A stretch of DNA of 64,000 nucleotides from Albugo candida. Taxonomy: Eukaryota. The translations under genes were made by a program, and so were the position numbers. The notes beneath the pieces are model-generated. The model searched no databases, was not told where the DNA came from, and worked only from the letters and a program-made list of their open reading frames with translations. Positions 1 through 64,000 of the stretch are shown here, piece by piece (positions within the stretch are counted from its first letter, which is position 1; every line of letters begins with the position of its first letter). The DNA lies in the NCBI GenBank assembly GCA_040437565.1, contig JBDOQK010000001.1, forward strand, positions 124,001 through 188,000, read 5' to 3'.

Positions 1-64
1 AAACGTCTCCGCTCTTGTAACTCTTGTACATCGAATAAATGTTACGTCGTCAGACTCGCACTTA

Positions 65-1220
65 TTGAAACAGGAGAAAGGAGAAGATAAGCATTCTCAT
101 CATTCCAAGAAATGTTATCCAGAGCTACGCAGTACCCCTCCGAAACATTCTCGCACTCGTAGAGATTTGTCTGACAGAAATCGTTCACATTACAAGACAT
201 TCCGAGAGTATTTGCCACCAACTGATCGAGGCACTATATCTCCTGCTCAGTTAAGACTTTTGAGAGCGACACTTGCTCCCGAGCTTCCGAAAAATATATC
301 ACAAAGTACGGACAGAACAAATGAGTTAGCTTGCCCCCGAAACGACCCAGCACGTACTGGACAGCATGATTTCGCTTCTTTCGATGACATGAAAAATTGT
401 CGATTTAGACCCAGCCTTCGAGGAAGAAAGCATGTGGAAGCTGATGAAGAGGATGGTACGGATGCCAACCGCATCACAGCATTTATAAGGCGAATGGAAG
501 GATCAGAAAAAGTGCGTCGAGAACACATCGATCGGATGCGCGCGGAAAAGGCTTATTGTTCTCAGATCGATAAAAAGGTTCGAAGTTGCTTTATAAGTTT
601 TTACCAATCGCGAAATTGATCATGTTGTTAGGAGTGTCCCAAGTGTGGAAACCCTCAGTCGTATGCAGAGGTTAAGCAAAAACGCAACAAGTGTCCCAAT
701 TGTAATGAAACATATCGAGCGCGGATAGTTTGGGTTCGTGAAAAGCTACATCTCGCACACAAATGCACGCTTAAAACTGTTGCTATACAGGATGATATCG
801 CTTCCTCTTTTTTGAAAAAACTTGATGCAGAGTCGTCATCCAAGGCTGAAAGGAAACAGGACAAGGAGTTGTGTCTCAACCAAACGCCCCGCTCTAGAAA
901 ATGGCACGAAGTAGAAGACGAGTTTCTGGGTCGCGTATACCTCGATATGGCTCGTCGACAATCAGATCACTCAGCTCTCTTACGGGAATCACAGAAACAG
1001 TGCACTTTTCATCCAGTCATCTGCAAAGGATCCCAAAAGGTACATTAGAATTCTCTGTACGAAAGCGCATGTCCATATCTCTATGACGGTTCAGGCCAAA
1101 GTCGATAGCTTCCAAGCTAAAGCGGCACGTGATTTGCAAACTCAAAAGCACAAATTTCGCAAAGACGCGCGCAAAAAAGGGAAAGACAGTACAGCACAAC
1201 TACAGTGCTTTCTTCATTAG
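65..1220 (+). CDS. Hypothetical protein with CxxC-x13-CxxC zinc ribbon (multi-exon; 5' end probably outside the window)
   Basis: ORF 65-619 splices (GT 578..AG 631) to an exon reading ECPKCGNPQSYAEVKQKRNKCPNCNETY. A further intron (AG at 790) leads into the 812-1048 frame, and the last exon AKVDSFQAK...QCFLH* ends at TAG 1218-1220. Confidence 0.6.
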
Positions 1221-1371
1221 AAGGACCACCCCCTAATACAAGGCTGCGGCTACAACACACAAAATGAGCGGAAACAATATTTCGCCTTCAGTCATTTCGG
1301 TAGTCATAAAAATGTCCATTCAAATGACTCTGACGATATCTGTTTCATAGAAAACAAAACTCCGCTCACCA

Positions 1372-2647
1372 ATGAAATATCTCGGTATATTTTTGGTGAT
1401 TCTTCTTGCAAGTCAGACGACTTTCTGTGCGGGAAAGAAAGACTACTACGAAGTACTCGGAGTGTCTCGCGATGCCTCAAAAGCTCAAATCAAAAGCGCA
1501 TTCCGCAAGCTATCCCTCAAGGTCGTATCTGCATCTTCGTAATAAAAATTACGTTCATAAATAATTTATTCTTTGCAGCACCATCCTGACAAAAACCCAG
1601 GCGTCAAGGATGCTCAAGTGAAATTCGCAGAAGTTGCTAGTGGTGTGCAATGTCGAACCTCTCATTCTTGTTGACCTGTTACAAATCATACTCCTTTGTA
1701 GCTTATGATGTTTTATCGGACGAGAAACGAAAAGCGCAATACGATCAGTTTGGCGAAGAAGGGCTTCGAGAGGACCAGGATCAAGGGGGTCATGATCCGT
1801 TCGACATATTTTCACAATTTTTCGGCGGAGGACGAAGGAAGCGTAGTGATGAGCCTTCGCGTGGTCCTGACACCGTCATTCCTCTCCGAGTTTCACTCAG
1901 AGACATTTACATTGGCAAAACTCTACAAATTTCTTTTCGACGTGAAACACTTTGCAACCATTGTCACGGAACAGGAGCTGCTCACGAGGAAGACGTACAT
2001 CAATGTACAGCTTGCAATGGACAAGGCTTCGTTATCAAACGGCGTCAAGTAGGACCAGGATTCGTCCAGCAATTCCAATCGACTTGTGACAAATGTAATG
2101 GGAAAGGTAAGGTTTGGACAAGCACCTGTCCGGTTTGCGGTGGACGCAGAGTCGTCATGACCGATCTCCAATTCGATGTCGACATTGTACCAGGAGCGCG
2201 GGAAGGTACAGTTTATGAGTTTGAAGGATATGGTGACGAAGTACCGGGCCAAGAAGCTGGGAATTTGCAGTTTCAATTGATAACAAACCCAGATGCCATG
2301 TCCCGTGACGGTAATGATTTGTTTATGGATCTCAATATTACATTACGACAAGCGCTTGTTGGATTTGAAAAGACTTTTGAGCATTTGGATGGACATAAAG
2401 TCACTCTCAAACGTGACGAAATTACTCCACCTCGATTTGTTGCTGTCATCAAAAATGAAGGCATGCCGATTGAAGACTCAATTGGACGAGGAGATCTTCA
2501 CATCAAAATCTTTGTGGAGTTTCCAGAACACTTGACTGAAAAACAAAAAGAAGGCAAGTATCATTCAAAATGTTCGATTCGAGGTGCATTGCTAATTCGC
2601 ATCGTTGATTTCATTCAGGCTTGCGCACAATGTTTGCCAAAGCTTAG
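1372..2647 (+). CDS. ER-luminal type I DnaJ/Hsp40 co-chaperone (ERdj3/Scj1-like)
   Basis: ATG 1372 gives signal peptide MKYLGIFLVILLASQTTFCAG, then a J-domain (DYYEVLGV...HHPDKN after splicing), G/F region, four CxxCxGxG repeats and a DnaJ_C domain. There are 3 introns, the last probably GC-AG (2554-2618). Confidence 0.9.
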
Positions 2648-2765
2648 CCACATCCCAACAAGCTGCGGATTCAGACATCATTTCGAGAACCGTGGTATTG
2701 TTTTCGTTGCTGATCACAACTAGGACGAATAACTGCACAAAATTCCCAGTGTTAGAAGATGATTT

Positions 2766-4436
2766 TCATTTTACTTTCTTGGCAAGCGCTCTCTTGATGC
2801 TACGTCTCCCACTCGGACTATTCATCAGTATTTCTTTTGAGGAAAGTTCACTGTCTGTCCGCTGGTAGCAATACACAGACGTCCGATCAGCCCACGAAAC
2901 CTTGATGTCAGCTTGTATCGGCGGATGAACATAGTCCACGCAATAGTCTCCTCTTCGTGAGCATTTTTCATGCCGATGACGTTCGCAGATACGTCGTAAT
3001 GTCACCACTCGCCGCAAATTTGGGATTTTTGACAAGACTCCCAAAATCTTAAGCATCAAATCAGGTCCAAACATGACGTTATTGATAAACACCACGGACG
3101 CGTCAGTGATCGGTGCTATGGTGGGAGGTAAACAAATATCTCCATGTACTATCTCTATAGCCTTGCCCACAATGTATTGCGAGCAATTGGTATTCAGTCG
3201 CTGCAGGGCGCGTTTGCCTTCCAATACTCTATTTTTCATCAACTCAATGCCTTTTGAGACTAAGCAAGCAGTCTCAATGGCCACTTGTACCACTATCTTC
3301 CCAGTTCCGCATCCCAAGTCGTAGAACACATCGTCATCGCGTAAATCGAGAAATGGAATGATGGTTTGGCTGATAGAAGAGCAGCTTACTTCTCCATACG
3401 TTAAAAGCCGAACGAAATCACTGTTGTTGAGTCTATTCACATACGATGAGCACTGAGACTCCTGCGTCATCTCCCGAGCCAAGTGCGACGATACTTTGTA
3501 TAAATCGCGATCATCATGCTCTTGTTCTCGATAGAGTGTGGCTAAGAGCTCAGGAACGGCTGCCGCGTGACACATCTGAGGAGTAAGCAAATTCTCGAGA
3601 GACATTCTTCCACTCGGAGATTTCAGTGTATCTTTCTTCTGTGGCGTTTGCTTCGTTTTGATGATTCCATCCAAAGGGGAAAATGAATGCTTTGCGGCTG
3701 ACCTTGAAGCTGGTGTAGCATCACTGCTCTCATTAAGACTTTTACGACGCCGTTCGAGAGAAAAGCGGCTTTGAGAGGGCTCCGGAGCAGTGAGTCTTGG
3801 AGTCTCGTAGACTGATAATGTCGACCTTCGAGATGGTCTTGTTTCAAACGCGATGTCGGAGAGAAGCAAATCGGAACTGCATGTTGAGAGTGATGATCTT
3901 CTGAGATGTTTGGCATCCTTAATACCGGTATCGAGTCGATTAAAGTTCAAGTGTTTGCAGTCCTTACTCTCAGAAGGCAATGTATCTCGAAAACGTGAGA
4001 GTCCTCCACGACTTATAGCGAATGAAGTGTCATTATCCAATTTATCAGAAAACTCTTTTCGACTTTTGGGAGCAGGACACGCTCTTACTAACGATGAAGT
4101 AAGGTGCGAATGGTATTTTTGGTCGTGCGTCGGACTGTGAATAGATCCTTGTGGCGAGTCTGTCGAGGGCATCTTGGATGAGATGGTTTGTGAGTTTCCT
4201 AGTGATATAGAGGTAGTTTTGTATCGTTGCTTTTGAATCTCAGGCGAGTGGGATTGGTCAAGATCACTTTTATGTACACTCGAGGGATGATAGATACTCT
4301 TTGGTGGTCGATTTTCGGTGAGGTTTATCGCACTGCGAGTGTTATATGTGTGCCGATGGCGATAGGATGCTGCTTCATTGAGAGTCTTATCGTTGGTTGG
4401 AGGAAGACTGAGGTGACTTGTGCTTTTGCGGCTCAT
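2766..4436 (-). CDS. DOT1: DOT1-like histone H3K79 methyltransferase with long low-complexity N-terminus
   Basis: 556-aa ORF with TYGE, DVFYDLGCGTGKIVVQVA (SAM motif I), GIEL, VFINNVMF and VSW, the DOT1 family signatures. Confidence 0.8.
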   Translation of the reverse strand: MSRKSTSHLSLPPTNDKTLNEAASYRHRHTYNTRSAINLTENRPPKSIYHPSSVHKSDLDQSHSPEIQKQRYKTTSISLGNSQTISSKMPSTDSPQGSIHSPTHDQKYHSHLTSSLVRACPAPKSRKEFSDKLDNDTSFAISRGGLSRFRDTLPSESKDCKHLNFNRLDTGIKDAKHLRRSSLSTCSSDLLLSDIAFETRPSRRSTLSVYETPRLTAPEPSQSRFSLERRRKSLNESSDATPASRSAAKHSFSPLDGIIKTKQTPQKKDTLKSPSGRMSLENLLTPQMCHAAAVPELLATLYREQEHDDRDLYKVSSHLAREMTQESQCSSYVNRLNNSDFVRLLTYGEVSCSSISQTIIPFLDLRDDDVFYDLGCGTGKIVVQVAIETACLVSKGIELMKNRVLEGKRALQRLNTNCSQYIVGKAIEIVHGDICLPPTIAPITDASVVFINNVMFGPDLMLKILGVLSKIPNLRRVVTLRRICERHRHEKCSRRGDYCVDYVHPPIQADIKVSWADRTSVYCYQRTDSELSSKEILMNSPSGRRSIKRALAKKVK

Positions 4437-7025
4437 GTTTTATGCGTGATTATGTACAACTGCACGTTACAAGGCCGGAGGAATGCGACAGAGTTTGATA
4501 CAATTTGTGGCGAGGAAGTAGAATAAGAGCTAGCAACATGACGTGTAACAAATCAGATACGGTACGAGATCGTTTTTGAACGTTTGAATTTTTATGGCTT
4601 TGATTTTGTGCATCAGACAAGCACCCAGCACTTGATATGATATGCTCTATGCCATGAATTATATTATAACACGTACAGTACCTTATTTTCGAAAGATACG
4701 AAAATCGACTTTAACAAACTGCGAGTATGTGTGAAATAGCGATAGAAGCACAGAACAAAAACGTTTGTGGGACACCGTGCATCCATTTGGAAAACTCAAC
4801 TGCACTACAGCTCTCGAAGCAGCATCGAGCCCGGATTTGACTTGAGCAGCTCATTCCTCTACATTTCTCACTTTGTCCGTTGTCACCACTGAGAATACGG
4901 AATTGGTTGGCACAGATATAATTGGACATTGTCACTCAAGTCAAGGAATGTGGATAGTTGTCATACACAAAAGCTGGTTAATGGTAAAGTAATGCCGGCA
5001 TACTAAAAAGTTTCAACGATCTGAAGCGTTTCCAGTTGTTTGAGCTTCAAAGTGGCAGTGGCCGAGCGTTCGACACCAATATCGTAGCAAGAGAACCCCA
5101 TCCCGGAACGCCTCCAATGCTGCATCTGGTGCCAGCAGAAGAAATTTGTTAGCGCGGATTCTGCAGCCACGTAAATTAGCGGCTATTTGAGGTATGACTT
5201 TCACGTTGAAAGTCCATCCAGATCGGTTTACAAACCTGCTGATGGGGTCATGCATACTCGTTTGACGTGTCTCCATCAAATGTCCGTTTTTCACGGCACT
5301 CCCCAAAAATAAAAATCGTTAGTAATAGATAAGAGGTCTGAGGTCTGAGCTCTGAGGACTCAAATGCAGATTCAGTACACCGATTAAAGCCTCTGCATTA
5401 TCCTCCCTGGTTACAATTAGTCGCTCAATCATGCATAACGACCCCGTACAAAATGCGTATGGCGAGTAATTGAAAAACTTATAGTTAATTCATAAGAAAT
5501 CATTTGAGCGGTTGATCTTAATGCACCTAAAANNNNNNNNNNNNNNNNNNNNNNNNNNNNNNNNNNNNNNNNNNNNNNNNNNNNNNNNNNNNNNNNNNNN
5601 NNNNNNNNNNNNNNNNNNNNNNNNNNNNNNNNAATAGATCCTTGTGGCGAGTCTGTCGAGGGCATCTTGGATGAGATGGTTTGTGAGTTTCCTAGTGATA
5701 TAGAGGTAGTTTTGTATCGTTGCTTTTGAATCTCAGGCGAGTGGGATTGGTCAAGATCACTTTTATGTACACTCGAGGGATGATAGATACTCTTTGGTGG
5801 TCGATTTTCGGTGAGGTTTATCGCACTGCGAGTGTTATATGTGTGCCGATGGCGATAGGATGCTGCTTCATTGAGAGTCTTATCGTTGGTTGGAGGAAGA
5901 CTGAGGTGACTTGTGCTTTTGCGGCTCATGTTTTATGCGTGATTATGTACAACTGCACGTTACAAGGCCGGAGGAATGCGACAGAGTTTGATACAATTTG
6001 TGGCGAGGAAGTAGAATAAGAGCTAGCAACATGACGTGTAACAAATCAGATACGGTACGAGATCGTTTTTGAACGTTTGAATTTTTATGGCTTTGATTTT
6101 GTGCATCAGACAAGCACCCAGCACTTGATATGATATGCTCTATGCCATGAATTATATTATAACACGTACAGTACCTTATTTTCGAAAGATACGAAAATCG
6201 ACTTTAACAAACTGCGAGTATGTGTGAAATAGCGATAGAAGCACAGAACAAAAACGTTTGTGGGACACCGTGCATCCATTTGGAAAACTCAACTGCACTA
6301 CAGCTCTCGAAGCAGCATCGAGCCCGGATTTGACTTGAGCAGCTCATTCCTCTACATTTCTCACTTTGTCCGTTGTCACCACTGAGAATACGGAATTGGT
6401 TGGCACAGATATAATTGGACATTGTCACTCAAGTCAAGGAATGTGGATAGTTGTCATACACAAAAGCTGGTTAATGGTAAAGTAATGCCGGCATACTAAA
6501 AAGTTTCAACGATCTGAAGCGTTTCCAGTTGTTTGAGCTTCAAAGTGGCAGTGGCCGAGCGTTCGACACCAATATCGTAGCAAGAGAACCCCATCCCGGA
6601 ACGCCTCCAATGCTGCATCTGGTGCCAGCAGAAGAAATTTGTTAGCGCGGATTCTGCAGCCACGTAAATTAGCGGCTATTTGAGGTATGACTTTCACGTT
6701 GAAAGTCCATCCAGATCGGTTTACAAACCTGCTGATGGGGTCATGCATACTCGTTTGACGTGTCTCCATCAAATGTCCGTTTTTCACGGCACTCCCCAAA
6801 AATAAAAATCGTTAGTAATAGATAAGAGGTCTGAGGTCTGAGCTCTGAGGACTCAAATGCAGATTCAGTACACCGATTAAAGCCTCTGCATTATCCTCCC
6901 TGGTTACAATTAGTCGCTCAATCATGCATAACGACCCCGTACAAAATGCGTATGGCGAGTAATTGAAAAACTTATAGTTAATTCATAAGAAATCATTTGA
7001 GCGGTTGATCTTAATGCACCTAAAA
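4140..7025. repeat. Direct duplication 4140-5532 = 5633-7025 across an N-gap (probable assembly overlap artefact)
   Basis: Copies appear identical at offset 1493; they end and begin exactly at gap 5533-5632. Confidence 0.9.
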
Positions 7026-7430
7026 AAGAAAATTTTGAGCAAATTGTCGACTTGTTGCGAGGCTCTCGCCGATTTTGGAGCAGCGCGCCAATTAGTTCAT
7101 CGATAGCTTGATGTAACTTCCACGACATAGAGCGATTATGCCCGATGCTGTTTGGCTTTGCGACAGATCTTGAGAAAGACACAGCATACATAGATTACAC
7201 ATTTCGCACCCTTGTCATTCTATGGCGAGCGATATAACGAAAACGGAGAATCCGTACAAAGCATCTGAAATAATTTTGCTTCTGACACAGTCACATACAA
7301 TGCAGTATGTAGGTCTGAGGTTGATGGATCGATAACCCTTTCAATTTTGACAGCACATCGATCAGATATCGAAATCTCGCTTTCTCATGTGCATAACACA
7401 GCCAACATGTATCGGTAAAGTGAATTGACC

Positions 7431-7831
7431 TTACTCTGCTTTTTCTAGTCTCTCTGCTTCTTTCGCCATGCCGCCTAAGCATTTCGGTGAGGGTGTAACA
7501 TTGCAATTCTTCTCCCATTGTTGAGGTGTTTTGCTTTGTATCGTGAGTGCGTGAAGCAATCCTTCGAGTTCTTCGGCGAGGGCTTTATGTACCATTTGAT
7601 GGCGCTGTATTAATGCCATCCCTTCAAAAGCTTCTGCCACAACGACAACCTGAAAAGGTATACAATTATCGAAACGAAAAGCGTTTATCATCAACTACTC
7701 ACTTTAAAGTGCGATTCAGTCCCTTTCGGAACGTTGTGCATGTGACTTTCATTGATCACGTCCAAATGCTGAGGGTTAAGCGCGGCTGCCAGCTTTGCTC
7801 GAATTTGTTTGGCTAGTGGTCCTTCCGACAT
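7431..7831 (-). CDS. bolA: BolA-family protein (BOLA1-like)
   Basis: Exon 1 [43 protein letters not shown], intron 7702-7650, exon 2 [24 protein letters not shown]...[11 protein letters not shown]...SPKCLGG. Confidence 0.92.
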
Positions 7832-8065
7832 GATAATTTCTACTCGCTAGTACCGCCAATAAGTCAATCAATTAATTGTGTAAGTATGAGAGGATAGAGC
7901 AGTGTAGTACATTCTGATGGAGCGTATTTGTAATCTGCTTGGTGGGGTGCAAATGTCCAATTTGTTGAGCGATATGCCGCAATGCAATCATCTAACCTAA
8001 ACTTTGTAGAACCGTTATCACGTTAACATGAAATATAGCGTTAGGGTCACGATGCTTCAGACATC

Positions 8066-10563
8066 ATGAAGCGTGATGCTCGTGGTAAACTATCTGTAGC
8101 GTTTGCACAATAGAGTGTATGTAAGCGTATTGAGTAGGAAGAAAGCATCTATTTCATGCCAAGTCCGGACTTTCACTGGAGGATCAACGGCAGCTTGCCG
8201 CACAATTGCAATCACAATGTAACGATACTCTAAGTGTATGAAACTCAGTGTTTTTCAAACGACTCGTTATAATGCTTCATTGTGCAGAGTGTAATTAAAG
8301 TACGGGCTGAAAGCTGTCACCAGCAAAATCTTTTGAGAGAAAACGGACTTAAGGTATGTCCGTCAGAGAAGATCTTTGAAAAGCAGGCAGTTCCATTCGC
8401 GTCCATTTCGATAGTTTGAATGGATAAAAGAGCACAAAAATCTTCAGTCACAAACAGAAGTATTGCCATCCACTTTTGCATAACAAATTTTCCTTTCAAA
8501 ATGATCTAAAACGCTCTCACTCGAGGCAATACGCAAATGCATCGAAACGCTGATACTTAAGCTCTACAATGAGACCGCTGAGTCCAATCGAAATCGAATG
8601 CCAACTCATTCGAAAACCTCTCAGAAAAGCGTCGAAAAAAACAATCAAATTTGTGAACAATTTGTTAAATCGGAAATGTATGCGACACAAGTGGAAGAGC
8701 TTTTGCGTCAAGAAGAGATATATGTGGCAGCACACACGAGACAAATTGTATCAAACTTGGAACAGGTTGGAGCCTTTTTTTCAAAATTCAAAAACTGACC
8801 AGCTTTGAAGCGAACGACTTTGAAACACCTGATGCAAGTCGTCTTCAAGAAAACTGAGATGGCGCCGTTGAACACAGCTGTCACTCAAAAAGCTCACAAC
8901 GCGAATGAGTGGAGGGTGCGTATTCCTCGAGAAGCTGCAGCTCGTTTACAGTAAAAAATTCCTTTTAGCAACAAGCTCGTGAATTCATATCGGAAGTGGT
9001 TGTTGGGCACGATCTAGTTGGATCCGCTCTTGAGGAAGAGCTTGTGAGCACTGATGCCGACTACAAAAATGCGTGTATGGCGGTGCTTTCGTCGTTAACC
9101 CCCAAGTGTCCTCAGAATGCGTCGGAAAACACAGAGTCACTACAAAGCATTTTACACGCAATTCCACGGCTTGAAGAATGTGTGGAGAAAAACCCAGCGC
9201 TGTATCTCAAGGTCAATATGAGCATCCAGGCTTTGCTGAATGATCTCGAAAACGATCTTCAACAACTCAAATCGACTTTTCTCGCTCAAGCCTCATTGCC
9301 GGATGCAGCCAAATCCCTAGATGCAGCGAAATCGCTCTGTGGAGGTTGGGATGCGCATGAAGAGGAACGATTTCTGCATATATATAAAGCGTACGAACAC
9401 GAGCCACTCCGATCTGATTTATTTGCGCACTTCAAAACAGTTTTATCAGCCGCGATTTCAGATGAAGACATTAGAGCTCACATCAATTTTCATCAAATAC
9501 GGCGTTTCTACCATCAAAAAGCACAAGATCGACGACAAGTAGCAAAACGAAAGCTGACTCAGGCTCAAGAAAAAGCAAGCCGTCAGATTGAAAAGTTTTT
9601 CCAGCAAGAGCATTCGCATGTACAGAAGCAAGTAATCAAAGCTTCCCGGGAAAAATGCGCGCACTTGCGCAGCAAAGTGTATGAATGGAACGATCAGAAA
9701 AAAGCACACGATCGCGTCCTGCAGCATCAGCGAGAGCTTGAGATTTTGCATGAAGAAAAGGAAAAATTTCTACGAGACGAAGACAAAAAGCAGCAACATC
9801 GCGTCCATAAAGAGATCATTCGCGAGTATCGCCAACAGAAATCGCTTTTGCGTATGGAACAAGAAAACGAGAAAAAAGAATTGGAAAAAGCGGCTCTGCA
9901 TCGTCATCAGATTGCTAGCGTCAGAAATAACAAGCGAGTGGAGTATCGTTCAATTAAATTGGAGGTATGAGTATTTCTCGATCCATCGGCTGATTTCTTT
10001 CTTCAGTTTGGTGTTTACCTCAGCAAAAAAGAAAGGAGAAAAATGAGAATTATCAGCTGACACAACAGCGTGAGGAGGAACGTATAGCGAGATTGGACGC
10101 TATCAAACAACAGACTCCATACGCTGCTTCGTTGGCTCAACTTGAGGTGCTTGAGCGTTTACCTGCATTTCAGTATTCTTTCCAATGGATCTGCTCGATT
10201 AGGCGGACCCAGAACGTCTGATGCGGGAAACAGCTGCATTTCGAGCCAATGTCGATGCCGCGCCGGTAAGCTTTCTGGAAACTCTGCTAGAATCATCACG
10301 GAATATCGCATCAGGAATCGGTCTTATTTCCAGTCCAAGGATATGATTGCGATACACTGTTTCGTAATGCTCGCTTCAAGCTGGGAATCGCTCTGCGCGT
10401 ACGTGTGAGATATAAACGACGTGCGAAGAATTTGAGTTGTTTTCTGTGATAGGAAGCTGGATTGCACACTTCGGAGCATGCGAAAAATATTCTCTCCCGT
10501 GTAAAGGTGAATAACGCACATTCGTATCGTAATCAAGTCCAGCCGGAGACGCAATTGTGGTGA
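8066..10563 (+). CDS. Coiled-coil protein, CCDC148-like (multi-exon)
   Basis: Spliced model from MKRDAR-GRKHLF through the 324-aa coiled-coil ORF 8996-9970. The C-terminal exons ADPERLMRETAAF...LFPVQGY...NARFKLGIALR-EAGLHTSEHAKNIL resemble the CCDC148 C-terminus. Stop TGA 10561-10563. The 5' exons are less certain. Confidence 0.65.
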
Positions 10564-10750
10564 TCACAGAGCTGAAAACGATCCGATGTGCTGTCCCGAT
10601 TTCGCGCATTATATTGTAACTCTTTAAGCGGCTACAGCTGCATTTCTTATACCTCTTTAGAGCAGAGTTTTTTCATAATGCGCGTTACAAAATGCTCAAT
10701 AGTCTCTCGACTTTTGCTTCAAATTTCTTGAGACTTCGTGTTTTCGTTCA

Positions 10751-13635
10751 ATGAATCAAAGGCTCAAATCGTCGCATGCGGTCGTCCGATTGCTATATCA
10801 CTGGATTTTTGTATCTCTCGTGCGATTCTATACATTGACTGAATGCGCGTATTACGCTCCAAATCACTTTCTCGGCACATGTTTGACAGACAGCTGGGTG
10901 GCTGAGATGGAAAAATTGCATAATATCTCCTCAACGGCTCGAGACGGCAATGGACGTCTTTTCCATCCACTTCTCCATTCCGCTCTAAAGTACCCGCGGT
11001 ACAAAGTACGTACGAAATATCGATCCATTTGCATCGTGATGTCAGGCCCTTGATAGATCAAAGATTTCCGACTCGCAAATGTTTCGGGACTGTATGGGTC
11101 TTGCATGCCTTCTGGCGATATCATTTATGGAAGCGGTGCTGTTGTCAATAGCACCAATGGAAAACTCATCAATGGTGGAAATGTGTCTGACACACTGATC
11201 CTAGAATATCAGGATTTTGCGGCTCCAAGGATGACCACAATGGCGTTCGCAATTCTGGCCGCAGAAATTGTAAGCAACATGAATTGACATGCGTGTGTGC
11301 TGATGCCTAAAGAGCTTATTAGGTCGGGTACAAAGTCTCTTTCTACGGCACAAGTAACACGCTCAATATATCTAATCGTCTACAAGTAGATCTGCCTCGA
11401 GCGCAATGCACACCGACGCACGCGAACTTGGCAGTTCCATCAGAGATAGAGACATATAACCGAATGATAGGGAACGCAGGTAGTACAGGGTACTACCAGA
11501 CGCAAGGCTTTTACACAATCAGAGATCTCGTGCAAGATGGCATGAATTCATCGATATATTCACCAACATTCACAGCTGATTTTTGGCGTGATTACACAAA
11601 AAGTGAGACATTGATACAAAGTCTTCGAGCATCTCTCTTTTTTAATAGCCGCTTCTATCCGCCGTCGAATACATTTTGTGCTAATGGAACTTTGGGCTGT
11701 CTAAATCATTGCTCGAAATCGTATGCTTGTACACTGCGAGAGGCACAGAACCTTGAGTGTATTGTTGTGGTCATGATCAGCTCCGATACCGCGTATGGCT
11801 TTCCGTCTGCTGTTGCGGCCAATCTTGGTATACCTGCATACTTTTGCTACATTGGTCGACCTTCTATGGATCAGTATATTCTTGACGCGTGGAGAAACAA
11901 ACGTGGGGCTCTATTCTACCGTCGTGAGCCTGCAACCGTATACTACCAGTATCCGAACGTGTTTACGCGAGTTGCATTCCCGTATACTGATCCAGCAAAA
12001 ATAGCACGAAACACTTGGGCGTTTGGAGAAAATGGTTATGGTAATATTACGAATAATCCTGTTGATGTCGAGTACCCCGTAGACAGTTTGCAAAAACGTT
12101 ATGCTGTAGTGCTTTATCGAGAGAGAGAGGGCAACGCGCAAGCATTCAGTATGCTTTATGGGTACAAAGTGTCCGATTTTCATATGTACAATATGATGAA
12201 CTATTATGTTAATCTCACTAATGTATCCGCAACCGCACCGCCCGATGGAATATTTTCTGCAGCGTGTCGGTGGGTTCAAGAAAACTACGATTACTGGGCT
12301 GGGTGGATGCCACTATTACCGCTGTGTACGATGAGTGAGCACGTATACTACACGGTGGCTGGTTGTGACGATTTAAGCAATGCCACATATTTCGACCACA
12401 CTATTCGATTCTTTTGGCGTCAACCACATCCGGAAAATAAGTCGATACCGTACAATTGCGACGGTGGATTACCTCAACTCCCATCCGATCTTGTGACAAG
12501 TCGATCGTGCAATTGGATTAAATCCAATGAAAATGTCTGGCGTGACTGGACCAAAAAGCGACCGGTATGCGATTTAACACATTTGACATTTAATGTTTCG
12601 AAATGTCGAGGAGATATCACTCGAGTTATATCACTTTACTGGAAAGTTCCGCTAGCGAATGATTCGAGTGTATCACATGAGTGTGTGGAGGGCTACACAT
12701 TGCCAATGAGAGAGATTGTGATCGACTGTGAATATATTCCATCATCGTCCACATTAGCAATCGCAGTGTTTTTGATTGCCTGCATTGTCATGGTTTTCAT
12801 TCTGTTTGCAACGATCATCGTTGCTATGAAGCGAAATACTCCGATTTTTCGACGTTCGCAACCGGAATTTCTCGCAACAATGCTCCTTGGGGGTATTCTC
12901 ATATGCTTAGCTATAATAGCATACGCAGGCAGACCGACTCCCGGGTACTGCGCAACTCGTCCAGTACTTCTCTCTTTTGGCTTTACAAGTATCTTCGGCT
13001 CACTCATGCTCAAGTCAATGCGCGTGTACCGAATTTTTTTGGCAAGATCACTCAAACGTGTCGTTTTGAAAACCAATACCATGTTTCAGATGCTCGGGAC
13101 GATTTATTTGGTCGACATTGGTATTTTCGTGGCGTGGTTCAGCACGGATTTCCCTTACCCGACTTACGAAAAGGACTCTAGCATCTCACTTTCTACAGCG
13201 GAGGAAGAGACAAGTCTCAGTCTACCAGTTTGGAAGCTCAAATGTATATCTGGAAATCCGATTTTCGTCTCTTTATTGATGTTTTCAAAAGCGATTTTGT
13301 TGTGCACTGGACTTTTTCTATCATTCAAAATTCGAAAGGTCTCGACAGACTTTCAGGAATCCGTGTGGATATTTGCCTCGTCGGTCGTCGTGGTATTTGC
13401 AACGGTGATGATATTTCCGATGGCGTATTTCTTCCCAGTCTCTGCAAAGACTTTTTACCTTATCTTTAGTGTGTGTCTCGTTCTTTGCACGATTGCGATT
13501 ATCAGCATGATGCTCATTCCCAAATTGTCAAAGCTCAATGATCCGGTACAAAAATATACATCTGAAAGCGTTGCTCCTTCTCAGGCGGAGAGCACAGAAG
13601 TAGAGAGCCCGGTGAAGGCAAAGACTGATCGATAA
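10751..13635 (+). CDS. Class C-like (7tm_3 / GABA-B-like) GPCR with ProX/OpuAC-like periplasmic-binding ectodomain and Cys-rich repeats
   Basis: Three exons (about 10751-11007, 11058-11269, 11323-13635). The C-terminal 7TM region carries class C motifs RNTPIFRRSQPEFL, GSLMLKSMRVYRIF, KIRKVSTDFQES and LIPK. The N-terminus is signal-like. Confidence 0.8.
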
Positions 13636-14912
13636 AACAATGAATGGAGCCTATAGGAGTCAGTAGTGAGCAATTGCAATGTTACAAATGTTGAATTTTT
13701 GTTACCTAGCCATCTCGCTTGTTTAAACACTTGTTGGAAAACGCTCGTTCGTCAGAAGAGTACGGTCAATTTACGTTAATTACATAACTATCGCATAAAT
13801 CAATGTCTCTGTCAAGTGAACGTTCTAGATTGTTCTTNNNNNNNNNNNNNNNNNNNNNNNNNNNNNNNNNNNNNNNNNNNNNNNNNNNNNNNNNNNNNNN
13901 NNNNNNNNNNNNNNNNNNNNNNNNNNNNNNNNNNNNNCGGAATTTCTCGCAACAATGCTCCTTGGGGGTATTCTCATATGCTTAGCTATAATAGCATACG
14001 CAGGCAGACCGACTCCCGGGTACTGCGCAACTCGTCCAGTACTTCTCTCTTTTGGCTTTACAAGTATCTTCGGCTCACTCATGCTCAAGTCAATGCGCGT
14101 GTACCGAATTTTTTTGGCAAGATCACTCAAACGTGTCGTTTTGAAAACCAATACCATGTTTCAGATGCTCGGGACGATTTATTTGGTCGACATTGGTATT
14201 TTCGTGGCGTGGTTCAGCACGGATTTCCCTTACCCGACTTACGAAAAGGACTCTAGCATCTCACTTTCTACAGCGGAGGAAGAGACAAGTCTCAGTCTAC
14301 CAGTTTGGAAGCTCAAATGTATATCTGGAAATCCGATTTTCGTCTCTTTATTGATGTTTTCAAAAGCGATTTTGTTGTGCACTGGACTTTTTCTATCATT
14401 CAAAATTCGAAAGGTCTCGACAGACTTTCAGGAATCCGTGTGGATATTTGCCTCGTCGGTCGTCGTGGTATTTGCAACGGTGATGATATTTCCGATGGCG
14501 TATTTCTTCCCAGTCTCTGCAAAGACTTTTTACCTTATCTTTAGTGTGTGTCTCGTTCTTTGCACGATTGCGATTATCAGCATGATGCTCATTCCCAAAT
14601 TGTCAAAGCTCAATGATCCGGTACAAAAATATACATCTGAAAGCGTTGCTCCTTCTCAGGCGGAGAGCACAGAAGTAGAGAGCCCGGTGAAGGCAAAGAC
14701 TGATCGATAAAACAATGAATGGAGCCTATAGGAGTCAGTAGTGAGCAATTGCAATGTTACAAATGTTGAATTTTTGTTACCTAGCCATCTCGCTTGTTTA
14801 AACACTTGTTGGAAAACGCTCGTTCGTCAGAAGAGTACGGTCAATTTACGTTAATTACATAACTATCGCATAAATCAATGTCTCTGTCAAGTGAACGTTC
14901 TAGATTGTTCTT
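12863..14912. repeat. Direct duplication 12863-13837 = 13938-14912 across an N-gap (probable assembly artefact)
   Basis: Offset 1075, bounded by gap 13838-13937; produces a false second GPCR 3' half. Confidence 0.9.
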
Positions 14913-15154
14913 TATGGTCCGATTGCTTTGGAGTCTGTCCACAAGACAGTGAAGTGTGTCCCCGCGCAACGATTTGACGACATAAGGCTCGGCTATGACC
15001 AAACAGGGTTCGGGCGCTCCAGTGACTACGTCCTGTCGCACGGCCAAAATTAGCGATATGTACGTTACTCTAGTACAGCAAGCAATTTGAGAAAAAGAAA
15101 TGTACACTCATCGTGATGGAATAGGGATCTCATCTCATATGCGAAAAGAGCTCG

Positions 15155-15159
15155 CCAAT
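15155..15159 (+). promoter_or_regulatory. Putative CCAAT box (GCCAATCAG context) upstream of the WRKY19-like gene
   Basis: Matches the extended NF-Y consensus about 45 nt upstream of ATG 15201. Confidence 0.35.
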
Positions 15160-15200
15160 CAGTGAATCTTACACTTTGATCTAGCGCAGCAATCTCATAA

Positions 15201-15812
15201 ATGACTTTGTCACAAACTAGCTCTAACCGCAATTGCGTCATGGTATCACAGCAATTGCTACCTACTTTACGTCCATCATATCAATCGACGCATTCAATTA
15301 AACTTGAAGGAGATTTAGCAGCCACAAATGCGTGTGTAGATGGCACCCAGCGGCTTCCTTCTCTCTATAGAATGCTGCAGCGAATCTCATCGAATGATAC
15401 TGACAGTCGCACAGTTGGGCGAAGTGTTCCTCCGTTTGGTTCGTTGTTTCACTTTGAGACTGGACGGTGTTCTCGGTCGCATTCGCCCAGGCTTTCCGGA
15501 CCATGCAAACGTAATTACATACAAATTCCATCTGATTCCAGACGATCTGCGTTACGCACACAAAAGCACTGCAGGATGGAAGGCTGCTTTCGCATTGCTC
15601 AGCGCCAACAGCTTTGTCATAGACATGGCGGCAAACGCTATTGCAAAGCGATGAAATGTTCCTCCAAAGACCGCGGGAACGGATATTGTATCAAGCATGG
15701 AGGCGGTAAATCTTGCATTATCGAAGGATGTCGCAAGAAATCAAGAAAACAAAGTTATTGTACACAGCACTACAGATTATTCACAGATCCAGATGAGTTA
15801 AAACGGCATTAA
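15201..15812 (+). CDS. WRKY19-like Cys/His zinc-repeat protein (C-x4-C-x10-C-x2-HGG repeats)
   Basis: Three repeats: CRMEGCFRIAQRQQLCHRHGG, CKAMKCSSKDRGNGYCIKHGG, CIIEGCRKKSRKQSYCTQH. Confidence 0.8.
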   Translation: MTLSQTSSNRNCVMVSQQLLPTLRPSYQSTHSIKLEGDLAATNACVDGTQRLPSLYRMLQRISSNDTDSRTVGRSVPPFGSLFHFETGRCSRSHSPRLSGPCKRNYIQIPSDSRRSALRTQKHCRMEGCFRIAQRQQLCHRHGGKRYCKAMKCSSKDRGNGYCIKHGGGKSCIIEGCRKKSRKQSYCTQHYRLFTDPDELKRH

Positions 15813-16019
15813 GTGAGTACAAATTTCTCTAACATAACTTGTCCACGCCATCACCCTTCAAAGCAATGCATATTAAGTGCGTGAGTAAATACGTAATTAT
15901 CTAATATAGGCTGCTAGCAGCAAAATTGAATGAATACACACGCATCTCATTTTCTCCGTGCTTGACGACATCTCATGTCGACACTTCCAACATGAAAAAA
16001 TTCTATTTCGGGCACGGCC

Positions 16020-18134
16020 ATGTCAACCGATGTAAATGTCAAAGTGGTGGTCCGATGCCGTCCGATGAATACAAGAGAGACTCAATTAGGCGCAAAATGT
16101 GTCGTGAGTGTGGAGGACAATCATTCCATACGAATTCAGTCGCCTTCAAGTTCGGAAAATGGCTCATCACCCAAACCAAGTGGAGATGGAGCACTCGATG
16201 CCGGCACTAAGTTGTTCACGTTCGATCACGCCTACTTTATCGATTCCACGCAAGAAGAAGTGTACAATGACGTTGCAAAGAGTATCATTGATCAAGCCCT
16301 GCAAGGATTTAATGGAACAATATTTGCATATGGACAAACCGGATCTGGAAAAACGCATACAATGATGGGATCCAGCGATGATTTGGGCATTGTCCCTCGA
16401 ATGTATAAGGATCTATTTGATCGCATACGTGAGGCTCGTGGCACTCATGAGGCGCCACAACCGCTCTCTACTATTAGTATACAGTATCTCGTGACTGTTT
16501 CGTATTTGGAGATATACAATGAGATTTTAAAAGATCTGTTGAGTCCCACGGAAAAAATCCTGAAAATTCGAGAACATCCTGATCTCGGAATATACGTGGA
16601 CAATTTGGCAGAGTTAGTGGTAAAAGAACCAAACGATGTTGCAAGACTACTGCAGCAAGGGAACAAAATTCGTCAAGTTGCAGCAACACAGATGAATGAG
16701 TCAAGTTCTCGATCTCATAGCTGTTTCACCATCAAAGTGTTATCGAAAAAGGAAGAATTTGTGAATGGAATCAACAAAGAAACGACCATGACAGCAAAGA
16801 TCAATTTGGTGGATCTAGCAGGTTCCGAACGTGCTTCCAAGACTGGAGCTTCTGGTGACAGACTAAAAGAGGGCGCGGCAATTAATAAGAGCCTCAGTGC
16901 ACTTGGAAACGTCATCACTATGCTTACAGATCGGTCCAAGAAGAAACAACATGTGCCTTATCGCGACTCTAAGCTCACTCGCTTGTTGCAAGAATCGCTG
17001 GGGGGAAATTCGTTAACGGTTATGATAGCTGCTATCTCACCAGCAGATGACAATTACGACGAAACCTTGACGACACTTCAGTACGCAACCCGAGCCAAAG
17101 CAATCAAAAATGCAACGAAACGGAATGAAGATATCAATGAGCGGTTAATTCGTGAGTTAAGAGAAGAAATTGAAAGATTGAGACAAGTTGTGGCCCGACC
17201 CGTTTCGGCAAGCGAAGAAATGAATAATCCAATTAGAAACGCCGAAATCGTTCTGCAAATGGAAGAGAAGATTGCTAATCTGGAACGTGTAAAGCAGGAG
17301 TCGTGGGAAGAAAGGCAGCGATTGGCCGCTTTGTTTGAGCAGGAAAGACAAGCCAATTTGCGAAATGATCAAAACATACTCGGGTACATGGAAATCGTAA
17401 AAGAGGAAAAACTTCAACTGTTGCATAATATCAAGAAATTACAGCTTGAGAAAGCGCACTTTACAAAGCAAGTTCAACTATCAAAGGAGCAGTATGTAAT
17501 CCACAAGAACGAGCTACAAAAAGAGGTGACGGCGTTTCAAGTTCGGCGAAATGAAACACTGTTCACAACCGAAGAGAAGCAAGATCGGATGAGGGAGATT
17601 GAGGTTAAAAAGCAATGCGTACTTAGTGATCGTGAGCAGCTTGGGAAACTGAGGGAGGCTTTGGTGGAGTGTGAGCGTCAGATAATGCAAGCAGAAGCGG
17701 ATTTAGTCACAAAAGGAAGTTTACTGAATGAAAATGAGATTTTACGAAAAGCGATTCAGGATGACGAGCGTGTAAAAATGAATGCGGAACGAGAAGAATT
17801 CTTACAGCGAACGACACAAGAAGAGAGAATGGAGTTACGCTCAAAATTGATGAAAGAAAGGATAAAATTTAAAGTACTGTTAAGTGCCGCCAAAGAGAAA
17901 GAACAAAAGCTGATAGAGGAAATTGAGAATCAGAAAATTGAAGCTGAGGAGCGACTGATTCGTATTCAATCGGAACACCGACAATGGAAGCAACATGTAA
18001 CTCGTGAACTATCACAAAAGTTTACCAGTCTCAGCGAATCTTTTGAATCCGAATACAGCCAATTGGAGACAAAGTATCTTCGCGCCGTTGCGCTGTTGCG
18101 GCAATTGCATAGCGACATGTCGACGAATCTGTGA
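16020..18134 (+). CDS. Kinesin with N-terminal motor (kinesin-3/2-like) and long coiled-coil tail
   Basis: VVVRCRP, GQTGSGKT, NESSSRSH, LVDLAGSE and HVPYRDSKLTRLLQESLGGN; 704-aa intronless ORF; no FHA domain evident. Confidence 0.95.
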   Translation: MSTDVNVKVVVRCRPMNTRETQLGAKCVVSVEDNHSIRIQSPSSSENGSSPKPSGDGALDAGTKLFTFDHAYFIDSTQEEVYNDVAKSIIDQALQGFNGTIFAYGQTGSGKTHTMMGSSDDLGIVPRMYKDLFDRIREARGTHEAPQPLSTISIQYLVTVSYLEIYNEILKDLLSPTEKILKIREHPDLGIYVDNLAELVVKEPNDVARLLQQGNKIRQVAATQMNESSSRSHSCFTIKVLSKKEEFVNGINKETTMTAKINLVDLAGSERASKTGASGDRLKEGAAINKSLSALGNVITMLTDRSKKKQHVPYRDSKLTRLLQESLGGNSLTVMIAAISPADDNYDETLTTLQYATRAKAIKNATKRNEDINERLIRELREEIERLRQVVARPVSASEEMNNPIRNAEIVLQMEEKIANLERVKQESWEERQRLAALFEQERQANLRNDQNILGYMEIVKEEKLQLLHNIKKLQLEKAHFTKQVQLSKEQYVIHKNELQKEVTAFQVRRNETLFTTEEKQDRMREIEVKKQCVLSDREQLGKLREALVECERQIMQAEADLVTKGSLLNENEILRKAIQDDERVKMNAEREEFLQRTTQEERMELRSKLMKERIKFKVLLSAAKEKEQKLIEEIENQKIEAEERLIRIQSEHRQWKQHVTRELSQKFTSLSESFESEYSQLETKYLRAVALLRQLHSDMSTNL

Positions 18135-18203
18135 AGCAGATTCTCAGATCTGAGATTTTCTGACTCTGCAGGGGACTACTAATAAGGATAAGTGGAAAGC
18201 AGA

Positions 18204-19098
18204 ATGGCGGGACCAGAATTGGACATTGATGGCTTTTTAGCCAAACTTGTGGCAACTAGACAAGAAATGGAACGATGGATAGAGATAAAGAAGAAACAGC
18301 TACAAACGCAAAAGCGCGCTTTTTCTGTTGATATGCAACAAAAGGAAAAAGATCAACGGGAAGCTCAGATGTATCAAACTCAATTAGACCATCAGCAGGA
18401 ATCTACCATAAAGCGTATGTCAACACGGGAATGCCCAAAAGAAGTGAACACTTATCACTCCGATGTAGAATGCACTGAGAAAGAAAATGTGTTGCGTGAG
18501 AATCAGTTCGAAATTGAACTCTTACAGTCCGAGAAAGCCAAAAAGGAACCAGTTTTACGTCAATTATTCGAGTACAACCAGCTAGAAAATGAAAAGTTGC
18601 AGGCTTTATTAAACGGTACAATAGTGCTAATAGTCTTTTTCTTGTCTAAAGGCTTTCCATCGACAGACGCAACCGTTCAAAAGCAGAAACAACAGCAGCA
18701 GCTGGAGGAATTAGAACGCGGCTTACGAATGTATCAGCGTCTTGGGCTATTTTTCGATCATGATGGAGGTACGAGATTCAGTAGCTAGCGTTGCACTCAA
18801 TATCCAATTTGAATTTTCTTCGCTTTAGCGGATAAAATCATGGTTCGCTTCACCCAAATTGATCGGAAAGAGCCTCAGCGTCAGTTTTTTTGCCGTGTTC
18901 GCATTCACCCACACAACGATCAGTTTATTGGTACCTTTTCACTCGACTACCGGCTTTCATTAACGATCTTTGTTTATAGTGGACGACTGTACACCTCCGA
19001 TACCCAATCTTGCTGTAATGGTCAAAGAGCTGAATGCTAATGGCGATCTTTCTTACTTTATTCGACGTATGCGGAGGGAATTTAAGCAATTGATTTAG
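18204..19098 (+). CDS. SPC25: Kinetochore NDC80 complex subunit Spc25
   Basis: N-terminal coiled coil, then the spliced RWD-like C-terminus YQRLGLFF...MVRFTQIDRKEPQRQF...VDDCTPPIPNL...ELNANGDLSYFIRRMRREFKQLI*. Four GT-AG introns. Confidence 0.85.
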
Positions 19099-19104
19099 TT
19101 ATTA

Positions 19105-19734
19105 TCAGATACGCTGACGCTTCTTTTCGCTTCGATTCTCAGCACCATAACGGGGTGACAAATTGCCGCTGGAAGATTCGGACAATGGTTGCGGTCCAAT
19201 AAACGTGCTTTCTTGCTCGTTTTGCCGCTTTTCCACCGCTTTCGATTGCTTTACTCCCGACAAACATTCTTCAGGAATGCACCCAGATCTTCTGAGAAGT
19301 AATTCCCGTCGCTCCTTCAGCTTGTTCGCTGTGTCAGTAACTGATTCGCATTGAGGAGCGTATTGGATATTTAACAAACTGCCATAGAAAGATTTCTTCC
19401 CTCCTCGTGCTTTTGCAAAACGGGCATTCGTCACTGTTTCATATTTTATCCAAACGGTGTCTGTGTACTTAACGGTAAATTCGCGGTCTGCCGCGTCGCT
19501 TTCTTGTAACGCTGTGATAAATTTGTCGCGATCACTGATATGATCGAGAACGTGATGTTCACAAATTGTTCCAAACTCGCGAAATCTTTCTATCAATTCT
19601 GGTAGAACGCCAACGGATGGTATATTGCTGACGACAATGTACCTAGACTCGTGATTTACAGTATACACACAGACATTTCGATCCGATCGATCGTGTCTAA
19701 CACGCATTTCGATGACACAAATGGATATCAACAT
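19105..19734 (-). CDS. RBM48: RNA-binding protein 48 (minor spliceosome-associated RRM protein)
   Basis: VYTVNHESRYIVVSNIP, FGTI, YTDTVWIKY, ARFAK, FYGSLLNIQYAPQCESVTDTANKLKERR. The start could instead be ATG 19707. Confidence 0.85.
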   Translation of the reverse strand: MLISICVIEMRVRHDRSDRNVCVYTVNHESRYIVVSNIPSVGVLPELIERFREFGTICEHHVLDHISDRDKFITALQESDAADREFTVKYTDTVWIKYETVTNARFAKARGGKKSFYGSLLNIQYAPQCESVTDTANKLKERRELLLRRSGCIPEECLSGVKQSKAVEKRQNEQESTFIGPQPLSESSSGNLSPRYGAENRSEKKRQRI

Positions 19735-19777
19735 TCACAGGTTATTAACATAGATAAACCGCGCAATATATAAATAA

Positions 19778-20744
19778 CTAAGCATTGCTAAGCACTTGAT
19801 TCTCTTTGCCCAAATTACTCGCAGTTCGCGCTCGATGTAATTCAGTTCCAATGATTTGGTCACCCTTCAGGTTGTTTGCATTCCATCGGACATCGGTATT
19901 TTTCATCGTGGAAAGACTGTCCTCATGATTTTGTTCTCGAGATACTTGGCCTTCTCGTGGAGTTCGATCGTCTTCTATCCCTGCCAGAGATCTTCGAATA
20001 GCCTCCATCAGCATCAATTGTTCGAGGTAGGATGAATCTCGCAAACTCGAACTTGCAGAAAGTTCGGTATCCACAGAAACCGACGAAAGACAATTATTAC
20101 GCAATTGAGTTCGAAACTCTTGATGAAATAGTTCTCGATCGGCGACCGTCGCCACTTGAGTGCAATCAAGCGGGTTCGCTGAATTGTTCGCTGGAGTTTC
20201 CTACACAAACCTGTGAAAATGATTCTACATGACAATTGGCTATAATCCTACCTGGTCGGTTCCCTTCTGTTTATGAGATGCAGCTATGAGAACACTTGAA
20301 CCGAGTGCTCGAAAGTGTACGGTAAAGCCATCATGATTGCAAAATGGACAGCACACGCGTTTCTTCGGAGGCTTTAATTGCAGATAACACTCGGAGCACA
20401 CTGATTTCTTGCAGCAGGTCGAAGTATTCAGTGCTTTTGGGTAATACTACACGAAAATCTCATCAGCAAAGAAACACTTATGTCACAATCGTTGCTCACC
20501 AACAAACATATCGGACACTCTTCTGTATACACACAATCATCATTCTCTTTTCCGGGAATCCGTGGCGCAAGTTTTTCTTCCATTATAAGCTTTCGTACCG
20601 ACTTTGAGTCCCACGGGCAAGATGCATATAACCTGTCAGATTGCGCTCAGAAGCGCCTGAAAAGCGTGCAAATACCACGTACCCTGTTGATCGTGTATAC
20701 TTGAGTAGATTGCAGGTCGACATATTTGATTTTGCATTGCCCAT
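19778..20744 (-). CDS. GW2/DA2/SIP5-like RING E3 ubiquitin ligase (N-terminal MG)
   Basis: Spliced: MGNAKS...YTRSTGLYASCPWDSKSVRKLIMEEKLAP...[32 protein letters not shown]...CPFC, with C-terminal LEQLMLMEAIRRSL. Confidence 0.82.
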
Positions 20745-21049
20745 GGTGAAATAAAAGTGGTGTTAAATCGTCTCGGATTCCCGACAGTTGCACAATGTCA
20801 CGACCCTTCTCGTATTACGATAATAACAGATACAGCTCAATGACTATTAAGAATTACATCAATAGACGAAATTGATGGAAGGAAGTTTGGGGACGATGGA
20901 CGTATGGACGTCTATAATGACAAATGACTTTCCCATGTCGATGATCGGCAGCCACCAGCTGGAAATGATGAACGTCGAGCGATTCCATGAAGATAGCAAG
21001 TTATGTTCGATCCATAACCGTTAAGCGATCTTTAAGCGTTCACTGAGAA

Positions 21050-22604
21050 ATGAATGGACGCGGAATGGAGTACGACAGTTTTGCGCAAAGGGCAGAGTCG
21101 TCTCCACTCTTACGCGCATTGCAGACTACGTACGAGACAGAGGAAAATCACTTTTATGACAGTAATGAGCTGGAGAATGGTACACTATTTATCCTCTATA
21201 GAAGGCTCTTACTATATAATTGTGTTTACAGAGTTGGACCAAACACTCTACTCGATCGACCCGTCGACGCCAAACTCGAGCGAACATCGGGACAGCGCGT
21301 TTTCGTATAAAAGTCCAGTGATATTCGCGGAAAAAGCATTAGGAGCTATACTTCATGGCGCATTACTTTACGCGTTGTGTTGTATTATTGGCATTGCATT
21401 CATATCACTCAAATTTGAAGGATTATTAGGCAATCGAGTCAATTGGTATATCGTCTTCCTACCGTTTTGGGGTGCCAATGTGCTGATTATAATCGCGCAT
21501 TTTCTTTCCTTCCGACATGCGAAAAAATTGCGTCAATGGGCCGAAGTGGAAACTATGGAGAATGAGCCTTTGTTACCTCTTTTACGTCGTGTGATGATGA
21601 TTTATTCCATCAGTGTTCCGTTGACCGGCTTGCTTTTTTGGTGCGAATTAGCGTTCTGCTTACAGCTGTCCAATGAAGGAAAAACGAGCTTTTACTTTTG
21701 TTACGTTCCGCTGATGCTCATCCAATTGGCTTTTGTCGCTCGTTATATGCTCTGTTTTGCGCACAGCTCACTCCCAGTAATACTAGGTGCTTATTACAGC
21801 TGTTTTGAAACCTTATGTTTGTGCTTTTAGGCGGTTTGTTGGATGCTAAGCTTTGTTTTTACCCTTCTTTTGGGCTATCAAACCAGTACAGCGACCGCAC
21901 GATTTCATGGAATTCCGAGTGTCAGGGAATCTATAGAGCATCCTCAAATCTTTCCGTTATCGTGGTGGACCGTATTGACTCCACTGCTCGCATTAGAAGC
22001 TTTAATGGCTTTGAATTTGGGCGTCATTTTGTACAACGAATTTTCAGGAATTTATCGTATGACAAAATGGCAATTATGTGCAGCTGTTCTGTATACTGTT
22101 GGTTTAATTATGATGATCACAGGACAACTCCTACTGCTCTTATATAAAATCGATATCAGATGGGGAACGTTCAATTTTCCTTCAGCGTGTGTGCTTCTCG
22201 GTATATTTGGTATTTGTATCGGTATATATACTGTTGGAAAACATCACGTTAAGGTGTTAATGGCCACACGCGGTGGGGCTGTACCTGTTCCATTGACACG
22301 CACCAAGCAGGGATGGATCACTAATCACGCTATGGTTGAACACTGGAGCTTATTTGGCGAGATTTATCTAACAGCTTATGGTCTACGCAAACGACAGCAC
22401 CATAAAGAGAAGCGCGTTCCCAGCCAAGTCGATTCATCTCGCGATCTCTTCTTGCGATGGCCTCTTTTGACAATTTTCACAAAGATGTTTCAGCGGTTTT
22501 CGAAGAAGCCAGATCCGGATGAATCACCAGATATATTGGCGCGACAGTATGGCGGTCGACGAACGTCTGGAATTTACAGCAATATATCGACCGAGTTTTG
22601 CTAA
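21050..22604 (+). CDS. TMEM185 / transmembrane Fragile-X-F-associated family protein
   Basis: Multi-pass hydrophobic protein with LKFEG...NWYIVFLPFW and SWWTVLTPL motifs; two introns join the 21050, 21054 and 21843 ORF frames. Confidence 0.7.
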
Positions 22605-24748
22605 CATTCTTGCACGTTATATTAGTATAATGACAAATGGGAATGGTGTTGTTTTGGCGTTTAATTGCGCTTATCACAAAAGGTGTCGTTATTGAATGGG
22701 AAATAGAAGGGAAAGTTTCATACATTAACAACAGAACTGACATCAGTGAAGATATGAAAAGTTCGTGAAGGTTAAAATAGCGTTCAAGTAACTTAAATGT
22801 ACAAAGTTCCGAATTCAAACTCTCTCCCACTCGCAGAAAGGGAATATCAACAAAAATTGCTGCTTTCAGCGGTTTAAAACGAGACTGAGGTCGTTATTGA
22901 AAAGCCAGTCTGAAAATCGCAGTCAAAAGAAAGTGTCATAGGGTTCACGCAACATAACAGTTTATCAGACGAGCAGATAGAGCACTGAAACGGTGACTTG
23001 TGCTGCTATTGTTACAAGAGGTTGCTAAGTTTGCTGCATTTTCTCTATCAGTCATCATACTTGTTAGGTTACTTTTCTGAAGAATGCTCGTACATAGTCG
23101 CAACGATACTGTCACTCGTGAATTACGAGAGGAATGGTTGACTTTCAATGAGTCGGGCACTGTAAATCCGGAGCGCTATCATTGTGATGAAGTGTTGATC
23201 ATTTGCGGTGAAATTTGTCGATTATCACTTGCTATCCAAATCTACAATGCAAAACTATCAAAGTTCTTGCTTTACCAGCACGAGATACAGCGCCATCAAT
23301 CTTTCAGTAAAAACTGCGCACTGGTAGTATTCACCTACCCGATTTAACAGAACGACTCTACACTTAACCGAGTCTTTCGAGGACTCCTTATACATAGATA
23401 AAGCAGACACGTGTCAGCTCCAATACTAACTACGTAATCTGATCCACGTAATTGCACGTTNNNNNNNNNNNNNNNNNNNNNNNNNNNNNNNNNNNNNNNN
23501 NNNNNNNNNNNNNNNNNNNNNNNNNNNNNNNNNNNNNNNNNNNNNNNNNNNNNNNNNNNNGTGGGGCTGTACCTGTTCCATTGACACGCACCAAGCAGGG
23601 ATGGATCACTAATCACGCTATGGTTGAACACTGGAGCTTATTTGGCGAGATTTATCTAACAGCTTATGGTCTACGCAAACGACAGCACCATAAAGAGAAG
23701 CGCGTTCCCAGCCAAGTCGATTCATCTCGCGATCTCTTCTTGCGATGGCCTCTTTTGACAATTTTCACAAAGATGTTTCAGCGGTTTTCGAAGAAGCCAG
23801 ATCCGGATGAATCACCAGATATATTGGCGCGACAGTATGGCGGTCGACGAACGTCTGGAATTTACAGCAATATATCGACCGAGTTTTGCTAACATTCTTG
23901 CACGTTATATTAGTATAATGACAAATGGGAATGGTGTTGTTTTGGCGTTTAATTGCGCTTATCACAAAAGGTGTCGTTATTGAATGGGAAATAGAAGGGA
24001 AAGTTTCATACATTAACAACAGAACTGACATCAGTGAAGATATGAAAAGTTCGTGAAGGTTAAAATAGCGTTCAAGTAACTTAAATGTACAAAGTTCCGA
24101 ATTCAAACTCTCTCCCACTCGCAGAAAGGGAATATCAACAAAAATTGCTGCTTTCAGCGGTTTAAAACGAGACTGAGGTCGTTATTGAAAAGCCAGTCTG
24201 AAAATCGCAGTCAAAAGAAAGTGTCATAGGGTTCACGCAACATAACAGTTTATCAGACGAGCAGATAGAGCACTGAAACGGTGACTTGTGCTGCTATTGT
24301 TACAAGAGGTTGCTAAGTTTGCTGCATTTTCTCTATCAGTCATCATACTTGTTAGGTTACTTTTCTGAAGAATGCTCGTACATAGTCGCAACGATACTGT
24401 CACTCGTGAATTACGAGAGGAATGGTTGACTTTCAATGAGTCGGGCACTGTAAATCCGGAGCGCTATCATTGTGATGAAGTGTTGATCATTTGCGGTGAA
24501 ATTTGTCGATTATCACTTGCTATCCAAATCTACAATGCAAAACTATCAAAGTTCTTGCTTTACCAGCACGAGATACAGCGCCATCAATCTTTCAGTAAAA
24601 ACTGCGCACTGGTAGTATTCACCTACCCGATTTAACAGAACGACTCTACACTTAACCGAGTCTTTCGAGGACTCCTTATACATAGATAAAGCAGACACGT
24701 GTCAGCTCCAATACTAACTACGTAATCTGATCCACGTAATTGCACGTT
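22273..24748. repeat. Direct duplication 22273-23460 = 23561-24748 across an N-gap (probable assembly artefact)
   Basis: Offset 1288, bounded by gap 23461-23560. Confidence 0.9.
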
Positions 24749-25479
24749 GAGGAGACGTTATTTTGCCTGCTGCTGAGCAAAATACTCTAATCGTTCGCAT
24801 TAGCTGTCGCACTTCCAAATGACTTTGGTCAAATTGTCCTAGATTCTACGCAAGCAACCACTCGCTGCGGCGATCTCAAACTGAAACAATCCAATGACAG
24901 GATGTTCACCGGAATCAGATCTAACACATGCTCTATCGAGTGGCAGTCAATTACATTGCAAGAGAGACTGCCTTATTCTCTCCAGTACTCCGTCAGATGA
25001 GCAGCTGCTACAGCCTTCGCCGACGTTCTATTATAAAAGATGCAGTACCCCACTTTTTACAAACTCATTCTATGTATAGTTGCCATCTGTTACTCGTCGA
25101 TCATTTCTCGCAGCATTTCACTCGTATTCTTTTTCATGCGTGACCCATGTAATCGTTTTGATTGGCTCCAAATCATGTTAAAAGACTGAGACATGCAAAT
25201 CCACTGAACTGCTGCTTTGTCTATGCACGACCCACTCCGGCATTGTTCCCGCATTGTAGACATTCGTGCATTGTGACTGGACGTTCGGAAAGTGCCGTCG
25301 CGTTGCTGTCACCGTACCCTCTTGTGTCATTGGGACTTTGCAATTGTCGCAGTCATTTGTTTTTATACAGAACGAAAAAAGCTCAAGTTAGGATAATCAC
25401 AAATCGTCTTTCTTTATTAGAAGAGCTACAACTTCACATTCATAGAAGAACACTCTTGAGTACTCACCATTAAAAGACA

Positions 25480-27066
25480 ATGGATACGCCCACTAAGGAA
25501 TTTACAAGCGAGCTCCTGTACAGCAAATCCAGATCAACGTCTACGTCGACCGACTACATGGATTCAGTAGGATACGGATTGGAGTGTCCGCACACTTGGT
25601 TGCCCCTTTCCAAGTCGCGATCCAGTTTGGATATTACACACAACAGCACCGACGTTTTTCTATCGCGAAGAAAATCCCTTCAGTCGTTCCCACAGTCAGC
25701 GACACTACTGACTCAAGTACCGAACAATGTATCGTGGTTTCAAGTAAACAGCGTCTCATCGACTGAGTTTACCGGTTTTCAAACGTGGGCGTTCAATTCA
25801 AAGCTGTTGAAAGAATGTATGCATCAATCCGCTCCCAATTTACTGCCTTATCAATCCAAGCTTTCGGACTTGAAAGGTCGGAATGCAGCTTCTCTGACGG
25901 ATTCTTTATCGTGGGAGGAGTTGTGTGACGAGCAAGTGGTCGAAGAGGAAGCAGCAACTTGGAATAAAAATGAGCTTTTATTATCATGTGGACCACAGAA
26001 AAGAACACGTGATCAAATTAGTAGCTCTTCCAAGCTCGGTGATCCGTCTATTATTCGAATTTGCCAAAAGCTTGAGGTCGATCAACAACACATCCAGCAG
26101 GTCGTTGAGATTGTGAATGTGCAAATTGGAACACGTGAGATGAATATGCCTCAATTAGCGTCGCTTTTGGGTGATCAATTATTCCCATTTCTTGGTATTC
26201 TGGCATTTGAGGATCTGGACCTAATGAACGACTATGTCGATCAAGAAGCTTTGGTGAATCTCTTTAGACACATTCAAGGTCGTTATATGGCCGAAAACCC
26301 GTTTCACAACGCATGTCACGCGGCTGATGTGATGCACACTATGTACACGCTTTTAGCATCGACAAATCTTCGGACAAGGATCAGCCCACACATGCATGTG
26401 GCCGCAATATTGGCGTCTGTGATGCACGACATCGAGCATGTGGGGCTAACAAACGACTTTCTCGTAAAAAGCGACCACACAATAGCAAAAAAATACGTCT
26501 CCAAGAGCCCTATGGAAACGATGCACGCCAACCTCGCGAATTCCTTACTGCGTGATGAAAAGTTCCCATTATTGGATCGATTTTCAATCAATCAGCGTGA
26601 AGAAATTATCCAAGCGGTCGAAGAGACCATTCTGTCAACAGCACTTTGCTCGCAGCAGGAGATGTTAAAACAGGTGCGCGAAATGGATTTCAGTAGCAGA
26701 AATGCAAATCCGCTTGCTTTCAAATCGCAATTATGTTTACTTCGGCTTGTTCTTCATGTTAGCGATATTGGACAGACCATGAAACCATTTGCAATTCACC
26801 GAATGTGGTCTGAGCGATTGAATGAGGAGAATTTTCTACAAGGCGATATGGACAGAAAACTACGCCTTAGTATCACATCTACATGCTGTGATCGTAGAAG
26901 ATGGGATCATAAACAATTTTGTGACTCGCAAATCGATTTTTTGCATGCATTCGCTTTGCCGGCTATTCAGACACTTGATGACATCCCGTGGATGCATGTA
27001 GACGCATACGTCAGAGGAATCAAAGAGAATATTGCGCAATGGAGGCGCTGCAGTATTGAATGCTAG
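25480..27066 (+). CDS. Class I 3',5'-cyclic nucleotide phosphodiesterase
   Basis: PFHNACHAADV, HDIEHVGLTN, SDI, EENFLQGD and SQIDF motifs; 528-aa intronless ORF. Confidence 0.92.
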   Translation: MDTPTKEFTSELLYSKSRSTSTSTDYMDSVGYGLECPHTWLPLSKSRSSLDITHNSTDVFLSRRKSLQSFPQSATLLTQVPNNVSWFQVNSVSSTEFTGFQTWAFNSKLLKECMHQSAPNLLPYQSKLSDLKGRNAASLTDSLSWEELCDEQVVEEEAATWNKNELLLSCGPQKRTRDQISSSSKLGDPSIIRICQKLEVDQQHIQQVVEIVNVQIGTREMNMPQLASLLGDQLFPFLGILAFEDLDLMNDYVDQEALVNLFRHIQGRYMAENPFHNACHAADVMHTMYTLLASTNLRTRISPHMHVAAILASVMHDIEHVGLTNDFLVKSDHTIAKKYVSKSPMETMHANLANSLLRDEKFPLLDRFSINQREEIIQAVEETILSTALCSQQEMLKQVREMDFSSRNANPLAFKSQLCLLRLVLHVSDIGQTMKPFAIHRMWSERLNEENFLQGDMDRKLRLSITSTCCDRRRWDHKQFCDSQIDFLHAFALPAIQTLDDIPWMHVDAYVRGIKENIAQWRRCSIEC

Positions 27067-27200
27067 CGAGAAATAGTTTATAATAATAAATGAATGACGA
27101 AATGTCGTTGATGTCTCCGTGAATGACCCAAATAATAGCCGGTGGAGAAGACCGTTAATCGGCAGATTTGTTCTTTTTTTCCGATACGTTCTCTCTCACA

Positions 27201-28631
27201 ATGTCGGAAGATGAAGACACGAGTGAGAAGTTTGTGTATGTGGCGACTCAATCGAACAGCTGTTCCTCGTTGGAAAGTCTCCAAAGTGCTTCGTCAGAGT
27301 GCTGTTCGGACAACAACGAATTGGAACGAGCGTCAGCGTCTACTGGAAGCGACGATGATGAAGCTGAAATGGTTGAAGGATTCCAGGGGATGCGTGTCGA
27401 AGAGACCACGGAAATGAACCTTGCGTTCGTGAGGATAGATTATGATGACAATAAGACGATACAAGATCTGAATTCGATGAAAATCGGGGATAGCCAGGAA
27501 GCCGGTCCTGAATGTCCAGTATGCTTGCGAAGCTTCAGCAGCATATTGGCATTCTCGAATCACGCTGAGAATAATAGACCTTGTTTCGTATCTCAATTGG
27601 AGAGTGCATTTTCTTGTGTAGAGTGTGAAGAGAGATTTCTTCGTCTTGGAGATTGGGTATTACACATGAATGAAGACCATGGGAGGGTACAACGAGCCGA
27701 TCAGAATTATCAATCCAAACGATATTTGTGCTTGGAATGCGGTTTTGTTGGCGAGTCGCAAGCTTTGAAAAGTCAACACGTGCGTACAACGGGTCATAAA
27801 AGATTTGACACGGGTCCATATCGATGCTCTGATTGTGAAAAAGAATTTCAATCGGTGGAAGGTTTGTTGTCTCATATGCGCGCCAAAAACCATAAATGGA
27901 GACTTTCACAAAACCAATCGAGAGAATGCCGTCTTTGTGGGAAAAAATTCAAATCTGTATCTGCGTTGGACAACCATTCNNNNNNNNNNNNNNNNNNNNN
28001 NNNNNNNNNNNNNNNNNNNNNNNNNNNNNNNNNNNNNNNNNNNNNNNNNNNNNNNNNNNNNNNNNNNNNNNNNNNNNNNTTGGAATGCGGTTTTGTTGGC
28101 GAGTCGCAAGCTTTGAAAAGTCAACACGTGCGTACAACGGGTCATAAAAGATTTGACACGGGTCCATATCGATGCTCTGATTGTGAAAAAGAATTTCAAT
28201 CGGTGGAAGGTTTGTTGTCTCATATGCGCGCCAAAAACCATAAATGGAGACTTTCACAAAACCAATCGAGAGAATGCCGTCTTTGTGGGAAAAAATTCAA
28301 ATCTGTATCTGCGTTGGACAACCATTCTACATCGAAACATGGGGCGAAGCTACCGGCAGCAGGCGAGAAAGAATGGATCTGTTCTGTTTGCGGACGCGCT
28401 GATTTCGCCACAGAGAAAGCATTGCAAGCTCATATGAGCAATCCTGGTAAGCAGCACACAATTCGAGAAAATCCATGTTCATGTCCGCCGAATAAATTGC
28501 GTGTGGTGCGAGCACATCGTACCTCGGACGGATTCATCTACAAAGCGATCATCAAATGCTCCAGATGTCATCGATTCCCAGTGACTATCCCGTTGCCAGC
28601 AGATCGAGCAATGGCTGTTCGAGATGCGTAA
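27201..28631 (+). CDS. C2H2 zinc-finger protein (about 360 aa once the artefactual 348-nt insert is removed)
   Basis: Acidic N-terminus followed by multiple C-x2-C-x12-H fingers. Fingers are duplicated in frame across gap 27980-28079. Confidence 0.85.
   Translation: MSEDEDTSEKFVYVATQSNSCSSLESLQSASSECCSDNNELERASASTGSDDDEAEMVEGFQGMRVEETTEMNLAFVRIDYDDNKTIQDLNSMKIGDSQEAGPECPVCLRSFSSILAFSNHAENNRPCFVSQLESAFSCVECEERFLRLGDWVLHMNEDHGRVQRADQNYQSKRYLCLECGFVGESQALKSQHVRTTGHKRFDTGPYRCSDCEKEFQSVEGLLSHMRAKNHKWRLSQNQSRECRLCGKKFKSVSALDNHXXXXXXXXXXXXXXXXXXXXXXXXXXXXXXXXXXLECGFVGESQALKSQHVRTTGHKRFDTGPYRCSDCEKEFQSVEGLLSHMRAKNHKWRLSQNQSRECRLCGKKFKSVSALDNHSTSKHGAKLPAAGEKEWICSVCGRADFATEKALQAHMSNPGKQHTIRENPCSCPPNKLRVVRAHRTSDGFIYKAIIKCSRCHRFPVTIPLPADRAMAVRDA
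27732..28327. repeat. Direct duplication 27732-27979 = 28080-28327 across an N-gap (probable assembly artefact)
   Basis: Offset 348, a multiple of 3, so the reading frame is preserved. Confidence 0.88.
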
Positions 28632-28715
28632 AGTAAAGTTTAATGAATTGTTGTGCTTCTGATGCGTCCATAAATAAGGTCGACTGCTTTTGCTGGAAAT
28701 GTTTCAGTATTTGTT

Positions 28716-31700
28716 TCAGGATCTTGTCCTTACATGCAGCGTTTCCACACATCGATCACATATTCGACAGGCTTTCTTCGTCGTGCTGCGAGACAAATTC
28801 CATTTTTGGCGCGAGCAGTGACCACACACGAGCGAGCCGCAAAGCCTAAAACGACGGAATTGAGAACCAGAATTTTATCAACATGCGAGCACATACCGAC
28901 AATGGTGTCGTGGACGGTAGACCGCAAAAGTGTGATAGCAAATTGTGCACACATTGGAAGCTCTATCGTACATAAAGATGGGAGCAAGGGAAGAGTTGAT
29001 GACGCTCTGCCGTCGCAATGCAAGCACATTGTTGATCGGATCTGGACTTGCGTAATTTCCGATACAATGCATGAGCGTTCGGACCCATTCGTCTCGTGTG
29101 GACAGCGATTCCGTTTCAAAAATGAGTATTTGAGTCTTTTCTCCTTCCACTGTACATACGTGAGTGCTGAATAGCTCATCCTTCTCGAGAGCAAATACTT
29201 CACATGTTGCAATTGGAAAAACTTGTTCTGGTTTTGAAGATTTGAATGTGCTGGAAAGTGTAAGATTCTTCATAGTTAATGAGATCCAAAATCGATGGCC
29301 TTTGCGATAATTGGGAGCAATCAAAACATTCAGCCAGCCATTTTTGATGACCAAAGTAGTTTCGAGACCGGGTGCTTTCGGTTCGGCTGGATCCAGTAGC
29401 AAGCGCTGTTGCTGATATTCCGAGTTTGACGCTATCCAACGATGAGATACATTCAACCATCCGTCGGCTGCAATGCTTCGATCGATGCAAATTCGGAGAT
29501 ACTCCATCCATCCTTGCTTTTCTTCTTGCGTGGCTGCAAGTAAGATGAACGATTTGATCGGTGAGTAGAAGTAGAAGGCGCTGAAGTGCACATAGAAATA
29601 TCAACTTTGTCAGCGACAAGACCTATGGATGGTGAGGTCGTACTTTGCGAATGCGTTCATATTTCCTCCGCCGGACGCATTGATGATCTGTGGTGTCGCG
29701 TCTGTCTGATTGGATACTTTGCACTCCCATAAGTCCACCATTTGATACTTTTTCTTGTGTATAGACGTCCTTTTACGACCGTAAACGATTGCTAGTAAAC
29801 AATTTGAGTACCACTCATGCAATTACAATGAAAACGTACCATCCTCCAGCAAGATGACGTGATATTTCTTGACTCGACTCCGGCCAACTTTGCGTAACAT
29901 ACCATCTTTGACATAAAGCCTTCCTTCCAAATCAAGGCCGCATTGTAATGAAACACTTTCAATCTGCTTTGCGTTATAGCGACTTATGACAGCAGCTTCC
30001 ATTCTCAGTGCCACCTGATCGACATACTCGATAGCCGCTGTTAGCGCTGAGAGATCCAAATGATCTTTTGGTGTGAGAGCCAATAAATTTCGCAGACTTT
30101 TTTGGTATTTTGGGATCTGACGCATCGGCATACTCAGTAATATTCGTAATTGCGATTCTGTTGCCTCCTCGGGTATCTCGTCGAGAAACTCTGCGAAGCC
30201 AGCAGACGTGATCAACGTAAGGGCTGCATCATGACGTTCCGCATATCCAATATATAATTCGAACAGCGGGGTGTATGCGTTGAAAATCGCACCCTATGCA
30301 GCAGATAAATCAGATTAGACGTCCACACAAGTCCGATGTACTTCATACTGGTCGAAACAAACGATCGCTTATTGGCATTGCTCTTGTTTCTGACACATGA
30401 CGCGAGAGATGGTTCAGTAGCTGCTGGTTAAGCGTACAAATATGATTGACACTGCTGAAAAAGACGGCCATTGCAGCATTCAGTAAAGGAGCTTTTCGCA
30501 GTTGCGGATTCCATTCGTAACTGGTAGATGATTCACAATCGTCCTGCTCTACTTCCCGGATCGAGCTCGTACTTTTACATTTCACACGTTCCTGGGGTCG
30601 AACGCATCCAGCGGTTCCATTTAACGAGCCCGATCGTGCCGCTTTTTTCTGCTTGCAAGTCGAGCCAGAACCAGAGAAAAATGGTGTTTTAACTGTAGAA
30701 TGATTCCGATGCTGGAAAATTGTCGATTTGATAAGTTCAAGAGGTTTCGGGCGACAATTTGGAGTCAATGGCGATTGCATGCAAGATTCGTTTTGTATCG
30801 AAGTACTTTTACTGCTTCCTGACTTTTCTATCTGTGAATATATCCTTTCGCCATGAGATGCATATGCGGCACGTTTTGTCTTTTTTTGCCGTTCTTCCCG
30901 AAGGCATTTCTGTGCTTCCAGCTGACGCAGTAATAACGGCTGAACGTAAATGTGTATGCATTCTTCCAAGCATGTAATATACCACTCTTCTGTCCGGATG
31001 ATTTTGGTCAAAATATCAAGTCTCTTTGCCTCAATATGAGAGCAACCTTCGTGGGATGTACATGCGTCTAAATTCTCGTCGGATGGTTTGATGTCGATGC
31101 TTTCGATGTCTCTGTGTTCTTGGTCCGATTCCTTGGAAAATACGGAATCGAAACATGGAGGTGATGAAACGTCAGGAAGAAGAGATACATCGGCGTCTTG
31201 ATGGTCTCTGGCATTTACGACTGATTTGTCGGCAGCATCTTGTATGGCAGTAGTCCATCCACTTTCTTGCTCTGCATCACTTGCACTAAGAATCCATTCA
31301 TCTCCTTCGTAACATATCTGTTCGCTATCACTTCGACAATTTTGATCGCAAATAAAATCGCCATGGAAGCTTTCAGCCTCGCTGTACTGTGTACTTGACG
31401 CGCGATAAGCGTATATATTTTCTTCCGATTCCATGTTATCAGTAATCGAGTCATCAAAGTGTTTTTGCGCGGCTTCGTTATTTGGTTTGATAATCTGGAA
31501 GCCGTGCTGGCTCTCTTGTGTATCTCGATGAATGACAATTGCACCATCTAGATCCAGACTGCACATATATTCTTTGCTAGTCGTACGTGATGCTGATTCA
31601 AGCGTATACTGCTTCAATATGTGTGGTCGTATTTCGAAAAAGAACTCGTTGCAACCATGCTCGCCATATCGACGAAGAATTCCTCGACGCTTGATGATGA

Positions 31701-33507
31701 GAGATTTCCATCTCGTAGCAGCTTTCTTGACAGCTTCTATAGCACGATAGCATTGATTGCACATCCGTTCCTTCGGGTAGTCACGACTCCTCTCGTTTGG
31801 ACTGGCACCGCATTGAATCTTTGCATCAATATCATATGTTGTGTTCAAAGTGATGCAACTGTATTTTGAGCAAGTATCACACACGGTCAGAGCACAACGA
31901 TGGCAACGATGAGACTGAGATTGAATACTGTAAATGTTCTTGCAAAATGTACACGACTTGACTTGTTGATCGGGTAATAACGCAACAGGATCCTGAGAGC
32001 TATCTGCAGTAACCTTTGTCCGTAGCAATCGCGCACCATTAATAGCCCCTTGAAGCTGCTCTGTCCACTCTTTTCGGTGATGAGGGGAGCTGGCAAATAA
32101 TAATAAATTTTTCTGAGAACTCTTTATCGTAAATGCACAACTCTGTTTGCAACCATTTCTTGCCAGAGCATTTGTGGATCCAGCAAATGCAGGCGAAAGC
32201 TCAACATCAACTTGGAGTGTCGGCTGCACAAGCTCCAAAATGCTTCGTACTCGAAGTCCTCCTGTTCCAGCATGATCACTGCAAAGCAAGATATCGTTGA
32301 AAAGATGTACTACAACCTTTTTCGTTTGCTGGTGCTTTGTTGCTTTGACCAAATTCCCTGTTTTGATGAGTTTTCTGTTTGCAGTGATCAAGGATATCTG
32401 ACCCTGAAAGAGCTTCTGTGTAGCAAGAATCATCTCTAAATCGGCTTGTGCTGCAACAGTTGCGTTCATCTTAGTCGTTGCTTCTTCAACACGCTTCACA
32501 GCCTCCGCCAAGAACCATGCGTCTGAATCCTCTGAAGGAGTGTAATCACAGACACGCTGCAACAAGAGTTTGTACCTTGGTATCCTCTGTATAGGCATAA
32601 TCAAAAGACTATCAAAGCTTTGAGACGATCGACTAGCATCTTTGCACTTTTGTAAAAACAAGCTGAATCCGAGCTTCACATCATTTCGATATCGCTGTAG
32701 AAGCTTTGTCACCGTTTCGTAATCTTTTGCATAAGCTGCATGAAACGTAAAAAGCCCCGTAAATCGACAAAACACAGCACCAATCCCCTCACAAGTCAAA
32801 TGCTTCGATGTGGAATGAAGCAATGCAATAGAAGATGGCGCTTGCGTATAGCCCTGAATATTGATCATTTCCTCCAAGTCGTGAAAGAGCTTGCGGTGAA
32901 GTGTAATCAGCTGAGTTAGATGGCTGAAAAACACGGCGATTTGCGCATCTTCCATCACAGGATGTCGCTGCTTGAGCATTGGAACGATGTAAAAGTCGTG
33001 CAACACGCACAAGTCACGTATGTATACTTTCTCGGTCGTAAACAGCTCACGAATGGCATTCCCGCGCTGCCGCTCTTTGAGCGATATTTCGACCCGAACA
33101 CTTTGTAAATGACTATCACTCTGATTGTCCTCTCTTTGAAAAGAATTTGACAAAGTAAAAGAAGGGAATGTTTGAGAGGATATGTGTGGAGAGCCCTGTA
33201 ACTCGTCGATCTCATGTGTCGTCTGATTATCAACCGAAAGGATCGGAAATGAGCGCAGAAAATCGTCCGATTGGTTTCCTTTTGCTTTACGTTCAACTTC
33301 AACTTCAACTTGTTGAGCGCGCGGAAACGTAAGAGTGTTTGTACTTTGGGCATATCTGGGTGTAAGTGAGTGCGATCGGGTTATATTTGTTCTGTAAGGG
33401 CTACGATCTGGACTTGCCAGTAAACCGGAATGATTGTCCGGATTCATTATGGCATCTTTCTGTTTCTGTCGCCATGGAGAAGTAGGCACTCGGAAAGAAC
33501 TAAACAT
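28716..33507 (-). CDS. FGD-like RhoGEF with tandem architecture DH-PH-FYVE-like-PH-DH-PH-PH-FYVE
   Basis: DH1 (ELFTTEKVYI, LIMPIQRIPRYKLLL), PH, Cys-rich finger, PH, DH2 (IIRTEEWYI, LSMPMRQIPKY), PH, PH and a terminal FYVE (RHHCR-LCGSLVCGHCS...CRICDRC). Four introns join ORFs 30343, 29823, 29610, 28878 and a last exon ending TGA 28716. Confidence 0.82.
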
Positions 33508-36352
33508 GGACAATGTTGGAATGTATTGTAAGGACTTAGAATACAAAGTACCCGAAGCGCCACTCTCTCTTAGAATCCAGCATGGAACTCTTGGCGCGGA
33601 GCAACTTTTTCTGCGATGCTTTTTCGTTTAGTATGGGAGTATTGCTTTGGACTTGCGGATGTGCCGACATGCCTATCAAGGACATTTCTGGATGACGATA
33701 AGCGTTTGATAACTATTCAAATGTGTGGTTATTAAGTGAATCGTACTCTAAAACGGTAATACGTATCGCAGTTTAAGCGCATGGAGTTCTAAGGAACAGC
33801 CGCTAACGGAAAGAATACTGAACCTGCTGAGAGCGAAATAATAATTAAGATNNNNNNNNNNNNNNNNNNNNNNNNNNNNNNNNNNNNNNNNNNNNNNNNN
33901 NNNNNNNNNNNNNNNNNNNNNNNNNNNNNNNNNNNNNNNNNNNNNNNNNNNTCATCAAAGTGTTTTTGCGCGGCTTCGTTATTTGGTTTGATAATCTGGA
34001 AGCCGTGCTGGCTCTCTTGTGTATCTCGATGAATGACAATTGCACCATCTAGATCCAGACTGCACATATATTCTTTGCTAGTCGTACGTGATGCTGATTC
34101 AAGCGTATACTGCTTCAATATGTGTGGTCGTATTTCGAAAAAGAACTCGTTGCAACCATGCTCGCCATATCGACGAAGAATTCCTCGACGCTTGATGATG
34201 AGAGATTTCCATCTCGTAGCAGCTTTCTTGACAGCTTCTATAGCACGATAGCATTGATTGCACATCCGTTCCTTCGGGTAGTCACGACTCCTCTCGTTTG
34301 GACTGGCACCGCATTGAATCTTTGCATCAATATCATATGTTGTGTTCAAAGTGATGCAACTGTATTTTGAGCAAGTATCACACACGGTCAGAGCACAACG
34401 ATGGCAACGATGAGACTGAGATTGAATACTGTAAATGTTCTTGCAAAATGTACACGACTTGACTTGTTGATCGGGTAATAACGCAACAGGATCCTGAGAG
34501 CTATCTGCAGTAACCTTTGTCCGTAGCAATCGCGCACCATTAATAGCCCCTTGAAGCTGCTCTGTCCACTCTTTTCGGTGATGAGGGGAGCTGGCAAATA
34601 ATAATAAATTTTTCTGAGAACTCTTTATCGTAAATGCACAACTCTGTTTGCAACCATTTCTTGCCAGAGCATTTGTGGATCCAGCAAATGCAGGCGAAAG
34701 CTCAACATCAACTTGGAGTGTCGGCTGCACAAGCTCCAAAATGCTTCGTACTCGAAGTCCTCCTGTTCCAGCATGATCACTGCAAAGCAAGATATCGTTG
34801 AAAAGATGTACTACAACCTTTTTCGTTTGCTGGTGCTTTGTTGCTTTGACCAAATTCCCTGTTTTGATGAGTTTTCTGTTTGCAGTGATCAAGGATATCT
34901 GACCCTGAAAGAGCTTCTGTGTAGCAAGAATCATCTCTAAATCGGCTTGTGCTGCAACAGTTGCGTTCATCTTAGTCGTTGCTTCTTCAACACGCTTCAC
35001 AGCCTCCGCCAAGAACCATGCGTCTGAATCCTCTGAAGGAGTGTAATCACAGACACGCTGCAACAAGAGTTTGTACCTTGGTATCCTCTGTATAGGCATA
35101 ATCAAAAGACTATCAAAGCTTTGAGACGATCGACTAGCATCTTTGCACTTTTGTAAAAACAAGCTGAATCCGAGCTTCACATCATTTCGATATCGCTGTA
35201 GAAGCTTTGTCACCGTTTCGTAATCTTTTGCATAAGCTGCATGAAACGTAAAAAGCCCCGTAAATCGACAAAACACAGCACCAATCCCCTCACAAGTCAA
35301 ATGCTTCGATGTGGAATGAAGCAATGCAATAGAAGATGGCGCTTGCGTATAGCCCTGAATATTGATCATTTCCTCCAAGTCGTGAAAGAGCTTGCGGTGA
35401 AGTGTAATCAGCTGAGTTAGATGGCTGAAAAACACGGCGATTTGCGCATCTTCCATCACAGGATGTCGCTGCTTGAGCATTGGAACGATGTAAAAGTCGT
35501 GCAACACGCACAAGTCACGTATGTATACTTTCTCGGTCGTAAACAGCTCACGAATGGCATTCCCGCGCTGCCGCTCTTTGAGCGATATTTCGACCCGAAC
35601 ACTTTGTAAATGACTATCACTCTGATTGTCCTCTCTTTGAAAAGAATTTGACAAAGTAAAAGAAGGGAATGTTTGAGAGGATATGTGTGGAGAGCCCTGT
35701 AACTCGTCGATCTCATGTGTCGTCTGATTATCAACCGAAAGGATCGGAAATGAGCGCAGAAAATCGTCCGATTGGTTTCCTTTTGCTTTACGTTCAACTT
35801 CAACTTCAACTTGTTGAGCGCGCGGAAACGTAAGAGTGTTTGTACTTTGGGCATATCTGGGTGTAAGTGAGTGCGATCGGGTTATATTTGTTCTGTAAGG
35901 GCTACGATCTGGACTTGCCAGTAAACCGGAATGATTGTCCGGATTCATTATGGCATCTTTCTGTTTCTGTCGCCATGGAGAAGTAGGCACTCGGAAAGAA
36001 CTAAACATGGACAATGTTGGAATGTATTGTAAGGACTTAGAATACAAAGTACCCGAAGCGCCACTCTCTCTTAGAATCCAGCATGGAACTCTTGGCGCGG
36101 AGCAACTTTTTCTGCGATGCTTTTTCGTTTAGTATGGGAGTATTGCTTTGGACTTGCGGATGTGCCGACATGCCTATCAAGGACATTTCTGGATGACGAT
36201 AAGCGTTTGATAACTATTCAAATGTGTGGTTATTAAGTGAATCGTACTCTAAAACGGTAATACGTATCGCAGTTTAAGCGCATGGAGTTCTAAGGAACAG
36301 CCGCTAACGGAAAGAATACTGAACCTGCTGAGAGCGAAATAATAATTAAGAT
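31451..36352. repeat. Direct duplication 31451-33851 = 33952-36352 across an N-gap (probable assembly artefact)
   Basis: Offset 2501, bounded by gap 33852-33951; produces a false second RhoGEF 5' part. Confidence 0.9.
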
Positions 36353-36596
36353 TATCCGATCTTACAGGCTGCGTGTAGCTTCTTTGGATTCGCTTATAGG
36401 CGTTTCAGATAATTTATGGGTGAAAACGGCATTAAAACATCAATTTACAAAGGTATTACTTACTCGACATTTCGCAAAAAAAGTTAAAAGGCGACTGTTC
36501 ATGCAATCCAAGAAAAGGTCGGATGTTCATGTAAAACGGCGATCGCTGTGACACGACCAAAGGCGGGTTCATGTGACCACCTTATTTCGGTTCATC

Positions 36597-37937
36597 CTAC
36601 TTATGTGATCCATGTTCAAGTTCCACTCGATCGTTATCGTCAAGCTGCGCTGCTAAATCCATTGTCAATCTAATCGCGTCATGCGCTATGTATTCAGCTT
36701 CTTCTCGTGATCGTAATGCTTCTTTTATCAGCTCTTTCGCATCTTCTAGCTGCTTTGCTTGAACTTCAGAGTGATCAAATAATATGGTGATCATTTCAAC
36801 TAGTTTTTCGCGTGGAGCAGTGGCTAATTGAGATTCCTGAGCGTTGAGAGAGTCCATAGTAGCCACATCAATTAAACAAAATGTTTCACGAATTGCACTC
36901 TCCTCATTTGAATCAGATGAACGTCTCGATCTATGAGAGTGAAATATCTTGTCAAACGTTCGTCTTCGTCTCATCCTTCCATCTAATCTCTGACCGCTTC
37001 CTCTTTTGGCATCGGAATATGACGACGACAACTTTCGAATTCGATACTCACATTCTTCATCCTTTTGCTGCTTATAATGTTTCAGTTTTTCATCAGCTTT
37101 GTGCTGAATTTCTTGTACTCGCTCTTGAACTCTCTTCTCTATTGCTTCCTCGAGATATGCCTCTTGATGATCTCTTTCCCTGCAAATTTCTTCCACATGC
37201 AGCAATTGGAGTTGAAATCGCCGATATTCCTCTTTCGGAATTTCGATACAATCCGATATCCGTTCCGACCTGCTCCCATCCGTCTCCTCATCATCAGAAG
37301 ACGTCAGAGCCAATCGCTGGAATGCACGTCTTGTTTTAAGTGCCAGAAGTGTTGCTGGTCCTCTCGTGTCTGTTTCTTCACCACAAGACTCTGTTCTCGA
37401 TCTGACGCGAGCTTGTTCATAACACTCTGTCCTCGACCTGATGCGAGATTCTTGATCTCCTTCAGCGCGCTTGTATTGTAAGGGTCTTTCAATCTGTCTA
37501 TTTGCAGTTAATCTGCTGGACGAATTCCGAAAGGTATTGCGATAAGACATCGAGCATCGTAACTGGCGAAAAGTAGCGACTGAATGCGTTGATTGGCTGA
37601 AACTCTGCTTTCCCGAAGTACTTTCCGCTTGCATTAGTTGAGATTCTGAGTCGCGAATGTCACTTTGGCGTCTCGATAATGGTGATATGATTCTCATATT
37701 ATCACACGACTCCAGACTACCAGAGAGGTTATCAATGGACATCACTTCACTCAGTGATTGCATCGAGGATGTAGTCGCTGTTGAACACGGTGATCCTTTT
37801 TCTAAGTTGTCATCGAACGCATTTTGCGCGATACTTTTTGTTCTCATAGATTTTTGAGAGGAAAATGGCCGTAGCGAGTCCAATAGCGACCTTCGTGTTC
37901 GCCGTAAAGTCTCATGTTCTCTTAATTGCGAATTCAT
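36597..37937 (-). CDS. Hypothetical Ser/Arg-rich and coiled-coil protein
   Basis: Long uninterrupted ORF (first ATG 37937) with coiled-coil segments; no family recognised. Confidence 0.7.
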   Translation of the reverse strand: MNSQLREHETLRRTRRSLLDSLRPFSSQKSMRTKSIAQNAFDDNLEKGSPCSTATTSSMQSLSEVMSIDNLSGSLESCDNMRIISPLSRRQSDIRDSESQLMQAESTSGKQSFSQSTHSVATFRQLRCSMSYRNTFRNSSSRLTANRQIERPLQYKRAEGDQESRIRSRTECYEQARVRSRTESCGEETDTRGPATLLALKTRRAFQRLALTSSDDEETDGSRSERISDCIEIPKEEYRRFQLQLLHVEEICRERDHQEAYLEEAIEKRVQERVQEIQHKADEKLKHYKQQKDEECEYRIRKLSSSYSDAKRGSGQRLDGRMRRRRTFDKIFHSHRSRRSSDSNEESAIRETFCLIDVATMDSLNAQESQLATAPREKLVEMITILFDHSEVQAKQLEDAKELIKEALRSREEAEYIAHDAIRLTMDLAAQLDDNDRVELEHGSHK

Positions 37938-38309
37938 TTGTGAAGGATTGCTTGGCTCGCTGTGTCGATTAAAAAAATGCACTACGAATAGAATTGTTTT
38001 ACTGGCAGTCAAAAAAGTCCTTACGATATTTGTGGGAGGCTGATCCCAGTTGGAATGAAATACCGGCAGGTCAAGTCAGCTTCCTTGTGACAGGGTTGCA
38101 CCCATTATAGCATCTTATGATTGGTTTATATTAGACTCGCAGTGAACCCAAGTCTCAATGTAACAAACACATGCTTGAAAAGGTATAGGCCACTTGATTG
38201 TGATTGGTTAAGAAGGGACCGTTTGCCTATTCACTCAGTCATACATATGCGCTAGGACTCACTTTGATTTTATTACAAGCGTGCGCAATTAATCTCCAAC
38301 ATGCGTCGT

Positions 38310-38497
38310 TATTTAACGCAATACACCCGTTATGTATTCTGATAAAAACCCCGNNNNNNNNNNNNNNNNNNNNNNNNNNNNNNNNNNNNNNNNNNNNNNN
38401 NNNNNNNNNNNNNNNNNNNNNNNNNNNNNNNNNNNNNNNNNNNNNNNNNNNNNTATTTAACGCAATACACCCGTTATGTATTCTGATAAAAACCCCG
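38310..38497. repeat. 44-nt direct duplication 38310-38353 = 38454-38497 across an N-gap
   Basis: Identical 44-mer on either side of gap 38354-38453. Confidence 0.85.
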
Positions 38498-38549
38498 AAT
38501 TGTTGGGTAAACGATTCTCATCCGTTCATAAATAGCGGGTCCAATAAGA

Positions 38550-39907
38550 ATGCAATTACTGTCATTAATCGCTTTGTTCGTGATCTATAAAGTCAACGCT
38601 GATACCGCGCGATCGGGTCTATTTTCTTTAAAATCCAACGCGCTTCTTCTATCCAAGACTGCCTCTCTCCGACTGATAATACAAGTCACTCCCGGACAAG
38701 AAGTGATCAATGAAGTTGTGGTTAAGAGCATCACAAACACAAACAGCCGAATCAGTGTGTTATCTGACAAAGTATGCCTTTTTATGACAAAATTATTTCG
38801 GCTAACACTATTAATGAATGCATAGACAGTAAAGGGCAAAGGGAATGAATTCACGGTCACATTGGGTGGCGCAGTGAACGCCGGCGTGTACGAAGCAGTT
38901 ATCCGTAGTTCCGAATCTGGCCACGAAGAAACACTTTCATTCAAAGTATGTATCGCTCTGTTGCTCAGACTCCTATTCTCAATGCATTTCTAGGTGGTCA
39001 CACCAGTTTCAATCCAATCTGCGAATTTCAATGGAATCACATTAACTGAGGGCCAGCAACTTGAGAAAAAGACTTTCAGCTCCGGATCGCAGGATGTCTT
39101 TGACGCAAAAATCATCGTGGAAGATGGCCTGAAACAGCGAACGATACGTCCACAACAAGCCGTTCTTCACTTTAAGCATAAAAAGCTCAATACTGACGCG
39201 CATTTTGCGCTGGAAAGCTCTGAAACTGAACCGGAAACGCTGACGTTATCGTTGCAATTCTCCGCATTGAGCAAGACGTTCCAATACAATTCTGGCGATT
39301 ACAATGTGCGTCTGATCATCGGAGATGTCTCGTTCAAAGTACGTGAATACAGCTATCCGTATCTGTTTCTTTGCTGAATGTACACCATGCAGGAACCAAT
39401 TATTTGGGATCTGGGAACGCTTAAGGTTTTGGTCGCCACAGCGGTGCCGGCTGCGTCTCCGCGACTGTATGCAAAACCACTTCTGCATGAGAGTGATACG
39501 ACTTTCAAAGCACTTCCGGAGATCCGACACATGATGCGTCCACAAGAACGTCGTCCACCTGTGGTCGTATCGCTGCTATTCGCTGGAGCTGTGTTGGTAC
39601 GTCTACATCGAAAAGTTCTAAGCTTGTTTGAATTTATTGTATCGTGTAGCTTCCACTAATCGGTTTTGCTGGATTTGTCGTTGGATTACGCTTAAACGCC
39701 CAGAAGCTGTTCAAGTCGCACATCTTTGGATATGGAGTCGTGTTCCTTACATCATTGACTGTGATATTGGGCCTTTATGCTCTGTTCTGGGTGCGTCTCA
39801 CGTTGTTTCAATTGCTCGGATACTTGTCGTTTGTTGGAGGTGTCTTTATGATTTCGGGCCATGCGACACTGAAAAGACTCGCCGAGTTGAAAGTTAAAAA
39901 GCTTTGA
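38550..39907 (+). CDS. RPN2: Oligosaccharyltransferase subunit ribophorin II (Swp1/RPN2), short form
   Basis: Signal peptide MQLLSLIALFVIYKVNA; RPQQAVLHF, SGDYNVRLIIGD, LPEIRHMMRPQERRPP; three C-terminal TM helices; four introns. Confidence 0.88.
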
Positions 39908-40019
39908 GGCAAATAAAACTTTGTTGGAAGTGTGGGTTTGTTAATTTGTAGCTTCACGGCAAATGACCTACCGCATCGCTCAGCGTGGGTCTTGATGTCA
40001 CGTACAAAGGCCAGACACT

Positions 40020-42932
40020 TCATCTCCGATTTTGCTGCGTGGTTGCAGACCCACGCGCCAAGACTTCATGATAAGCCCATTTGATCCAAGGCATGAGCGC
40101 TTCTACATCTTTTGTTTCAACAGTGGCACCACACCAAATGCGAATTCCGGGAGGTGCATCTCGATATGATCCAATGTCATATGCAATTTGTTCTGTTTCG
40201 AGCAACTCGACCATTTCTTGCACTTGTTCTCGTCTAAAATCTTTGATTTGTAAGCAAACGGATGTGTTCGAACGAACTTGAGGCAATTGCGCTAAAAACG
40301 CGATCCAGTTGCTGTTATTTTGTACAAATGCTTCCACGGCATGTAGATTCCCGCGTGAAATGGCAATAAGACCATTTACTCCGCCAACACCTTCAGCCCA
40401 ATTCAACGCGTCTAAGTAATCTTCGACACAAAGCATTGACGGAGTATTTATTGTGCTTCCATTGAAAATTCCTTTGAGAAGCTGTCCGGACTTTGCATTT
40501 GTCAATCGGAATATCTTTGGAATCGGTCGATCAATAGGCACAAACGTCTCCAAGCGCTCTATAGCTCGAGGACTCAGTATGAGGACACCATGAGCTCCTT
40601 CTCCTCCAAGTACCTTTTGCCAGCTAAATGTGCACACATCGATCTTGGACCAAGGGATATCCATTGCGAAAGCAGCCGAAGTTGCATCATTAAAAGTGAG
40701 ACCCTTACGATCGTCTGCGATCCAGTTTCCATCAGGAATGCAAACGCCACTTGTGGTTCCATTCCACGTGAATAGAATATCATGATCAGGATTGGTCTGT
40801 GACAAATCAGGCAGATCGCCAAATGGCGCAGAGAATTCACGGACACTCTTCAACTTGAGTTCTTGTACAGCATCCGTGTACCACTGCTTGCCGAAAGACT
40901 CCCAGTAACAGATATCCACTGGACGATCACCAAGCATATTCCACATCGCCATCTCAAACGCGCCAGTGTCCGAAGCAGGGACTATACCGAGAAGATAATC
41001 GTCCGGTAATTGCAGTAAATGTTTGGAACGACGGATAGCTTCTTCCAACAAGCGTTTTCCAAGTTTAGAACGATGACTGCGTCCAAGTGCGATGTCAGAT
41101 AGATTGGCGAGCGAGTACCCGGGGCGTTTTTTGCATGGTCCTGATCCAAAGTTTGGGCTAGCAGGACGAACTGTGGGTTTTAGAGTAAGAGATGGCTTGC
41201 TCTCCTGTTGAGGCAACCTGAAAACGGTACTCCATTCTCGACGTGCGGTCAAATCCATATCAACAAGCGTTAGTGGACGAAGATTAGAGAGTTGATTCAG
41301 AGCTTGCAGTTCTTGAATTGCTTGATCCGGGATCGGATCGTCGAGATTTAAGATTCCTACTGCATGAGTCTCTTTGGATTCCCGAGCAAGTCCAAAGCAG
41401 CCAATATTGATATCATGTTTTGCGAGTACGGAAGTGATTGAATTCAATACTCCAGGCTGATCCTGATTCTGAAACATCAACATTGTTCCGGTGGGAATGC
41501 AATCGACAGACAAATCATTGAGTGCAATCAGTCTTGGTTGGTTTTTGCCAAATACAGTGCCCGTGATCTTCCTCATAAACCCATTTTCACCTTCCACAAT
41601 CACACTCAATCGGTTTGAAAAGCTGCTATCAATCGGCTCGTCATGTTTATGTTCCACTACTTTGATTCCCAAATTATCGGCCAAGTGACGAGCATTTGCT
41701 GGAGTTACCTCCTCTTCCAGCATGAACGATAGCATCCCTCTGAGCACACCAGCAATGATCTGTCCAGAAACTTGCGGGGAAGCAGTTGCTTGTCCCACTG
41801 ACACCACAATAACTCGAGTGATTCTCCTTTCGTCTAGTAATTGAGCTTGTATACTTCCGAGCTTTTGAGCAAGGAGAAAGAATGGGGAAAACTCTTCTCT
41901 GCGATGGAAATCCACATTTGGCGCATTGACAATATTCCGGAACGATCTCCCCGAAAAGATCGCATCGATCGCGTCAGCGAGTTGTGGTGTTTGAACGCTC
42001 GTAACGAGTTCCGGCGCGAAGATAACTTTTGAATCTTTAGCCAATGCCTTATAGACCTCTGATTCTTGTGCGTCCATTTCAAGTTGAGACGGTTTATGCA
42101 GAGCAACTCCACCGATTTTACCTGTTTCAAGGTTTTCCAGCAATGCTGTGACGTCTACCAAGTCGGTATGGCTACCAATTATGATTTTCACACCATCCTT
42201 ACACGATTCTAGTCTTCCCGCGCTTAAAAAATGCTTTGTATTTGCATTGCGCGGAAGATGAAGTGAGATGTAATCGCTTCTCGACAAAAGCTCCGAAAGG
42301 GAAACAGGTTCAATTTGATGAGATTTCGAGATATGATTGGATAATATTAAATCGTATCCGATGACATTCATTCCGAATGCGCGACAACGTGCGGCAACTT
42401 GACATCCAATGCGACCGAGTCCAATGATTCCGATTGTTTTGTTGTGGATGCTAGAATGGCGATGGGGTATACACTCCGACCCCTGGATAGGAATTTCGGA
42501 TAGACGCGTTAGAAGGCTCAATGTACGTTCTGCTTGTAATGTGACAGAGCGTATGTCAGGTTGAAGGACCATCACTCCATTTCGTGCTGCATGAACAACA
42601 TCAATTTTATCCAATCGTGAGGAAGTGCATGCAAGAAGTCGAAGTTTTGAAGCGTGCGAAAGGATATTTTTGTTGATTTTTGTATGAGAATCGACGAGAA
42701 GGACTTGACACTCTGATAAGAGGCTGTGAGGATGCACAGATAATTCAGAGCGAGATGTTGACGTGACATGGTGACCTTTGGAGCGTAATAGTTCTATGAA
42801 CTGTGGATTGAATGATTCCGTGCAAAGAATGTTTGGCATGGCTACGAGACGACTAGTATGGAGTGCTTTATGAGGTTGCTTGTATCGAGAAGCATACCGT
42901 GCTCGTTTCGTCCATGCAAGCAGCGATTGCAT
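40020..42932 (-). CDS. serA-serC: Fusion of a D-3-phosphoglycerate dehydrogenase-like module (SerA with ASB+ACT, degenerate active site) and phosphoserine aminotransferase (SerC), with putative mitochondrial presequence
   Basis: Single ORF with GIIGLGRIG Rossmann motif and ACT domain NQDQPGVL...INIG, then [29 protein letters not shown] and [10 protein letters not shown] (PLP lysine). The N-terminus is Arg-rich with no acidic residues. Confidence 0.93.
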
Positions 42933-43193
42933 TTGTCTACCAATGGTACAAACCGGTATCACTGGTATTCTCTGTTTGAACTACGATAAATCCTTTTCGA
43001 CCAATAAAGCGTCAGGATACAAAACAGTACCCTCTTATATCTGTTCCTGCGGGGTATCAACACAAACAGTACCCGCCATCTCGGAATGCGGAATCAATGA
43101 AACAATTCGGAATGAGTATGCGCTTCCACAGGTAGAATCAACCCGCGCCCCTTTTCTGCCCCGATCCGCTGCAACGTCAGTGTCAATTCAAGA

Positions 43194-44842
43194 ATGGGTG
43201 GATCACTGTCACGTACGTCGCTTCTGAAGCATCGAAGTTCCATTGACGAAAGCAATCGAAGAAGCTCTTACCTTATGGCTGACACGTCCGTACGCGGAAG
43301 TGTCTCAATACTTCCAGAACAAGTCACATCGCTCTCGCAAGTCACTTTAGGTGCATTATGAAGCTTATTATGGCGTTATCGATTGCTAAGCGGTTTCTAT
43401 ACGTAGTGTTGCGTCAAAATGGCTTGGGTGCATGTAATTTTATCCTTGGAATTGACTGTAGGTGTCTCGATTGAACTGTAGGTTGTTCTTACTCAATTTT
43501 TGGTGTGGACAACAGTCAGTAAAAATAACGAATGGAGTGGAAGAAGAACATATGGTGGTCGATGCTTACACGCTCCTTCAACTAATTTCCACCAATGCAA
43601 TCCGTATGAAGAAGTCCTCGATCCGCTCTGTCGGACTTTGCGAGTATTCGGTCGGTTGTTATTGTCTAATTTATTGGAATTGTTGGTCGCTGACTCCGTC
43701 TGTATCCGAAGGCTCAAGGAATGCTGTTCCATGTTATGGTTTTGGCGATCGAGAGACGAATGATACCTCGGTGTTTACGTTTTTAGGCGGTCGAGACTGC
43801 ATTTTAGGTCTTCCTTATGAAGGCGTTCAAGCGCGGTACGTGATCTGTCGAGTTGAAGGCTGCAATATGACACATTCCTATCACAGATATCGAGATGTTG
43901 TTCCTCATGTGGTTATGGCGGGTCCTGCATCGTTTGCTCCTCTCATCCATCAGAGCCTTGCAATTGTAAATGAGACCGGAGAATTTCATGTCTTATTCAT
44001 CATTGCCTCTGGACATTTGGCTGGATCGTCTAGAGAACTCCTTGCAGAATTGGATGTCAATGAACAGAAAACGATCGACGCTATCAAACTCGCAAGCCAT
44101 TTCCCTCTCAGTATTGTGATTGTGGGCGTCGGAGATGGACCTTGGGATGGTATGAAGCAGTACAAACGTTTCCTTCACAACCGAAAATTCGACAATCTGC
44201 ACTTTGTTGATTATGAAGTACGTGTCACCCAATTTCTTTGAATTAGACTCATTGAAATTCGAATAGAAAATCGCATCCAAATACTCTGCTTTCTGCAAAC
44301 GTCAAGCTCAGTTTGCACTTGATGCACTCATGAAACTTCCAGAACAGTATCGTGCAATTAAGCGTCTTGGGTATCTCGAAGCAGGTCCATTCAACTTTGG
44401 ATATCCTATTCCAGAGGTCCATGTGCATCCTCTACCACAGTCTAGCAATCAACCTGAAGAAGCAGAGGTCCCAGTATTTCCAATTCGAGTCTCAATGACT
44501 GCGGTTCCATCGACCGAGGATCAAGACCAAAGCCCGACCACAAGCAGTTGCAAGAAAACGCGCGCAAATACCAGCAGTTTTGATTCAAAAAGACCCAGTG
44601 AGCTATTAAAAGAGCTAGTTTGTGGATTGAGAGTAGATCATACGCAACCACGCACGTCATTGACAGCTGAAGAGGAGCTTGCAAAATTACAGGAAGAGCT
44701 TCTTTGTTGCATATGTGAAGAAAGGAGAAAGAATTTGGTGTTTCAGTGCGGTCACGAGACATGCGGCACATGCGCTTTGACGCTGAGAGATTGCCCAACA
44801 TGTCGTCAGCCGATTCAAATCCGCATCAAGCGATTTACGTAG
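43194..44842 (+). CDS. RGLG-like copine/VWA + C-terminal RING E3 ubiquitin ligase
   Basis: Spliced LRQNGLGACNFILGIDFSKNNEWSG, PCYGFGD, GPASFAPLI, PLSIVIVGVGDGPW, RKFDNLHFV and RING CCICEERRKNLVFQCGHETCGTC...CPTCR. The start is uncertain (MGGSLS at 43194 or MADTS near 43276). Confidence 0.88.
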
Positions 44843-45021
44843 CGTCTCGAACGCATTTCATCAAAGAGTATATATTGTATACATATGAAGACCTTTTATT
44901 CGAAGGTAGTATACGCAATGGNNNNNNNNNNNNNNNNNNNNNNNNNNNNNNNNNNNNNNNNNNNNNNNNNNNNNNNNNNNNNNNNNNNNNNNNNNNNNNN
45001 NNNNNNNNNNNNNNNNNNNNN

Positions 45022-45043
45022 AGACTCAGACTCAGACTCAGAC
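45022..45043 (+). repeat. (AGACTC)n hexamer microsatellite abutting the gap, encoding poly-TQ in the CHD frame
   Basis: agactcagactcagactcagac immediately after gap 44922-45021. Confidence 0.7.
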
Positions 45044-48000
45044 GCGGCATCACTCTGTGTTTGTGAGTAAACGGCCCCGAAATGAAATGGAAAATTCTTC
45101 CGACTCGGAAGCGGAACACCCAAAGGAAAGAGTGCACACTACGAAACGACAGGAAGTATCAACAGAGCAGCTGAGCAGTATGGTGATTGAGAAGATAATG
45201 GGCTCCAGAAAGGTTCAGAACAAGGAGAAGAAAACAGAGGTTGTGGAGTATTATATCAAATGGAAAAACTACTCGTATCTCCATTGTTCGTGGGAAACCA
45301 CTGACACGCTATTGAGTTTGGATCCACAGACAAATAAACAGCGAATTAAACGCTTTTTGGAGAAGAAACAACTCGGAATGAAGCATCACGTGGAGGAAGA
45401 GGACGACGAATTCGAAGATGGTGACGCACCAACGGGCGAAGAAACAGAGTATTTCGATCCCGAGTACCTGGAAATCCATCGTATCATTGCTTTCAAAAAG
45501 AACGCAAGCTATAAAGACGACGAAGGGAAGCTCTACCTCGTGAAATGGCGTATATTACCGTATTCCGATGCGACTTGGGAACGAGCTGAGGATCTGAAAG
45601 ATGACGAAGCTATCAAACGATACGAAGCGTCGTTACTCCTTCCACCAAAAAACGAATGGGAACCACTTCCACGCCCAAGTCTTCGCGAATATCGTAAAAT
45701 AGAAGAATCACCATCGTTTGGAACAGATGGAAGCCTTACATTACGTGTCTATCAGTTGGAAGGACTGAATTGGCTATTATGGAACTGGTACAATGAGCGT
45801 CCTAGCATTCTCGCCGATGAAATGGGTCTTGGAAAAACCATTCAGACATTGGCATTCCTCGATCGTCTTCGCGTGGATCCAAAGATCAAATGTCGTGGCC
45901 CGTTCCTCATCGTTGCACCGTTGTCTCTCATCGTTCAATGGCAAAACGAATGCGAAACATGGACGTGTATGAACTGTATCGTGTACCACGGGAACACGGA
46001 AGCCCGTGAAATCATTCGAGAGTTTGAATTCTACTTTTCCAACGAGCAGGGAAAGCCCGACAGGAAGAAACCATTCCGCTTCAATATCATTGTCACAACG
46101 TACGAAGTCGCTATCAAAGACATTGCATTCCTATCAAAAATCCGATGGCGATGTCTGATTGTCGATGAAGCCCATCGGTTGAAAAATCAATCGTCGCGAT
46201 TAGTGGAGCAGCTTCGATCCCTTCGACGCGATCATTGCGTTCTTTTGACCGGCACACCGCTTCAAAACAAAACGGAAGAGCTGTGGGCGCTATTGAATTT
46301 CCTCGACACTCGCTCCTTCCCGAGCGTCGAGGAATTTCTCGCGAAATTTGGCGATCTCCATGAAGCTCGACAAGTGGCAGATCTCCACAAAATGCTCAAG
46401 CCGTACCTTCTTCGACGCGTAAAAGAAGACGTTGAGAAATCGCTTCCTCCCAAAGAAGAAACAATCATTGAAGTGGAATTAACACCAGTGCAAAAGCAAT
46501 GGTATCGGGCTATTTACGAGAAGAATACGAGCTTTCTGAGTCGTGGAGGGAATCCCAATAACATTCCGAATCTGATGAATGTGATGATGGAACTCCGTAA
46601 ATGCTGCAATCATCCGTATTTGAACAATGGCGTCGAAGAGATCCTCAATGAAGGCTTACAAACCGACAAAGAACGTCATGAAATGATGGTGAAATGCTGT
46701 GGGAAAATGGTTTTATTAGACAAATTATTACCGCGATTGAAAGAAGGAGGTCACAAAGTCTTGATATTCAGTCAAATGGTTCGTGTGCTCGATATCATTG
46801 AAGATTATCTCCGATTCCTTGGGCACGCATACGAGCGTTTGGATGGAAACATTCGCGGAAACGATCGTCAGGCTGCTGTGAATCGATTCGTAAAGGAAGA
46901 ATACAAACGTTTTGTGATGCTGTTATCGACCAAAGCCGGCGGTTTGGGACTTAATTTGACAGCAGCCGATACGGTAGTTATCTTTGACAGCGATTGGAAT
47001 CCTCAGAACGATCTCCAAGCACAAGCGCGAGCCCATCGAATTGGACAGACACATTCCGTGAAGATTTATCGATTGATTACGCGAAAGACATACGAAATGC
47101 ATATGTTCCATAAAGCATCATTGAAATTGGGTTTGGATAAAGCTGTTCTGACACATATGCGACGAGAAAAAGAAGATCAAAAGGAAGGAATCAGTCGGAT
47201 GAATAAGAGCAAGAAATCAAAAGCACAAGAGACCAAAGAGATTGATGAATTACTGAAACGTGGAGCGTATGACGTCTTTCGCGATGAGAATGATACCGCT
47301 GCTGAACAATTTTGTGCCGCCGATATCGATCAAATTCTCCAGCGATCGTCTCAGATCGTTCAATACGAACAGGAAGCGCGTTCGACATTTTCGAAAGCGA
47401 GTTTCGTATCGGCGACAACCTCTGACGATGTCGATATTGACGACCCGGATTTCTGGAAGAAAGCGGTTGGTTTAGCAGAGCCAGAGCCTGATATCTCTGG
47501 CGATTTGCCTCTGCAACGTAAACGCACACGTGTCGCTCGCTTTGGTGCAATTTCCGCATCGATTGCGTACGATTCCGAATTGGATGATGAAGAAATTGAA
47601 AAGAAGGAGAAAGAGCGTAAAGAGCGCGAAAAAGAAATGGAGAAAGAACGTGTGGAAGAAAAACGTGAGCCACGAGATTGGACATTGAATGGACGTGATC
47701 GATTGCAACGTGCATTGATGCATTACGGCTTTGGACGTTGGGAAATGATTCGAAGTCAAAGTGGAGGAAGTCGTTCCGTGGAAGAAGTCGAGCGATTCGC
47801 GCGGGAATTCCTTTACGTCAGCGGTTTGAGTTGCAGTGATTCCGTCTCCTCGTCGAAAGACGAGACGCTGTTCGTGAAATCAATCGTACGTGCGTGTGTG
47901 TACGCTCAAGAGAACGGTCTGATCCAAGACGAACAAGTCCCGTCAGTGCTCCGCGATGAAGACTTTACCACGCGATTGAAGCAAGGCGGAGGACGTCGTG

Positions 48001-48873
48001 TTCTGATTCGTTTGGATATGCTCATGAGACTCCATCGGATCATTGCCGACGCATGCGATTCAATGGATACATTATGGCATCAAAAGCGTGAAAATGACAC
48101 AAACACCGACGAAATGTGTCCTCCGCCTCCAGAGACCGATTTAGACTTTCGTGTGAATTTCCATGGCGCGGTGAATGTCGTGAAACACATCCACGTGCTT
48201 CATGTTGGCGATCGACCTGCGTGGACACAAATTACGAGTTGGTGGAATAATGTCGGCGATCGGAGTTTACTGATGGGCGTGTTTCTTCACGGATACGGTC
48301 GATGTACGCAGATAATCAATGATTCTCGTCTTTGTTTCTATCAAATGGAAAGAGGTCTCAAAGAAGAGAAATGTGGCATTCCCATGGAAATGGATCGGAA
48401 GAGTGATACTGTGGAAGGCGATCATGACGATACGATGAGTATGACGACAATTGATGACGAGGAATCGATGGAGCTGAAAAGTGAAGTCGATGGTGAATTC
48501 AAACAACCGGAAGTACAGCAAATGAATCGACTATTACTTTGGCTGTTGTCTGCGGAAGATATCAAACGCCAAAAGGAAGAAGAAGCACATCGAAAAGAAC
48601 GCGTATCCATCGATCAACAACGTGTGACGATTTTGGAGAAGAAACAACGCGCTGCGTCGTTGTATCGAATTGAATTGAAAGCGATGCAATTAACGCAAAT
48701 GGATATCTTGCGACAATACGTTTTGATCCGACACAATTGTCAGTTGTCTTCGGATTCGATTGTGCGGAAAGCCAAAATGAAAGATTGGACCAAAAACGAG
48801 CGCAAGTCGTTTGCGTATTTATTGGCAATGCATGGCGCGCCACGAATTCTGACGAAAACGTCACAGCATTCGA
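45022..48873 (+). CDS. CHD chromodomain-helicase chromatin remodeller (CHD6-9-like), truncated by gaps at both ends
   Basis: Two chromodomains (YYIKWKNYSYLHCSWE; YLVKWRILPYSDATWE); SNF2 motifs ILADEMGLGKT, DEAH and DSDWNPQNDLQAQARAHRIGQ; SANT/SLIDE-like C-terminal part. Confidence 0.95.
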
Positions 48874-49037
48874 NNNNNNNNNNNNNNNNNNNNNNNNNNN
48901 NNNNNNNNNNNNNNNNNNNNNNNNNNNNNNNNNNNNNNNNNNNNNNNNNNNNNNNNNNNNNNNNNNNNNNNNNAGGAGGATATCCTAGGGTAGGATACCC
49001 GGACTGCCGTATATAGTGTTTGAACGTAAACTTGAAA

Positions 49038-50083
49038 ATGACCAGCGAGCTTTTGGAAGCGTATTATCGCGCAGAGCTTTTGTTATCTGCTGTTTCAGAA
49101 CTTCCTGCTCGAGCGAGGACAAAGTTGGACGACACGTTTGATACCAAGGCTCTAGCCCTTACAACGCTCCAGGCTAACGCTAATGTGCAAATGTACCGCA
49201 AACAATGTGAAGCATTAGGCACAGAACATAGTCGTGTACCAACGCCTTTGATATGTCCTACAATCGAATCTGCCGATCCCAATTCTACTCCTCACAGTCA
49301 TTCTCCTACTCAGGTACCCCGATTCGTACTTTATCGCATCATCTCGCTAATTCGAATAGCTTTTGGTCGTACCGTTTATCGAGCGATATTTACACGAGAA
49401 ATGCGTGACGATTTGTGGGTTCCTCCACGCGGATAGAGACATTTCGCAGCTTGAGAACCTTCCAATTTACATTATGGTACATCCTCTCACTGTTGTTCGC
49501 TCTCTCACGCGATATGTAGCATCAGAAAAGCAAATTATCCGCTGAAGAAACGCATTGTCAAAATTTGCGAAAGGAAATGATCAAAACTCTCACAGTCGAA
49601 TTGGATGCGTACAAAGCGATGATCTGTAAGCTCGTACACATGCTTTCCACATTCAAACAGCTCGAAATGCCGCAATATTTGGCGCGGAAAACTCGTTGGC
49701 TTCACACACTCTCCACACTATTTCAGACTCAAGTGCAACTGTATCGATATCAGCTTTTAGAGCAAACATACACCTGCACCAAAGTCGATACGCTCTGTAA
49801 ACTCTCGTACGTGCCACTAAATTGGCAGAATCCCGTCTCACCGCTTCCCGTAGCGCTATTTTGTCCGATCGAAAAGCTCGCGCGCATTTAAAGCGTCAAA
49901 CGGTATCTTCCCATCGACCTCAAAATCCTATAACTGCTTCTTCCTCTGTAGCTGGAGACACAGCTTCAAATGTACAGAAACAATGGCAACGAATTCCAAA
50001 GAATTGCCAAATCGTACAAATCAATTCAAAAACGAATTGATGAGAAAAAGAATTGGATGCAAACGGTTAATCAAATTCAATGA
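49038..50083 (+). CDS. HAUS4: Augmin/HAUS complex subunit 4
   Basis: Spliced C-terminus QLLEQTYTCTKVDTL...LQMYRNNGNEFQRIAKSYKSIQKRIDEKKNW matches the HAUS4 pattern; four introns. Confidence 0.72.
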
Positions 50084-50116
50084 CAAAGCGCTCAAACGCA
50101 CAATTCACAACTCAAT

Positions 50117-52307
50117 TCATAAATCATCGTCGTCTTTGAGATAATCGCGACTTGGAAGGTACCCACGCGGACTCTGAGCGGCTGCGAGTTCTGCTGGATG
50201 GCGTCGTGGACTCGTTCCTTCGTCTAGAAGACCTTGCTCTTCCAGCGGCATGTATTCGGCCAAAATACTTCGAACTTGATCGCGCATGTGCTGCTGTGTA
50301 CGACGCCAATACACATAGCCGGCAGCTGCGATTGTCGCACATACGAAAAGTGCAATGAATGCGATGGATCCCAATGATAAACTTCCATTCCCAACAGCGA
50401 TTGCTGCGTTTGATATACCGCCAGCTGTGATACATTCCAATAACGAGGCTGTGGACTGCTGAGCACAAGTACAAATCGCTGGAGGATCGTGTAGACCGAA
50501 CCCAGCACACACCATACTCAAGACGCTAGCTGAATCGATTTTCCCACGAGCGTGAACCCCATCCACATACAACGCAGGCAATCGCAAAAGCTCCAATTCA
50601 GCTTGTTTCTCAAGCTCTTTTTCCAAAATGGGATTCACAGCATCGACATCCAATCCATATGGCTGCATGCATTTATCGACTTGTACGGGGTCGAATCCGT
50701 ATTTCTTCATGATCTTTTCCGTGCACACTTTTTGTTTGAAAATCAATTCATCTTGGCCACACATCCGATCCGAATCTTTGACGTATTTCCACCAATTCAA
50801 CGCAACTCCCGGCTCTTTTTCGGATGCGAATTGCCACAAACATAGTCGNNNNNNNNNNNNNNNNNNNNNNNNNNNNNNNNNNNNNNNNNNNNNNNNNNNN
50901 NNNNNNNNNNNNNNNNNNNNNNNNNNNNNNNNNNNNNNNNNNNNNNNNTGTGGACTGCTGAGCACAAGTACAAATCGCTGGAGGATCGTGTAGACCGAAC
51001 CCAGCACACACCATACTCAAGACGCTAGCTGAATCGATTTTCCCACGAGCGTGAACCCCATCCACATACAACGCAGGCAATCGCAAAAGCTCCAATTCAG
51101 CTTGTTTCTCAAGCTCTTTTTCCAAAATGGGATTCACAGCATCGACATCCAATCCATATGGCTGCATGCATTTATCGACTTGTACGGGGTCGAATCCGTA
51201 TTTCTTCATGATCTTTTCCGTGCACACTTTTTGTTTGAAAATCAATTCATCTTGGCCACACATCCGATCCGAATCTTTGACGTATTTCCACCAATTCAAC
51301 GCAACTCCCGGCTCTTTTTCGGATGCGAATTGCCACAAACATAGTCGACGAAGATTCTCGACGACCACATCAGCACCAGACGCTCCAATGTCTTGATCGT
51401 GAGAAGGAGAAGGATCCAACAGACAGTAACGACCTCGATTCAGACACATATTCCCACACACATTTCCATGAGAATTGACGTGACATCCGACTTTACTTCC
51501 ATTGTACGATACAAAGTGAGGTGTGTGGAAGGCACGGACCCCAAATGCAGCGACCATTGGTTCCAACTTGTCAAGAATCACCATGGAATGTTCATCCCAA
51601 GAACTCTGCCACAAATCCCATTCCACACGGCCGTCAGGCGACGGAATTCCCCAATCAAACTTGATCATGACGTTACTGACACCCTCAGCATGGGTAATAG
51701 CGCGTTTGATAGCGTCACCATCGCTCTTACGGATCAGCATGGAAGGAATTGTAATGTCGCCGCCAGAATCGTCATCAGCCTAGAAGAAGGGTCAGACATA
51801 TCCTAGATTAGTGTGTGCCGTACCATAAATGGGAGATACTTTTCGCAAACGGTATCACCGGTTTCTTCCATGCATTCGACATCGGAACAAAGACACTTGT
51901 TATCTGCAATGATAACAGCACTTGCTCCACGATGCTGCGCATTCCGAACTTTAATGACGAAATGGCAATCGCCTCGGTCAATGAGGAGGGCAAATGGACG
52001 CTCCCAGTCACCGGTCGTATTGAGTTCATGGCACGCTGTCGAGTTGGAAAGTATTAATTGCGTCTGCAACGAACCAAGAGCGTACGACGGGTAGCCAAAC
52101 AATGCGTCTTTATGTGCATATCCATTTTTCTTTGTTAGGGATTGTGGAAACACAACTTGTAATTTCGAATGATCTTGCTGCAAAAACGAGTTCTTATGAG
52201 GTGCGCTAAAGGGTACGAGCGAAACCGACCTCGCGGGAAGGCCAGGAGTCGATGTTATGAGCTGCGACTGCTGTCGCAATCGCAAAGAAGTTGCGCAGCT
52301 GCTTCAT
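50117..52307 (-). CDS. VSR: Vacuolar sorting receptor (BP80/VSR-like; PA domain, TM helix, YMPL tail), interrupted by an artefactual duplication
   Basis: Signal-like start MKQLRNFFAIATAVAA; PA domain LIDRGDCHFVIKVRNAQHRGASAVIIADN; CLNRGRYC; ENLRRLC; TM helix; MRDQVRSILAEYMPL. Confidence 0.9.
50450..51347. repeat. Direct duplication 50450-50848 = 50949-51347 across an N-gap (probable assembly artefact)
   Basis: Offset 499, bounded by gap 50849-50948; splits the VSR gene. Confidence 0.9.
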
Positions 52308-52416
52308 TATCTCGAATTTTGAAGGAGAATAAAAGAATAAAAGGATTGAGCAGTTACCTGCGACGAGTGCAGGTAATTAATGAAAGAGCGTGAGCTTAAA
52401 TTGTAATTATTGATTG

Positions 52417-54758
52417 TTAAGGCAATGCAAGCTGATACAGTTTTGTCTGATGCTGAATCTGAGAATGTAGATTGACGAGCGTTTGCGCAGCGCGTTCCGA
52501 CATGGTTTTATGCATGAGCGTTTTTTCAATGGTAATCATTCGAATTCTTGTGTTCTGTGACATGAGTGTACCCAATGCGCTTTGAAAAAATCGGCTTTCC
52601 ACTAACGTCTGATATCAGAATCAGAGTCAGATAGATCAGATTCTGCATTTGAACTTGACACACACAATCAAACCTGAATTTGGAGCCATTCGGACGTGTC
52701 AGCGGAATCGCCGATTTCTCTCTCAAGGAATAGTACCAATTGTTCTGTGAGCTGATAAAAGACTGTTTGCGTGCACAAATCACATTGTGTGCTATTTTCC
52801 ATACATTTCTCTATTGTGTGTTTCACCGAAATAATTAACAGCAAAATGTGAAAGACATAATGTCGACATTCCACCGGCACAACAGGCTCCGAAACGCTCT
52901 TATTCGTCCGAGATCCGGTACAATACGCAATCTCTTGTTCCATCGTTGCATTCTGTAAAATCGTTTTGAATTCGCTCACATAATAACGCACGAAAACAGC
53001 CACATTTTCCTGTTCTAACGCCATCAAAGCATCTTCCAGTTCATTAGTGTGGTTGACAGTTACACACAATTTTAACTTGTTACATTCCAGACTCCACACT
53101 GCTGGCCATTTCTCGCGAATTTGGGCGCAATACGCAATGAAAAGAAGCAGAATACTTGGATCCGTAGCAGCAGTATCCTTCCGCCCATCCGTTCCATTGA
53201 TACAAACCCTCAAACGCTCTAAAAAACACCTCAAAAAATCGATAGTGAGGGATGTGAGTCCCACTTGGAGTGCGTTTATGAGTATATGCTCCAAAGCGCT
53301 TCCACCGCCATTCTCTCGTTCAAATCCCATCAAACGATCCGTATCGTTGCTCGCCTTTACACGTAAAAGCACATTCACAGCCAATGCGACGGATTCCCAC
53401 GCACAATTCCACGTTTCAATGACATCGCCGCAACTGAGGCGCAGCCTCATAAGGTCGTCCTCATCCCTCACACTTGCGCGTACACTCCTCAAAAACCGAT
53501 TTCCTTGTATGAAAAACAATTGACTTTTTGTGAGTGTTTGAGGTATGCCGTCCCTCGCGTGACACTCTGAGGGAAGTGTTTTGAGTGATACTGAAAAGTA
53601 TTTGAGGAAGAGCTCTTCTCGTTGTCGCTCAATGGATTCCGACACGAATGCGACTACAAACGGATGCCGAAATTCGCTGTAAAAGGTCTGTATAGCCGTC
53701 TGTATCCTCTCATTCATCGACGTGGCTTCTGGAAGCTTTGTAAGCGCCTCTAAATGACAAAAACACTCGCCAACAGCTTCGACGATAAAGTCGCTGGTGG
53801 GAAATGCATTCTGTCGGATACTCGTCAATGCTCGATCCACCAGCGTCCATACCCTCTCCTGAACACTCTCCGCCTCCAATGAAGTGATAGAGTCTCCAAC
53901 GCCTTTGAAAACGGTCTCCTTCTCAAAGAGTTGATGGATCAGACCCCAAAGACACGTACGCAATTGCGCGACAATCATGCAGGAAGCCTCGACCGCCACA
54001 CGTCGACATGTAAAAGGCGTACGCGTGAACGTGTTTTCCAAATAGTCCAATTGCTTGGTAAGACATATCAATTTCGGCTTTGATGTGAGTTGCAGAGTTT
54101 CAATCACGCGTAAGACTTTCTCCTGCTGATCGACCGATAGGATCCGCGTCTCAAACTGAAGCAATATCGCATCATTCGCTTGTTTGGCAATCGCATGGAC
54201 AGCTTTAAACACGTTTTGGAACACACTTTGTTTCGATTTCAGTGCATGGAATTGAAGGCGTTTATACGCTTCCACAAATGGATCGTATTTTGCTTGCTGG
54301 AGACTTTGTTTCAACTGAGATGTCAGCTCCAAAATCGGACGAAATCGACTGAGCACGTGGAGTGCATTCTTCAGTTTTCGTTGTTCTTTTGCCCGTTGTA
54401 CCATCAGCGCCAACGACGAGTCTGTGATGTCGGTGAGCGTTTCTGCAGCTTTTACAAAGTGTCCAAAATCATCGGAATGGGAATGGATGGCGTCGAGTAA
54501 GGAACGCACAGCTTCATGACACGCTAAATACTGATCGAAATGGGTGGTGACCAGTGTTTTGAGCTGATTCGTGTTCTCCGACGTTTGACCGCGTAAGCGG
54601 ATAAGCTCTTCCTTCAGCGTTCGCAACGTCGTACACTACAGAATCCCAATGAATTGAAGGAAGCAGAATAAAGGAATTCCTACCGCGTGATGGACAGCCA
54701 AGTACTTTTGTGGATCGAACGATACGGAAGACAGATCGAATTTGTCATTTGGCTCCAT
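52417..54758 (-). CDS. SEC5: Exocyst complex component Sec5/EXOC2
   Basis: Exon 1 MEPNDKFDLSSVSFDPQKYLAVHHA; exon 2 LKEELIRLRGQTSENTNQLKTLVTTHFDQYLAC...; last exon TLVESRFFQSALG...TKLYQLALP*. Confidence 0.78.
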
Positions 54759-54796
54759 GCGTTCCCAACAAACGTCTTTATAAATATCCAATGCGT

Positions 54797-57433
54797 CTAT
54801 TTCCACGAGCGCGTCGCAGACTCCTCGGCTTTCGCTTTGGGTTTACGCGCGCGTGAGACGTTTCTATTGTGCGATGGAAATCGTTTGGGAAGCGTTTGTG
54901 TGTCCATTTCGAGTCTTTTGATTGTGTGCTCCAAACTCTGTCGCAATTTCCATTCGGTATTCCATTTCGCGGAGAGTTCGCATGCACGTCGTTCCAAAGT
55001 TTGTCGTACGTTCTCACTTTTCTTTTGGCATTGTCTCAACACAGTGACATCCTTTTCGAGCTTCTCATTGACTTTTTTGATCGCATTTAATTGCACTTTC
55101 AAACTCATTTGCTTGGGTTTCGTCTTTGGTATTCGTTGCGACGTATCGCGTGCACTTTCGACCTCTTTCGACAACGACTCTGCGAGCTTCCATTTTCGAT
55201 TCACAAGCGCTACTTCCTGCCGTAGGGTCTGTATTTGTATCCAGGCTTGCTTCATAGACGCGTCTTTGTTCTTGGCGATGGCATCTCTTCCAATTTCAAT
55301 GTTTCGAGCTCTTGTGGCCAGCTGCAGGGAACGATACGTCTCGTTGGCTGTGTCGATACCCGGCGCGATATTCACAATCATAAGCGTCTTACAGCTCGCA
55401 TGGAGAACGTCTTGGAGAAGGAATGTGAGCTTCGAGTTTCTGTACGGAACAAATGCGGCTTTCTTGTCGAGCGCTTCCATCACATCAGCCAAAGCCGATA
55501 ACGAGCGATTGATATGAGCTGCTTCTTTCAGCATCACACCTTGGACTCGACTCGTTTTGACACGTTCTGAGCCCGCGAGATCCACGAGGTACAGCTTGCC
55601 GCACGGTCGATCGTCCGAGTTTGTTGAAACGAGTTGGAGAATTACAATCAAATGCGAACGACTGCTTTCCGAATGGACTTTTGTTTCCCCACAAATGCGA
55701 TTCTGATGATATGTGCTCAATGCGAGAAGCGCCTGAGACACAGAGAAGACGGTTTGCATGCGGAGACCCGTGACAACGACTTGTTTGTCTTCATTCTGAC
55801 AGAGTTTGAGGCTTTGGGAACAAGTCTCTGTGCTCAGATCGCGTAATGTATCGTTGTAAATCTCCAACGCGCCCAATTGAACGCGATATGCATCGGATTG
55901 GACGCACGACGCCGTCAGTATAAACTCGAGAATACGATGATTCACGCCGGGATTCTGATCGGTTCCTTGCATGGTGTACGTCTTCCCAGAGCCCGTTTGG
56001 CCGTATGCAAAGATACACGCTTTGTATCCGTCAATGACCGATTGTGCGATTGGTTCGACTTGAGAAAAGACATCGTTTTGCGTTTCTGTCGGTCCAAACA
56101 CTCGATCGAATGTGAAGATTTTCCACGACGCGTCACAAGCGATTTCTTCGGATACATTGCCAGCGAGTACGTTTCTAGCAGCGACATCCGATGTGCTCAC
56201 AATTCGGACAGAGAGATGTTGAGACTTGGTGAGGTCCGGGCGTACACGACAGACAACTTGGATGTTCCCAGTGACAGTTTGTAGCCGCGATAACAGAACT
56301 GCATTTCGTTTACGTTCCTGATGATATTTTGATGTGATGTGATCCGTAGACGCGTCAGAAGCTTTGCAGGTGTCCGGATCACATGTGTGTGACTTCGAGG
56401 TCGAAATTGTGGAGCACGAGGACTCGGGAACTTCGATGGAATCGCTACGTGATCTCGGTTTGTTGGATGATTGGATGTCGATTTTCCACGAGGCGATATG
56501 CTTTTTAAGAATGAGAATCTCTTCGATTTGCATCAATATCTGCTCTCCAAGTGTTTGTATCTATAAAAAAGCCAGAAATGGACGATATGAGCGATCTGTA
56601 CAATGCGTTCATTCTCAAAGCGTATCAAAGCCCTTACATACTCGAAACTCCCGCTCAGATGCGTCTTTTGTCTTTTCGGTAAGCTCATCTGTGAGCTCAA
56701 TGAATTCACTTTCCATCGCTTCCGTGCGCGTTCCCTGCGTGTTATGTTGTCTCACTTCCTCTTCCAAACAGTGACGGAGCTGTCGTTCTTCTTGGAATTC
56801 AGCTGTAAGTATTTTCAGATCGTTTTGTAGCGATTCGATAACACTTTGATACTCTTTGGGCGCTGTGTCTGTGCTTACTTTCTCGTAATTTTGTTGTTGT
56901 AAATCTAATTCGAGTTTCAAATCGTTTATGTGTGTGCGAAATCGCTCCTCTTTGAGCTGTTGTTGTCGCTTGAGCTCTTCATTTTCACTTGTTAAAAAAA
57001 TCCTTTCTTCCATTTCGCGCTCGAATTGATGCTTTAAATCGGCTTCTGTCGCTTTTAAAATACGAATTTCCGTGAGAGATTCATCCAATTGCTGTTCCAA
57101 TTGTATTTTGCCACGCTCCAGTTCCTTCACATTGGACAGTAATAATGCATTCTGCTCCTCGGAAAAACGGAATTCGTGGCTTAATTGAGTGAGACGATCA
57201 CGCAGAAGCTGTATTTCGTGTTCATATGTCTGTACGCGTTTGCTCAAATGCGTGTTTCGGGCTTCGGTGCGAGTAAGTTCCTGCTCGAGTTCTTGTTCGA
57301 GCTCATGACTTGATTCTGTGTACTCTTCAAACGCGGTTTGTACTTGTTTTAACTCTTCGCTTTTTCGCTCTAACGCTAGACGAAGGCTTGAAATACTGAT
57401 TTGATGTTGATCCGATTCAATTGCGTGGTCCAT
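54797..57433 (-). CDS. NudE/NDEL1-like coiled coil fused to a kinesin-14 motor
   Basis: Exon 1 (57433-56642): FEEYTESSHELEQELEQEL...LEQQLDE...ERIFLTSENEE...NDLKLEL. An 81-nt GT-AG intron (56641-56561) joins it in frame to GNIQVVCRVRP, FTFDRVF, GQTGSGKT, SSRSH and LVDLAGSE. Confidence 0.85.
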
Positions 57434-58141
57434 TTGCGTGTATGTATGCTGCAAAAAAGCTTTAGAGCGCTTTCATGCGATGAAAACACGAATGCGAATC
57501 ACAGTAGCTATTTCTAGCCAATCCGGTGACTGCTAAGACTATTTTTAATCAATCGCGTTATTGGAACTGTTTGATTGGCTTATTCCTGCGTGATATATAT
57601 AGAACATTTACAGATTGGCTAAAATGTACGATTCTATTTTTTTAAGACGCATTCGACTCTTATGATCGCATCGAATGGAAAAGTGTGGCTGTGGCTCGCT
57701 TTGCGTGTTGTAGGCNNNNNNNNNNNNNNNNNNNNNNNNNNNNNNNNNNNNNNNNNNNNNNNNNNNNNNNNNNNNNNNNNNNNNNNNNNNNNNNNNNNNN
57801 NNNNNNNNNNNNNNNAATACTGATTTGATGTTGATCCGATTCAATTGCGTGGTCCATTTGCGTGTATGTATGCTGCAAAAAGGAGCTTTAGAGCGCTTTC
57901 ATGCGATGAAAACACGAATGCGAATCACAGTAGCTATTTCTAGCCAATCCGGTGACTGCTAAGACTATTTTTAATCAATCGCGTTATTGGAACTGTTTGA
58001 TTGGCTTATTCCTGCGTGATATATATAGAACATTTACAGATTGGCTAAAATGTACGATTCTATTTTTTTAAGACGCATTCGACTCTTATGATCGCATCGA
58101 ATGGAAAAGTGTGGCTGTGGCTCGCTTTGCGTGTTGTAGGC
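57392..58141. repeat. Near-identical direct duplication 57392-57715 ~ 57816-58141 across an N-gap (2-nt indel)
   Basis: Offset 424/426; gcaaaaaagcttt versus gcaaaaaggagcttt. Confidence 0.85.
57518..57618. promoter_or_regulatory. Cluster of three CCAAT boxes in the divergent promoter between the NudE-kinesin and acid phosphatase genes
   Basis: CCAAT 57518-57522 (AGCCAATC context), ATTGG 57574-57578 and 57614-57618 (both GATTGGCT). Confidence 0.5.
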
Positions 58142-60409
58142 ATAGTGAAGGGCGGAATTTATGACTCATGGAAGCCACATGAATATTGTAATGACCTTGA
58201 CCATATCGAATCCACACGTATCGAGCCTTTGACGCTAGCAGAGCAACATCAAGTCGAATCATTGCTTCAAGTGCAGGTTTGTGAGCCGACATGGCTGTTT
58301 GTGGGATAGTTGGACCACCAGTTCTTTCAGGTATTAGCACGTCATGGCAGTCGTGCTCCATACGGCCGGATATTTTGCTGGGATGAGAAAAAAAATAATC
58401 CAATGAATGCGCAATGGAATTGCTCGACGACCTCGGTCTCGGTGAGTTCATTCGTAATTGCCTATTCATCATGGCTAGTTTTGTAATAACGGGATAACAA
58501 TTTCGGAAAAGTCACAAAACATCGCAGTTAAGTCAAGTGCCGCAGGATATGGAAGATTGTTCCGAAAGCATTACACGAAAGGGCTGAATATCCTGAAAGG
58601 AGATTGCGTAGTCGGTGGATTACTTCCAGAGGGTCGAGAGCAACATGCTTTCAACGGATTGTAAGCCAAATTGTGCTGATTTGTCGTTTTTTCGTCTAAA
58701 GCATTGGTCCTCGCAGGTACCTACGAGAAGCTTATATCGGTCCGAATCCATTCAATCTCCTCAAAACCGCCAATATTTCGGTACGCTAAAGGATTATTTT
58801 TCATTCCAATTCACAAGTTTCTGTAGAACATCGATACTCGTCGCATTTATCTTCGAAGCGATGATCAGGAACGCACACTTGGATCGGGTCAGGTAGGTCC
58901 TTGCCGGGCTTCATACACGGGATTTCGACGCTGATGTGGTTGCAGGTCTTGTTTGATGCTTTCTTCCCACCAGATGCTAGCGAGTCCAAGGCATTAGGCG
59001 ACCTGCTTCAGTGGAATGTCGCGGATTACTCCACCGATCACATAAACGCNNNNNNNNNNNNNNNNNNNNNNNNNNNNNNNNNNNNNNNNNNNNNNNNNNN
59101 NNNNNNNNNNNNNNNNNNNNNNNNNNNNNNNNNNNNNNNNNNNNNNNNNAGCTTATATCGGTCCGAATCCATTCAATCTCCTCAAAACCGCCAATATTTC
59201 GGTACGCTAAAGGATTATTTTTCATTCCAATTCACAAGTTTCTGTAGAACATCGATACTCGTCGCATTTATCTTCGAAGCGATGATCAGGAACGCACACT
59301 TGGATCGGGTCAGGTAGGTCCTTGCCGGGCTTCATACACGGGATTTCGACGCTGATGTGGTTGCAGGTCTTGTTTGATGCTTTCTTCCCACCAGATGCTA
59401 GCGAGTCCAAGGCATTAGGCGACCTGCTTCAGTGGAATGTCGCGGATTACTCCACCGATCACATAAACGCCAATGAGAACATTTGCCCCATGATGAAATA
59501 CGTACGACCACACTATTTATCGTAGCCATAATTAATGTTGAGTGTAGATTGCGGATCTTTCGTCCACATCAAAAACATTTCATGATCATATTACAAGCCG
59601 CCCTGTGTTGGAATTAGAAGAGCGATTTTCCGCTTCTGTTGGTAATTTCAGCTGGAATACCGTGTTGGAATGTCTGAGTGTAGCACGTTGCAATAATCTT
59701 CCACTTCCCAATGGTGTGGACGAAGCATTATTCACCAGAATCTTCCAAGAAGTCGAATTACGACAGGGTCTTTTTTTGACCTTTAATGACTCGTGGTACT
59801 CCAAAGTCGCAATGCAACCTCTTTTTCGTGACATAATTAACAACATCGATGACGCTATCGGCAACGAGGAAAATTACGCAAAGCTGGCCATTTTTATGGG
59901 TACGAGAGTCTATTGGTGTATCAAGTCTCCTGATCTGTATCGTAGGTCACGATGCAACGTTGATGCCGTTCTTGGCTGCTCTGCAACGAGACAACTGGAA
60001 CAAAACATGGACACCGTATGCAGGGGCATTTGTGTTGGAGCTATACAAAACGACGAATGGCCATGCTGTTCGAGCTTTATACAAAGGGAAACCAATCAAG
60101 ATTCCCGACTGCAAACACTGTAAGCTTAGACTCCATTCCATTTAAGGTTTCCATGTCTTTATTGCTGTGAATGCAGCTCTTTGCGATGTGAAAACCTTTC
60201 TTGGATCTTTGGATTATGCTCGGTCTCCACGCACTTGTACCGAGCCAACAACTGGAATACTTGCATCCTCATCTCAGCATCTCTTTTGGTATCGATACTT
60301 TGCACCATTCATTCTGGCGATTATAATCGTTTTCAGTGCGATGCTCGTTTTTCGTTCGCGCAATCAGCCTCGTTCCAGTGAACAGGAGACGCTTCTTTCC
60401 CCTTCATGA
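58088..60409 (+). CDS. Histidine acid phosphatase (lysosomal acid phosphatase-like, type I membrane protein)
   Basis: Signal peptide; RHGSRAP (RHGxRxP) after splicing; GHDATL; C-terminal TM helix and EQETLL dileucine-like tail. Multi-exon and contains an artefactual duplication. Confidence 0.88.
58729..59470. repeat. Direct duplication 58729-59049 = 59150-59470 across an N-gap (probable assembly artefact)
   Basis: Offset 421, bounded by gap 59050-59149. Confidence 0.9.
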
Positions 60410-60563
60410 CTGTAGTGGTGCTGATTTGACGTCTTAAAGGCTTTGAAATGGCAATGTGTTCATTTTGTTCCCACTCTGTGACGTTACATGACTGATACGT
60501 GTTTGTTAATATTGCGGAATGTAATCGATATGATATCTAATATGTTAGTAACATTGAAGAGGG

Positions 60564-62430
60564 ATGCGCTGGGTGCGATGCTTAAGCAGCTACCAATCGA
60601 TCGCAGCTTTCTCAGCGACACTTGGAATTGCGCTAAGCCGCATCCAGAGAAGGCGATTTACCCGTGCTGGACTGGATGCTTTCTTAGATTTCGAAAGACG
60701 ATTGCAAAGTGAAAAAGAGGAAAAGAATCACAATAAGTTGGTGCGTAATTCACACTATAGCGATTTCCCACCATCATTCGCGTGGTTGCAATAGGGAACA
60801 AAGGATGACATGCCTCTCACTGAACTCACGCCGCCAGAGAAACCATCAGAGGAAGAATGTTGTGGTCGTGATTGCCCCAATTGTGTCTTTTTAGTGTATC
60901 AGGTGCATGCAAACTCAGTGCTCAACCTATTCTCAAACAGGTATGATGTACTCACACGTTTATTTAGGAAAAATTGCTCGAGTATGAGAAATGGATCCAG
61001 AAATTGCGCAATCCAAAACTATTGAATGAGAATCGTTCTCAACCTGCCACCAGATATGAGATTGTGTATCTCGATTCTAATCACTTGACAGCCAGCCAGC
61101 ATCAATGGATGGACGAGAACCAAGACACAGAATTTCAAGTCGTTGAGAACCAATTGATTGCACCTGACCATCCAACCCAAGACGGCTGGACCCGTTCTGT
61201 TCGACATATTGAGTTTGCAATAAGCGAACGACAGAAAAACCGTTTAACGAATCAATGTGCCATTAACTTTGCAGTTTATGTCCCCAATTCACCAACACAA
61301 GTCGATCGATTGCTAAAAATCCTAAACGCAGATGGCAATCAATTGTTCCAAGCGACTCGGAATGCATCCATTCAAAAATTCAATCCTCGTGAATTCAAAA
61401 ACACCAGAAAGCGTTTAATTCCAAAGCCATTCGAGCACATTGCAAACATTCGCGAAGCTCTCTTATGGACATTTGATTTAGAATCCACTCCGCCGTCATC
61501 TTTTATGAGTGGATTGTCCGCTTTCTGCACCGATCCCAAAGAGATTGAACTTCTCAATCAACCGGATGCCGTTCAGCAGCTTCAGGCTCAACGGTACGCG
61601 TATTGATGCATTTTCAAGGTGATTGGAATCATCAGCACCGTTGTGTAGACCTGAAAGCACAAACGTCTCTATCATCAAAGTAATGGAGCAACTCTCGTCG
61701 TTATCGCTGGATTTTGCGTCTTTGTATCAAATCGCACCATTCAATCCACCGCGCTATTACACAATTTCTTCCTCTTTGGAATTTGATCGGAATGCTATCT
61801 CCATCACGTTAGGATACCGGTATCACTCTGACGTGGAGCGCGGTCGATGTTGTTCTTGTTATTTATCTGCGATAAAAGCGAAGGACAAAGTGCGCGGCGC
61901 AATGTATCAGTCGCTTTTCATATATCCAGACACAAATCAACCAATCATAATGGTTGGGGCTGGGACAGGAATTGCTCCTTTTCGCGCGCTTATTCAGCAA
62001 TTGCGGGTTGAAAAATCGAATAAGAATCGATCGCGCCCGACTCACTTGTATTACGGATGTAATGGGGATATTGATTTTTTGTACAAAAAGGAGATCGAAG
62101 ATGCGTGTGCGAAAGGTGTACTCAGCTCATTACACGTTTCATATTCTCAGCCAAGTTCTGAATCTCAGGTAGGTGACACGCGTCTGGGGCACACAGTCCC
62201 CTTTTCTGAATCGTATCTACCTTTCCAATTAGGGTTTCTACGTGCAAGATGAATTGTTGGCGCAAAAAGCGTTCATTCGTAGTCATTTATTACATGACAA
62301 GGGGCTTTTGTATGTCTGCGGGAGTCGAGTGTTAGGACAGTATATTCGTCAGACACTGGAAACGATTTTGGACACCAACGTTTTGGATGCGCTGATGCAT
62401 CGCAATCAAGTCATTTTTGAGACGTGGTGA
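60564..62430 (+). CDS. Oxidoreductase: Oxidored-like (OXLD1-type) Cys domain + cytochrome P450 reductase-type FAD and NADPH-binding domains
   Basis: Arg-rich N-terminus; PPEKPSEEECCGRDCPNCVF; RSVRHIEF; PRYYTISSS; GRCCSCYL; MVGAGTGIAPFR; LYYGC; YVQD; YVCG; C-terminal Trp (ETW*). Four introns. Confidence 0.82.
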
Positions 62431-62725
62431 GCAGCTGAGAACAGATGAGGATGCGTCATTCTCTCTATCTGAGACGTGTGTGAGATGAGTGTCCAATCAG
62501 GTGTAAAATGCCCTAAACATTTTTATTCTTTCATTATTTCTGTAAAAACGCGTATATTGCAATTCGACCTTTCTTACGCCTTCTCTTACAATAATTTCGT
62601 CTCAAAGTCGCAAGCGTAAGCAGTTGTCCATAAAAGAATCAAGCAATCATAGCGACTTGGGTGACGAACTTTATTCATTTCTCTTTCCTCGTCAGTCAGT
62701 TCAATTCACTTTAGAGCCAGATTTA

Positions 62726-63595
62726 ATGACGGTTTTACGTCCATGGGAGTCAACTTCGTCCTTTGAGATGGGGCCTACCTTCCCTTGTCGCTCCAACAAT
62801 TCAGCCTGCAACGGATCTTCATTCCCTCAACTCACGCACTTGCCATCCGATACAAATACTGCAATAACAGCCTACAAGGTGCGAAGTCACAGTGTATCGA
62901 TTCGGGAGAAACGTGCACTTACGCCATGTTGCGACCATTCCCTGGCACGATCGTGTCCCTCCTTTCGCCCTTGCGACTGTGACGATGATAAGGACAGTCT
63001 CACTGGTATCAAGAGATTTTTATCGCTTAATATTGATCGCAATTTTATGACATGGAAACAATCGGTGCGCGCTGCCGTTCCAAAAATCATACATGGAAGC
63101 TCTCATTCCTCGAAAGCAAGAAAAGGTGTCGTATACGCTGAAGACGGTACTATCGTGAAATGTCGATTTTGTGACATCCTCGATTCGAAACAAAAGACTG
63201 AGATTCTTTATCAAGATGCATTTTTGGCTGTATTCCGACCGCTCACACCATTGGCTGGAACACACATTTTAGTGGTCCCACGATGTCACATACGAAATGT
63301 GAAGGAACTCACCATCGCCCATCGATCCCTTTTACAGCGAATGCGCATCGTGGGCGAATACGTACTGGCCCATCAAACAACTCAGACTCAGGCTCAGACG
63401 ACCTCATCTGATCCCGAGATCAATAAGTTCGCATTTCACTTGCCTCCATTCAATAGTATCGACCACGTTCACATGCACGCCTTCCGTACACCGCGGAACG
63501 CATCAGTCAACTCATTCCATGCTTTGAAGTACTGCACAGAAACCTGGTGGTGTCAATCATACGAGAAAATAATGCAACAATTAGCATCCGCATGA
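62726..63595 (+). CDS. HIT-family hydrolase (HINT3-like) with N-terminal extension
   Basis: CRFCDI, THILVVPRCHI and FHLPPFNSIDHVHMH (histidine triad). The first in-frame ATG is at 62726; the frame is open from 62624. Confidence 0.85.
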   Translation: MTVLRPWESTSSFEMGPTFPCRSNNSACNGSSFPQLTHLPSDTNTAITAYKVRSHSVSIREKRALTPCCDHSLARSCPSFRPCDCDDDKDSLTGIKRFLSLNIDRNFMTWKQSVRAAVPKIIHGSSHSSKARKGVVYAEDGTIVKCRFCDILDSKQKTEILYQDAFLAVFRPLTPLAGTHILVVPRCHIRNVKELTIAHRSLLQRMRIVGEYVLAHQTTQTQAQTTSSDPEINKFAFHLPPFNSIDHVHMHAFRTPRNASVNSFHALKYCTETWWCQSYEKIMQQLASA

Positions 63596-63623
63596 CAAGA
63601 GCTCTGTATTACGCACTTATCGT

Positions 63624-64000
63624 CTAAGTTTCAGGACATAGAACCGACGGGAACAACATTCCGATACGCGATTGTAAATGAGCTGCCAGATCATTATCAC
63701 CACGCTCTTGTGCGAGCTCCAACACGTTCTCATACACAGACAACGCTTCTTTTGTCTGTCGCCAATTCCAACGCTGAGGACCTCCATCAATGTTCTTTGG
63801 ACGGATCAATACATTGGTCATTGCTGTATCGCCTTCCAATTGACTCGCATTCTCGTCTGTGGACTCTACTATTTCGATATTGGACTTTTCAAATAGATCC
63901 AGCAATTTCAGCCCACGTTCCAGGTCCTTGTTCGCGTGTATACTTCGTGCCAACTGACATGTGTCATACACATTGATTTTGAAATCGTTCTGCTCAAACC
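63624..64000 (-). CDS. 3' end of a hypothetical helical protein (runs off the window)
   Basis: Open frame with protein-like helical sequence LERGLKLLDLFEKSNI...EALSVYENVLELAQERG, stopping at 63624. Confidence 0.55.
   Translation of the reverse strand, partial: FEQNDFKINVYDTCQLARSIHANKDLERGLKLLDLFEKSNIEIVESTDENASQLEGDTAMTNVLIRPKNIDGGPQRWNWRQTKEALSVYENVLELAQERGDNDLAAHLQSRIGMLFPSVLCPET

What the first reader, a model, noticed from the sequence alone, without database searches (positions are those of the whole stretch)
54797..57433. NudE/NDEL1 dynein-regulator domain fused to a kinesin-14 motor
Seen: ORF 56615-57454 follows the NudE/NDEL1 N-terminal coiled coil closely (FEEYTESSHELEQELEQEL; IQLEQQLDE...ADLKHQFEREMEERIFLTSENEE...INDLKLEL). 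A clean phase-0 intron (GTATGT at 56641 to TTTTTTATAG at 56561) places it in frame with a kinesin motor preceded by a kinesin-14-type neck (ERKRNAVLLSRLQTVTGNIQV). Established: the NudE coiled coil binds LIS1 and the dynein intermediate chain and is normally a stand-alone protein; kinesin-14s are minus-end directed. Inference: one polypeptide could couple LIS1/dynein to a second minus-end motor, for example in nuclear positioning or spindle pole focusing in coenocytic hyphae. I do not know a characterised protein with this architecture.
Basis: partly seen in the sequence, partly recalled or inferred. Interest (0 to 1): 0.82.

Follow-up and report, generated by a model that had tools for sequence, protein, structure and literature searches.

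The report
NudE coiled coil fused to kinesin-14
An oomycete gene really does join the LIS1/dynein-binding coiled coil of NudE to a kinesin-14-type motor in one spliced protein, an architecture conserved across oomycetes but apparently never studied.

Summary
On the minus strand, exon 1 (57433-56642, 264 aa) and exon 2 (56560-54800, 587 aa) are joined in frame by removal of an 81-nt GT..AG intron. Contigs of three public runs from two studies carry exactly this junction. The junction also aligns without a break to full-length relatives.

Exon 2 holds a kinesin motor (Pfam E 1.8e-91) whose best solved relatives are all kinesin-14. Exon 1 has no Pfam hit. A profile built only from ten kinesin-fused N-termini finds the NDEL1 coiled coil at E 1.4e-18, against 4.3e-4 for the best unrelated coiled coil.

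The Glu needed for dynein intermediate-chain binding is kept in 19 of 19 fused proteins. Of the Glu/Arg pair needed for LIS1 binding, the Glu is kept in 19 and the Arg in 18 of 19.

The fusion occurs in Phytophthora, Pythium, Aphanomyces, Saprolegnia and unnamed assemblies; Albugo laibachii shows only a model truncated at the intron. Public Albugo models stop at the intron, and seven literature searches found no description.

Binding to LIS1 or dynein and minus-end motility are inferred, not shown.

The parts
57434..57517 (-). 5' untranslated region. The contigs end at 57476-57517. There is a 4-codon upstream ORF and an in-frame stop before the ATG.
56642..57433 (-). Exon 1, residues 1-264: NudE-type coiled coil plus the first part of the stalk
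56879..57397 (-). NudE N-terminal coiled-coil domain (residues 13-185), homologous to the NDEL1 2v71 coiled coil
57275..57310 (-). SSHELEQELEQEL motif (S42-L53). E46 aligns with Ndel1 E48, which is needed for dynein intermediate-chain binding.
   Evidence: review PMC9041303
57062..57097 (-). E113...R124, a Glu/Arg pair 11 residues apart. It aligns with the Ndel1 Glu/Arg pair whose mutation abolishes LIS1 binding.
   Evidence: review PMC9041303
56681..56719 (-). AMESEFIELTDEL stalk motif (residues 239-251). It was found in all 9 oomycete-clade proteins scanned (the window's own included) and in none of the 9 fused proteins of the second clade. Function unknown.
56561..56641 (-). Intron, 81 nt, GTATGT...TTTTTTATAG, phase 0. 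It holds an in-frame stop, so retaining it would give a 272-aa protein.
54797..56560 (-). Exon 2, residues 265-851, plus the TAG stop
56270..56347 (-). Predicted neck helix (exon-2 residues 72-97) running directly into GNIQVVCRVRP
55298..56248 (-). Kinesin motor domain (exon-2 residues 105-421) with intact GQTGSGKT, SSRSH and DLAGSE
54893..55267 (-). C-terminal tail of two long predicted helices (exon-2 residues 432-475 and 485-556), followed by a basic disordered end

Best explanation
Shown: this is one two-exon gene of an Albugo-like oomycete that encodes an 851-aa protein. Its parts, in order:
- a NudE/Ndel1-type N-terminal coiled coil (about residues 13-185);
- a coiled-coil stalk and a disordered linker;
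- a neck helix;
- a kinesin-14-type motor (residues 369-685) with intact ATPase motifs;
- a helical C-terminal tail.

Inferred: the protein is a parallel dimer. Its motor binds microtubules and walks or pulls toward minus ends. In place of the usual second microtubule-binding tail of kinesin-14, its tail presents the NudE surfaces that bind LIS1 and the N-terminus of the dynein intermediate chain. It would therefore concentrate or tether LIS1 and/or dynein on microtubules and at their minus ends (spindle poles, centrosome, nuclear surface), so that two minus-end motors act together, for example in pole focusing or nuclear positioning.

The NUDE_C half of canonical NudE is absent, so regulation through that half is not expected.
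For: Splice. Contigs of 3 of the 4 runs laid (two studies) skip 56561-56641 exactly. The joined 851-aa frame has one terminal stop, and its junction (..SEREFR|IQTLGEQ..) aligns with ..RDME|IQTLQET.. of uninterrupted relatives.

NudE homology:
- The profile of 10 kinesin-fused N-termini hits NDEL1 2v71 at E 1.4e-18 (70 bits; profile 13-179 against chain 17-187), then NDEL1 2v66 at 2.6e-10 and NDE1 7e1t at 4.1e-5. The next hit, GrpE, is at 4.3e-4.
- Exon 1 alone gave 88 hits at E<=1e-3.
- Of the 78 shorter hits, the commonest Pfam family is NUDE_C, in 10 of 78. These include P0024, which matches the query at E 1.4e-9.
- The atlas look-up puts NUDE clusters first, score 0.93.

Binding residues. 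E46 (Ndel1 E48, intermediate chain) and E113 are kept in 19 of 19 fused proteins, and R124 in 18 of 19. All three are among only 13 invariant columns of A2. The roles of these residues come from passages of review PMC9041303.

Motor. Pfam Kinesin scores E 1.8e-91. The 11 best distinct PDB sequences are all kinesin-14 (KIFC3 8.4e-68, KCBP, Ncd), and the first other family is at 4.4e-55. GQTGSGKT, SSRSH and DLAGSE are present. The model shows helix 72-97 abutting strand 100-106.

Conservation of the fusion. Kinesin is present in 7 of 9 long hits, 2 of 2 and 13 of 14. Named sources are Phytophthora, Pythium, Aphanomyces and Saprolegnia.
Against: No binding or motility was tested.
- No LIS1 or dynein sequence of this organism was available, because no genome is held.
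- Exon 1 on its own is only marginal against NDEL1 (E 0.015, and vimentin scored 0.0091), and it has no Pfam hit.
- The motor is central, not C-terminal.
- The fold search does not separate kinesin-14 from other kinesins; Kif15 ranked first and KIFC3 second.
- The type of the runs is not on record. That they are RNA is inferred from their lack of two GT..AG introns.
- One X5 contig retains the intron.
- Conserved Glu/Arg residues could in principle be kept for coiled-coil stability rather than for binding partners.
Confidence: 0.6

Rival explanations
1. The architecture is real, but the NudE-derived coil now serves only as a dimerisation stalk or binds some other cargo. On this view it no longer engages LIS1 or dynein.
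For: The NUDE_C half is missing. Identity to NDEL1 is low, and the single sequence scores only E 0.015. Other kinesin-14 proteins use their N-terminal coiled coils simply as stalks (recalled).
Against: The three residues whose mutation abolishes intermediate-chain or LIS1 binding in Ndel1 are invariant or nearly so in 19 fused proteins that are only 25-45% identical overall (PMC9041303). The similarity runs collinearly through the whole 170-residue domain.
Confidence: 0.22
2. Two products come from one locus. Intron retention gives a stand-alone 272-aa NudE-like protein that ends at the stop at 56615, alongside the fused form, so the free coil would be a functional NudE.
For: A contig of X5 covers 56563-56721 and so keeps the intron. 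Public gene models call the 272-aa ORF here (P0005) and a 285-aa one in Albugo laibachii (P0123). Short stand-alone NudE-like proteins do exist in oomycetes (P0012 from Lagenidium, 245 aa, and P0013, 246 aa).
Against: X5 may be DNA or unspliced RNA; its depth is 5 and its run type is not on record. The truncated models read into the intron, as unspliced ORF calls would. Three runs show the spliced form.
Confidence: 0.12
3. The NudE likeness is chance similarity between glutamate-rich coiled coils, and this is an ordinary kinesin-14 with an ordinary stalk.
For: Exon 1 alone scores vimentin (E 0.0091) above NDEL1 (E 0.015), with high composition bias. It has no Pfam family.
Against: There is a 47-bit gap between NDEL1 and every other coiled coil in the PDB when the fusion-only profile is used. 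NUDE_C is the commonest family among the hits. The atlas look-up agrees independently. The match is collinear and keeps the functional residues.
Confidence: 0.03
4. The fusion is an assembly or annotation artefact that joins two neighbouring genes.
For: An N-run and a duplicated flank lie 280 bases upstream. The contigs also run on into the next gene.
Against: The junction is a spliced GT..AG intron in three runs. The same fusion is found in independent assemblies of four other named genera. The duplication touches only the first 42 coding bases and the upstream region.
Confidence: 0.02

Closest known systems
NudE / Nde1 / Ndel1 (Aspergillus NUDE, mammalian NDE1 and NDEL1)
   Same: The N-terminal coiled coil of about 170 residues is homologous end to end to the crystallised NDEL1 fragment. 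The SxELExELE motif with the intermediate-chain Glu and the LIS1 Glu/Arg pair are both kept.
   Different: There is no NUDE_C region. In its place are a stalk, a kinesin motor and a helical tail. In the domain tree the fused domains sit apart from the NUDE_C-bearing proteins.
Kinesin-14 (KIFC3, Ncd, Kar3, KCBP)
   Same: The motor ranks closest to kinesin-14. The neck helix lies N-terminal to the motor and ends in Gly-Asn. Pfam Microtub_bd plus Kinesin is the pairing seen in this family. JGI names two relatives 'kinesin family protein C2/C3'.
   Different: The tail is a NudE domain rather than a second microtubule-binding region. The motor is central, with 166 residues after it. From recall, plant KCH kinesin-14s also have a central motor and a cargo-type N-terminal domain.
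Kinesin-1-dependent delivery of dynein and LIS1 to plus ends in filamentous fungi (recalled)
   Same: A kinesin is used to position the dynein-regulatory machinery on microtubules.
   Different: In fungi the link is non-covalent and plus-end directed. Here the link would be covalent and on a minus-end-type motor.

Membership tests
NudE/Nde1/Ndel1 | N-terminal coiled coil of about 180 residues homologous to the crystallised NDEL1 N-terminal fragment (PDB 2v71) | tested here: met
   Profile of fused N-termini against 2v71: E 1.4e-18, profile 13-179 against chain 17-187. Single sequence: E 0.015. NUDE_C-bearing P0024 matches exon 1 at E 1.4e-9.
NudE/Nde1/Ndel1 | Glu of the SxELExELE motif that is needed for dynein intermediate-chain binding (Ndel1 E48) | tested here: met
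   Window E46 is kept in 19 of 19 fused proteins. The residue's role comes from PMC9041303.
NudE/Nde1/Ndel1 | Glu/Arg pair 11 residues apart that is needed for LIS1 binding. The review numbers them E116/R127; I recall E119/R130. Only one such pair exists in the aligned segment. | tested here: met
   Window E113 and R124. E is kept in 19 of 19 and R in 18 of 19 (PMC9041303).
NudE/Nde1/Ndel1 | NUDE_C C-terminal conserved region (PF04880) | tested here: not met
   No NUDE_C match at E<=10 in either exon. The protein therefore carries the NudE N-domain but is not a canonical full-length NudE.
NudE/Nde1/Ndel1 | Physical binding to LIS1 and dynein | not testable with these tools
Kinesin-14 | Kinesin motor with intact P-loop, switch I and switch II | tested here: met
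   PF00225 at E 1.8e-91. GQTGSGKT, SSRSH and DLAGSE are present. The motor core has block-mean pLDDT mostly 80-93, with dips to about 62-66.
Kinesin-14 | Motor sequence closest to kinesin-14 members | tested here: met
   The top 11 distinct PDB sequences are KIFC3, KCBP and Ncd (232-200 bits). The first other family, kinesin-2 OSM-3, scores 190 bits. No reference phylogeny was built.
Kinesin-14 | Neck helix N-terminal to the motor, joined to it through Gly-Asn | tested here: met
   ERKRNAVLLSRLQTVTGNIQV. Ncd alignments start at query residues 81-84. The model has helix 72-97 followed by strand 100-106. The significance of Gly-Asn is recalled.
Kinesin-14 | Motor at the C-terminal end | tested here: not met
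   The motor ends at residue 685 of 851 and a helical tail follows. Relatives have still longer tails.
Kinesin-14 | Fold distinguishable from other kinesin families | tested here: inconclusive
   Foldseek ranks Kif15 first (E 8.9e-33) and KIFC3 second (1.4e-32), with many families within one log unit.
Kinesin-14 | Minus-end-directed motility | not testable with these tools
   This needs a gliding assay with polarity-marked microtubules.

The most novel reading that the evidence does not exclude
The kinesin-fused form is an ancient stramenopile invention. In Albugo it would be the only NudE, so that LIS1 and cytoplasmic dynein are regulated from the tail of a kinesin-14. That would make the coupling of the cell's two minus-end motors obligatory and covalent, organising spindle poles and nuclear spacing in coenocytic hyphae.

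The data leave this open. A second clade of fused proteins groups with a brown-alga fragment. No canonical NUDE_C protein of an oomycete turned up, and whether Albugo has the short stand-alone paralogue could not be checked.
Probability: 0.25. Interest if true: 0.85.

Novelty: new variant of a known kind. Interest (0 to 1): 0.66.

Why it matters
NudE and LIS1 are the core regulators of cytoplasmic dynein, and kinesin-14 is the other minus-end motor of the spindle. How the two motor systems cooperate is usually studied as an indirect relationship. A natural protein that ties the LIS1/dynein-binding module to a kinesin-14 motor, kept across oomycetes at 25-45% identity, offers a ready-made experiment on that cooperation. 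It also gives a lineage-specific cytoskeletal protein in a group of important plant and animal pathogens.

There is a practical point too. Public gene models of this gene are wrong in at least three species:
- here, the model is truncated at the intron;
- in Albugo laibachii, the model is also truncated at the intron;
- in Phytophthora ramorum, the motor core is missing from the model.

Pfam-based surveys of kinesin architecture cannot see the NudE domain, which may explain why the fusion has gone unnoticed.

Tried and rejected
- **Whole genome.** None is held for this window. LIS1, dynein and a stand-alone NudE could therefore not be sought in the same organism.
- **Pfam on exon 1.** Nothing scored above the cut-offs. 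This is uninformative, because Pfam models only NUDE_C.
- **Run search.** No RNA holder is listed; run types are guesses.
- **Profile search at 'near' lengths.** It found only the window's own 272-aa model and the Albugo laibachii model (2 hits among 8000 candidates scored). It says nothing on stand-alone NudE genes.
- **Atlas look-up of P0050.** I used it to learn the taxon of the second fused clade. The nearest cluster is a kinesin cluster in which Oomycota is the commonest phylum, which is not decisive.
- **Fold search of the exon-2 model.** It confirms a kinesin motor but does not discriminate between kinesin families.
- **Earlier findings of this scan.** Nothing by place, sequence or words.
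- **Literature.** Seven full-text searches found no paper describing a NudE-kinesin fusion. 'NudE' mostly matched 'nude mice'.
- **Kinesin architecture survey PMC2867816.** It has no occurrence of NudE or LIS1 in its main text. Its list of 105 architectures is in supplements that I could not see.

Full report
**1. What is in the sequence**

- On the minus strand, a stop-to-stop frame 56615-57472 holds its first in-frame ATG at 57433. A second open frame runs 54797-56560.
- GTATGT starts at 56641 and TTTTTTATAG ends at 56561.
- Removing 56561-56641 (81 nt) joins ...SEREFR to IQTLGEQ... at a codon boundary.
- Exon 1 gives 264 residues (P0001) and exon 2 gives 587 (P0002).
- The joined frame is 851 codons with a single, terminal stop.

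**2. Is the splice real?**

No run is on record as RNA. I therefore laid the contigs of four runs on 54600-57700.

- Contigs of X1 and X4 (study P1) and X7 (study P4) skip exactly 56561-56641, with CT..AC ends on the + strand. The same contigs skip 54636-54683 in the next gene.
- Lacking two canonical introns in adjacent genes is the signature of spliced RNA. The formal alternative, an intron-less DNA allele, would join the exons in frame just the same.
- A low-depth X5 contig (56563-56721) keeps the intron. It may be DNA, pre-mRNA or a retained-intron form.
- The contigs stop at 57476-57517, which fits a short 5' UTR.
- The junction is also supported by relatives. Uninterrupted Phytophthora, Pythium, Aphanomyces and Saprolegnia proteins read ...IRKRDME|IQTLQET... 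across it.
- The public 272-aa model of this locus (P0005) and the 285-aa Albugo laibachii model (P0123, 76% identical) both end at the junction and read into the intron.
- The 76% identity to A. laibachii suggests that the window comes from an Albugo-like oomycete.

**3. The motor half**

- Pfam gives Kinesin at E 1.8e-91 (exon-2 residues 105-421) and Microtub_bd at E 1.4e-31.
- Against all PDB sequences, the 11 best distinct hits are kinesin-14: KIFC3 at 8.4e-68, KCBP at 1.2e-60 and several Ncd chains near 4e-59. The first member of another family, OSM-3, is at 4.4e-55.
- The Ncd alignments begin at residues 81-84, inside the neck.
- The P-loop, switch I and switch II motifs are intact.
- An AlphaFold2 model from a 16-sequence alignment has mean pLDDT 72.5, with the motor core mostly at 80-93. 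It shows a helix at 72-97 running into the first motor strand at GNIQV. After the motor come two long helices, 432-475 and 485-556, and the model has a disordered linker at 33-71.
- Foldseek confirms a kinesin motor but does not separate families. Kif15 ranks first and KIFC3 second.
- The motor is central, at residues 369-685 of 851, not C-terminal.

**4. The N-terminal half**

- Pfam finds nothing in exon 1. Pfam models only the C-terminal half of NudE.
- Alone against the PDB, exon 1 is marginal: vimentin scores 0.0091 and NDEL1 2v71 scores 0.015. The NDEL1 match is collinear, though (26-184 against 24-185).
- An exhaustive phmmer search of 1.84 billion representatives gave 88 hits at E<=1e-3.
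- Of the 9 longest hits, 7 carry Kinesin plus Microtub_bd behind the matching N-terminus.
- Of the other 78, NUDE_C is the commonest Pfam family, in 10 members. I identified three of those ten: P0024, P0042 and P0062, which match the query at E 1.4e-9, 1.5e-7 and 1.6e-5.
- To avoid circularity, I aligned only N-termini of kinesin-fused proteins (ten sequences, A2) and searched the PDB with that profile. NDEL1 2v71 scored E 1.4e-18 (70 bits, end to end), NDEL1 2v66 scored 2.6e-10 and NDE1 7e1t scored 4.1e-5. The best unrelated coiled coil, GrpE, scored 4.3e-4 (23 bits).
- A protein-language-model look-up independently ranks NUDE clusters first (0.93).
- I conclude that this is a NudE-type coiled coil and not a generic one.

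**5. Functional residues**

- I read passages and section 13 of the review PMC9041303.
- According to it, Ndel1 E48A blocks binding of the dynein intermediate chain.
- It also says that a Glu and an Arg 11 residues apart within residues 85-169 are each required for LIS1 binding.
- The review numbers these as E116 and R127, whereas I recall E119 and R130 from the primary papers. Only one Glu/Arg pair with that spacing exists in the aligned segment.
- In the window protein these positions are E46, E113 and R124.
- Across 19 fused proteins, E46 and E113 are kept in 19 and R124 in 18. The exception, P0117, has a gap there.
- All three are among only 13 invariant columns of A2.

**6. Distribution**

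- I found 18 fused proteins besides the window's own. In the 'longer' profile search, 13 of 14 hits carry PF00225.
- Named sources are Phytophthora kernoviae, P. boehmeriae, P. pseudosyringae, P. oleae, Pythium oligandrum, Aphanomyces euteiches, A. cochlioides and Saprolegnia parasitica.
- The P. ramorum entry named 'Nuclear distribution protein nudE-like protein 1' (P0009, 851 aa) is the orthologue of the P. kernoviae fusion. Its model lacks the motor core.
- I built a quick tree of the NudE domain with 88 rows. Before building it, I dropped:
  - rows whose profile match was shorter than 130 positions;
  - P0002 and P0005;
  - the cluster members P0093-P0109 and P0118-P0122.
- The window pairs with A. 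laibachii inside an oomycete clade of 22 rows (SH-aLRT 98).
- The three NUDE_C proteins sit in a different group.
- A second group holds 8 fused proteins from unnamed assemblies and a brown-alga fragment, P0014. The fusion may therefore predate the oomycetes. This is a hint only, because the tree is unrooted and many forks are open.
- Two short proteins lie inside the oomycete clade but outside the Pythium/Phytophthora/Saprolegniales fused group: P0012 (Lagenidium, 245 aa) and P0013 (246 aa). They look like a stand-alone paralogue.
- Whether this organism has that paralogue could not be checked.

**7. Mechanism**

- Shown: the architecture, the splice, the homology of both halves, the intact ATPase motifs and the conservation of the partner-binding residues.
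- Inferred: a parallel dimer whose kinesin-14 motor holds or moves it toward microtubule minus ends. Its NudE tail would recruit LIS1 and/or the dynein intermediate chain, so the two minus-end motors are concentrated and coordinated at poles or on the nuclear surface.
- Because NUDE_C is absent, functions of that half are not expected. From recall, these include heavy-chain contact, phospho-regulation and auto-inhibition.
- Rivals are a purely structural stalk (0.22), a dual product by intron retention (0.12), chance coiled-coil likeness (0.03) and an artefact (0.02).

**8. Novelty**

- The proteins are in public databases under automatic names, and one of those names even says nudE-like.
- Seven full-text searches found no description of the fusion.
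- The main text of the large kinesin architecture survey does not mention NudE or LIS1. Its supplementary architecture list could not be seen.
- I rate this a new variant of known kinds: an uncharacterised, conserved combination of two well-known modules.
- The interest is real but depends on the untested binding.

Noticed in passing
window 57392-58141 (N-run 57714-57815): The flanks of the assembly gap are the same sequence twice. 57392-57457 equals 57816-57881 (100%), and 57453-57715 matches 57879-58141 (99%), with spacings of 424 and 426. All four runs laid carry two extra bases behind 57457, which matches the second copy. This looks like an unmerged contig overlap. It duplicates the first 42 coding bases and the 5' region of the gene, and the first copy has a 2-base error in the 5' UTR.
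   Followed up: partly
window 52668-54758, minus strand: The next gene downstream is an exocyst Sec5 homologue (PF15469, E 3.8e-24). Its ATG at 54758 lies only 38 bases after the kinesin's stop codon. Its first intron, 54636-54683 (48 nt), is removed in the same contigs, which run across both genes.
   Followed up: partly
window 56495 and 56500: Contigs of X1, X4 and X7 read C and T in place of G and G on the + strand. By my reading of the codons, this changes His-Ile to Asn-Met at exon-2 residues 21-22. It is probably a strain difference.
   Followed up: no
window 56681-56719 (residues 239-251): The stalk motif AMExE..E[LM].DEL lies just before the exon junction. It was found in all 9 oomycete-clade proteins scanned (the window's own included) and in none of the 9 fused proteins of the second clade, nor in P0012, P0013 or the NudE P0024. 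Function unknown.
   Followed up: partly
P0009 (Phytophthora ramorum), P0123 (Albugo laibachii), P0005 (this locus): The public gene models of this gene are faulty. Two stop at the intron. The third lacks the segment matching residues 608-925 of the P. kernoviae orthologue, which is the motor core.
   Followed up: yes
window 57637-57700: A contig of X7 with a much higher word depth (1027, against 143 for the kinesin contig) covers the region just upstream of the gene, next to the gap. It was not identified. The 141-aa ORF at 58086-58511 has no Pfam hit.
   Followed up: no
P0012 (Lagenidium giganteum, 245 aa) and P0013 (246 aa): These are short stand-alone NudE-coil proteins with similar basic C-terminal ends. 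They may be the free NudE of oomycetes.
   Followed up: partly
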